A DNA stretch of 64,000 bases from Phyllobates terribilis (taxonomy: Eukaryota). A program made the translations under genes and the position numbers. Below, one piece after another: positions 1-64,000 of the stretch; the first letter of the stretch is position 1; every line of letters starts with the position of its first letter. The DNA lies in assembly GCF_046119375.1 (NCBI RefSeq), contig NW_027362769.1:108438001-108502000 (forward strand), read 5' to 3'. Under the pieces are notes generated by a model that was not told the DNA's origin, searched no databases, and saw only the letters and a program-made list of their open reading frames with translations.

Positions 1-2122
1 CTGTACCTTCACGAGCAAGCTGGACATGCAGCAGGAGTTTTAACTCAATCACATGGTGACAATCAGAGACCTGTTGCCTATTTTAGTGGCAGATTGGATG
101 CGGTAGCCAGAGGTGCACCATCCTGTGTACGTGCTCTGCATGCTGTTGGACTGCTACTCCACAAATCTGCAGACATTGTTCTAGATCATCTTCTCACCGT
201 TCTAACACCTTATGATGTCTACACTATATTGAATCAAGTGCAACCCGCTCACCTCTCAGCAGCACGTCATCTCAGGTTACAATGTGCACTGTTAATGCCT
301 CCCAATGTTTCTTTACAGAGGTGTACTACTTTGAACCCAGCAACTTTGTTACCTCTCTCGGATCTGAAGGAGGGGTCAGGTACTGTGCTTTTTAAGGAAG
401 ATCCAAGAGAGGAAGTTCCTCATGACTGTGTACAAATGATGGCACAAGAAACGGCAGGTTTACCTACTGTATTTGAACATGAATTAGAAAATGCAGATTT
501 TGAATTTTTTGTAGATGGATCCCATCATCAGGACGATTCAGGTACTTTCCATACTGGATATGCAGTTGTCTCCCTCAATGCAGTAATCAAGGCAGAACCA
601 ATGCTCCCACACCAATCGGCTCAAGAGGCCGAACTTAGGGCCCTAACCAAGGCCTGTAAATTAGCAGAAGGTAGTGTTGTTAACATTTACACGGATTCTA
701 GGTACGCATTCGGTATAGCGCATGATTTTGGTCCAATATGGAAATCAAGAGGTTTCCTGACGGCAGCAGGACACACCATAAAGAATGCTGATGCAGTCCA
801 GCAGTTAATTGATGCACTACAATTACCCAAACAAGTAGCTGTCATAAAGGCAAGAGCACATACCAGACGCACCGACCAGGTAAGCAGAGGTAATGCGATG
901 GCAGATGCAGCAGCAAAAACAGCAGCCTGCAAGCCGCAACAAGGGTCAACAGTACGTCAGATAAGTGCCCCTAAAAACCCCTTTGTGTCGGAGGACATAT
1001 TATCCCAAATGCAGGCTCAGGCTCTGAAGGAGGAGGTTGATAAGTGGTTGAAGGAAGGTGCATGCCTGAATGAAGCAAATGGGGTATGGGGGAAAGGGAC
1101 ACGATGATGCCTTCCAAGGGCACTGTACCCAGCGGCTGCCCAGATGCTATATGGGCCGGTACACCAATCTAAAACAGCTGTGATGAGTGTGATGCAGAAA
1201 CATTGGGTGGCACCAGGATTCTCCACCTGTATTGAACGACTGATAAAAGGGTGCATGATATGTGCTACACATAATCAGGGTAGAGTAGTTAAAACACCAC
1301 CCAAACACACACCCCGGCCCCTCTATCCATTCCAGAGACTGCAAATTGATTATATTCAGCTGCCGAAGTCAGGATCATGGGAATATGTGTTGGTCTGTAT
1401 TGATTTGTTCTCAGGATGGCCAGAGGCTTTCCCGATTGCCAAAGCCACGGCTGCGGCAACCGCAAAGAAACTGCTTGCGGAGGTGGTCTGCAGGTATGGG
1501 GTACCAGAGGTAATTGAGAGTGACAGAGGTACACACTTCACGGGTGAAATAATGAATGAAGTCATGTCAGCTCTAGGAATTCAACAAGCATTCCACACCC
1601 CACATCACCCACAAAGTAGTGGTAAAGTGGAAAGACTGAATGGGACATTGAAATAAAAAATTCAGAAAGCCATGGCTGAGACAGGAAAACCATGGCCGGA
1701 TTGTTTACCGCTTGCTCTGTTTTCAGTAAGATACACGCCCAATAAAAAGACTGAACTCTCTCCATATGAGATATTGTTTGGAAACGTACCCAGCCTAGGG
1801 TGTTTCTATCCGCAAGCATTAGAAATGAACAACCATGTGCTAAGTTCCTACGTAAGGGCTTTACATAAAAAGATCAAGCAAATACATGATAATGTTTTCA
1901 GTTCTCTTCCAGATCCAGATCAAGACCCTAGCAGCCATACGCTACAACCTGGAGACTGGGTGGTTATAAAAAGACGTGAGGAAAAGCCTAGATCCACGGT
2001 TTGACGGACCCTTTCAAGTTCTGCTGACCACAAGTACAGCCGTTAAGCTAGAGGGAAAAGAGGCCTGGATCCACGCGTCCCATTGCAAAAAGATATTAGG
2101 AGACCCAGCGGACAAAGAATGA
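1..2122 (+). pseudogene. pol: ERV pol (RT connection, RNase H, integrase), disrupted
   Basis: Frame from nt 1 reads LYLHEQAGHAAGVLTQ...RPVAYFSGRLD; RNase H FVDGS/AQEAEL/IYTDSRYAFG; IN zinc finger and core LQIDYIQL/IESDRGTHF/SSGKVERLNGTLK; C-terminus [12 protein letters not shown]...WIHASHCK. In-frame stops at 1105-1107 and 1654-1656, frameshift near 1975; stop TGA 2120-2122 overlaps env ATG. Confidence 0.92.
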
Positions 2123-2684
2123 AGACATTGTTTATACTTACCTGCATCCTTGCGACCACAGGTCCATGGACTACGTTAGGCACCACAGATGGAGATGACA
2201 ATAGATTCATTAAACACCATCTTGCTCTAATCGATGGACTAAAGGAGCAAAACCAGACTACTGCTAATTGTTGGATATGTACACATGCCCCTGTGACGTC
2301 CACTAGCATACCCTTTCTCGCTGTCCCAGTATCATGGGAAGAGATAAACTTTTGGGTGAACTGCTCAGATACTTTAGCCAATAATTCCACACAGAAATTA
2401 TGGAATACCACTGTTGGGATTCCTGTGGTAGGATGGACAGAATTTCCTTGGTGGCAAGGGAACCTGACAGGTCAAGTAATCCCCAGGTTATATCTAGCTT
2501 TTAAAGGAGGGGAGTGGGTACGCCGAATTGGTTTAAAGGTATCGGTGGGTGGTTGGCTGGTATAGTGCAAGCTATTTTTTAGGTTTTGCTAATGTGTCTT
2601 GCGGTTTATTTGGTTTTTAAGCTTTTTCTAATGTGTATTCAGCTTTGTACTAAAAGAAAAAGAAAATATAGAGATTCATATTGA
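2119..2684 (+). pseudogene. env: ERV env with large internal deletion (SU N-terminus joined out of frame to the TM anchor and tail)
   Basis: ATG 2119 gives [13 protein letters not shown] signal peptide and NCWICTH (CxxC); from 2523 another frame reads PNWFKGIGGWLAGIVQAIF*VLLMCLAVYLVFKLFLMCIQLCTKRKRKYRDSY*. Confidence 0.85.
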
Positions 2685-2689
2685 TTAAT

Positions 2690-2709
2690 GAAGGAACAAA
2701 AGGACGGAA
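2690..2709 (+). other. Polypurine tract of the ERV
   Basis: GAAGGAACAAAAGGACGGAA immediately before the TG of the LTR. Confidence 0.7.
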
Positions 2710-3098
2710 TGTTATAGCAGAAGATGAGGTCCCCCAAGTTCAAAGACCCCATCTATGCTATATAAGTCTGACGGTTACCTTAGGTCAAAAACAACAACTA
2801 AATGTTCCTTCCTTGTATCAATAGAAACTAACGTGTCCTTGCTAGTCATCAGAATGTGTCTGATTAAATGTTTCAACACAAGCATAGGCATCACGAGAAC
2901 AGAAACCAGTTTTTGTTTGCACAGCTAAATTGTATGATCGGACCATATATGGTAAATCCGTTTCTGCCTCCAGGGTGTATATAAACCCTATGCTTTGTAA
3001 TAAAGTTAGAGTCTGTTGATGCATACTACCTGTCTTGTGTCTTATTCTCTCCGGGCCTGTATACTAAAGGATAGAAGAACCAGAAAGCAGTGACGACA
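2710..3098 (+). repeat. ERV 3' LTR (~389 bp)
   Basis: Starts TGTTATAG after the PPT, ends TGACGACA; TATATAAA 2978-2985, AATAAA 2999-3004. Confidence 0.82.
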
Positions 3099-3904
3099 AC
3101 CTCAAGCAGCTTGGATTGTGGCCTCTCCACTCTTCCTCCAGACTCTGGGACCTTGATTTCCTAATGAAATGCAAAATTTACTTTCATCTGAAAACAACAC
3201 CTTGACCCACTTAGCAACAGTCCAGGTCTTTTTCTCCTTGGCCCAGGTAAGACGCTTCTGGCGTTGTCTATTGGTCATGAGTGGCTTGACACAAGGAATG
3301 CGACACTTGTAGCCCATGTCCTGGATACGTCTGTGTGTGGTGGCTCTTGAAGCAATGACTCCAGCAGCAGTCCACTCCTTGTGAATCTCCCCCAAATTTT
3401 TGAATGGCCTTTTCTTAACAATCCTTTCAAGGCTGCGGTTATCCCTGTTGCTTGTGCACCTATTTCTACCACACATTTTCCTTCCACTCAACTTTCAATT
3501 AATATGCTTGGATACAGCACTCTGAACAGCCAGCTTCTTTAGCAATGACCTTTTGTGGCTTACCCTCCTTGTGGAGTGTGTCAATTACTGTCTTCTGGAC
3601 GTCTGTCAAGTCAGCAGTCTTCCCCATGATTGTGGAGCCTACTGAAACAGACTAAGGGATCTTTTTAAAAGTGTAGGAAACCTTTGCAGGTGTTTTTTGT
3701 TAATTATTTTAATTTACTGAGATAATGACTTTTGTGCTTTCATTGGCTGTAAGCCATAATCATCAACATTAACAGAAATAAACGCTTGAAATAGATCACA
3801 CTGTTTGTAATGACTCTATACAATATATGAGTTTCACTTTTTGAATTGAAGAACTGAAATAAATTAACTTTTTGACGATATTCTAATTTTGTGAGAAGCA
3901 CTTG
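3099..3904 (-). mobile_element. Tc1 DNA transposon, 5' half (transposase N-terminus 3627->3099), cut by the ERV
   Basis: MGKTADLTDVQKTVIDTLHKEG...VLFSDESKFCIS...RVWRKSGE on the minus strand; terminus CAAGTGCTTCTCACAAAATTAGAAT with TA at 3905-3906. Confidence 0.9.
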
Positions 3905-3906
3905 TA

Positions 3907-4259
3907 TCTATGGTGTTCTTGTTTCCTTCAATCTATGTCATCAGCTCTATCAAATCCCCAGACACACTTTCTTTAGATATCTGCAACTAAGGCATGCCCT
4001 AAATACCCAGTTCCCAGACATTGGACATTCTTTCATATCCTCATATTCCCTGATATTGATTCTAAGGAGTCAGGGACCGAATGGGTTCATCTCCTTTTTA
4101 TACACCCAGATACTAAGCAGGAGATGCTCCTCATCACAATTATTGGTTGAGGCCAAATAGGGAAAGTATTACTGTCCTCCATCAGAGGAGGATTGGGATG
4201 AGGTCTTGACCTCCCCACAATATATTTCACGGCAATTAATAAGCTAGTCCAAATGTATA
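3907..4259 (+). mobile_element. L1-clade LINE ORF2 3' region, part 1 (decayed)
   Basis: YQIPRHTFFRYLQLRHAL motif; frame ends KLVQMY at the TA where a Tc1 inserted. Confidence 0.75.
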
Positions 4260-5813
<1,554 letters not shown>

Positions 5814-6483
5814 TATAGTCCATCAATGCTACCTGATTCCTAGCAGGTTATATAACATGGGTAGATCCACCACTGCAGATCGCCATAGGTGTGGGGAAGA
5901 GATGGCAGATTTTATACACCTGATGTGGTATTGCTCACCTATTGCAGAGTTTTGGAAGAAGGTCATAGCTATCCTCCTGGAGATCACACAACGACCTAAG
6001 GTGTGTTTATTAGGAATCCTTGATGAGGAGACCTGGCCTCACTACCCTCGCACTCTTCACAGGGAAACCTTGTTTTTGGCTCTCAAGGCTATTGCCATGA
6101 GATTGATGGATAGAAGGCCCCCACAAATTTCACATTTGGTCAATATGGTGAATACTGCAGCTTCCTATGAGAGGGTGGTATATAAAATAGACATTGTCCT
6201 TGAAAATTTGATAAGTTATGGAAAGCTTGGCTTGATTCCCCTTTGACTCACATTAGTCCCCAGGTGATGAGGAGTATTCTCTCATGATAAAATATGTGAT
6301 ATTTGGTGCCTGCCATGGGTGGCTTTTGCTTTTCGTTAATATATTAGACCCAGGGTATGTTAAGTGTAGGGTAAATTTGCCAGACAGCATTAATGAACAA
6401 TGAGAAATACTGTTTGCTCTTATTTTTTATGATGTAACCTTATGTTGTATAATCTTCAATAAAACGAGTTTAGAAGAAAAGAA
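5814..6483 (+). mobile_element. L1-clade LINE ORF2 C-terminus (zinc knuckle), 3' UTR and A-rich tail, part 2
   Basis: IVHQCYLIPSRLY...HRCGEEMADFIHLMWYCSPIAEFWKKV; AATAAA 6458-6463 followed by an A-rich tail. Confidence 0.8.
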
Positions 6484-7361
6484 TATTCTAGTCTAAAAGC
6501 AATGCTACGGGGGTACAGGAGGGAAGGTTCATGCACCACCATTGAATCTGTAATACCCTACAAAACAGACCTATATTACGGCCTTGTACTTGATACCCTT
6601 AGGTTGGGGCTGCATGGAAACTTTTGTAGTATGATTTAGCAATTTCAACTTTTTTAGTAGAGAAATACTGAGTCCTGTTCATCTGTCATTCAGTAAAGTC
6701 ACAATGAAGACCTAGCATCACAGAAAGGGGGAAGATCTCCTGAACTTCCAGAAAATCTGGCAAATGTCCAGGTGCTGCAGAATCCTCCCCATGAGCGGCA
6801 AAAGCCTAAAGGTGGCCTGTGTGTGGCCCTGTGATCCAGGCACATATACAAGGGGTGGGCAGTATTGGACTGCGATGCCAAGGGCCCACCAGTAACAAAC
6901 TCCAGGGCCCCACTTTTCAGCTTCATGCAAATCAGACATTATCCTCAATCACAAATGTATATAACAATGAACTGGGAAGATTGTTACATGAATAAGATGC
7001 TGCCTTTGTCTGTACATAGTGATTCAAGTATATTGTGCCAAGTACTGCTCATATAAGAGGGTGGCGGCCCACCGGAGGATTTTCCTGCTCTCCTGTCTGC
7101 CAGTCCGAGCCTGATGGGAAACGTTAGATATGTAAAACAAAATCAATTTCACAGGTCACAGCTTCCACCTATAACATTTTTTCAGTTTTTTCAGAGGTGA
7201 ACCTTGCTCATATGGTTTAATTTCTTCCCAACTAATAAAGTGCCTGTTCTGAGAGTCCACTCCTGTATAACATTGAATCCTCGTGCATTTCATTAAACAG
7301 ACTTGTCAGCATTAGTGTTTATTGGGGCTTTCATTATGAAAGTTCAATTTGTATCAAAAGG

Positions 7362-8656
7362 ATGTAAGTACATGGATAAGAATGAAGTGATTAACCAGAG
7401 TCAGCATGGGTTTGTAACTAACAAGTCATGTCAGACTAACTTAATTTCCTTCTATGACAGAATCACTGACTGGGTGGATCAGGGAAATGCTGTAGATATA
7501 GTATATCTTGACTTCAGCAAAGCATTTGACAAAGTATCTCACACCATCCTTATTGAAAAAATGACCAAGTATGCAATGGACCAGGCAACTGTTAGGTGGA
7601 TTCATAACTGGCTTAGTGATCGGACTCAAAGGGTGGTTGTAAATGGCTTCACATCCAGCTGGATGAATGTCTCAAGTGGGGTACCACAGGGCTCCGTCCT
7701 GGGACCTGTATTGTTCAACATCTTTATCAATGATTTAGATGAAGGAATTGAGGGTAAACTGATTAAATTTGCTGATGACACAAAGCTAGGAGGGATAGCT
7801 AATACTAGAGAAGAGAGAGAGAGGATTCAAAAAGACCTAAATAAACTGGAGCAGTGGGCAGCAACCAACAGAATGGTTTTTAACAGAGAAAAATGCAAAG
7901 TACTACATCTGGGCAATAAAAATGAAAAAAGCATATACAGAATGGGAGGAATAGAGCTAAGCAACAGTACATGTGAAAAAGACTTAGGTATACTAATAGA
8001 TCATAGACTGAACATGAGTCAACAGTGTGATGCAGCAGCAAAAAAGGCAAATACAATTCTGGGATGTATTAACAGAAGCATACAGTCTAGATCACGTGAA
8101 GTCATTATCGGTCTTTACTCCTCTTTGGTCAGACCTCATCTGGAATACTGTGTACAGTTTTGGGCACCACATTTTAAAAAAGACATAGACAAACTGGAGC
8201 AAGTTCAGAGAAGAGCGACCAGAATGGTGACCGGTCTGCAAACCATGTCCTATGAGGAACGGTTGCAGGATTTGGGAATGTTTAGCTTGCAAAAAAGAAG
8301 ACTGAGAGGAGACTTAATAGCTGTCTACAAATATGTCAAGGGCTGTCACATTGTAGAAGGATCATCTTTATTCTCATTTGCACAAGGAAAGACTAGAAGC
8401 AACGGGATGAAACTAAATGGGAGGAGACACAGATTAGATATTAGAAAAAACTTGTTGACAGTTAGGGTGATTAATGAGTGGAACAGGCTGCCACGAGAGG
8501 TGGTGAGTTCCCCTTCAATGGACGTCTTCAAACAGAGGCTGGACAGACATCTGTCTGAGATGATCTAGTGAATCCTGCTTTGAGCAGGGGGTTGGACCAG
8601 ATGACCCAGGAGGTCCCTTCCAACTCTACCATTCTATGATTCTATGATTCTATGAT
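7362..8656 (+). mobile_element. 5'-truncated CR1 LINE
   Basis: RT motifs QHGF, YLDFSKAFDKV, GVPQGSVLGPVLF, KFADDTKL; 3' end GAGGTCCCTTCCAAC followed by (ATTCTATG)x3 at 8631-8654. Confidence 0.95.
7363..8568 (+). pseudogene. CR1 ORF2 reverse-transcriptase and C-terminal fragment (uninterrupted frame, no own start)
   Basis: About 400 codons without a stop; CR1 homology begins near CKYMDKNEVINQSQHGF. Confidence 0.85.
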
Positions 8657-8707
8657 ATGGATCCCTTTGGGGGGAGGGGGGGGGGCATTTTTTTTTTTGT
8701 TGCTTAA

Positions 8708-9572
8708 AGGGGTTGTCCCCTTTCAGAAAATCCAAGTCTCTGGACGTAGTCTGTTATATATTAAGAAAATAACAAACAAACCTGTGCTTTATTCACCATC
8801 CCTGGGTCCACCGCTGAGTCTCCGGTATCTGATATTGGCTGCAGCGCTGATGTCATGTTGAAAGCACGGCAGCTATGAGCTCAGTGATTGGCTGCCGCAC
8901 TGTCGGTGTGCTGTCATCTCTGTAGACAACACCTATAAAGAGGAAATGTCACCAGGTCAAAAGGGGCCAGTTTTTGCTCTAATTTTTTTCCACTCCTCCC
9001 CTTTTTTTTTATTCTACCATATGGATCCAGAGATGTGGGCCTTTTTTATGTATTGCACTCAATATGCATAATTTTGTGGCCTTACTAAGGGGGCATTGCT
9101 GAAAGAAGTCTTGGGGAAGGGGGGGACATGTCTAAAAGCTGCTCTGCATAATTATCCTGTGAGCAGCGACCCCATAGGAAAGACCATAAAAATTTGCATA
9201 TTGAGCGCTCTAAAAAAAAAAAGGCCCATGTCTCTATATGGCGGATTTATAATAACAAAAATCAAGACTGGAATACCTGCCTGATCGCTAATTGTTTGCA
9301 GGATGATCTGCAAGTCACAACTCGATGTAAGTCAATGAGAGCTGGAACCAAGCCAGAACAAGGTTCTCATAGACTTACATTGAGAGCTCGTGAACGTTAC
9401 TTCTGACTTCTGGTCAATCTGAAGTTGCGGTCACAAGATGGCGGAGCGGGACCGGAGCGGCATCGGGCACAGCAGAAGACGGCGAATGGTCATCATAATC
9501 CCAGGGTCAGGAACTTACATTAGTGGCACCACTCCAGGGCTGAAATAAAAAAGAACACTGGAGTGGTGCTTG
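8708..9572. mobile_element. Cluster of TTAA-type (Kolobok/T2-like) MITE fragments
   Basis: TTAA|AGGGGTTGTCC at 8704; AAAGAGGAAATGTCACCAGG at ~8937; terminal IR GCACCACTCCAG...CTGGAGTGGTGC at 9524-9569. Confidence 0.5.
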
Positions 9573-9814
9573 AAGCTAGGAACTGGATAATGGTGCACAA
9601 TGGCAAAAAGCTTTATATTACAAAGTTGTTTTTTTTTTTTTTCGTTTATTAAAAAATGGACCTCTTTAATGATGATTGAACCTTTTAAGCTATTTATTTT
9701 TAGAATGTATATAACAGTTGAAGAGGAAACGCTGTCTGCTTGTGCAATGCGCCATCTTGTGGTCAGTAATGCAAGTTGCAAGTCTACTGTGTTAATACGT
9801 AATTCAGTCTTATG

Positions 9815-9996
9815 AGCCCTCCACATTCAGTATCTGGTCAGTATTTTATATCCATATTTGTAAGCCAAAATCCGGAGTGGAACAATCAGAGGAAAAGTAT
9901 AATAGAAACACGTCACCACTTCTGTATTTTTCACCCACTCCTGGTTTTGGCTTACAAATACTGATGTAAAATACTGAGCAAATACTGAACAGGGCC
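9815..9996. mobile_element. Palindromic Harbinger/PIF-type MITE (same family as 59448-59633)
   Basis: Arms TTCAGTATCTGGTCAGTATTTTA / TAAAATACTGAGCAAATACTGAA; ends GGCC|TAA; core shared with the 59.5 kb copy. Confidence 0.7.
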
Positions 9997-10443
9997 TAAG
10001 ACTAAAGTTCACACAAGGGTATAAAAAAAAAATTTAAAAAATGGGCAATTTTGTTCCGTATGGTGGTCCATCTGCAACCAATCCATGCAATCCATATGGC
10101 ATCTTTACATCACCAGTTATTAACATTTACAATAACAAATACAGTTTTCTGTGGTAAGAAATGCAATGTATCCTTAAAAATCAGATGCTATATTGTTGAT
10201 CTGCTTGGGATCAGGTTTTGGGGTTTTCTTGGGGGGGGCACTGATAGATTTGAATGGGCAACTCTACGGCATATGGAAGGAATTCGTGCATGCTGCGATT
10301 TTTATTTTTTTTTATTTGAAGATTTGGCCTGTGAAAAAAGCGCTCATCTGAACAGCCCAATTGTATAATGTTGGCCCTAGTAGTGCCCATGTCATGTCAG
10401 TCTTTTTGATGAACATCGCTCATACCAAAAATACGGATCTTTA

Positions 10444-10795
10444 GGCTGTGTGCCCACGATGCATTTTTGGTGCGTTTTTTTGGTGCAGATTTGCAGCGCG
10501 GAAACCCTCCAAAAAACGCATTGCATACCTTATCCTATGACTTCCTATGACATTCTGCAAGTTCTGTGCACATGGTCAGGATTTTTTCTGCGTGGATTTT
10601 ACTCGCAGAAAAAATCCAGACATGACCAATTCTTGTGCGTTTCTGCATGCGGATTTGCCTATACAATGCATTGGAAAAACGCATGGCAAATACGCATGCA
10701 AAAACGCATAAAAACCGCAAGCGTTTTTCTGCCAAGGAGATGCAGAAATGCTCAGGAAAATTTCTGCTTCATTTCTGCATCGTGGGCACTAAGCC
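10444..10795. mobile_element. Harbinger/PIF-type MITE
   Basis: TIR GGCTGTGTGCCCACGATGCA / TGCATCGTGGGCACTAAGCC; flanks TTA and TTG. Confidence 0.7.
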
Positions 10796-11497
10796 TTGCA
10801 CAACTGTAATTTACAGTCTGAGTTATGGCCGCTATATCCAGCCTGACCATGGGTGAAAATGCTGATATGAAGTCGTTGATTGCCTTACATTGGTCTTTGT
10901 GCTCTCCAGCAGTCTGAGCTCCGTCTTATGTGTTTGCGCTTTGGTTTGTAATTCCTGAGATAGCCCAAAAGGTCCCTTTGACTTTTTAGGGTCCCGTGGG
11001 TAGGCCAAGAGGCCAGAGTTCCCTGTTATAGCGAATTGGTGAGCGTCTCGATGGCTGCACCTCCACTGATCTAACATTTATTACCTAGTCAATCGTTATT
11101 TCCTGGAATACCCCTTGGAGAAATGGTGAGTTGGTAAAAATATATAAAGGCTTGTTCCCTTCCAGCTTTCCACTCAATAATTGTCTCCTTAGGATATGGG
11201 AGGACATGTTTTCTATTCCCCCATGTGTGGGGCTATCTAGCGAAATCTGTTAGTTCACCTTGGGTTGTGTGGGCAGAAGGACGGAAGATGATTATTGCAA
11301 ACAATGCTGGGCGATGACAATGGCAAACTGCTAATCTTTTATTAACAAAATCTTGGAAAAAGCATTTTGCTGATTTTGATTTCCTATGAGGGTGTACCCC
11401 ACACTGTAAACTATTAGGAATATTAGAATTCACATATCCTAGACACAGAACTGCGAGGTGACTTGTAATATTCCCAGAATTTACAGTAGGTACATTA

Positions 11498-13057
11498 CAC
11501 TGTGTGCATAATTATTAGGCAAGTTGTATGTTAGAGGATTATTTTTATTATTGATCAACAACTATGTTCTCAATCAACCCAAAAGATTCATAAATATCCA
11601 AGCTTAATATTTTTGGAAGTTGGAGTGGGTTTTTTTTTAGATTTGGCTATCTTAGGAGGATATCTGTTTGTGCAGGTAACTATTACTGTGCCGAATTATT
11701 AGGCAACTTAATAAAAAACAAATATAATCCCATCTCACTTGTTTATTTTCACCAGGTAAACCAATATCAGTGCACAAAATTTAGAAATAAACATTTCTGA
11801 CATGCAAAAACAAAAACAAAAAAAATTAGTGATCAATATAGCCACCTTTCTTTATGATGACGCTCAACAGCCTTCCATCCATAGATTCTGTCAGTTGATT
11901 GATCTGTTTTCGATCAACATTGCGTGCAGCAGCCACCACAGCCTCCCAGACACTGTTCCGAGAGGTGTACTGTTTTCCCTCCCTGTAGATCTCACATTTT
12001 ATGATGGACCACAGGTTCTCTATGTGGTTCAGATCAGGTGAACAAGGGGGCCATGTCATTATTTTTTCTTCTTTTAGACCTTTACTGACCAGCCACGCTG
12101 TTGAGTAGTTGGATGCATGTGATGGAGCATTGTCCTGCATGAAAATCATGCTTTTCTTGAACGATACCGACTTCTTCCTGTACCACTGCTTGAAGAAGTT
12201 GTCTTCAGAAACTGGCAGTAGGTCTGGGAGTTGAGCTTCACTCCATCCTCAACCCGACAACCCGAAAAGGTCCCACAAGTTCATCTTTGATGATACCAGC
12301 CCATACCAGTACCCCACCTCCACCTTGCTGGCGTCTGAGTCGGACGCCCTTTACTGATCCAGCCTCTGGCCCATCCATCTGGCCCATCAAGAGTCACTCT
12401 CATTTCATCAGTCCATAAAACCTTTGATAAATCAGTCTTAAGATATTTCTTGGCTCATTCTTGACGTTTTATCTTATGTTTCTTGTTCAAAGGTGGACGT
12501 TTTTCAGCCTTCCTTACCTTGGCCATGTCCCTGAGTATCGCACACCTTGTGCTTTTTGATACTCCAGTAACGTTGCAGCCCTGAAATATGGCAGAACTGG
12601 TGGCAAATGGCATCTTGGCAGCTTCACGTGTGATTTTCCTCAATTCATGGGCAGTTATTTTGCGCCTTTTTTGGTCAACACGCTTCTTGCGACCCTGTTG
12701 GCTATTTGCCATGAAACGCTTGATTGTTTGGTGATCACGCTTCAAAAGTTTGGAAATTTCAAAACTGCTGCCTCCCTCTGCAAGACATCTCACAATTTTG
12801 GACTTTTCAGAGCCCGTCAAATCTCTCTTCTGACCCATTTTGCCAAAGAAAAGGAAGTTGCCTAATAATTAAGCACACCTTATATAGGGTGTTGATGTCA
12901 TTAGTCAGCACCCCTCCTCATTACAGAGATGCACATCACCAGATTTACTTAATTGGTAGTTGGCTCTCAAGCCTATGCAGCTTGGAGTAGGACAACATGT
13001 ATAAAAATTATCAAAGTGATCAAAATACTAATTTGCCTAATAATTCTGCACGTGGTG
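11498..13057 (-). mobile_element. Tc1/mariner DD37E (TRT-type) element, decayed copy
   Basis: TIRs CACTGTGTGCATAATTATTAGGCAA / TTGCCTAATAATTCTGCACGTGGTG with TA flanks; transposase MGQKRDLTGSEKSKIV... broken by a stop, an indel and a small duplication; closely similar to 29149-30706. Confidence 0.92.
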
Positions 13058-13789
13058 TATTACAGTTGAGTTTCTGTTTCAGAAAACCCTTGTCCTCAGG
13101 CGCAGTTTATTTAAAAACAAACAAACTGTGCTTTACTCACCTTTCCCAGGTCCATCGTTGAGTCTCCTCTGCTGCTCCTGGTGTCTATTATTGTCTGCTG
13201 TGCTAATGTCATGTCAAATTTGAAAAGTCACAAAATTTTGGCATCAGCTTCGCTGAAATGGTCAGGATTGAGGAGGAGTCGGGGCGGAATGGGGCATGGT
13301 CATGTTCCCCTATAAATTCATCAAATGTGTCGGCATTTTCAGTGCAAGAAATGCTACTCCAGTCTCTGATTGGAGTAGCATTCCTGGCACAGCAACACAG
13401 AGGCACACACCACTTAGAAGGTGTCGAATTCATTAAGTGGGGTTGCAACTCTTAATGAATTCTGCGCCATGTACTTTGTCAAGACTGGTTTGCACTATGC
13501 CAGTCTTGCTGAATCGGCCCCATGGCTGATTCATCCCTACATTATCGCTCTGCATTCTGTAGTCCACAGTTTACTTTAGGCCTGCGGCGTACAGAATGGC
13601 AGGGTGACAAGTCCCGGAAGGATACAAAGCAACGTGATGGCATCATTGCGTCGGGAATCTGACACTCTGCGCGTTTACCCGGCTCGATTACATCATTATC
13701 CGCCTGCGCCTTGCCGCTCTCAGCTGGCTGACTCATCAGGATTTGTGTTATGCGAGTATATGATGTTTATTTTTTATTTTAATAGTAAT

Positions 13790-14730
13790 TGTAGGGGCAT
13801 TAGTGTGGGGGTATTATACTGTGTATAAGCGAGCTATGGGGGCATCATACTGTGTATAGTGGGCTATTTGGGCAATATACTGTGTATAGAGGCTTTATGG
13901 GCATTATACTTTGTGAGGGCTACTCTGGGTGTTATATTGTTTATAGGGGCTTTTGTATATTATACTGTGCATACATAGGCTTTGGGGGCATTATACAATT
14001 TAAGGGCTACTGTTGGGACATTATACTGTGTATAGGGGCTTTTGAGTATGTATACTGTTTATGGGGGCTTTGGGGCATTATACTGTGTGATGAAAACTGC
14101 TTAAGCCCTCATACAGCATGGGAGGCATTACATTATGTATAGTAGGCTTTGAGGGCTATCACATTTGTATAGGGAGCTGTGCGGCCATCATACTATATAT
14201 AGGAAGCTGTGGGCAATCATAGTGTGTATAGTGGTTTGTGGGTAAATCATATTGCATATAGCGGATTTTAGGGACATTATGTTGTATATAGAGGAGCAGT
14301 GGGGCCATCATACTGTGCATAGGGGAGCAGCTGGGCCATCACACGGTGTATAGGGGAGCAGCGGGGCCTTCATACTGTGTATAGGGAAGCAGCGGGGCCT
14401 TCATACTGTGTATAGAGGAGCAGTGGGGCCATCATACTGTGTATAGGGGAGCAGCGGGGCCATCACACTGTGTATAGAGGAGCAGTGGGGCCATCACACT
14501 GTGTATAGGGGAGCAGTCGGGCCATCATACTATGTATAGTGGAGCTGTGGGCCCACTATACTGTGTATCGGGGAGCAGTGGGAGCCATCATACTGTGCAT
14601 TGGGGAGCAGTGGGAGCCATAATACTCTGTATAGAGGAGCAGTAGGGCCATCATACTGTGTATAGAGGAGCAGTGGGGCCATAATACTGTGTATAAGGAA
14701 GCAGCGGGCCATCATACTTTGTATAGGTGA
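13790..14730 (+). repeat. Minisatellite, ~31-32 bp unit GGGGCCATCATACTGTGTATAGGGGAGCAGT, degenerate at the left
   Basis: Direct tandem repetition seen in the sequence. Confidence 0.85.
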
Positions 14731-15839
14731 GATATTAGTCCATTGGGGTGACAGTAGGATGAGGAGTTTGTGCAGGTTGGGAATAGATGGCAATGGTGCT
14801 GGAGATGTGAGAAGTCAAAATCTTGTATGTTGTAAACTCTGCAGACAAGTCAAAGCTGGGAGAAGTTGGCATGGTGGTCTGGGCCTGATGAAAAAGACAG
14901 GAAAAGTGAACGACTCCATCAGAAAAAAGTCACCTGTAAATCACTATCTGAAACTGACTGTAATCTCTTATTATGTCTATCCTACACTATATGATCACAA
15001 TATGGCGGTAATATCAGTGTTGGTCTTTGTATAGATACTTAATTTCAGTAACAGCTTGGTTATCTGCCATGGTTCAACGATACCCATGATTAGGGTGCGC
15101 CACTGTAGTTGTAAACATAGTTGCCTGGTTAGGAGTCCATTGTAGATGAGTCGTGCCCACCTCCCCCATTTCTCTCTTGCTGACCCTCTATCTACGCCTC
15201 TGCTCTGTAGTAAAATACATGTAAGGATTTTATATATTCTATTTTAACTTTTAAATTAAACAAGCGATAAAGATTGAGCTCAGTTGACTTTTGAAACCAA
15301 TCTCTCCATGTCCATATTCATGGTTAGAAAATGCATTGGCGTTACTTTCTGAGGTTTTATAGACATTTACATTCTTTCTTGACTTGTCTAAAACAGATAG
15401 CGCTCATTACCATATGACCCAATAAATCTGCTGATGTATACAAGTCTGCCATCTAGGGTTCAGAATGATGAATTACTAGTCCAGGAATAAAGCTATAACT
15501 TTTGGGAATAATTTCTACAATTACAGCAACGACATTACCAAATCTTATTTATATGTTACAATGAGATGTGTGAAAGTAAATGTAACTTATTAATTTGACC
15601 TGAAAGAGAGATAATACAGTATGTTATCTAAGAGCAGTAAAAATCATATGGCCCAATGGCCTAATTTAAATATGTAATAACAAAGGATAAAAAACCTTGA
15701 ATAATATAGATAATAAAGTATGATGCAAACAAGTGCCCCCAAAAACAGTAACATACCCGCACAGTGAATTCTTCCACAGTACCCTCCACACGCACAGTAT
15801 GATGACCATACTGTACACCCCACACACACCCGCAACAAG

Positions 15840-17975
15840 GTATGGGGACCCCAACACAGTATGATGCCCCAATTCTGATCCCCACCCAGTCCTCCATACA
15901 GTGCATTGGGCCCACATAGTCCTCCATACAGTATAATGGGCCCACATAGTCCTCCATACAGTATAATGGCCCCACATAGTCCTCCATACAGTATAATGGG
16001 CCCACATAGTCCTCCATACAGTATAATGGGCCCACATAGTCCTCCATACAGTATAATGGGCCCCACCCAGTCCTCCATACAGTATAATGGGCCCCACATA
16101 GTCCTCCAAACAGTATAATGGCCCCACACAGTCCTCCATACAGTATAATGGGCCAACATAGTCCTCCATACAGAATAATGAGCCCCACATAGTCCTCCAT
16201 ACAGTATAATGGGCCCACATAGTCCTACATTCAGTAGAATGGGCCCACATAGTCCTCCATACAGTATAATGGGCCCACACAGTCCTCCATGCAGTATAAT
16301 GGGCCCACATAGTCTTCCATACAGTATAATGGGCCTCACATAGTCCTCCATACAGGATAATGGGCCTCACATAGTCCTCCATACAGGATAATGGGCCTCA
16401 CATAGTCCTCCATACAGAATAATGGGCCCCACATAGTCCTCCATACAGTATAATGGACCCCACATAGTCCTCCATACAGGATAATGGGCCTCACATAGTC
16501 CTCCATACAGGATAATAGGCCTCACATAGTCCTCCATACAGTATAATTGGCCCCACATAGTCTTCCATACAGTATAATGGGCCCCACATAGTCCTCCATA
16601 CAGAATAATGGGCCCCACATAGTCCTCCATACAGAATAATGGGCCTCACATAGTCCTCCATACAGAATAATGGGCCCCATATAGTCCTCCATACAGGATA
16701 ATGGGCCTCACATAGTCCTACATACAGTATAATGAACCCCACATAGTCCTCCATACAGGATAATAGGCCTCACATAGTCCTTCATACAGTATAATGGGCC
16801 TCACATAGTCCTCCATACAGTATAATGGGCCCCACATAGTCCTCCATACAGAATAATGGGCCCCACATAATCCTCCATACAGAATAATGGGCGTCACATA
16901 GTCCTCCATACAGGATAATGGGCCTCACAGAGTCCTCCATACAGGATAATAGGCCTCACATAATCCTCCATACAGAATAATGGGCGTCACATAGTCCTCC
17001 ATACAGTATAATGGGCCCACATAGTCCTCCATACAGTATAATGGGCCCCACCCAGTCCTCCATACAGTATAATGGGCCCCACATAGTCCTCCAAACAGTA
17101 TAATGGCCCCACACAGTCCTCCATACAGTATAATGGGCCAACATAGTCCTCCATACAGAATAATGAGCCCCACATAGTCCTCCATACAGTATAATGGGCC
17201 CACATAGTCCTACATTCAGTAGAATGGGCCCACATAGTCCTCCATACAGTATAATGGGCCCACACAGTCCTCCATACAGTATAATGGGCCCACATAGTCT
17301 TCCATACAGTATAATGGGCCTCACATAGTCCTCCATACAGGATAATGGGCCTCACATAGTCCTCCATACAGGATAATGGGCCTCACATTGTCCTCCATAC
17401 AGAATAATGGGCCCCACATAGTCCTCCATACAGAATAATGGCCCCCACATAGTCCTCCATACAGTATAATGGACCCCACATAGTCCTCCATACAGGATAA
17501 TGGGCCTCACATGGTCCTCCATACAGGATAATAGGCCTCACATAGTCCTTCATACAGTATAATGGGCCTCACATAGTCCTCCATACAGTATAATGGGCCC
17601 CACATAGTCCTCCATACAGAATAATGGGCCCCACATAGCCCTCCATCCAGAATAATGGGCCCCACATAATCCTCCATACAGAATAATGGGCGTCACATAG
17701 TCCTCCATACAGGATAATGGGCCTCACAGAGTCCTCCATACAGTATAATGGACCCCACATAGTCCTCCATACAGGTTAATGGGCCTCACATAGTCCTCCA
17801 TACAGGTTAATGGGCCTCACATAGTCCTCCATACAGGATAATGGGCCCCACATAGTCCTCCATACAGGGTAATGGGCCTCACATAGTCCTCCATACAGGG
17901 TAATGGGCCTCACATAGTCCTCCATTCAGGATAATGGGCCTCACATAGTCCTTCATACAGTATAATGGGCCCTGC
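15840..17975 (-). repeat. Minisatellite, 31/32 bp unit (G)CCCACATAGTCCTCCATACAGTATAATGGG, block 1
   Basis: About 65 tandem units; contains a ~985 bp higher-order duplication. Confidence 0.95.
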
Positions 17976-18779
17976 ATTGCCTTCTAAGAGCAATTATTTA
18001 AGTGGTGAAAAAAAAATCCAAAGTTTGCTAAAAAACAAAAAAATGGTGCCATTTCCAAGACCCGTAGCGTCTCCATTTTTTGGGATATGGGGCTGGGTGA
18101 GGGCTTATTTTGTGCGCGCCCGGCTGACGTTTTTATTGATATCATTTTGGGGTAGATCCGATGTTTTGATCGCCCGTTATTGCATTTTATTGCAATGTTG
18201 TGGCAACCAAAAAAGCGTAATTCTGGCGTTTAGAATTTTTTTCTCGTTACGCCGTTTACCGATCGGATTAATTCTTTTTTATATTGATAGATCGGGCGAT
18301 TCTGAACGCGGCGATACCAAATATGTGTATGTGTTTTTTTTTTTATTATTTTATTTTGAATGGGGCAAAAGGGGGGTGATTTAAACTTTTATATTTTTTT
18401 AATTTTTTTAATATTTTTAAAAAATATTTTTTTTACATTTACTGCATGCTTCAATAGTCTCCATTGGACACTAGAAACAGCAGTTGTCTGATTGTTTCTA
18501 CTGCATACAAGCGATGAGCAGATCACCTGTATGCAGGAGAAATGCTCCTGTGGTATGAGCGCCGACCACTGGGTGGCACTCATAGCAATTGAGACATGAC
18601 AACCACAGGGGACTGCTGCAGACCCTGGGTTGTCAACGCCACCCATTGGTGATTCGCGATCATGTGACGAGGTCACCAATGGGCGGGGCCTAGGACGCGC
18701 TTCCTGGAAGCGCGAGTTAAATGACACTGTCAGAGATTGACAGCGGCATTTAACTGGTTAACAGCCACGGGTGGAACGT
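17976..18779. mobile_element. Internal fragment of an abundant frog non-autonomous DNA element, interrupting the minisatellite
   Basis: Non-tandem sequence between two blocks of the same minisatellite; resembles common anuran Kolobok-like repeats (from memory); no termini identified. Confidence 0.5.
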
Positions 18780-19320
18780 GATAAAGTATAATGGCCCCAC
18801 ATAGTCCTCCATACACTATAATGGGCCCTGCATTGCCTTCCATACTGCATAATGGCCCCACACAATCCTCCATACAGTATAATGGGCCCTGAATTGCCTT
18901 CCATACAGTATAATGGGCCCCACACAATCCTCCATACAGGATAATGGCCCCACATAGTCCTCCATACAGTATAATGGGCCCCACATAGTCCTCCATACAG
19001 TATAATGGCCCCGCATAGTCCTCCATACAGAATAATGGCCCCACATAGTCTTCCATGCAGGATAATGGCCCCACATAGTCCTCCATACAGTATAATGGGC
19101 CCTATTTAGCCTTCCATACAGTATAATGGGCCCTGAATTGCCTTCCGTGCAGTATAATGGACCCCACATAGTCCTCCTTACAGTATAATGGGCCCCACAT
19201 AGTCCTCCATACAGTACAATGGGCTCTGAATTGCCTTCCATGCAGCATAATGGACTCCACATTGTCCTCCATACAGTATAATGGGCCCATATAGTCCTTT
19301 ATACAGTATAATGGACCCCA
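18780..19320 (-). repeat. Minisatellite block 2 (same 31/32 bp family, with CCCTGAATTGCC variants)
   Basis: Tandem units seen directly. Confidence 0.9.
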
Positions 19321-20384
19321 CATTTTAAACATAAAACTAAATGCTCATGTCTCACTGGTCCCCCTCTGCTCTGGTCTCGGCAGCAAGAGCTGTCAAGCTC
19401 TTCACTGCCCGACAGAGCGGACGAGAGCTGGGGACGTCATCGCGCCCGCTGCGCTGAAACATCACACGCAGAGGGAAAATGATGGCGGAGAAAGTCTCAG
19501 CTGACAGCTCCCTCTTTCATCAATGCTTCCAACTGAATTGGCATCCAGGATCAGTGGAGGTGTAGCACTCGGCATCCCCGCCAATCAACTGTTCCCAGTG
19601 TCAGTGGTGGCCGGAACTGCTCAGTTACGGAGCTACGCTGCACAGCTCAGTCGTCTATATAGTGGACACAGTCGGGTACTGCACATCCGCCCCCTATTCA
19701 AATCTATAGGCCGCGTCCACTATTCCATCTACGGAGCTGCGCTGTGCAGAGACAAAGTTAAAAAAGGTTATACACTAGTTTGGCAACTCCTTCTTAAATG
19801 CCGTAGTCCCCCGAGATGTCTCCTGACGCTCGGCTCTGCCTTATTACCATGTTTATAAGTTTGATCTTCTTTGTTGGATTCACTTGTCCATTCATGAACA
19901 GGACCAACACCCACCATTGTGCTCTGCACATGAATACAGAATACATCATTTCACACAGAACAAAGAAATATTTTTCAAAAAAGGTTATGAATAAATGTTT
20001 TTTTTTTTATAATCGTTACAGACAATCTTTCTGGCACTTGTCACTGCTCCTGCAGTAATTTTTCCCGGAGTGGTTACCTCCCTTCCTTAAAGACCATGGC
20101 AGCTTTTCATATGGCCAATATGTGTCATGAGCAGCATAGGATCATCTTCCAGCAATCATTGCTATTAATATCATTGCATTGAAACCATTTCAAATAGACA
20201 GACAACATATAGTGGTCTTGCTAGTGACGGACGCTGACAGCTTGGGGCCCCTCTGCAAGAAATGTGTTTGGACCTCTCTCCTTTTATTGCGACAAAGCTA
20301 CAGATATAGATATATATATACATATACTCTTTATTTTTATGTAGCACTAACATATTCCGCAGCACTTTACATACATTATTATAT

Positions 20385-20697
20385 ACTTGCCTAATAATTC
20401 GGCACACAGTGTACACTGCTCAAAAAAATAAAGGGAACACTTAACAGAATATAACTCCAAGTAAATCAGACTTCTGTAAAATCAAACTGTCCACTTAGGA
20501 AGCAACACTGATTGACAATCAATTTCACATGCTGTTGTGCAAATGGAATAGACAATAGATGGAAATTATTGGCAATTATCAAGACACACTCAATAAAGGA
20601 GTAGTTGTGCAGGTGGGGACCACAAACCACATCTCAGTACCAATGCTTTCTGACTGATGTTTTGGTTACTTTTGAATGTTGGTTGTGCTTTCACACT
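20385..20697 (+). repeat. Inverted counterpart of 28870-29175: 27 bp TRT terminus + TA + 5' end of the DD34E Tc1
   Basis: 20385-20411 is the exact reverse complement of 29149-29175; 20414-20697 is the diverged reverse complement of 28870-29146. Confidence 0.85.
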
Positions 20698-20831
20698 GCC
20701 CTTCTACCCAGAGACTGTCCCTGTCACTTGCCGTGACTACCTGCCAGTCTTCCCTGGGAGCCACCCGCTTCCTTACAAGGACCGTCCCCTTGTATAGTTG
20801 CTCAGAGGTTCCACCTCCCAGACCCATTACA
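20696..20831 (+). repeat. 3' remnant (~135 bp) of the Gypsy 5' LTR
   Basis: Matches the end of the 3' LTR (to 26005) with 3 differences; ends TTACA. Confidence 0.9.
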
Positions 20832-20833
20832 GT

Positions 20834-20843
20834 TTGCTCGGGC
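20834..20843 (+). promoter_or_regulatory. Self-priming primer-binding site
   Basis: TTGCTCGGGC, 2 nt after the LTR end, is the perfect complement of LTR sequence GCCCGAGCAA (25284-25293) lying 30 nt after the TATA start. Confidence 0.8.
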
Positions 20844-20844
20844 C

Positions 20845-21795
20845 ATGGAACCCGGTGGCACCCAAACTCCCTCGCTCTCGGACCTATGCCATGAACTGTC
20901 CCGTCAGAGGTCCCAACAGGAGTCCATCCTGAGTCACCTGCGGAATGTCAACTCTCGCCTGGACACTCTGACTGCTCCACCAGCAACCACCGCTAGTGTC
21001 ATGACTCGCAACCCGGCAGCGCCGCTGCCCACCAATACCATGGCATCCTGCCCCGGTCCCCGGCTTTCTGCACCTCCTCGCTTCGGAGGCGACCCCGCTC
21101 TAGCCCGGGGCTTCATAAACCAGTGCACCCTGCACTTTGAACTCCTGGCCCACCAGTTTATCTCCGACCGAGCCAAAGTGGCATTCATCATGTCCCATCT
21201 CACTGGGGAGGCACTGGCATGGCTTAACCCTCTGTGGGAGAGAGGGGATCCCCTGGTGTCCGACCTGTCGTCTTTCCTCACTGCTTTCCGAAGGGTCTTC
21301 GATGAACCGGGACAAAAGACCTCATCTGCCTCCTCTTTGCTATGTCTCCGCCAAGGGAGTCTCACCGTGGGCCAATATGCCATACGGTTCCGCACCATCG
21401 CTTCTGAGCTTGCCTGGGATAATGAGGCCCTGGTGTCCGTCTTCTGGGAGGGCCTTTCCGGTCGGATTAAAGATGAGCTCGCCGGTCGGGACATTCCTAC
21501 CACCCTGAATGACCTGGTGTCTCTGGCTACCCGGATTGACATCCGGTTTCAAGAACGTACCAAAGAGACCACCCGTGAGAGAAGGTTTCCCCGCCTAGCT
21601 CCTACTTTCCAGAAACCTGTCTCCTCTTCTGTCACTCCCCGGGCGCACTCACCCGAGTCCATGCAGATCGACCTGACCAAGTTGGTCAAATCTCGCCAAG
21701 AGTCACGCCGAGCCGAGGGGAGCTGCTTCTATTGTGGCAGTAGGGAGCACCTGATTCGTTCCTGCCCGGAGAGGCCGGGAAACTCCAGTGTCTAG
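20845..21795 (+). CDS. gag: Gypsy Gag (PEG10/sushi-like capsid plus CCHC zinc knuckle), intact 316 aa
   Basis: PRFGGDPALARGFINQC, LRQGSLTVGQYAIRF, CFYCGSREHLIRSC. Confidence 0.9.
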   Translation: MEPGGTQTPSLSDLCHELSRQRSQQESILSHLRNVNSRLDTLTAPPATTASVMTRNPAAPLPTNTMASCPGPRLSAPPRFGGDPALARGFINQCTLHFELLAHQFISDRAKVAFIMSHLTGEALAWLNPLWERGDPLVSDLSSFLTAFRRVFDEPGQKTSSASSLLCLRQGSLTVGQYAIRFRTIASELAWDNEALVSVFWEGLSGRIKDELAGRDIPTTLNDLVSLATRIDIRFQERTKETTRERRFPRLAPTFQKPVSSSVTPRAHSPESMQIDLTKLVKSRQESRRAEGSCFYCGSREHLIRSCPERPGNSSV

Positions 21796-21822
21796 GACCG
21801 CTCAGAGAGGTCGCCCTAGACA
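21777..21822 (+). promoter_or_regulatory. -1 programmed ribosomal frameshift signal (gag-pol)
   Basis: G GGA AAC heptamer 21777-21783, 5-nt spacer, stem TGTCTAGG (21789-21796) / CCTAGACA (21815-21822); the -1 frame is open into LDSG protease and the 21984 ORF. Confidence 0.82.
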
Positions 21823-24800
21823 AAAATAAGTCCTCTCCAACCCTGACTTTATCTGTATCTATCTCCTGGGGAGAGAACCGTCACTTTGAACTCGCCCACC
21901 TGGACTCTGGATCCGCTGGAAACCTCATCTCTCAGTCCCTGGTTGAGAAATACCGTATTCCCACCAAGTCTCTGGCTGAACCTTTGTCAGTCGCCTCCGT
22001 GGATGGAAGACTCCTTCCGGTGACCATCCTGCTCGTCACGGAACCCATAACCCTGCAGGTGGGAATGCTGCACTCTGAGGTAATCTCCTTCCATGTGTTG
22101 TCCGGACTCTCCCACTCCCTATTGCTAGGTCTACCTTGGCTCCAGACACATGAACCCGTGTTGAACTGGCATTCTGGTGAAGTACTCCGGTGGGGGCCGG
22201 CCTGCCATAAGACCTGCCTGGTTCCGGTTCGTCCGGTTCGTCCTCCACCTATCCCAGCTAATTTACCCGGTCTTCCGGCTCCTTACTGGCCCTATGCTGA
22301 CGTCTTCGGTAAGAAGGAAGCAGAGACATTGCCCCCTCATAGGCCATATGATTGCCCGATCGACCTGGTACCCGGTGCCACTCCACCCCGTGGGCGTATT
22401 TATCCGTTGTCTGCGGCAGAAACCCGGGCCATGTCTGAGTACATAGAGGAGAATCTGGCCAGGGGATTCATCCGGAAGTCTACTTCCCCGGCTGGAGCCG
22501 GATTCTTCTTTGTCAAAAAAAAAGATGGCTCGCTTCGCCCCTGTATTGACTATAGAGGACTCAATCAGATCACGGTTAAAAATAAATACCCCCTTCCGCT
22601 CATCTCTGAGTTATTTGATCGTCTTAAAGGTGCCAGGATCTTCTCCAAGCTGGATCTACGCGGAGCATATAACCTGGTCCGTATCCGTCAGGGAGACGAG
22701 TGGAAAACAGCATTTAATACCCGGGACGGACACTATGAGTACCGTGTGATGCCCTTCGGTCTCTGCAATGCTCCCACCGTCTTCCAAGAACTGGTCAACG
22801 ACATCTTCCGTGACCTTCTTTACTCCTGCGTGGTGGTATACCTGGACGACATCTTGGTCTTCTCTCCGGATCTTCCCACACACCGGAGGGATGTTCGTCA
22901 GGTCCTCCTTAGGCTCAGGCAGAACCACCTCTATGCTAAATACGAGAAGTGCCTTTTTGAGCAGACCTCTCTTCCTTTCCTGGGCTATGTTATCTCCCAG
23001 ACAGGCTTGCGAATGGATCCCGAGAAGCTCTCTGCTGTCCTAAAGTGGCCCCGTCCGGAGGGCTTGAAGGCGATACAGCGATTCCTGGGCTTCGCTAATT
23101 ACTATCGTCTCTTCATTCCTCACTTCTCGTCACGGACTGCGCCCATATCTGCGCTCACCCGTAAGGGAGCAAATCCCAAGGTATGGTCATCCGAAGCTGA
23201 GGAGGCCTTCCTTTCCCTGAAACAAGCCTCTCCTCTGCCTCTGTGCTGCACCGTCCGGACTGCAACAAACAGTTCTACCTGGAGGTTGATGCCTCCACCT
23301 CTGGAGCCGGAGCGGTGCTCACCCAAAAGTCTTCCTCCGGGAGAATGGTAACCTGCGGCTTTTTCTCTAAAATCTTCTCCTCCTCTGAGCGCAATTATTC
23401 CATAGGAGACCGAGAACTGCTTGCCGTTAAATTGGCGCTGGAGGAATGGCGTTACCTGCTTGAAGGGGGCTCTATACCCGGTGATCATCTACACGGATCA
23501 CAAGAACCTGGCATATCTCCAAAATGCCCAGAGACTTAATCCACGTCAGGCCCGGTGGTCTTTGTTTTTTGCCCGCTTCGATTTCATCTTTCATTTCCGC
23601 CCGGCGGACAAAAATGTCAAAGCTGATGCCTTGTCCCGATCCTTCCTGTCCTCCGACCAAGAGGAGGAGCCTATGCACATTATCCACCCCTCCAAGGTGA
23701 TGAATGTGGCCCCCTTGGATTTGACTCGTCTTCCACCCGGCAAGACGTTCGTGGCGCCTCCAGACCGTGAGAGGGTTCTTCGCTGGGGTCATTCTTCTAA
23801 GCTAGCTGGCCATGCCGGCCAAAAGAAGACCTTCCTACTCATTTCCCGGCATTACTGGTGGTCTACCCTGCGTAAGGATGTGGTAGACTTCGTCTCTGCC
23901 TGTTCATCTTGTGGCCGCAACAAAGTTCCCAGACACTTACCAGCTGGTCATCTCCTGCCGCTTCCCACACCTGTTGCCCCGTGGCAACACATCGCTATGG
24001 ACTTCATTACCGATCTTCCTGTCTCTGCCGGGTGTACTGTCATTTGGGTGGTCGCGGACCGCTTCTCTAAAATGGCCCACTTCATTCCCCTGCCTGGTCT
24101 TCCGTCTGCACCTGAGCTGGCTAAGGACTTTATTCGCCATATCTTCCGTCTCCATGGCCTACCCCTCCACATCGTGTCGGATCGAGTGGTTCAGTTTACC
24201 TCACGCTTCTGGAGAGCCACATGTAAACTGCTGGACGTCACTCTGGACTTCTCCTCCGCTTACCACCCTCAGTCCAATGGTCAAGTGGAGCGGATCAATC
24301 AGATCCTTACCAGCTATCTCCGGCACTTTGTTAATGCCCACCATTCTGATTGGGTGGACCTCCTTCCTTGGGCCGAGTTCTCTTATAATAACCACGAGAG
24401 CGAATCCTCTTCCAAGTCCCCGTTCTTTATTGTCTATGGCCAGCACCCCCGGATTCCATTTCCCGTCTCCGCCTCTGTGGACAACCCTGCCATGCAGTCT
24501 CTTGTCAGCGAGTTTTCTACCATTTGGGAGAGTACTAGGTCTGCACTTCTTCAGTCCTCCGAGCGGATGAAGCGATATGCTGATAAGAGACGTCTGGATC
24601 CGCCACAATTCCGTCCGGGAGACAAGGTTTGGCTCTCTTCCAAACATGTACGGCTCAAGATACCCTCCTACAAGTTAGGTCCTCGCTTCATCGGTCCTTT
24701 TGAAATCCTCAGGCAAATTAATCCAGTGGCCTACAAATTAAAACTCCCGGCCACCTTACGGATTCCCAACTCCTTCCACGTATCTCTCCTCAAACCCGTT

Positions 24801-25016
24801 GTCTTTAACTCTTTTTCCAACAATCCAGGTACTCCTCCTGCTCTGGTTTCCGCTGAAGACGTCTTTGAGGTAGAAAGTATTCTGGCCACTAAGAGGGTAA
24901 GAGGAAAGACTTTTTTTTTGGTAGATTGGAAGGGGTTTGGTCCTGAGGAGAGAACATGGGAGCCCCGGGAGAACATCCATGCCCCTGTCATCCTTGCTAA
25001 ATTTCTCTCTGGCCTA

Positions 25017-25042
25017 AAAAAGGGGGGGCCTAAAGGGGGGGG
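25017..25042 (+). other. Gypsy polypurine tract
   Basis: AAAAAGGGGGGGCCTAAAGGGGGGGG then TAC|TGTAG. Confidence 0.8.
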
Positions 25043-25045
25043 TAC

Positions 25046-26005
25046 TGTAGCGTCGGCGTCCCTGCCCCCTGCTAGGCAGGGACGCCGTTCCCCTCACCTC
25101 TCCGCTCCGTGCCCGGCGGCTTCCTCCCGCTCTGCTGGCAGCGCGCGCTGCTTCCCGGCCTCTGTGCTTAGGGCGCGCGCGCTCCCCCTCTCTTAAAGGG
25201 GCCGTGTGCGCCGTCCTAAGGAGTCCCCGGCCAATGGCCGGAGGACCTCTCCATATATAAGGCACCTCCTCCAAAATGGAGGTGCCCGAGCAATGTTGTT
25301 GCAAAGCCTTCACTCTGCTTCAGCCCTCAGGTCCCGTTACCAGTTACCTGCCAGTCACCTGCCAGATTCCTGCTTGTTACCTGCCAGTCACCTGCCAGAT
25401 TCCTGCTTGATACCTGCCTGATATCCGCTTACCTGCTTGCAAGCCTGCGGTCCGACGGTCTGCCTTCCGACACCTGTCAGTCTGTCTATGGACCAGCTTG
25501 CCCGCTCACCTGGGAGCGCTCACCTGCTACCTGCCTGCTAGCCTACCTGGAGGCTCTGCCGTCACTTGCCGTGACCACCTGCCTGTCCAGAGACTCTTGC
25601 CCGCTCACCTGGGAGCGCTCACCTGCTACCTGCCTGCTAGCCTACCTGGAGGTTCTGCCGTCACTTGCCGTGACCACCTGCCTGTCCAGAGACTCTCGCC
25701 CGCTCACCTGGGAGCGCTCACCAGCCACCTGCCTGCTGTCCCTCTACCCAGAGACTGTCCCTGTCACTTGCCGTGACTACCTGCCCTTCTACCCTGAGAC
25801 TGTCCCTGTCACTTGCCGTGACTACCTGCCCTTCTACCCAGAGACTGTCCCTGTCACTTGCCGTGACTACCTGCCCTTCTACCCAGAGACTGTCCCTGTC
25901 ACTTGCCGTGACTACCTGCCCGTCTTCCCTGGGAGCCACCCGCTTCCTTACAAGGACCGCCCCTTGTATAGTTGCTCAGAGGTTCCACCTCCCAGACCCG
26001 TTACA
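25046..26005 (+). repeat. Gypsy 3' LTR (960 bp) with internal tandem repeats
   Basis: TGTAG...TTACA; CCAAT ~25230, TATATAA 25254-25260; 33-bp, 108-bp and 45-bp tandem units. Confidence 0.92.
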
Positions 26006-26257
26006 ATCATCAATGGAAATCAAATTTATTAACCAATGGAGGCCTGGATTTGGAGTCACCCCCAAAATTAAAGTGGAAAAACACGCTACAGGCTGATCCA
26101 ACTTTGAAGTAATGTCCTTAAAACAAGTCAAAATGAGGCTCAGTATAGTGTCGACTCCACGTGCCTGTATGACCTCCCTACAACGCCTGGGCATGCTCCT
26201 GATGAGGTTGCGGATGGTCTCCTGTGGGATCTCCTCCCAGACCTGGACTTAAGCATC

Positions 26258-27543
26258 TGACTCGCCCCCTGGGCCGTGGGGCACGCGGATCCGGGCGATA
26301 GGGGAACGATGGGGGTAGTAGTGGCGGCCCGGTCCCGCGGCTCAGGGTGGTCAGACCAATGGTAGTCTGCTACGTGCTTCAGATAATGTCCGACTACGCC
26401 ACCCGTGGATTGCGGTTATTAGGAACCGCCGCTGCAAGGCAGTCCGCTGGGGCCGATGGTGTGTGCAGCTGGGATGGTGTGACTCCCCACGGGAAGAGTG
26501 CGGCCCCAGGGCAGTGTAGTAGATGGTGGGAGTGATGGTGGGGAGAGTCCCAGTACCGGTAGTGCCGGAGGAGCGAAAAAGCACACAGACAACGTACTGC
26601 AGTCCAGGGTCTTTACTCACGGTTAATATCCAAGTCACTTCTGCAGGGAATGACTGCCCGAGCCTTGCTGCGTCCACCAGGTGTGGGGCTCGGTCAACTC
26701 CCAGGCAGCTCAGGAGCATGGCACAGGACCCCCTTTAATCCTTTCTCTGGCCTGCCTCACCAGTGACCCACTTTTGTCCAGCTGCCGCGGACTTGTACGG
26801 TTAAACGTGGGCCCCGTCCTCCGCTGTCCTATATGGTGCCTTCCTAGCAGGTTTGATGAGGTGTTGCACCAATAGATGATCACGACGACCGGTCTTTGGC
26901 TCAGGGTAGTTTCTCCTCCACCAACTTGGGATCTGGTACCCTTAATCTGCCTGGCCCTTCACCCTGGATTCTCGTGGGTTCTTAGGGTCCCTTCCATCTT
27001 CTTGTTCCTGAGCCCTTCTGTTTCTCTCTCTCTTCTCCTTCTTTCCTGTTCTGTCTTCTCCTCCTTCCCTTGGCCTCTTCTCCAGGCTCACTTCTCCTTC
27101 TCCTCTCAGGCTCCGGCCTCTTCTCTAGGCCTGCCTCTGGAGCAGCACTCAGCCTGAGCTGCTGCTCCCTGTCAGCTCTCCTCTCCTCACAGACTGAACA
27201 CTGTTCTAAGATGGTGCCCACCTTTTATACCTCCCTCTGACCATGAGCCCAGGTGACCAGCAACCAATGAGCTCCTATCTACGCTCAGGAACCAACCCCT
27301 ATCTGCCCCTACAGCACTGGGTGTTCCACCCCCCTCCCCACTCCAGGCAGGGACATAGTCGGTCGTGGCTGCACTTCTGTCTAGTGGGAGCACCGTTGAG
27401 CTGTCCCTCGGAAATGGGGTGTGTGTGCTGTATGCAGCTAACTGAACCCTGGTCCATACTCCATTCTTACCCGGGAGTGGAATATCACACCTCTGGACTG
27501 AGATGCAATACCCCTGTAGCGGCCGAACCCTCGGGGCGCTACA
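26258..27543 (-). mobile_element. Solo LTR, ~1.25 kb family, copy A
   Basis: TGACTCG...GCTACA; 4-bp TSD CATC (26254-26257, 27544-27547) restores the Tc1 host; TATAAAA on the minus strand at 27223-27229 (strand is inferred). Confidence 0.88.
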
Positions 27544-28201
27544 CATCCGCCAACTCCTGGACAGTCTGTGGTGCAACGTGACGTTGGTGGATGGAGCGAG
27601 ACATGATGTCCCAGATGTGCTCAATCGGATTCAGGTCTGGGGAACGGGCGGGCCAGTCCATAGCTTCAATGCCTTCATCTTGCAGGAACTGCTGACACAC
27701 TCAAGCCACATGAGGTCTGGCATTGTCCTGCATTAGGAGTAACCCAGGGCCAACCGCACCAGCATATGGCCTCACAAGGGGTCTGAGGATCTCATCTCAG
27801 TACCTAATGGCAGTCAGGCTACCTCTGGCGAGCACATGGAGGGCTGTGTGGCCCAACACCATTACTGACCCACTGCCAAACCATTCACGCTGAAGGATGT
27901 TGCAGGCAGCAGATCACTCTCCATGGCGTCTCCAGACTCTGTCACGTCTGTCACATGTTCTCAGTGTGAACCTGCTTTCATCTGTGAAGAGCACAGGGTG
28001 CCAGTGGCGACTTTGCCAATTCTGGTGTTCTGTAGCAAATGCCAAGAGTCCTCCATGGTGTTGTGCTGTGAGCACAACTCCCATCTGTGGACGTCGGGCC
28101 CTCATACCACCCTCATGGAGTCAGTTTCTAACCGTTTGTGCAGACACATGCACATTTGTGGCCTGCTGGAGGTCATTTTGCAGGGCTCTGGCAGTGCTCC
28201 T

Positions 28202-28624
28202 TGTTAGGATCTGCTACAAGCACTAAGGAAAGAAAGGAGATCTGTCCCTACAATAGAACTAAGCTAGATCCCTACGATGTAACGGGGAACCTGATCCTGC
28301 GATCAGACCCGCTAAAGTCCTCGGCTAGTCTGTACGAAGACCTATAGATGCAAGGGAGGGATCTCTACAAGAACTAGGGACTGGGATAAAGTTGGACACC
28401 TCCTAGCAGAGATTGTAGCAGTAAAAGACAAACACAGAACATAGAACATAAAGGTCCGAAGACCTAGCTAAACTGACTGAGAAAGGTAACTAAGCACCAG
28501 GCAAGCTTAAGAGTAGAAATTACAATGAAGTCCAGCAAGGCCAGGAGGGCGGAGCAGGATTAAATAGGCAAAAAAGGTCATGTGACCAGCAAGATAGAAA
28601 AAAACTAACAGGAGAGTTCTAACA
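28202..28624. mobile_element. Solo LTR, 423 bp, different family
   Basis: TGTTAGGA...TTCTAACA termini; 5-bp TSD CTCCT (28197-28201, 28625-28629) inside the Tc1 transposase. Confidence 0.88.
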
Positions 28625-29148
28625 CTCCTCCTGTTCCTCGTTGCACAAAGGTGGAGGTAGCGGTCCTGCTGCTGGGTTGCTGCCCTCCTACGGCCCCCTC
28701 CACGTCTCCTGGTGTACTGGCCTGTCTCCTGGTAGCGCCTCCAGCCTCTGGACACTACGCTGACAGACACAGCAAACCTTCTTGCCACAGCTCGCATTGA
28801 TTTGCCATCCTGGATGAGCTGCACTACCTGAGCAACTTCTGTGGGTTGTAGAGTCCGTCTCATGCTACCACGAGTGTGAAAGCACAACCAACATTCAAAA
28901 GTGACCAAAACATCAGCCAGAAAGCATTGGTACTGAGAACCACCTGCAGAACCACTCCTTTATTGAGGGTGTCTTGATAATTGCCAATAATTTCCATCTA
29001 TTGTCTATTCCATTTGCACAAAAGCATGTGAAATTGATTGTCAATCAGTGCTGCTTCCTAAGTGGACAGTTTGATTTCACAGAAGTTTGATTAACTTAGA
29101 GTTATATTCTGTTGTTTGAATGTTCCCTTTATTTTTTTGAGCAGTGTA

Positions 29149-30706
29149 CACTGTGTGCCGAATTATTAGGCAAGTTGTATTTTATAGGATTATTTTATTA
29201 TTGATGAACAACTATGTTCTCAATCAACCCAAAAGACGCATAAATATCCAAGCTTAATATTTTTGGAAGTTGGAGTGTTTTTTTTTTTTAGATTTGGCTA
29301 TCTTAGGAGGATATCTGTTTGTGCAGGTAACTATTACTGTGCCGAATTATTAGGCAACTTAATAAAAACCAAATAAAATCCCATCTCGCTTGTTTATTTC
29401 CACCAGGTAAACCAATATCAGTGCACAAAATTTAGAAATAAACATTTCTGACATGCAAAAACCAAAAAAATTACTGATCAATATAGCCACCTTTCTTTAT
29501 GATGACACTCAACAGCCTTACATCCATAGATTCTGTCAGTTGCTTGATCTGTTTTCGATCAACATTGCGTGCAGCAGCCACCACAGCCTCCCAGACACTG
29601 TTCCGAGAGGTGTACTGTTTTCCCTCCCTGTAGATCTCACATTTTATGATGGACCACAGGTTCTCTATGGGGTTCAGATCAGGTGAACAAGGGGGCCATG
29701 TCATTATTTTTTCTTCTTTTAGACCTTTACTGGCCAGCCACGCTGTGGAGTAGTTGGATGCATGTGATGGAGCATTGTCCTGCATGAAAATCATGTTTTT
29801 CTTGAACGATACCGACTTCTTCCTGTACCACTGCTTGAAGAAGTTGTCTTCTAGAAACTGGCAGTAGGTCTGGGAGTTGAACTTCACTCCATCCTCAACC
29901 CGAAAAGGTCCCACAAGTTCATCTTTGATGATACCAGCCCATACCAGTACCCCACCTCCACCTTGCTGGCGTCCGAGTCGGAGTGGAGCTCTCTGCCTTT
30001 TACTGATCCAGCCTCTGGCCCATCCATCTGGCCCATCAAGAGTCACTCTCATTTCATCAGTCCATAAAACCTTTGAAAAATCAGTCTTAAGATATTTCTT
30101 GGCCCATTCTTGACGTTTTATCTTATGTTTCTTGTTCAAAGGTGGTCGTTTTTCAACCTTCCTTACCTTGGCCATGTCCCTGAGTAGCGCACACCTTGTG
30201 CTTTTTGATACTCCAGTAACGTTGCAGCTATGAAATATGGTAAAACTGGTGGCGAATGGCATCTTGGCAGCTTCACGCGTGATTTTTTTCAATTCATGGG
30301 CAGTTATTTTGCGCCTTTTTTGGCCAACACGCTTCTTGCGACCCTGTTGGCTATTTGCCATGAAACGCTTGATTGTTCGGTGATCACGCGTCAAAAGTTT
30401 GAAAATTTCAAGACTGCTGCTTCCCTCTGCAAGACATCTCACAATTTTGGACTTTTCAGAGCCCGTCAAATCTCTCTTCTGACCCATTTTGCCCAAGGAA
30501 AGGAAGTTGCCTAATAATTAAGCACACCTTTTATAGGGTGTTGATGTCATTAGTCAACACCCCTCCTCATTACAGAGATGCACATCACCAGATTTACTTA
30601 ATTGGTAGTTGGCTCTCAAGCCTATGCAGCTTGGAGTAGGACAACATGTATAAAAAGTATCAAAGTGATCAAAATACTCATTTGCCTAATAATTCTGCAC
30701 ACAGTG
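29149..30706 (-). mobile_element. Full-length Tc1/mariner DD37E (TRT-type) element
   Basis: TIRs CACTGTGTGCCGAATTATTAGGCAA / TTGCCTAATAATTCTGCACACAGTG; TA on the left, TGTA(TA)n on the right. Confidence 0.93.
29471..30496 (-). CDS. Intact DD37E transposase (341 aa; probable start MGQKRD at 30487)
   Basis: Uninterrupted ORF; WTDE, QDNAP and NPIENLW with 37 residues counted between the second D and E. Confidence 0.88.
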   Translation of the reverse strand: MGKMGQKRDLTGSEKSKIVRCLAEGSSSLEIFKLLTRDHRTIKRFMANSQQGRKKRVGQKRRKITAHELKKITREAAKMPFATSFTIFHSCNVTGVSKSTRCALLRDMAKVRKVEKRPPLNKKHKIKRQEWAKKYLKTDFSKVLWTDEMRVTLDGPDGWARGWISKRQRAPLRLGRQQGGGGVLVWAGIIKDELVGPFRVEDGVKFNSQTYCQFLEDNFFKQWYRKKSVSFKKNMIFMQDNAPSHASNYSTAWLASKGLKEEKIMTWPPCSPDLNPIENLWSIIKCEIYREGKQYTSRNSVWEAVVAAARNVDRKQIKQLTESMDVRLLSVIIKKGGYIDQ

Positions 30707-30718
30707 TGTATATATATA

Positions 30719-32344
30719 CAGTACAGACCAAAAGTTTGGACACACCTTCTCATTTAAAGATTTTTCTGTATTTTCATGACTATGAAAATTGTACATTCAC
30801 ACTGAAGGCATCAAAACTATGAATTAACACATGTGGAATTATATACTTAACAAAAAAGTGTGAAACAACTGAAAATATGTCTTTTATTCTAGGTTCTTCA
30901 AAGTAGCCACCTTTTGCTTTGATTACTGCTTTGCACACTCTTGGCATTCTCCTGATGAGCTTCAAGAGGTAGTCACCGGAAATGGTCTTCCAACAATCTT
31001 GAAGGAGTTCCTAGAGATGGTTAGCACTTGTTGACCCTTTTGCCTTCACTCTGCGGTCCAGCTCACCCCAAACCTTCTTGATTGGGTTCAGTTCTGGTGA
31101 GTGTGGAGGCCAGGTCATCTGGCGTAGCACCCCATCACTCTCCTTCTTGGTCAAATAGCCCTTACACAGACTGGAGGTGTGTTTGGGGTCATTGTCCTGT
31201 TGAAAAATAAATGATGGTCCAACTAAACGCAAACCGGATGGAATAGCATGCCGCTGCAAGATGCTGTGGTAGCCATGCTGGTTCAGTATGCCTTCAATTT
31301 TGAATAAATCCCCAACAGTGTCACCAGCAAAGCACCCCCACACCATCACACCTCCTCCTCCATGCTTCACGGTGGGAACCAGGCATGTAGAGTCCATCCG
31401 TTCACCTTTTCTGCATCGCACAAAGACACGGTAGTTGGAAGCAAAGATCTCAAATTTGGACTCATCAGACCAAAGCACAGATTTCCACTGGTCTAATGTC
31501 CATTCCTTGTGTTCTTTAGCCAAACAATTCTCTTCTGCTTGTTGCCTGTCCTTAGCAGTGGTTTCCTAGCAGCTATTTTACCATGAAGGCCTGCTGCACA
31601 AAGTCTCCTCTTAACAGTTGTTGAAGAGATGTGTCTGCTGCTAGAACTCTGTGTGGCATTGACCTGGTCTCTAATCTGAGCTGCTGTTAACCTGCGATTT
31701 CTGAGGCTGGTGACTCGGATAAACTTATCCTCAGAAGCAGAGGTGACTCTTGGTCTTCCTTTCCTGGGGCGGTCCTCATGTGAGCCAGTTTCTTTATAGT
31801 GCCTTATGATTTTTGCAACTGCACTTGGGGACACTTTCAAAGTTTGCCCAATTTTTCACACTGACTGACCTTCATTTCTTAAAGTAATGATGGCCACTCA
31901 TTTTTCTTTACTTAGAATTTGTATTATGGCAATAAAAAAGCAGCTAACAGTCTATTTAGTAGGACTATCAGCTGTGTATCCACCTGACTTCTGCACAACA
32001 CAACTGATGGTCCCAACCCCATTTATAAGGCAAGAAATCCAACTTATTAAACCTGACAGGGCACACCTGTGAAATGAAAACCATTTCCGGTGACTACCTC
32101 TTGAAGCTCATCAAGAGAATGCCAAGAGTGTGCAAAGCAGTCATCAAAGCAAAAGGTGGCTACTTTGAAGAACCTAGAATATAAGACATATTTTCAGTTG
32201 TTTCACACTTTTTTGTTAAGTATATAATTCCACATGTGTTAATTCATAGTTTTGATGCCTTCAGTGTGAATGTACAATTTTCATAGTCATGAAAATACAG
32301 AAAAATCTTTAAATGAGAAGTCGTGTCCAAACTTTTGGTCTGTA

Positions 32345-32347
<3 letters not shown>
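30719..32347 (-). mobile_element. Tc1/mariner DD38E (Intruder-type) element with ~265 bp TIRs; transposase decayed
   Basis: CAGTACAGACCAAAAGTTTGGACAC termini with TA flanks; VLWSDESKF and QDNDPKH...WPPHSPELNPIK give 38-residue spacing with catalytic E replaced by K; frameshift near 31505. Confidence 0.88.
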
Positions 32348-32381
<34 letters not shown>

Positions 32382-32389
32382 TATATATA
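32348..32389. repeat. (TA)n microsatellite
   Basis: Seen directly at the right end of the DD38E element. Confidence 0.95.
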
Positions 32390-32439
32390 CACACACCTTA
32401 CATAGTCTATATACTAAGGGACTGTGCTATACATAATAA

Positions 32440-32689
32440 GGCCACATTCCTGTATCTGTGTGCAGTGTTGGTGTGCTGCCCGATTTTACAGACACATTGA
32501 GCATATCCTATTCTGATTCTCAAAATTGGATCAGAACAGGACATTCTCTGACCCTCACAGATCTCATTCTCAGATTTGTGATATTAACGAATGTGTGAAT
32601 GAATCTATAAAACTCTACAAGTCCTTGTGCTGTCCAATAAAAAAATCTGACCGCACACGGACATTTCACACAAATGTGAGAATGCAGCC
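32440..32689. mobile_element. Harbinger/PIF-type MITE
   Basis: TAA|GGCCACATTC ... GAATGCAGCC|TGA. Confidence 0.5.
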
Positions 32690-32692
32690 TGA

Positions 32693-33605
32693 GGCTGTGT
32701 GGCCACTATGCGTTTTTTAAGCGTTTCCGCAGCGGCAATTCCGCTGCAGAAATGCTTAAAAAATGCTTGGTAGAAGGTCTGCTATGTTCCCCAATGATAT
32801 CATTGCGAAAATTTCCGCTGCGGATTATCATTGCAGAAAAATCCGCAGCACTACCAATTATTTTGCGTAATCGCGGCATTTTCGCCGCCATTGACTTGCA
32901 TTGAATCGCTTAATATCCGCATGACTACATGTGCACATGATATTAAGCGATTCAATGTGCGGATGGTACCCGGGTCTGGAGAAGAGGAGACTCTCATCCA
33001 CACCCGGGTACCATAGTACCTGTAAAAAAAAAGAATTAAAATAAAAAATATACATTATACTCACCTTCTGATGGCCCCTGGTCTCCATAGTGATGCGTCT
33101 TGGCTTCCCGGCGGCTCGCCATAGTCTAAAAGGACCTGCTATGACGTCATTTAGTCATGTGATGGGTCACGCAACCGCTGACATGTCACATGACTAAATG
33201 ATGTCATGGAAGGTCCTTTCACACAACCGCGAGACACCAGGAAGACCGGACACATCGGATAAGGAGACCGGGGGCCATCGGAAGGTGAGTATATGGTTTT
33301 TTGTTTTTTTTTTACCATTTTTATTCTTTTTTTTTAACTAACTTGGTCACACTATATAAAATCCATGCCGGTTGCATGGATTTATTTAGTGTGACCAAGT
33401 TGTCAAGCACTTTTCCAAGTGATGCTAAAATCACTTGGAAAGCGCTTGACAACCCGCATGCGGAAATGCATGTGAAAAACGCTTCACTTACGCTTGTCCC
33501 TGGCAGGAAAAATGCATGTACAATCCACATGCGTTTTTTCTTCCAGTGAGATGCAGAAACGCTTAGGAAAAATCCAGAGCATTTCTGCATCGTGAGCACT
33601 TAGCC
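32693..33605. mobile_element. Harbinger/PIF-type non-autonomous element related to 10444 and 53088
   Basis: TGA|GGCTGTGTGGCCACTATGC ... GCATCGTGAGCACTTAGCC|TAA; internal ~24 bp hairpin at ~33400-33455. Confidence 0.62.
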
Positions 33606-33609
33606 TAAG

Positions 33610-35267
33610 GGAGTTTACAGATAACATTATCACTCCAAGTCACACAGTGCAGATACAGAATATATTTACATCCAGGCACTTACCACTGACGTCTCATCTG
33701 ATTAGTCATTTTCTGCTGTTTCTTCTCCATCTGGTCAGACCTTCATGTTGACATCTCCCAGCCACGTCTTGTCTTGTCACAATGATCTCCAGCCTAGAAA
33801 ATAACAAGGTCACATATATTGTATACATACATGCGTCTCCCCCACATTTTGGAGGTGGGAGAAGACGTTATCAGGTACTGAGTATCCTCCGCCACATCCC
33901 AATTCATTACAAATCCCTGACAGCGTCTTCTCCCACCTTTCAATTCATTATAAAGTGTCCTATGCATCTTACACCCATCATTGCTCTCCTCCCATCTGTG
34001 TTCTTCCACCCCACACCTCAGTGTCCTCTCCCCCACCCTCATCATTGTTCTCCCACACCACCTCCATCATTGCTGTCCCACACACACCCATCATTGCTGT
34101 CCCACACCACCTCGATCATTGCTGTCCCACACCACCTCGATCATTGCTGTACCACACCACCTCCATCATTGCTGTACCACACCACCTCCATCATTGTTGT
34201 CTCACACCACCTCCATCATTGCTGTCCTACACCCCCATCATTGCTGTCCCACACCACACCCATCATTGCTGTCCCACACCCCCATCATTGCTGTCCCACA
34301 CCACCCCATCATTGCTGTCCCACACCACCCCCACCATTGCTGTCCCACACCACCCCCGTCATTGCTGTTGCACACCACCCCCATCATTGCTCTCCCCCAT
34401 CACCTTCATCATTGCCCCCCATCACCCTCATCATTGCTCCCCCCCATCACCCCCATCATTGCTCTCCACCATCACTGCTATCCCCCATCATCCCCATCAT
34501 TGCTCTCCCCCCCATCACTGCTCTCCCATCACTGCTCTCCTCCCATCATTCTCATCATTGCTCTCCCCCATCCTCCTCGTTACTATCCCCCATCATCCTC
34601 ATCATTGCTCTCCCCCATCACTGCTCTCCCCACATCACCCCCCATCATTGCTCTCCCCGTCATCATCGTCATCATTGCTGTCTGTCATCATCCTCATCAT
34701 TGCTGTCACATCACCCTCATCATTGCTCTCCCCCATCATTCTCATCACTACTGTCCCCCATCATTGCTCTCCCCCACATCATTGCTGTTCCCTCATCATT
34801 GCTCTTCTCCCATGATTGCTCTCCTCCCATCATCCTCATCATTGCTGTCCCCCATCATTGCCCCAGTGTATTGGATAAAATGAAAAAAAACAACAACTTA
34901 CCTCTCAGCCCGCTCCCCTGCAGCATCGTCATTACCAGCAACTTTCTCCCTGACACAGGCGCGTGCTGCTTGCTGACGTCATCAAGCAGCACGCATCTGT
35001 GTCACGCAGAAAGCACAGGCGGGCAGGAAGCAGAGGACGGATCCCTGCAACTCTGCTGCCATTTTCTCTTATAGGCAGCGGAGCTGCAGGGACCGCTCCC
35101 TGCCCGCTGCACATAATGAGGGCAATCTGGCCATTGGCCCCTGGGAGCCTCGGGCTCTGAGAAACTGGCCAGCTTGCCCTCATTATTATCCACCTTGCAA
35201 GGGCTCCCCTGCACCACCGGGCCCCGGTGCAGTTGCACTGGCTGCACCGGCGGTATGTCCGCCCCTG
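33610..35267 (-). mobile_element. hAT-like non-autonomous element carrying a minisatellite (left end uncertain)
   Basis: Right terminus reads CAGGGGCGGACATACCGCCGGTGCAGCC on the minus strand; internal GC-rich segment, minisatellite, and a segment homologous to 14830-14950. Confidence 0.5.
33960..34862 (+). repeat. Low-complexity minisatellite (CACCCCCATCATTGCTGTCC-type, ~18-24 bp units)
   Basis: Recurrent CATCATTGCT core; explains the His/Pro/Cys-rich ORFs. Confidence 0.9.
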
Positions 35268-35338
35268 GGTCTAGCAAAGTTCACAACACGGCAGAAAATT
35301 TGCAGAGATCCCTCAACAGAACGGTTACACATCCTTAA

Positions 35339-36187
35339 GGGTATGTTCACACAGAGGGTTTTTTTGACGAGGACTCAGATTGGCTCTAAAATCCACATCA
35401 ATGAGTATTTGAAGTGTTTTTTATATGGATTTTGATCCACTTCAATATCCACATAAAAAAATAATTGTGTTTGCACTTTTTGTTTAGTCTTTGAGGTTTG
35501 TTTATTGAATGATTTTCTTTTGCTCCTTATTGTTCTTTTAATTTGTCCCTTTTTTAAAGTCTACTTGAGGACAGGGTTTGGGGTTTCCAGATGTTTTTGG
35601 TTGACACAATATCACCTTTTTGAAAAGTTGCAAAATTTCATGTTCACCAGCTATTTTTTGCACAAATTTTGAGACATTTTAGAGAAACATGCAACTTTTT
35701 TTTAGCTAAAAAGTTGCAAAACGGTTTAAAGAAAAAAATAAAGAGCATTTTTTATTATTCTCAAAATACATGAACCAAGTGTGCCATATTGAAGAATCTG
35801 GTGCAAAAAAACAAATGAATACCACAAGACAAAAAAAACACACAAATGATGAATATGTTCACATGAAAATTTTTAGACATGGATTTTTCAAGCTGAAAAT
35901 CCATGTTAAAGGAAAAGCTTCAAAACACACATTTTTCTGTTTCAATTCATTCAGAAGTCAAATTTGGAGCATTTTTCATTTTTTGAGGTATAAACAGCTC
36001 AAGAATGGACATGTTTCTTTTTTCCACATAAAAAAACTGTACTATGTACATTATTGGCGTTTTACAATTTGAATTAATATGAAGTTCATACAATTCATAC
36101 AAAGAGTATTCGAAGCATTTTGTTTCACATGGATTTTGGAGTAGATTATGCTCCAAAATCTGAGTAAAACAACTTGTGAGCATGTCT
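35339..36187. mobile_element. Degenerate Harbinger-type non-autonomous element
   Basis: TAA|GGGTATGTTCACAC ... TGTGAGCATGTCT imperfect TIR. Confidence 0.4.
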
Positions 36188-36246
36188 CAAGTAAGGATAG
36201 TTGCATTTTACATTTTGTAATATTACACATATTACACAATGTAATA

Positions 36247-36299
36247 CAACCCCAGTTCAAAAAGAAGTTGGGATGCTGTGTAAAATGTAAAGAAAAAAA
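36247..36299. mobile_element. Isolated Tc1-like terminal fragment abutting the satellite
   Basis: TA|CAACCCCAGTTCAAAAAGAAGTTGGGATGCTGTGTAAAATG resembles a common Tc1 TIR start (from memory). Confidence 0.55.
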
Positions 36300-39200
36300 T
36301 GTGTAGTCTGGGGGTCTGTCACTCTCTACCTGTCCTCCATGTGTAGTGCGGGGTCTGTCACTCTCTACCTTCCCTCTATGTGTAGTGTGGGGTCTATCAC
36401 TCTCTCCCTGTCCTCCATGTGTAGTGTGGGGTCTGTCACTCTCTACCTGTTCTCCATGTGAAGACTGGGCTCTGTCACTCTCTAACTGCCCTCCATGTGT
36501 AGTCTAGGGTCTGTCACTCTCTACCTGTCCTCCATGTGTAGTGTTGGGTCTGTCACTCTCTACGTGTCCTCCATGTGTAGTGCGGGGTCTGTCCCTCTCT
36601 ACCTATCCTCCATGTGTAGTGTGGGGTCTGTCACTCTCTACCTGTCCTCCACGTGTAGTGTGGGGTCTATCCCTCTCTACCTATCCTCCATGTGTAGTCT
36701 GGGATCTGTCACTCTCTACCTGTCCTCCATGTGAAGACTGGGGTCTGTCACTCTCTAACTGCCCTCCATGTGTAGTCTAGGGGCTGTCACTCTCTACCTG
36801 CCCTCCATGTGTAGTGTAGGGTCTGTCACTCTCTACGTGTCCTCCATGTGCAGTGCGGGGTCTGTCCCTCTCTACCTATCCTCCATGTGTAGTGTGGGGT
36901 CTATCACTCTCTCCCTGTCCTCCATGTGTAGTGCGGAGTCTATCACTCTCTACCTGTCCTCCATGTGTAGTACAGGGTCTGTCATTCTCTACCTGTCCTC
37001 CATGTGTAGTGTGGGGTCTATCACTCTCTACCTGTCCTCAAGGTGTAGTGCGGGGTCTATCACTCTCTACCTGCCCTGTATGTGTAGTGTGGGGTCTGTC
37101 ACTCTCTACCTGTCCTCCATTTGTAGTGCGGGGTACGTCACTCTCTCCCTGTCCTCCATGTGCAGTGCAAGGTCTGTCACTCTCAACCTGTCCTCCATGT
37201 GTAGTGTGGGATCTTTCACTCTCTACCTGTCCTCCATGTGTAGTGCGGGGTCTGTCACTCGCTACCTGTCCTCCACGTATAGTGTGGGGTCTGTCACTCT
37301 CTACCTGTCCTCCATGTGTAGTGCGGGGTCTGTCACTCTCTACCTGTCCTTCATGTGTAGTGCAGAGTCTGTCACTCTCTACCTGTCCTCTATATATAGT
37401 GCGGGGTCTGTCACTCACTACCTGTCCTCCACATATAGTGTGGGGTCTGTCACTCTCTACCTGCCCTCTATGTGTAGTGTGGGGTCTGTCACTCTCTACC
37501 TGTCCTCTATATATAGTGCGGGATCTGTCACTCGCTACCTGTCCTCCACATATAGTGTGGGGTCCGTCACTCTCTACCTGCCTTCTATGTGTAGTGCTGG
37601 GTCTATCACTCTCTACTTGCCCTCTATGTGTAGTGCCGGGTCTGTCACTCTCTACCTGTCCTCCATATGTAGTGTGGGGTCTGTTACTCTCTACCTGTCC
37701 TCCATCTGTAGTGCTGGGTCTATCACTCTCTACCTGCTCTCCATGTGTAGTGTGGGGTCTTTCACTCTCTACCTGCCCTCTATGTGTAGTGTGGGGTCTG
37801 TCGCTCTCTACCATCCTCCATCTGTAGTGCGGGGTCTATCACTCTCTCCCTGTCCTCCATGTGTAGTGCGGGGTCTATCACTCTCTACCTGTCCTCCATG
37901 TGTAGTACAGGGTCTGTCACTCTCTACCTGTCCTCCATGTGTAGTGTGGGGTCTATCACTCTCTACCTGTCCTCAAGGTGTAGTGCGGGGTCTATCACTC
38001 TCTACCTGCCCTCTATGTGTAGTGAGGGGTCAGTCACTCTCTCCCTGTCCTCCATGTGTAGTGCAGGGTCTGTCACTCTCTACCTGTCCTCCATGTGTAA
38101 TGTGGGGTCTTTCACTCTCTACCTGTCCTCCATGTGTAGTGCGGGGTCTGTCACTCGCTACCTGTCCTCCACGTATAATGTGGGGTCTGTCACTCTCTAC
38201 CTGTCCTCCATGTGTAGTGTGGGGTCTGTCACTCTCTACCTGTCCTCTATATATAGTGCGGGGTCTGTCACTCGCTACCTGTCCTCCACATATAGTGTGG
38301 GGTCTGTCACTCTCTACCTGCCCTCTATGTGTAGTGTGGGGTCTGTCACTCCCTACCTGTCCTCCATGTGTAGTGCGGGGTCTCTCACTCTCTACTTGTC
38401 CTCCATGTGTAGAGTGGGGTCTGTCGCTCTCTACCTGCCCCCTATGTGTAGTGTGGGGTCTGTCACTCTCTCCCTGTCCTCCATTTGTAGTGCAGAGTCT
38501 GTCACTCTCTACCTGTCCTCCATGTGTAGTGCGGGGTCTGTCACACTCTACCTGTCCTCCAGTTGTAGTGCGGGGTCTATCACTCTACCTGTCCTCCATG
38601 TGTAGTCCGGGGTCTGTCACTCTCTACCTGTTCTCCATGTGTAGTGTGGGGTCTGTCACTATCTACCTGTCCTCCATGTGTAGTGTTGGGGTCTGTCACT
38701 CTCTACCTGTCCTCCATGTGTAGAGTGGGGTCTGTCACTCTCTACCTGTCCTCCATGTGTAGTGCAGGGTCTGTCACTCTCTACCTGTCCTCCATGTGTA
38801 GTGCGGGGTCTGTCACTCTCTACCTGTTCTTCATGTGTAGTGCGGGGTCTATCACTCTCTACCTGCCCTCTATGTGTAGTGTGGGGTCTGTCGCTCTCTA
38901 CCTGTCCTCCATGTGTAGTGCGGGGTCAATCACTCGCTCCCTGTCCTTCATGTGTAGTGGGGGTCTGTCACTCTCTACTTGTCCTCCATGTGTAGTGTTG
39001 GGGTCTGTCACTTACTACCTGTCCTCCATGTGTAGTATGGGGTCTGTTACTCTCTACCTGTCCTCCATGTGTAGTGTGGGGTCTGTCACTCTCTACCTGC
39101 CCTCCATGTGTAGTGCAGGGTCTGTCACTCTCTACCTGTCCTCCATGTGTAGTGTGGGGTCTGTCACTCTCTACCTGTCCTCTATATATAGTGCGGGGTC

Positions 39201-42200
39201 TGTCACTCGCTACCTGTCCTCCACATATAGTCTGGGGTCTGTCACTCTCTACCTGTCCTCTATGTGTAGTGTGGGGTCTGTCACTCCCTACCTGTCCTCC
39301 ATGTGTAGTGCGGGGTCTCTCACTCTCTACCTGTCCTCCATGTGTAGAGTGGGGTCTGTCGCTCTCTACCTGCCCTCTATGTGTAGTGTGGGGTCTGTCA
39401 CTCTCTCCCTGTCCTCCATTTGTAGTGCAGGGTCTGTCACTCTCTACCTTTCCTCCATGTGTAGTGTGGGGTCTGTCACTCTCTAACTGTCCTCCAGTTG
39501 TAGTGCGGGGTCTATCACTCTACCTGTCCTCCATGTGTAGTCCGGGGTCTGTCACTCTCTACCTGTTCTCCATGTGTAGTGTGGGGTCTGTCACTCTCTA
39601 CCTGTCCTCCATGTGTAGTGTTGGGGTCTGTCACTCTCTACCTGTCCTCCATGTGTAGTGTGGGGTCTGTTACTCTCTACCTGTCCTCCATGTGTAGTGC
39701 AGGGTCTGTCACTCTCTACCTGCCCTCTATGTGTAGTGTGGGGTCTGTCGCTCTCTACCTGTCCTCGATGTGTAGTGCGGGGTCTATCACTCGCTCCCTG
39801 TCCTCCATGTGTAGTGGGGGTCTGTCACTCTCTACCTGTCCTCCATGTGTAGTGTTGGGGTCTGTCACGTACTACCTGCCCTCCATGTGCAGTATGGGGT
39901 CTGTTACTTTCTACCTGTCCTCCATGTGTAGTGTGGGGTCTGTCACTCTCTACCTGCCCTCCATGTGTAGTACAGAATCTGTCACACTCTACCTGTCTTC
40001 CATGTGTAGTATAGGGTCTGTCACTCTCTACCTGTCCTCTATATATAGTGCGGGGTCTGTCACTCGCTACTTGTCCTCCACATATAGTGTGGGGTCTGTC
40101 ACTCTCTACCTGCCCTCCATGTGTAGTGCAGGGTCTGTCACTCTCTACCTGTCCTCCATGTGTAGTGTGGGGTCTGTCACTCTCTACCTGTTCTCCATGT
40201 GTAGTGTGGGGTCTGTCACTATCTACCTGTTCTCCATGTGTAGTGTGGGGTCTGTCACTATCTACCTGTCCTCCATGTGTAGTGTTGGGGTCTGTCACTC
40301 TCTACCTGTCCTCCATGTGTAGTGTGGAGTCTGTTACTCTCTACCTGTCCTCCATGTGTAGTGCGGGGTCTGTCGCTCTCTACCTGTCCTCCATGTGTAG
40401 TGCGGGGTCTATCACTCGCTCCCTGTCCTTCATGTGTAGTGGGGGTCTGTCACTCTCTACCTGTCCTCCATGTGTAGTGTTGGGGTCTGTCACTTACTAC
40501 CTGTCCTCCACGTGTAGTATGGGGTCTGTTACTCTCTACCTGTCCTCCATGTGTAGTGTGGGGTCTGTCACTCTCTACCTGCCCTCCATGTGTAGTGCAG
40601 GGTCTGTCACTCTCTACCTGCCCTCCATGTGTAGTGCAGGGTCTGTCACTCTCTACCTGTCCTCCATGTGTAGTGTGGGGTCTGTCACTCTCTACCTGTC
40701 CTCTATATATAGTGCGGGGTCTGTCACTCGCTACCTGTCCTCCACATATAGTGTGGGGTCTGTCACTCTCTACCTGCCCTCTATGTGTAGTGTGGGGTCT
40801 GTCACTCCCTACCTGTCCTCCATTTGTAGTGCGGGGTCTCTCACTCTCTACCTGTCTTCCATGTGTAGAGTGGGGTCTGTCGCTCTCTACCTGCCCTCTA
40901 TGTGTAGTGTGGGGTCTGTCACTCTCTCCCTGTCCTCCATGTGTAGTGCAGGGTCTGTCACTCTCTACCTGTCCTCCATGTGTAGTGCGGGGTCTGTCAC
41001 TCTCTACCTGTCCTCCAGTTGTAGTGCGGGGTCTATCACTCTACCTGTCCTCCATGTGTAGTCCGGGGTCTATCACTCTCTACCTGTTCTCCATGTGTAG
41101 TGTGGGGTCTGTCACTCTCTACCTGTCCTCCATGTGTAGTGTATGGGTCTGTCACTCTCTACCTGTCCTCCATGTGTAGTGTGGGGTCTGTTACTCTCTA
41201 CCTGTCCTCCATGTGTAGTGCGGGGTCTGTCACTCTCTACCTGTTCTTCATGTGTAGTGCGGGGTCTATCACTCTCTACCTGCCCTCTATGTGTAGTGTG
41301 GGGTCTGTCGCTCTCTACCTGTCCTCCATGTGTAGTGCGGGTTCTATCACTCGCTCCCTGTCCTCCATGTGTAGTGGGGGTCTGTCACTCTCTACCTGTC
41401 CTCCATGTGTAGTGTTGGGGTCTGTCACTTACTACCTGTCCTCCATGTGTAGTATGGGGTCTGTTACTCTCTACCTGTCCTCCATGTGTAGTGTGGGTTC
41501 TGTCACTCTCTACCTGCCCTCCATGTGTAGTACAGAATCTGTCACTCTCTACCTGTACTCCATGTGTAGTATGGGGTCTGTCACTCTCTACCTGTCCTCC
41601 ATGTGTCGTGTTGGGGTATGTCACTCTCTACCTGTCCTCCATGTGTAGTTTGGGGTCTGTTACTCTCTATCTGTCCTCCATGTGAAGTGCGGGGTCTGTC
41701 ACTCTCTACCTGTCCTCCATGTGTAGTGCGGGGTCTATGACTCTCTACCTGCCCTCTATGTGTAGTGCGGGGTCTATCACTCTCTCCCTGTCCTCCATGT
41801 GTAATGCGGGGTCTATCACTCTCTACCTGTCCTCCATGTGTAGTACAGGGTCTGTCGCTCTCTACCTCTCCTCCATGTGTAGTGTGGGGTCTATCACTCT
41901 CTACCTGTCCTCAAGGTGTAGTGCGGGGTCTGTCACTCTCTACCTGTCCTCCATGTGTAATGCGGGGTCTGTCACTCTCTACCTGTCTTCCATGTGTAGA
42001 ACAGGGTCTGTCACTCTCTACCTGTCCTCCATGTGTAGTGTGGGGTCTATCACTCTCTACCTGTCCTCAAGGTGTAGTGCGGGATATATCACTCTCTACC
42101 TGCCCTCTATGTGTAGTGTGGGGTCTGTCACTCTCTCCCTGTCCTCCATGTGTAGTGCAGGGTCTTTCACTCTCTACCTGTCCTCCATGTGTAGTGCGGG

Positions 42201-45200
42201 GTCTGTCACTCGCTACCTGTCCTCCACGTATAATGTGGGTCTGTCACTCTCTACCTGTCCTCCATGTGTAGTGCAGAGTCTGTCACTCTTTACCTGTCCT
42301 CTATATATTGTGCGGGGTCTGTCACTCGCTACCTGTCCTCCACATATAGTGTGGGGTCTGTCACTCTCTACCTGCCCTCTATGTGTAGTGTGGGGTCTGT
42401 CACTCTATACCTGTCCTCCATGTGTAGTGCGGGGTCTCTCACTCTCTACCTGTCCTCCATGTGCAGTGTGGGGTCTGTCGCTCTCTACCTGCCCTCTATG
42501 TGTAGTGTGGGGTCTGTCACTCTCTCTCTGTCCTCCATGTGTAGTGCAGGGTCTGTCACTCTCTACCTGTCCTCTATGTGTAGTGCGGGGTCTGTCACTC
42601 TCTACCTGTCCTCCAGTTGTAGTGCGGGGTCTATCACTCTACCTGTCCTCCATGTGTAGTCCGGGGTCTGTCACTCTCTACCTGTCCTCGATGTGTAGTA
42701 CAGGGTCTGTCACTCTCTACCTGTCCTCCATGTATAGTGCGGGGTCTGTCACTCTCTACCTGTCCTCGATGTGTAGTACAGGGTCTGTCACTCTATACCT
42801 GTCCTCCATGTGTAGTGCGGGGTCTGTCACTCTCTACCTGTCCTCCATGTGTAATGCGGGGTCTGTCACTCTCTACCTGTCCTCCATGTGTAGTGCAGAG
42901 TCTGTCACTCTTTACCTGTCCTCTATATATTGTGCGGGGTCTGTCACTCGCTACCTGTCCTCCACATATAGTGTGGGGTCTGTCACTCTCTACCTGCCCT
43001 CTATGTGTAGTGTGGGGTCTGTCACTCTCTACCTGTCCTCCATGTGTAGTGCGGGGTCTCTCACTCTCTACCTGTCCTCCATGTGCAGTGTGGGGTCTGT
43101 CGCTCTCTACTTGCCCTCTATGTGTAGTGTGGGGTCTGTTACTCTCTATCTGTCCTCCATGTGAAGTGCGGGGTCTGTCACTCTCTACCTGTCCTCCATG
43201 TGTAGTGCGGGGTCTATGACTCTCTACCTGCCCTCTATGTGTAGTGCGGGGTCTATCACTCTCTCCCTGTCCTCCATGTGTAATGCGGGGTCTATCACTC
43301 TCTACCTGTCCTCCATGTGTAGTACAGGGTCTGTCACTCTCTACCTCTCCTCCATGTGTAGTGTGGGGTCTATCACTCTCTACCTGTCCTCAAGGTGTAG
43401 TGCGGGGTCTGTCACTCTCTACCTGTCCTCCAGGTGTAATGCGGGGTCTGTCACTCTCTACCTGTCCTCCATGTGTAGAACAGGGTCTGTCACTCTCTAC
43501 CTGTCCTCCATGTGTAGTGTGGGGTCTATCACTCTCTACCTGTCCTCAAGGTGTAGTGCGGGATATATCACTCTCTACCTGCCCTCTATGTGTAGTGTGG
43601 TGTCTGTCACTCTCTCCCTGTCCTCCATGTGTAGTGCAGGGTCTTTCACTCTCTACCTGTCCTCCATGTGTAGTGCGGGGTCTGTCACTCGCTACCTGTC
43701 CTCCACGTATAATGTGGGTCTGTCACTCTCTACCTGTCCTCCATGTGTAGTGCAGAGTCTGTCACTCTTTACCTGTCCTCTATATATTGTGCGGGGTCTG
43801 TCACTCGCTACCTGTCCTCCACATATAGTGTGGGGTCTGTCACTCTCTACCTGCCCTCTATGTGTAGTGTGGGGTCTGTCACTCTATACCTGTCCTCCAT
43901 GTGTAGTGCGGGGTCTGTCACTCTCTACCTGTCCTCCATGTGCAGTGTGGGGTCTGTCGCTCTCTACCTGCCCTCTATGTGTAGTGTGGGGTCTGTCACT
44001 CTCTCTCTGTCCTCCATGTGTAGTGCGGGGTCTGTCACTCTCTACCTGTCCTCCAGTTGTAGTGCGGGGTCTATCACTCTACCTGTCCTCCATGTGTAGT
44101 CCGGGGTCTGTCACTCTCTACCTGTCCTCGATGTGTAGTACAGGGTCTGTCACTCTCTACCTGTCCTCCATGTATAGTGCGGGGTCTCTCACTCTCTACC
44201 TGTCCTCCATGTGTAGTGCGGGGTATGTCACTCGCTACCTGTCCTCCATGTGTAGTGCAGAGTCTGTCACTCTCTACCTGTCCTCCATGTGTAGTGTGGG
44301 GTCTGTCACTCTCTACCTGTCCTCCATGTGTCGTGTGGGGTCTGTCACTCTCTACCTGTCCTCCATGTGTAGTGTGTAATCTGTCTCTCTCTACCTGTCC
44401 TCCATGTGTAGTGAAGAGTCTGTCACTCTCTACCTGTCCTCCTTGTGTAGTGTTGGGTCTGTCACTCTCTACCTGTCCTCCATGTGTTGTGCGGGGTCTG
44501 TCACTCTCTGCCTGTCCTCCATGTGTAGTGCGGGGTCTGTCACTCTCTACCTGTCCTCCATGTGTAGTACGGGGTCTATCACTCTCTCCCTGTCCTCCAT
44601 GTGTAGTGTGTGGTCTGTCACTCTCTACCTGTCCTCCATGTGTAGTGCGGGGTCTCACTCTCTACCTGTCCTCCATGTGTAGTACGGGGTCTGTCACTCT
44701 CTACTTGTCCTCCATGTGTAGTGTGGGGTCTGTCGCTCTCTACCTGCCCTCTATGTGTAGTGTGGGGTCTGTCACTCGCTACCTGTCCTCCATGTATAAT
44801 GTGTAATCTGTCACTCTCTACCTGTCCTCCATGTATAGTACAGGGTCTATCACTCTCTCCCTGTCCTCCATGTGTAGTGTGTGGTCTGTCACTCTCTACC
44901 TGTCCTCCATGTGTAGTGCGGGGTCTGTCATTCGCTACCTGTCCTCCATGTATAGTGTGTAATCTGTCACTCTCTACCTGTCCTCCATGTGTAGTGTGGG
45001 GTCTGTCACTCTATACGTGTCCTCAATGTGTAGTGCAGGGTCTATCCCTCTCTATCTGTCCTCCATGTTTAGTGTGGGGTGTGTCACTCTCTACCTGCCC
45101 TCCATGTGTAGTACAGGGTCTGTCACTCTCTCCCTGTCCTCCATGTGTAGTGTGGGGTGTGTCACTCTCTACCTGCCATCTATGTATAGTACAGGGTCTG

Positions 45201-48200
45201 TCACTCTCTACCTCTCCTCCATGTGTAGTGTGGGGTCTGTCACTCTCTACCTGTCCTCCATGTATAGTGCGGGGTCTCTCACTCTCTACCTGTCCTCCAT
45301 GTGTAGTGCGGGGTCTGTCACTCGCTACCTGTCCTCCATGTGTAGTGCAGAGTCTGTCACTCTCTACCTGTCCTCCATGTGTAGTGTCGGGGTCTGTCAC
45401 TCACTCTCTACCTGTCCTCCATATGTAGTGTGGGGTCTTTTACTCTCTACCTGTCCTCCATGTGTAGTGTGGGATCTGTCACTCTCTACCTGCCCTCCAT
45501 GTGTAGTACAGGGTCTGTCACTCTCTACCTGTCCTCCATGTGTAGTGTAGTGTCTGTCACTCTCTACCTGCCATCTATGTGTAGTATAGGGTCTGTCACT
45601 CTCTACCTGTCCTCCATGTGTAGTGTGGGGTCTGTTACTCTCTACCTGTCCTCCATGTGTAGTGAGGGTCTATCACTCTCTACGTGCCCTCTATGTGTAG
45701 TGCGGGATCTGTCACTCTCTACCTGTCCTCCATGTGTAGTGTGGGGTCTGTTACTCTCTACCTGTCCTCCATGTGTAGTGCGGGGTCTGTCACTCTCTAC
45801 CTGCTCTCCATGTGTAGTGCGGGGTCTATCACTCTCTACGTGCCCTCTATGTGTCGTGTGGGGTCAGTCGCTCTCTACCTGTCCTCCATGTGTAGTGCGG
45901 GGTCTATCACTCTCTCACTGTCCTCCACGTGTAGTGCGGCGTCTATCACTCTCTACCTGTCCTCCATTTGTAGTACAGGGTCTGTCACTCTCTACCTGTC
46001 CTCCATGTGTAGTGTGGGGTCTTTCACTCTCTACCTGTCCTCAAGGTGTAGTGTGGGGTCTATCACTCTCTCCCTGCCCTCTATGTGTATTGTGGGGTCT
46101 GTCACTCTCTCCCTGTCCTCCATGTGTAGTGCAGGGTTTGTCACTCTCTACCTGTCCTCCATGTGTAGTGTGGGGTCTTTCACTCTCTACCTGTCCTCCA
46201 TGTGTAGTGCGGGGTCTGTCACTCGCTACCTGTCCTCCACGTATAATGTGGGTCTGTCACTCTCTACCTGTCCTCCATGTGTAGTGCAGAGTCTGTCACT
46301 CTTTACCTGTCCTCTATATATTGTGCGGGGTCTGTCACTCGCTACCTGTCCTCCACATATAGTGTGGGGTCTGTCACTCTCTACCTGGCCTCTATGTGTA
46401 GTGTGGGGTCTGTCACTCTATACCTGTCCTCCATGTGTAGTGCGGGGTCTGTCACTCTCTACCTGTCCTCCATGTGTAGTGCAGAGTCTGTCACTCTCTA
46501 CCTGTCCTCTATATATAGTGCGGGGTCTGTCACTCACTACCTGTCCTCCACATATAGTGTGGGGTCTGTCACTCTCTCCCTGTCCTACATGTGTAGGGCA
46601 GGGTCTGTCACTCTCTACCTGTCCTCCAGTTGTAGTGTGGGGTCTGTCACTCTCTACCTTTCCTCCATGTGTAGTGCGGGGCCTCTCACTCTCTACCTGT
46701 CCTCCATGTGTAGTGTGGGGTCTGTCGCTCTCTATCTGCCCTCTATGTGTAGTGTGGGGTCTGTCACTCTCTCCCTGTCCTCCATGTGTAGTGGGGGTCT
46801 GTCACTCTCTACCTGTCCTCCAGTTGTAGTGTGGGGTCTGTCACTCTCTACCTGTCCTTCAGTTGTAGTGCGGGGTCTATCACTCTACCTGTCCTTCCAG
46901 TTGTAGTGCGGGGTCTATCACTCTACCTGTCCTTCATGTGTAGTACAGGGTCTGTCACTCTCTACCTGTCCTCCATGTGTACTACAGGGTCTGTCACTCT
47001 CTACCTGTCCTCCAGTTGTAGTGTGGGGTCTGTCACTCTCTACCTGTCCTCCAGTTGTAGTGCGGGGTCTATCACTCTACCTGTCCTTCATGTGTAGTAC
47101 AGGGTCTGTCACTCTCTACCTGTCGTCCATGTGTAGTACAGGGTCTGTCACTCTCTACCTGTCCTCCATGTGTAGTACAGGGTCTGTCACTCTCTACCTG
47201 TCCTCCATGTGTAGTACAGGGTCTGTCACTCTCTACCTGTCCTCCATGTGTAGTGTGGGGTCTGTCACTCTCTCCCTGTCCTCCATGTGTAGTGCAGGGT
47301 CTGTCACTCTCTACCTGTCCTCCATGTGTAGTGCGGGGTCTATCACTCTCTACCTGTCCTCCATGTGTAGTGCGGGGTCTATCACTCTCTACCTGTCCTC
47401 CATGTGTAGTACAGTGTCTGTCACTCTCTACCTGTCCTCCATGTGTAGTACAGGGTCTGTCACTCTCTACCTGTCCTCCATGTGTAGTGTGGAGTCTTTC
47501 ACTCTCTACCTGTCCTGCATGTGTAGTACAGGGTCTGTCGCTCTCTACCTGTCCTCCATGTGTAGTACAGGGTCTGTCACTCTCTACCTGTCCTCCATGT
47601 GTAGTGCAGGGTCTGTCACTCTCTACCTGTCCTCTATATATAGTGCGGGGTCTGTCACTCACTACCTGTCCTCCACATATAGTGTGGGGTCTGTCACTCT
47701 CTCCCTGTCCTACATGTGTAGTGCAAGGTCTGTCACTCTCTACCTGTCCTCCAGTTGTAGTGTGGGGTCTGTCACTCTCTACCTTTCCTCCATGTGTAAT
47801 GCGGGGCCTCTCACTCTCTACCTGTCCTCCATGTGTAGTGTGGGGTGTGTCACTCTCTACCTGTCCTCCATGTGTAGTGCAGGGTCTGTCACTCTCTACC
47901 TGTCCTCTATATATAGTGCGGGGTCTGTCACTCACTACCTGTCCTCCACATATAGTGTGGGGTCTGTCACTCTCTCCCTGTCCTACATGTGCAGTGCAAG
48001 GTCTGTCACTCTCTACCTGTCCTCCAGTTGTAGTGTGGGGTCTGTCACTCTCTACCTTTCCTCCATGTGTAGTGCGGGGCCTCTCACTCTCTACCTGTCC
48101 TCCATGTGTAGTGTGGGGTGTGTCACTCTCTACCTGCCCTCCATGTGTAGTACAGGGTCTGTCACTCTCTCCCTGTCCTCCATGTGTAGTGTGGGGTGTG

Positions 48201-51200
48201 TCACTCTCTACCTGTCCTCCATGTGTAGTGTGGGGTCTGTCACTCTCTACCTGTCCTCCATGTATAGTGCGGGGTCTCTCACTCTCTACCTGTCCTCCAT
48301 GTGTAGTGCGGGGTCTGTCACTCGCTACCTGTCCTCCATGTGTAGTGCAGAGTCTGTCACTCTCTACCTGTCCTCCATGTGTAGTGTCGGGGTCTGTCAC
48401 TCACTCTCTACCTGTCCTCCATATGTAGTGTGGGGTCTTTTACTCTCTACCTGTCCTCCATGTGTAGTGTGGGATCTGTCACTCTCTACCTGCCCTCCAT
48501 GTGTAGTACAGGGTCTGTCACTCTCTACCTGTCCTCCATGTGTAGTGTAGTGTCTGTCACTCTCTACCTGCCATCTATGTGTAGTACAGGGTCTGTCACT
48601 CTCTACCTGTCCTCCATGTGTAGTGTGGGGTCTGTTACTCTCTACCTGTCCTCCATGTGTAGTGCGGGGTCTGTCACTCTCTACCTGCTCTCCATGTGTA
48701 GTGCGGGGTCTATCACTCTCTACGTGCCCTCTATGTGTCGTGTGGGGTCAATCGCTCTCTACCTGTCCTCCATGTGTAGTGCGGGGTCTATCACTCTCTC
48801 CCTGTCCTCCACGTGTAGTGCGGCGTCTATCACTCTCTACCTGTCCTCCATTTGTAGTACAGGGTCTGTCACTCTCTACCTGTCCTCCATGTGTAGTGTG
48901 GGGTCTTTCACTCTCTACCTGTCCTCAAGGTGTAGTGTGGGGTCTATCACTCTCTCCCTGCCCTCTATGTGTATTGTGGGGTCTGTCACTCTCTCCCTGT
49001 CCTCCATGTGTAGTGCAGGGTTTGTCACTCTCTACCTGTCCTCCATGTGTAGTGTGGGGTCTTTCACTCTGTACCTGTCCTCCATGTGTAGTGCGGGGTC
49101 TGTCACTCGCTACCTGTCCTCCACGTATAATGTGGGTCTGTCACTCTCTACCTGTCCTCCATGTGTAGTGCAGAGTCTGTCACTCTTTACCTGTCCTCTA
49201 TATATTGTGCGGGGTCTGTCACTCGCTACCTGTCCTCCACATATAGTGTGGGGTCTGTCACTCTCTACCTGCCCTCTATGTGTAGTGTGGGGTCTGTCAC
49301 TCTATACCTGTCCTCCATGTGTAGTGCGGGGTCTGTCACTCTCTACCTGTCCTCCATGTGTAGTGCAGAGTCTGTCACTCTCTACCTGTCCTCTATATAT
49401 AGTGCGGGGTCTGTCACTCACTACCTGTCCTCCACATATAGTGTGGGGTCTGTCACTCTCTCCCTGTCCTACATGTGTAGGGCAGGGTCTGTCACTCTCT
49501 ACCTGTCCTCCAGTTGTAGTGTGGGGTCTGTCACTCTCTACCTTTCCTCCATGTGTAGTGCGGGGCCTCTCACTCTCTACCTGTCCTCCATGTGTAGTGT
49601 GGGGTCTGTCGCTCTCTATCTGCCCTCTATGTGTAGTGTGGGGTCTATCACTCTCTCCCTGTCCTCCATGTGTAGTGCGGGGTCTGTCACTCTCTACCTG
49701 TCCTCCAGTTGTAGTGTGGGGTCTGTCACTCTCTACCTGTCCTCCAGTTGTAGTGCGGGGTCTATCACTCTACCTGTCCTTCCAGTTGTAGTGCGGGGTC
49801 TATCACTCTACCTGTCCTCCATGTGTAGTATAGGGTCTGTCACTCTCTACCTGTCCTCCATGTGTACTACAGGGTCTGTCACTCTCTACCTGTCCTCCAG
49901 TTGTAGTGTGGGGTCTGTCACTCTCTACCTGTCCTCCAGTTGTAGTGCGGGGTCTATCACTCTACCTGTCCTTCCAGTTGTAGTGCGGGGTCTATCACTC
50001 TACCTGTCCTCCATGTGTAGTATAGGGTCTGTCACTCTCTACCTGTCCTCCATGTGTAGTACAGGGTCTGTCACTCTCTACCTGTCCTCCAGTTGTAGTA
50101 CAGGGTCTGTCACTCTCTACCTGTCCTCCATGTGTAGTACAGGGTCTGTCACTCTCTACCTGTCCTCCATGTGTAGTACAGGGTCTGTCACTCTCTACCT
50201 GTCCTCCATGTGTAGTGTGGGGTCTGTCACTCTCTCCCTGTCCTCCATGTGTAGTGCGGGGTCTGTCACTCTCTACCTGTCCTCCATGTGTAGTGCGGGG
50301 TCTATCACTCTCTACCTGTCCTCCATGTGTAGTACAGGGTCTGTCACTCTCTACCTGTCCTCCATGTGTAGTACAGGGTCTGTCACTCTCTACCTGTCCT
50401 CCATGTGTAGTGTGGGGTCTTTCACTCTCTACCTGTCCTCCATGTGTAGTACAGGGTCTGTCGCTCTCTACCTGTCCTCCATGTGTAGTACAGGGTCTGT
50501 CACTCTCTACCTGTCCTCCATGTGTAGTGCAGGGTCTGTCACTCTCTACCTGTCCTCTATATATAGTGCGGGGTCTGTCACTCACTACCTGTCCTCCACA
50601 TATAGTGTGGGGTCTGTCACTCTCTCCCTGTCCTACATGTGTAGTGCAAGGTCTGTCACTCTCTACCTGTCCTCCAGTTGTAGTGTGGGGTCTGTCACTC
50701 TCTACCTTTCCTCCATGTGTAGTGCGGGGCCTCTCACTCTCTACCTGTCCTCCATGTGTAGTGTGGGGTCTGTCGCTCTCTATCTGCCCTCTATGTGTAG
50801 TGTGGGGTCTGTCACTCTCTTCCTGTCCTCCATGTGTAGTGCGGGGTCTGTCACTCTCTACCTGTCCTCCAGTTGTAGTGTGGGGTCTGTCACTCTCTAC
50901 CTGTCCTCCAGTTGTAGTGCGAGGTCTATCACTCTACCTGTCCTTCCAGTTGTAGTGCGGGGTCTATCACTCTACCTGTCCTCCATGTGTAGTACAGGGT
51001 CTGTCACTCTCTACCTGTCCTTCATGTGTAGTACAGGGTCTGTCACTCTCTACCTGTCCTCCAGTTGTAGTGTGGGGTCTGTCACTCTCTACCTGTCCTC
51101 CAGTTGTAGTGTGGGGTCTGTCACTCTCTACCTGTCCTCCAGTTGTAGTGCGGGGTCTATCACTCTACCTGTCCTTCATGTGTAGTACAGGGTCTGTCAC

Positions 51201-51652
51201 TCTCTACCTGTCCTCCATGTGTAGTACAGGGTCTGTCACTCTCTACCTGTCCTCCATGTGTAGTACTGGGTCTGTCACTCTCTACCTGTCCTCCATGTGT
51301 AGTACAGGGTCTGTCACTCTCTACCTGTCCTCCATATGTAGTGTGGGGTCTGTCACTCTCTACCTGTCCTCCACGTATAGTGTGGGGTCTGTCACTCTCT
51401 ACCTGTCCTCCATGTGTAGTACAGGGTCTGTCACTCTCTACCTGTCCTCCATATGTAGTGTGGGGTCTGTCACTCTCTACCTGTCCTCCACATATAGTGT
51501 GGGGTCTGTCACTCTCTACCTGTCCTCCATGTGTAGTGCAGGGTCTGTCACTCGCTACCTGTCCTCCACGTATAGTGTGGGGTCTGTCACCTACCCTCTA
51601 TGTGTAGTGCAGGGTCTGTCTCTTGCTACTTGCCCTCCATGTGTTGTGCGGG
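36300..51652 (+). repeat. 39-bp satellite array I (~15.3 kb, ~390 units), consensus TGTGTAGTGTGGGGTCTGTCACTCTCTACCTGTCCTCCA
   Basis: Continuous tandem units with recurring variants and 37/38-bp deletion units; kb-scale internal duplications. Confidence 0.98.
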
Positions 51653-51944
51653 CAGGGGCATAACGATCGCGATTGCAGAGGGTTCGACGGTGACCAGGCC
51701 CAAGCAGGAGGGGCGCCCGCCGACACCAGGGCCTATTTCAGCTGAATGTGCAACCTCGACACACATTCAGCTGAAATGTATTGCAGAGCAGATACCCGCC
51801 GGGTCCCTACACGGAAATACATGATACTGCTGGGAGTGGGAGAAAGTAAGAAGAATCGTTTTGTTTTTTCCTAAATATGTTAGTTAACACCGGAAAAACA
51901 CTGATCATTATTACATGATGGGCAAGGAAGCTGGGACATTAGAC

Positions 51945-52560
51945 TAGGAAGGGGCCCAGTATGGGGAACATATATTACTGGAAGGGCCCCAGGATGGGGG
52001 ACATTACATCAGGATGGGGAATATTATTACTGGAAAGGTCCCAGGAAGGGAGAAATATATTACTGGAAGGAATTCAGGATGGGGACATTACACCAGGATG
52101 GGGAACATTATTACCTGAAGGGGCCCAGGTAGGGGGACACATATTACTGGAAGGAACCCAGGATGGGGACATTACACCAGGATGAGGGATATTATTACTG
52201 GAAGGGGCCCAGGAAGGGGGACATATATTACTGGAAGGGGCCCAGGAAGGGGGACATATATTACTGGAAGGGGCCAAGGATGGGGTCATTACACCACTAT
52301 AGGGGACATTATTACTGAAAGGGGCCCAGGATGGGTGACACATTACAGGAAGGATCCCAGGATGGGGACAATAGACCAGGATGAGGAAACTATTACTGGA
52401 AGAGGCCCAGGATGGGGGACATACATTACTGGAAGGGGCCCACAATGGGGGACATATATTACTGGAAGGGGCACAGGATGATGAACATTATTACTGCAAG
52501 GGGGACAGGATGGAGGTCAATACTACCGAAAGGGGCCCAGGATGGAGGACATTAGTACAT
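51945..52560 (+). repeat. Minisatellite ~31-32 bp GGGGACATATATTACTGGAAGGGGCCCAGGAT inside the hAT element
   Basis: Tandem units seen directly. Confidence 0.88.
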
Positions 52561-53087
52561 TATGGGTGGGTGCAACACATACACAGTTAGGTCCATATAT
52601 ATTTGGACAGAGACAACATTTTTCTAATTTTGGTTCTAGACATTACCACAATGAATTTTAAACAAAACAATTCAGATGCAGTAGAAGTTCAGACTTTCAG
52701 CTTTCATTTGAGGGTATCCACATTAAAATTCGATGAAGGGTTTAGGAGTTTCAGCTCCTTAACATGTGCCACCCTGTTTTTAAAGGGACCAAAAGTAATT
52801 GGACAGATTAAATAATTGTAAATAAAATGTTCATTTCTAGTACTTGGTTGAAAACCCTTTGTTAGCAATGACTGCCTGAAGTCTTGAACTCATGGACATC
52901 ACCAGACGCTATGTTTCCTCCTTTTTAATGCTCTGCCAGGCCTTCCCTGCGGTGGTTTTCAGTTGCTGTTTGTTTGTGGGCCTTTCTGTCTGAAGTTTAG
53001 TCTTTAACAAGTGAAATGCATGCTCAATTGGGTTGAGATCAGGTGACTGACTTGGCCATTCAAGAATATTCCACTTCTTTGCTTTAC

Positions 53088-53453
53088 GGCTGCGTGCCCA
53101 CGTTGCGGATTACAAGCGCTTTTGATGCGGATTTTCCGCAGCATAAACGCTTGTAAAACGCTTGTCAATCCGCACCCCATGGTCCCCAATGAGAATCCGC
53201 AAGTTCTATGCCCATGCTGCGGATTTTTCCGCAGCGTTTATACTGCGATCAAAAATCCGCAGCATGTTCATTAATTTTGCATTTGCGCATGCGGAATTGC
53301 CTTATTCAATGCATGAAAAAACGCAAGGCAATTCCGCATGTCGAAAACACGTTAAAAACGCGCGATAAACGCATGCGGAATTCCGCATGCGTTTTTCCGG
53401 GAGAGGACATGCGGAAATTTTCTGCTTCATTTCCGCAACGTGGGCACATAGCC
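53088..53453. mobile_element. Harbinger/PIF-type MITE inside the Tc1 transposase
   Basis: TIR GGCTGCGTGCCCACGTTGCGG / CCGCAACGTGGGCACATAGCC. Confidence 0.78.
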
Positions 53454-53590
53454 ATATAAACTCCTGGGTTGCTTTGGCTTTATGTTTTGGGTCATTGTCC
53501 ATCTGTAGTATGAAACGATGACCAATCAGTTTGGCTGCATTTGGTTGGATCTGAGCACACAGTGTGGCTCTGAATACATCAGAATTCATT

Positions 53591-54861
53591 TGTGGTGCCC
53601 CGAGGGTTCGGTTGCCACAGGGGTATTGCACCTCAACCAGAGGTGTGATATTCCACTCCCAGGTAAGGATGGACTGTGGACCAGGGTTCAGTTAGCTGCA
53701 TACACACACTCACCCCATTTCCAGGGGACAGCTCGACGGTGCTCCCATTTATGCAGGCACGACTGACCATGTCCCTGGCTGGAGTGGGGAGGGGGGAGAG
53801 AACCCAGTGATGTAGGAGCAGTAGGGGACGGTTTCTGGAGCATAGGAAGGAGCTCATTGGGTGCAGGTCACCTGAGCTCAGGCACAGAGAAGCAGATAAA
53901 AGGTGGGAGCCATCTTTAGAGTAGAGTTCAGAGCAGCAGAGCGAGAGAGTTGACAGGGAGCTGTGGCTCAGCCTGAGCTCAGCTCCACGAGGCAGGCCTG
54001 GAGAGAAGGCCGGGGCCAGAGAGGAGAAGAGGAGAAGGAGAAGGAAGGAAAGAGGAGAGACAGAGGAGTAGAAAGGCTCCAGAAACAAGAAGGCAGAAGG
54101 GACCCTAAGAGAGCAGAACGGACAGCAACCGTTGCAAGCCCGCGTTATATCGGGTGAAGGGTCAGGCCGTGGAAGGGTACCGGGTTCCCAAGTTGGTGGA
54201 GGTAAATCATCCCTCAGCCAAGAACCGGAGGTCGTGATCATTTATTGGTGCCACCCCTTGCTACACCCGCTAGGAAGGCACCACATAGGGTCAGGGAAAC
54301 TGGCGCCAAGTTTTACCAGAGAAGGCCCGAGGCAGCCGGACAGAAGCGTGGTCACTGGTGGGGCACGAGAGGCCAGAGAGAGGCCAGAGAAAGGATAGAA
54401 GGGGGTCCTGTGCCACACTCCTGAGTTGCCTGGGGGTTGACCGAGCCCCTCACCTGGTGGACGCAGCACGGCTTGGGCAGTCATTGCTGACAGAAGTGAC
54501 ATGGATAACAACTGTGAGTAAAAGGCCTGAACTGCACCATTGGACTCTGTGTGATTTATGCTGCGCCTGCACCATCACCCCCGGCATCCACCTACATTGC
54601 CTTGAGGCTACACTCTTCCCGTGGGGAGTTATCCTATCCCTGTGCTGCACACCAACACCAGCCTCAGCGGTCTGCCTTGCAGCGGCGGTCATCCCTGACC
54701 GCAATCCACGGGTGGCGTAGTCTGACATTCCCAAATCTATAAATAGACTGCCACAGCATTTGGCCTGACCACCCTGAGCCACAGGATCGGGTTGCCACTA
54801 CTACCCCCAGCATCGCACAGAAGCCCAGTTCCGGGTGCCCCACGGCCCAGGGGACGAGTCA
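53591..54861 (+). mobile_element. Solo LTR, ~1.25 kb family, copy B (opposite orientation to A and C)
   Basis: TGTGGTG...GAGTCA; 4-bp TSD CATT (53587-53590, 54862-54865). Confidence 0.88.
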
Positions 54862-55987
54862 CATTCGGCTGCTTCTGTCCTGTGTCACATCATCAATAAA
54901 CACTAGTGACCCAGTGCCACTGGCAGCCATGCATGCCCAAGCCATCACACAGCCTCCGCCGTGTTTTACAGATGATGTGGTATGCTTTGGATCATGAGCT
55001 GTACCACGCCTTCGCCATACTTTTCTCTTTCCATCATTCTGGTAGAGGTTGATCTTGGTTTCATCTGTCCAAAGAATGTTCTTCCAGAACTGTGCTGGCT
55101 TTTTTAGATGTTTTTTAGCAAAGTCCAGTCTAGCCTTTTTATTCTTGATGCTTAGGAGTGGCTTGCACTGTGCAGTGAACCCTCTGTATTTACTTTCATG
55201 CAGTCTTCTCTTTATGGAAGATTTGGATATTGATACGCCTACCTCCTGGAGAGTGTTGTTCACTTGGTTGGCTGTTGTGAAGGGGTTTCTCTTCACCATG
55301 GAGATTATTCTGCGATCATCCACCACTGTTGTCTTCCGTGGGCGCCCAGGTCTTTTTGCATTGATGAGTTCACCAGTGCTTTCTTTCTTTCTCAGGATGT
55401 ACCAAACTGTAGATTTTGCCACTCCTAATATTGTAGCAATTTCTCGGATGGGTTTTTTCTGTTTTTGCAGCTTAAGGATGGCTTGTTTCACCTGCATGGA
55501 GAGCTCCTTTGACCGCGTGTTTACTTCACAGCAAAACCTTCCAAATGCAAGCACCAACCTCAAATCAACTCCAGGCCTTTTATCTGCTTAATTGAGAATG
55601 ACATAACGAAGGGATTGCCCACATCTGTCCATGAAATAGCCTTGGAGTCAATTGTCCAATTACTTTTGGTCCCTTTAAAAACAGGGTGGCACATGTTAAG
55701 GAGCTGAAACTCCTAAACCCTTCATCCAATTTTAATGTGGATACCCTCAAATGAAAGCTGAAAGTCTGAACTTCAACTGCATCTGAATTGTTTAGTTTGA
55801 AATTCATTGTGGTAATGTCTAGAACCAAAATTAGAAAAATGTTGTCTCTGTCCAAATATATATGGACCTAACTGTATCTTTTTAGCGTTTAGAACATTAC
55901 AAGGGATAATACACCTGACCAACATGTAGGTGGGGGCCCAAATCCAAATTTCGCACAAGGGCTCATCGGCCTCTGGGTACGCCACTG

Positions 55988-58010
55988 AGTACAGGGTCTG
56001 TCACTCTCTACTTCCCCTCCTCCATGTGTAGTTTGGAGTCTATCACTCTGCCTGTCCTCTGTATGTAGTGTGGGGTCTGTCGCTCTCTACCAGTCATCTG
56101 TATGTAGTGTGGGGTCTGTCGTTCGCTACCAGTCATCTGTATGTAGTGTGGGGTCTGTCACTCTCTACCAGTCATCTGTATGTAGTGTGGGGTCTGTCGT
56201 TCGCTACCAGTCATCTGTATGTAGTGTGGGGTCTGTCGCTCTCTACCAGTCATCTGTATGTAGTGTGGGGTCTGTCGTTCACTACCAGTCATCTGTATGT
56301 AGTTTGGGGTCTATCGCTCACTACCAGTCATCCGTATGTAGAGTGGGGTCTGTCGCTCGCTACCAATCACCTGTATGTAGTGTGGGGTCTGTCGCTCGCT
56401 ACCAGTCATCTGTATGTAGTGTAGGGTCTGTCGCTCGCTGCCAGTCATCTGTATGTAGCATGGGGTCTGTCGCTCACTACTAGTCACCTGTATGTAGTGT
56501 GGGGTCTGTCGCTCACTATCAGTCATCTGTATGTAGTGTGGAGTCTGTCACTTACTACCAGTCATCTGTATGTAGTGTGGTATCTGTCGCTCACTACCAG
56601 TCACCTGTATGTAGTGTGGGGTATGTCGCTCACTTCCAGTCGCCTGTATGTAGTTTGGGGTCTGTCGCTCACTACCAGTCACCTGTATGTAGTGTGGGGT
56701 CTGTCGCTCACTACCAGTTATCTGTATGTAGTGTGGGATCTGTCGCTTGCTACCAGTCATCTGTACATAGTGTGGGGTCTGTCGCTCACTACCAGTCACC
56801 TGTATGTAGTGTGGGGTCTGTCGCTTACTACCAGTCGCCTGTATGTAGTTTGGGGTCTGTCGCTCACTACCAGTCACCTGTATGTAGTGTGGGGTCTGTC
56901 GCTCACTACTAGTTATCTGTATGTAGTGTGGGATCTGTCGCTTGCTACCAGTCATCTGTATGTAGTGTGGGATCTGTCACGCTCTACCTGTCATCTGTAT
57001 GTAGTGTGGGGTATGTCGCTCACTTCCAGTAGCCTGTATGTAGTTTGGGGTCTGTCGCTCACTACCAGTCACCTGTATGTAGTGTGGGGTCTGTCGCTCA
57101 CTACTAGTTATCTGTATGTAGTGTGGGATCTGTCGCTTGCTACCAGTCATCTGTATGTAGTGTGGGGTCTGTCACTTACTACCAGTCATCTGTATGTAGT
57201 GTGGGGTCTGTCGCTCACTACCAGTCACCTGTATGTAGTGTGGGGTCTGTCGCTCACTACTAGTTATCTGTATGTAGTGTGGGATCTGTCGCTTGCTACC
57301 AGTCATCTGTATGTAGTGTAGGGTCTGTCGCTCACTACCAGTCATCTGTATGTAGTGTGGGGTCTGTCGCTCACTACCAGTCATCTGTATGTAGTGTGGG
57401 GTCTGTCGCTCACTACCAGTCATCTGTATGTAGTGTGGGGTCTGTCGCTCACTACCAGTCATCTGTATGTAGTGTGGGGTCTGTCGCTCACTACCAGTCA
57501 TCTGTATGTAGTGTGGGGTCTGTCGCTCACTACCAGTCACCTGTATGTAGTGTGGGGTCTGTCGCTTACTACCAGTCATCTGTATATAGTGTGGGGTCTG
57601 TCGCTCACTACCAGTCACCTGTATGTAGTGTGGGGTCTGTCGCTCACTATTAGTTATCTGTATGTAGTGTGGGATCTGTCGCTTGCTACCAGTCATCTGT
57701 ATGTAGTGTGGGGTCTGTCGCTCACTACCAGTCATCTGTATGTAGTGTGGGGTCTGTCGCTCACTACCAGTCACCTGTATGTAGTGTGGGGTCTGTCGCT
57801 CACTACTAGTTATCTGTATGTAGTGTGGGATCTGTCGCTTGCTACCAGTCATCTGTATGTAGTGTGGGGTCTGTCGCTCACTACCAGTCATCTGTATGTA
57901 GTGTGGGATCTGTCGCTCACTACCAGTCATCTGTATGTAGTGTGGGGTCTGTCGCTCACTACCAGTCATCTGTATGTAGTGTGGGGTCTCTCACTGTTCT
58001 ACCTGTCCTC
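55988..58010 (+). repeat. 39-bp satellite array II, derived variant TGTATGTAGTGTGGGGTCTGTCGCTCACTACCAGTCATC (~50 units)
   Basis: Same length and core as array I with a diagnostic CCAGTCATC segment; array-I-type units at both edges. Confidence 0.96.
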
Positions 58011-58197
58011 TAGGAAGGCCACAAATTTTAATGAAGATAAACCACACCCCTTAAAAAAAAAACCATGCTACCGTTTCACACCCTCAACATAATGACAAAG
58101 AATCAGAAAAATAACAGAATTGAAAGAAAAAATAGATTAGAATGTAAAAGTGTTATATTCATTGTGAGGTTTACTGGGAACTTGTTTATAGACATTG

Positions 58198-58500
58198 TCA
58201 CTGCAGCTCTGGAGGTGACTAGAGTATAAGATATGATTATAACAGCAGAATAGTGGCTGTAGCTCTGGATGTGACTGAAGGATAAAATCTGATGTGACAG
58301 CACAATAGTAGCTGCAGCTCTTGAGGTGACTGGAGTAGCAGTCTTGATGTAACAGCAGGATAGAAGAGGCAACTGGAGTATATGACAAACTAAAACAGCA
58401 GAACAGTGACTGCTGATTCAGATGTAACAGGAGCATAAGACATGATGTAACAGCAGAATAGTGAGTGCAGCTCTGGATGTGACTAGAGTATAAGACATTA
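58198..58500 (+). repeat. Degenerate ~55-bp tandem repeat (GCAGCTCTGGAGGTGACTGGAGTATAAGACATGATGTAACAGCAG family)
   Basis: Four to five diverged units seen. Confidence 0.7.
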
Positions 58501-59447
58501 TTGGTAGAGTGGAGTTTATCAGTGAAGTAGGAGTTGCCTTGGATTTAGGAGTCACAGTAGAGCCTGAGTGGGATGATCACTGCTGTGCTGCACTCCTGGC
58601 TTTAGCCCTGCCGAGTGAAGGTGATTATAAGAGGAAAGTGCCTGTATAAGGGCTCGCTCACATGATGTATCTGATGTTTTATCAGATAGCACCAGGACCA
58701 ATATTATTCTATGGGGCAGTGCTGATCAGTGTTTTTTTTTCTCATGCCGATGACTGCTCAAATCGTATGTCACGCACCCATTCTAGTCTATGGGTGCGTG
58801 GAAATCATGACATCTGAGTGCAGTCTGATTTCCAAGGACTCAGAATGGAGAAGATTGAAAAAAAAGTCTGTTTTCTTAAAGGACTCTCGGTTAAAACAAC
58901 TTATCACCTATTCGCAGGATGGGCGATAGCTTATGGATTGGAGGGGTCTGACTGTTGGGTTTGCACTGATTGGCAAAATGTGGCCCAATAGGGAATGAAT
59001 AGCGCGGCAGTCGAGCATGCGCACTGCTACTCCATTTTAATGTGGATGAAAGCGCTCTTTTCTGCAAATCGTATGGGTCCCAGTGGTTGGACCCCCACCA
59101 ACAGGGGTGTATCGTTTATAGCAGTAGACCACGCACGGCCCTGGGCCCTCCCCCCGCCTGTTGTCACAAGTTCAGCAGTATGTACTGTGAGGGAAGGGGC
59201 ACTGTAGGGGCACCATGCTGTGGCGGTGTTATACTGTGTTGGGGGCACTTTTGGGGTATTATATTGTACAAATGGGGGGGACCGACTTAACCCTGCTTAT
59301 TTCACTAAATATTTTTTGGAGGGGAAGGGTACCAATTAGAACTTTTGATATGGGGCCCCATGATTTCTATGTATGCCCATACCCCCCCAATCAATCAGTT
59401 ATTTATCACTTATCATGTGGATAATAACTCACCAGACAACCACTTTA

Positions 59448-59633
59448 GGCCACGTTCAGTATTTGGTCAGTATTTTACATCAGTATTTGTAAACCAAAAC
59501 CAGGAGAGGAACAATCAGAGGAAAAGTATAATAGAAAAACGCCACAACTTCTGTATTTATCACCCACTCCTGGTTTTGGCTTCCAAATACTGATGTGAAA
59601 TACTGACCAAATACTGATTGTGTGAACATGGCC
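59448..59633. mobile_element. Palindromic Harbinger/PIF-type MITE
   Basis: TTA|GGCC...GGCC|TTA 3-bp TSD; long inverted arms. Confidence 0.8.
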
Positions 59634-60111
59634 TTATAGAAAACACATCATTAGATTCATGTTGTCTGAATCAATGGCAGCAGGAATCAAGAGTTTGGCT
59701 CCGTTTTTTATTTTCCTCCTCTTGCAAAATCGGTTTCCTCCTTGGACAATGTCTGTTTCCTCCCTGGGCAAAATCTTCTTTATTCGGATTAAAAAGAAAA
59801 GAAAATTATCTTTAAATTACCATTTCTTCCCCATTCACAATCTCCCTCCTCTCCTGCAGCCCTAACATGACAGCATCACGTCCAGAGGTCGCGGTACATT
59901 CTTTTATAAAGGGGTAAAATTGCCCTCAAAATTTCTAAGAGGAGTATTATTAACCAAGGAGGAATATGTAGTTTGCAGTAACCCAAATTTATAGGACATA
60001 CGTACAGTATAATGCTAAGACCTCGCTATTTGTGCAGGAAACAGAAACTGTATCTGATGCTCCAATGTCATCTGGGGAAAACGAGATATCGCTCATCTGC
60101 AGCATAGGTGA

Positions 60112-61334
60112 TGACGCGCCCCCTGGGCTGTGGGGTACCCGATGCCGGGCCGGTAGATGCTGGGGGTTGTAGTCACAGTGGCGTTGACCTGGTCCGTGAC
60201 CCAGGGCGGTCAATCCAAGGGAAATTATATTTATAGGTTTTATTAAAGAGTAAGACTACGCCACCTGTGGAATGCGGCTAAAGGGAGCCACCGCTGCAGA
60301 GCAGTCCTCTCAAGCTGATGTTACTGCAGCAGGGATGGTGTGGCTCTCCACAGGAAGAGCTAGCTCCAGGGCAGTGTAGAAGATGTTGCAGGTTGTGCTG
60401 GGCGTTGTAGTACAGGGAGTGATGGCGCAGCAAGAAACACAGAGACAAGGTGGTGCAGTCCCAGGGTCTTTACTCACAGTTATTGCAGTCCAAGTTACAG
60501 AGCTCAATATAACTGTCCACGTCGTGCTGCGTTTACTCAGTGAGGGGTTCAATCCACCCTCAGACAGCTCCGGAGTACTTAGCAGGACCCCCTTCTGTGT
60601 CTTCTCTCTGGCTGTCTCCCTGAACCTCATACCAAGTGTCCCAGTCCAGTATCTGCAGGCTTTAGCGGGCGACGTCTGTTCCGTCCCCTGGGTCCTATGT
60701 AGCTACCTTCCTGGGGAGACTGGCATGGAATGTTGGCTACAGGACATGAAATACTGCAGCCTCCGGTTTCTAGTTAAGATATACAATCTTTTGCTAGTTG
60801 AGGGATCCGGTACCCTGTATGCAGCCTGACCCCTCCACCTCCCGGTAGATGCGAGCGTACGGATGGCCTCCTGCACGGCCCGTACCCCTAGGGTCCCTTC
60901 TTCCGTTCCTGGAGCCTTCCTGCTCCCTCTCCTCTCTTCTCTCCTCTCAGACTTGGGCCTCACTATCCAGGCCCGCTTCTGGAGCAGAGCTCCTCCAGAG
61001 CCTCCGCTCCTGTCACTTCTCCTCTGACTGGCATGTCTTTCTAAGATGGTGTCTGTACTCATATCTTTCTTCTATGTGCTTCCCTTAACTACTTCCTCCA
61101 CCCACACCCACTACGTGGTTCCCCTATACTAGGTCCCCCCTCACTCCAGCCAGCCAGGGACCAGGGACTGTGCTCTCCCGTAGGAGCAATCTCGCCCTGC
61201 CCGCTGGAGTGTGGTGTAGTGAATGCAGGTGTTAGGGTCCTGAGCCATACTCCTTCCTTACCTGAGAGTGAGATACCACACCTCTGGGTGAGATGCAGTA
61301 TCTCTGTGGCGACCGAACCCTCAGGGGTGCCACA
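60112..61334 (-). mobile_element. Solo LTR, ~1.25 kb family, copy C
   Basis: TGACGCG...GCCACA; 4-bp TSD GTGA (60108-60111, 61335-61338). Confidence 0.85.
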
Positions 61335-62193
61335 GTGACATCTTGTTGATTGGTGGGAGCCGGACCTCAGGGACCCTCAGCAATCGGCGGAACTGGGCAT
61401 TTACCTTTCCATTATACCGTGGTTACTGGTTAGAGATGTCAGAGGGGGCATGATAGGAGTGAGGGGCATTCAGCAGACCACCCGGGACAGCAGGGTGTAG
61501 ACCCAAATCTGGGACTGTGTCGCTGCATTCGGGACAGTTGGGACCTCTGGATTTATTTTTTGTTAATTTATTCATAGTTGTAGAAGCCAGAACTTTAATT
61601 TTTACATAAGCTTCACTATATGAGGTTCTTCTTTTTTGTGTCTGCAAAGCACCAAACTGCACAGCAACAATCGTCTCTGGTTTTACTGATTTTTCCTTCA
61701 TTTTTTATTATGCATATTCCCCCTTATTTGATGCGTTTTTGGTGCAAATTTGAAGTGTTTTTAATGCTTTTTTATAGTACAGAAAGCTTTGATTTGGCAC
61801 TTAAATACGCGGCTGCATTTTTTTTTACATGCATAAAAGCCTATAAAGAAAAAAACAAGCACCAAAACTGCACAGTTGGACGCACACAGGCGCAGCTTTC
61901 ATGAAATCACATCCACTTTGCTCGTACAGTTAAACGCAGCAGAATTTCTGCACAAAAAACGAGGCAACATTTATGCTGCGTGTGAACATGGCCTAAACTG
62001 TTCAAGCAAAGCGGATGTGACACCTGCTGAGACGTATGTGATACGCATGTATTGCGCGTGCACCTCGGCAGGTATGCAGGGTCATATTGTCATCGGCGCT
62101 ATTCATTTGAAAGTTAATGACACTGGGATACCAGTCTGTCTCTGCTTTCAGCCATTATTCCTCCCCCATCTTTTAGCTGCAAAATGGTTTCCA

Positions 62194-62272
62194 ATAGCAA
62201 CCAATCAGATCCCTGCTAACGTTTTCTAAGCAGCACTGTAAATATGAAAGCTGGATCCTGATTGGTTGCTAT
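62194..62272. mobile_element. Small palindromic MITE-like repeat with CCAAT motifs in both arms
   Basis: ATAGCAACCAATCAGATCC ... GGATCCTGATTGGTTGCTAT. Confidence 0.6.
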
Positions 62273-62369
62273 GCGGACCACGCTTCTCTATGGGGAATTG
62301 CTCTTTGTGCAGTTGTCTGATCTGCTATAACATAGGCTCTATGTGATATAACATAGGCTCTATGTGATC

Positions 62370-62810
62370 TCCGTGTTCTGGGTGACAGGCCGGGCGCTGG
62401 TCGAGAGGTAGCGAGGATTTCCTGTTGCCAGGACAACGCAGGCAGCCGCCAGCCTGACCGCCGCCTCTGTCTGGTCATGTGGGGGGAAGCCAGCAAGATG
62501 GCGGCCGGGAGCCGGAGGGATGCGGTGTGACTGCGATCATCTCGGGTCGTCCATTCAGAGAGTCAGTGCTCAGGGGGCAGCAGTGCCGGCTCCTCTCCTC
62601 CTCCATGCTTCCCCTCTTTGTGCATTCAGGTGAGCAGAGCGCCGCCATGTCCCCGAGCTGCATGTGTCACCTGGCTCCATGGATGCTCTGCTGCACTGTA
62701 ACTTTTATGTCTTTCAGTGATTTCCAGCGCAACTTGAAGACGTTAGATGCAGTGCAGCCCCCCGAGCCCCCTGCCCCGGCTGACCATGGCTCTGACGTTA
62801 TTTGGTGAGT
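62370..62810 (+). promoter_or_regulatory. CpG island, promoter and 5' UTR region of chn1
   Basis: Local GC and CpG enrichment outside TEs; YY1-type AAGATGGCGGCC at 62495-62506; splice signals; Kozak ATG at 62786. Confidence 0.65.
62786..62804 (+). CDS. chn1: First coding exon of chimerin 1 (alpha2-chimaerin): MALTLF + G, phase-1 donor
   Basis: ACCATGG Kozak; ATG GCT CTG ACG TTA TTT G|GTGAGT; matches the recalled CHN1 N-terminus MALTLFDTDEY...; only 19 coding nt are visible. Confidence 0.72.
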
Positions 62811-63105
62811 TGTTTTCTTCCATCCTTATCTATTGTTTCCTGCAGGCTCTGCCTCTGGGCGTGTGCTGCCCCTTTAATGGCTCATCCATTATTAGCCCTT
62901 ACTGATCCATGATCTCGGGGGGCTGCGGCCATTGCCCTACCTCTGCCTGGGGGTCACATAACGAATGCATTAATATGTGCATGATCGCAGCACGGAGCCG
63001 TGTAGGACGTCCGTATTAACTGCAGGGCGATGCATGGTTGGCTCGTAGCACGGCTACTGCAATATTGCATGCAAAAGACAGAGGTGCGAGGCTCAGGAAA
63101 ATTAT

Positions 63106-63372
63106 AGGGGCTGTCCAGGTCTGTGGTCACTCTGTGCGCGCTGTCAGGATGTTCCAGTGCTGTGACTGCCAGTTTGTGACTTGCATACTTCCGGCCACAT
63201 TCCGACTAGACGTGTCAGTTAACTTGTATTGAGCGCGGCCGCACACGTCTAGTCGCCACGTAACCACATATATGCAAATCACATACTTGCAGTGACGCAC
63301 CTGCCAGCTCCAGGCACCGGAGAATCCTGACGGTGTGCAGTCCCGTACAGGGACTGCAGACTTGAACCCCCT
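63106..63372. mobile_element. TTAA-type (T2/Kolobok-like) MITE
   Basis: AGGGG...CCCCT termini, TTAA 63373-63376; internal IR CGACTAGACGTGT / ACACGTCTAGTCG. Confidence 0.6.
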
Positions 63373-63376
63373 TTAA

Positions 63377-63775
63377 AAGCAGCAGGTTTTTGCTATGTAT
63401 CTGAGGACAGCATGAGGTAGGGGTTAAAACACAGAATTCAATGATGTGTCACATGTCAGGCTGTGTTCTGTTGTTTACTTACACTGCAGGTTTTATCACT
63501 AGGACATTATCATTGCTGTGACTAGCTTGTGCGCAGGCACTTGTCTGACACCGCCCCCTTCTGTGATAAGCGGCAAATTGTCAATAGACAATATACATAG
63601 AGAGCCTGGTGTGGGCGGGGCTAGCTTTCTCAGCTCTGCTGCATGCAACATCTAAGAACTGTGTCAGAACAGCTGAACCCAGTAATCTAAGTGATACATC
63701 TTTAGATTCAGCTTCTCTTTGCCTACATCAGGCTGCTTCCGGATGAGGTAGCAAAAACCTGCTGACAGATTCCCG
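63377..63775. mobile_element. TTAA-type (T2/Kolobok-like) MITE sharing a TTAA with its left neighbour
   Basis: CAGCAGGTTTTTGCTA / TAGCAAAAACCTGCTG arms; TTAA 63776-63779. Confidence 0.65.
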
Positions 63776-63903
63776 TTAAAGCTGCGTGCATGTCACTATA
63801 AAATCACCATCATGGCTTAATTCATGTTCAATATGATGGATCTAAGCTGTGTGACCTCCATAAAAATGTTTACCGTGCACATTACATCAGGGCCATACAT
63901 TAA

Positions 63904-64000
63904 AGGGGTTGTCCGGTTAAAAACAAGTTTTTCCTTTAAGCAGGATAGGTGACATGCTGATCGCTGTGGGTTCTAGCGGATGGATCCCCACCAATCGGCA
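63904..64000. mobile_element. Start of another TTAA-type MITE, runs off the window
   Basis: TTAA|AGGGGTTGTCCGG. Confidence 0.55.

Follow-up and report, generated by a model that had tools for sequence, protein, structure and literature searches.

The window, the whole stretch of DNA analysed here, comprises 64,000 nucleotides of the Phyllobates terribilis genome, which spans 10.57 Gb. On its + strand lies a dead copy of a chromodomain Gypsy retrotransposon. An open gag of 316 aa (20845-21795) carries DUF4939, Retrotrans_gag and Ty3 capsid domains and a CCHC knuckle that can be read in the translation. This gag is of the sushi/PEG10 kind: PEG10 was its sole solved-structure match (E 3e-7), and its named relatives come from Ranitomeya, Pyxicephalus and fishes. 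The pol frame encoding protease and reverse transcriptase (21744-23351) lies in the -1 frame, and a heptamer in the gag frame, G GGA AAC (21777-21783), is predicted to be slippery and to allow -1 gag-pol frameshifting. Pol loses its frame near 23230, a middle piece of RNase H follows in another frame (23201-23539), and a third segment (23406-25045) holds the end of RNase H, the integrase (H2C2, rve and a Tf2-1-like SH3) and, at the integrase C-terminus, a chromodomain (PF00385, E 2e-11, with HP1/CBX matches). The copy is dead because frameshifts near 23230 and near 23470 break RNase H. Its gene order, gag and then PR-RT-RH-IN, its TG..CA LTRs and its polypurine tract are those of a Ty3/gypsy chromovirus, and together with the gag and the chromodomain they confirm the chromoviral Gypsy identity given in a preliminary description of this DNA.

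The 3' LTR (25046-26005; 960 nt, TG...CA) follows a polypurine tract (25032-25042) and the trinucleotide TAC. It contains internal tandem repeats and a TATA box (TATATAA, 25254-25260) and has no AATAAA; its ends are confirmed by the 5-bp target duplications that flank relatives of the window copy. Only the last 136 nt of the 5' LTR remain (20696-20831, ending ...TTACA), 97.8% identical to the end of the 3' LTR, while the rest, with its U3, TATA box and R, has been lost. The 3' LTR therefore serves as a stand-in for the lost 5' LTR, a point that, like the break in RNase H, goes beyond the preliminary description. The sequence flanking the element presumably resembles Tc1, and four ORFs had no Pfam match.

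Between the 5' LTR and the gag ATG (20845) lie 13 nt, GTTTGCTCGGGCC (20832-20844), which contain no TGG. Past a two-base spacer, GT (20832-20833), comes the candidate primer-binding site, TTGCTCGGGC (20834-20843). Its reverse complement occurs without a mismatch as GCCCGAGCAA (25284-25293); this stretch begins 30 nt past the first T of the TATA box (25254) and represents, in the 3' LTR copy, the predicted first ten bases of R and the candidate self-primer. Both observations had been made in the preliminary description, the short gap lacking a TGG-type tRNA site and the perfect 10-nt complement 30 nt after the TATA start, and both hold to the base. Each of the two 10-mers occurs once on the + strand of the window, and the chance expectation of the match is 8e-4 anywhere in the 960-nt LTR and 9e-6 in an 11-nt interval at TATA+30. 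Intact 5' LTRs of other copies carry the same 10-mer as 25284-25293. A tRNA site at the TGG of 20846 was considered and rejected, as this TGG is part of the gag start codon and lies 14 nt from the LTR, and the bases downstream of it vary with the gag codons.

We compared the pairing across 16 families, which are relatives of one another and were picked as perfect pairs, so that permutation values overstate their independence. No two of the 16 families share a primer-site 10-mer; every family's site is matched perfectly by its own LTR, and 0 of 240 cross-family swaps give a perfect duplex; covariation across subfamilies, which the preliminary description had left to be examined, is thus present. 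The families reach down to about 30% gag identity, and nine of the ten duplex columns vary among them. A junction pattern that left the primer site free returned 23,158 matches genome-wide, against 8 for controls, marking the family as very large. Among the first 30 matches, which we scored, 26 pair perfectly and four have one mismatch. Of 205 junction loci, 150 were anchored and 55 could not be. At 20 of the 150, eight pairs or fewer were found; these 20 comprise copies that are old, sets picked for their variant sites and, in about five cases, likely misregistered anchors. Left out of this set were DUF4939 loci with no recognisable junction (13/30 and 6/20), two duplicate loci and 5/20 polypurine-tract loci. 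PF03732 was tried as a source of further families and set aside: its 150 matches all lay on small contigs, and the 30 that were read were other elements.

Blind prediction of the primer site from 3' LTRs was exact in seven of eight testable copies and differed by one change in the other; in a third family the sequence was correct and the position one base nearer the LTR. These results bear on whether the complementarity arose by chance and was simply inherited from one ancestor, a reading that gains something from the relatedness of all the families, from the invariance of duplex column 1 and from the near-constancy of columns 2, 5 and 7, but that has to face at least 15 two-sided changes, the lack of any perfect swap and the success of the blind predictions. 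It is already refuted by covariation, and we give it next to no credence.

To place the pairing relative to the promoter, the 16 LTRs were aligned gap-free on the 10-mer. A or T occupies each position from -30 to -24 in 13-16 of the 16; base -1 is T in 15 and C in one, and base +1 is G in all. In nearly all families, then, a Y|G 30 nt past the TATA box marks the start of the match. Pairing extends to base -1 in none of the 16, as expected if the RNA physically ends at +1. At base +11 there is a Watson-Crick pair in two families and a G-U pair in six, the duplex being one of ten Watson-Crick pairs. This promoter geometry suggests that transcription begins at the G of 25284, a base-exact start-site prediction within reach of existing CAGE or 5' RACE methods. 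Contigs from four runs, compared with the LTR, revealed no begin or end site; as contig depth is no guide to the ranking of parts, we draw nothing from them.

We propose, with a probability of roughly 0.88, that in the window's family the primer of reverse transcription is not a tRNA but the opening ten or so bases of the element's own RNA. The transcript would start at the Y|G 30 nt after the TATA box. By analogy with Tf1, the RNA 5' end would fold back onto the primer site and be cut by RNase H near base 10/11; extension of the 3' end so released would then cross the two-base spacer into U5. Modelling further suggests a stem between a U5 arm and the bases just past the primer site, a stem that in the window's family covers the gag AUG. 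It also suggests that a U3/R hairpin, possible only in the 3' R copy of this subclade, may mask that copy, which would leave the 5' end as the free one. The preliminary description had predicted self-priming by a 10-nt duplex, and covariation, promoter geometry and folding all argue for it. Among control elements with TGG sites, such an upstream complement was found in 0 of 27 in the roughly 940 nt examined.

Alternatively, a host tRNA half, a tRNA fragment or another small RNA could prime, with the duplex doing another job such as dimerisation, packaging or translation control. Passages in PMC6317226 report half-tRNA priming in Ty1/copia lineages. In our own comparison the best tRNA matches to the primer sites had 2-4 mismatches, within an incomplete tRNA set that covered tRNA-Lys(TTT) alone (all 65 Rfam tRNA calls). 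We nonetheless regard priming by a host small RNA as very improbable. Within the 8 nt that follow the LTR, TGG occurs at 0 of 205 junctions. The site takes 16 sequences up to 8/10 bases apart, so one host RNA cannot fit all of them, and each is tracked by its own LTR. The duplex also occupies the primer position with the right polarity. Finally, the ten duplex states seen in at least three copies contain no G-U pair, whereas family-wide G-U pairs do occur in the U5-leader stem (29/38, 5/7 and 5/5 copies); a duplex free of G-U pairs looks as if an enzyme had to read it.

Element RNA could also supply the primer from the 3' R copy, either as the RNA 3' end or by a cut there, in place of the 5' end. 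In a variant of this alternative, the 5' end of a co-packaged second RNA would prime; sequence cannot separate that variant from the explanation preferred here. Both R copies contain the 10-mer. In the stretch that starts 230 nt upstream of R and runs to the end of the LTR, AATAAA is absent from all 16 LTRs and ATTAAA occurs in two; T and G are abundant in the 20 nt that follow the 10-mer (0.45-0.80). The RNA 3' end could therefore fall near the 10-mer. Against an origin in the 3' copy, pairing halts exactly at the initiator-like Y|G in 16/16 families, and in the window's family the U3 sequence blocks the helix: folded from +1, R-U5-PBS gave helix probabilities of 0.55-0.83 in 5/5 intact copies, and the same five folded from -30 gave 0.01 or less. 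Over all 18 folds the probability was at least 0.5 in 12 and below 0.5 in six, three of them at 0.00; the preliminary description had named this folding as a check, and its outcome supports the helix. We also looked for copying of the primer into the site and found no footprint of it, a result that weighs against the preferred 5'-end explanation. Where base +7 of the 5' LTR had changed, the site followed in 0/14; where the primer site had changed, a matching R was found in 0/27. In 4/4 independent insertions with R changed in both LTRs, the site kept the old family state, which is weak evidence against the 3' copy because a copying error gives the same picture under either model. On balance we think priming from the 3' copy improbable and retain the RNA 5' end as the preferred primer.

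Two further structures accompany the priming duplex. In the window, the U5 arm GGTTCCA (20807-20813) pairs with a leader arm, TGGAACC (20846-20852), across the gag start codon. Across families, this U5-leader stem scored -15.3 kcal/mol for own pairs vs -11.4 for swapped pairs, with 0 of 20,000 permutations as low and two position controls null; it is clear in short-leader families and weak in four long-leader families. A 9-bp hairpin (25261-25269 with 25278-25286) runs from the TATA box to predicted transcript base +3. Such a U3/R hairpin is not a general feature of the families: z falls below -2 in 4/16, and the permutation p is 0.054. The other flanking 'pretzel' stem, joining the LTR end with the LTR, found no support at two candidate partner regions (p 0.27 and 0.08). 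We can offer a joint reading of these structures only tentatively, and consider it doubtful as a whole. In this vertebrate subclade the hairpin would lock the 3' R copy, and the 5' copy, having no upstream arm, would pair with the primer site; the U5-leader stem would bury the gag AUG, making priming and translation alternative folds of one RNA. As these LTRs have no AATAAA, a further role of the hairpin may be to place an A/T-rich box from upstream beside a cleavage site just past the primer; R would then be very short.

Fission yeast provides proof of self-priming, whereas for vertebrates the literature examined only infers it. Passages in PMC7175516 describe experiments showing that Tf1 uses an 11-base primer, cleaved between bases 11 and 12, and passages in 10.1101/2022.12.06.519325 call self-priming a common feature of the Tf1/sushi group. 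Those of PMC6317226 also treat the Tf1 mechanism and its extension to this group. The preliminary description, in which the mechanism was established for Tf1 and proposed for vertebrate Tf1/sushi elements, agrees with these passages.

The window's element shares with Tf1/Tf2 of Schizosaccharomyces pombe and Tj1 of S. japonicus an RNA 5' end complementary to a site just past the 5' LTR, and a stem joining the bases after that site with the LTR. It differs in several details. The present families have a 10-base primer, with a 1-2 base spacer and 370-1,600 nt from primer to LTR end; two duplexes are supported, whereas the Tf1 'pretzel' has three, and in the window copy the gag AUG lies one base past the site, inside the stem. 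Fission-yeast gags have neither CCHC nor a -1 shift, according to passages in 10.1101/2022.12.06.519325, whereas the present gag has a CCHC and pol lies in the -1 frame. Closer are the vertebrate Tf1/sushi chromoviruses (GyDB V-clade: Sushi-ichi, Amn), with which the element shares domain order, chromodomain, CCHC gag, -1 gag-pol frame, PEG10-like capsid, the lack of a site for a tRNA 3' end and a primer site that pairs with the predicted RNA 5' end. We found no categorical difference from them, the pairing in the present families having been examined by covariation over 16; our gag tree holds gags of this genome alone. The present LTRs lack AATAAA, whereas a mainly zebrafish Sushi LTR profile, described in PMC3601003, has a clear one. 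In other hosts, self-priming is predicted for plant Tcn1-clade chromoviruses and for TAR, a Ty1/copia element, from a complement of at least 10 bp placed 0-5 bp after the 5' LTR (passages in PMC6317226).

The Phyllobates terribilis genome thus offers comparative support, in 16 covarying duplexes and in blind predictions that were borne out, from a family with over 20,000 junctions. The literature we searched contains no covariation or start-site test of vertebrate elements; Butler et al. (2001), reportedly on vertebrate Tf1/sushi elements, or the repeat databases may contain one. As far as sequence comparison can tell, the standing proposal of vertebrate self-priming appears confirmed and is left unchanged. 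What the analysis contributes to the known mechanism is the covariation, the U5 stem that spans the gag AUG, and the U3/R hairpin, which is predicted to hide the 3' primer copy. Annotators, too, gain a rule, applicable to elements scored by tRNA-based LTR finders as having no primer site.

The chromodomain Gypsy retrotransposon in the window carries gag, protease, RT, RNase H, integrase and chromodomain in Gypsy order. Its 316-aa gag matches DUF4939, Retrotrans_gag and the Ty3 capsid, among solved structures only PEG10 resembles it, and its named relatives come from frogs and fishes; Ty3 is the top match for RT and integrase. A putative slippery G GGA AAC lies in the gag frame upstream of pol, which is in the -1 frame. 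This copy is dead, because RNase H is broken by two frameshifts and the promoter is lost, and it belongs to a very large family (23,158 junction-pattern matches versus 8 for a reversed-pattern control).

The 5' LTR of the window copy, reduced to 136 nt, ends at 20831 and is followed on the forward strand by a GT spacer, a candidate primer-binding site TTGCTCGGGC (20834-20843) and the gag start (20845). Owing to this truncation, the partner of the site is found in the 3' LTR (25046-26005, forward strand), where the exact complement occupies 25284-25293, 30 nt past the first T of TATATAA. The preliminary description had placed site, LTR end and partner correctly to the base. The chance of a 10-nt complement is 8e-4 over the whole LTR and 9e-6 within an 11-nt interval at the observed place, and the LTR 10-mer's 3' end is directed across the spacer toward U5, the correct polarity for priming. 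Self-priming with a 10-nt duplex, as proposed from the window copy, is likely in light of covariation, blind predictions and promoter geometry; judged from sequence, we put the probability that the family primes from its own RNA 5' end at about 0.88.

Missing complementarity in other copies had been named as evidence against this reading, and complementarity is present: among the first 30 hits to a junction pattern that imposed nothing on the ten site bases, 26 form perfect duplexes and 4 have one mismatch. At 205 junction loci, R was located via a U3 anchor borrowed from a different locus; anchoring failed in 55, and the remaining 150 comprise 89 perfect duplexes, 41 with nine pairs and 20 with eight or fewer, a mismatch count inflated by several sets selected for variant sites. 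The 5' R, 3' R and site are identical in 32 of 51 two-LTR copies. Elsewhere the odd one out is the 5' R (5), the 3' R (6) or the site (4), or all differ (4), which is the pattern of post-insertion decay.

Across families, site and LTR 10-mer change together, as the covariation check proposed at the outset anticipated, giving 16 distinct perfect duplexes that differ from one another at up to 8 of 10 bases. Nine of the ten columns vary, any tree requires at least 15 two-sided changes, and no cross-family swap (0/240) gives a perfect match, among families that are relatives and were selected as perfect pairs. In a gag tree of 14 of the 16 (the other two lacked a gag match good enough to use), the families fall into several clades. 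In a selection-free test, site predictions were written from 3' LTRs alone and the 5' ends fetched afterwards: in 7 of 8 testable copies both the sequence and the position of the site were as predicted, and the eighth departed from the prediction by a single base change. All three loci of a third predicted cluster lack a 5' LTR; a relative found via the LTR end has the predicted sequence one base closer to the LTR.

Several relatives in the same genome vary this architecture. One clade (loci L262-L264, L275, L286-L316), whose spacer is a single base and whose leader is 90-120 nt long, retains the 10-base duplex, and its polypurine side is still TAC. Short elements with LTRs longer than 1.5 kb (L265-L273, L279) keep a perfect duplex and an 89-aa gag match; no integrase match was found in them, and they are likely non-autonomous. 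A young family (L211-L216), with LTR pairs 99.5-100% identical, has a single long ORF of 1,434-1,524 aa and therefore no -1 shift.

A TGG-type tRNA site had been reported lacking in the window copy, and TGG occurs within the first 8 nt in 0 of 205 junctions. The internal tRNA-match comparison covered Lys(TTT) only. Among 27 control elements with TGG sites, none has an upstream complement within the roughly 940 nt covered. The tRNA-Lys(TTT) genes form large tandem arrays at C1:816.9-817.9 Mb (spacing ~1,050 nt) and C11:574-576 Mb. The best 150 PF03732 hits all lie on small unplaced contigs (C2755-C8306), possibly plant contamination of the assembly; 27 of 30 such loci examined (L181-L210) have a TGGCGCCG primer site, and their gag resembles that of plant Athila.

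Gapless alignment of the 16 families on the 10-mer revealed A/T in 13-16 of them at each position between -30 and -24; base -1 is a pyrimidine and base +1 is G, as in a promoter composed of a TATA box and an initiator. This promoter-like layout predicts an RNA start at +1, and base -1 is paired in 0 of 16 families. Folding of R-U5-PBS, likewise suggested earlier, favoured the helix in 5/5 intact family copies and 12/18 folds overall, its probability reaching 0.5 in 12 and staying below in 6. For the five intact copies it was 0.55-0.83 when the RNA started at +1 and at most 0.01 from -30, where the helix is lost because a 9-bp hairpin occupies bases +1 to +3.

Copying of the primer into the site would be expected to carry R changes over to it. 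At base +7, the site followed a changed 5' LTR in 0 of 14 cases (among 30 of 176 hits), and changed sites had a matching R in 0 of 27 (among 30 of 106 hits; 3 without R). Four independent insertions with the +7 change in both LTRs still have the old state in the site. No copying footprint was seen at +7, and the primer-source argument therefore rests on geometry. Among 100 listed hits, LTR groups sharing a +7 change (L377-L383) comprise 6 pairs and 1 trio, all G to A; a single duplicated insertion accounts for three of the six pairs, and solo LTRs in tandem make up the trio. Tandem elements with a shared LTR, in which a polypurine tract lies upstream of the 5' LTR, occur at L015 and L378, and excerpts of PMC11042837 describe shared-LTR tandems in Tf1/Tf2.

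According to 10.1101/2022.12.06.519325, Tf1 requires three duplexes, and self-priming is a common trait of the fungal and vertebrate Tf1/sushi group. In our families, a putative stem joining U5 to bases 3' of the site finds support: the mean is -15.3 kcal/mol for own pairs and -11.4 for swapped ones, and its core is altered on both sides (GGTTCCA/TGGAACC, GGAATCA/TGGTTCC, AGACTCCT/AGGAGTCT). Two position controls of this stem were null, and against base shuffles z fell below -2 in only 6/16 families, the stem being weak in those with a long LTR-to-gag leader; in short-leader families it spans the gag AUG. The LTR-end-side stem found no support (p 0.27 and 0.08). G-U pairs occur family-wide in the U5 stem and not in the primer duplex, among ten states seen in at least 3 copies.

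The priming we infer works as in Tf1, where, according to PMC7175516, bases 1 to 11 of the RNA anneal to the site and RNase H cuts between 11 and 12. The family differs in that its duplex has 10 bases and one flanking stem is unsupported. All its tested protein features agree with membership of the vertebrate Tf1/sushi clade, judged without a reference tree. Literature coverage, without the Tf1 primary papers, Butler 2001 and supplements, yielded no covariation test for vertebrate elements. The sole unusual lead is a U3/R hairpin that, in a model, would mask the 3' R copy and leave the 5' copy free to prime, a switch we consider unlikely; the remainder matches the known kind of self-priming.

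AATAAA is absent from all LTRs examined (25046-26005 and 16 family representatives), ATTAAA occurs in 2/16, and a T/G-rich stretch directly follows the primer 10-mer in the window LTR and the 16 representatives. Minisatellite arrays with a 30-31 nt unit lie upstream of the element (15800-19300). Around it is a DNA-transposon-like end in two inverted copies, 90% identical (20385-20697, 26006 onward, 28873-29175), which we take to be Tc1-like; the left one is fused to the LTR remnant by deletion.
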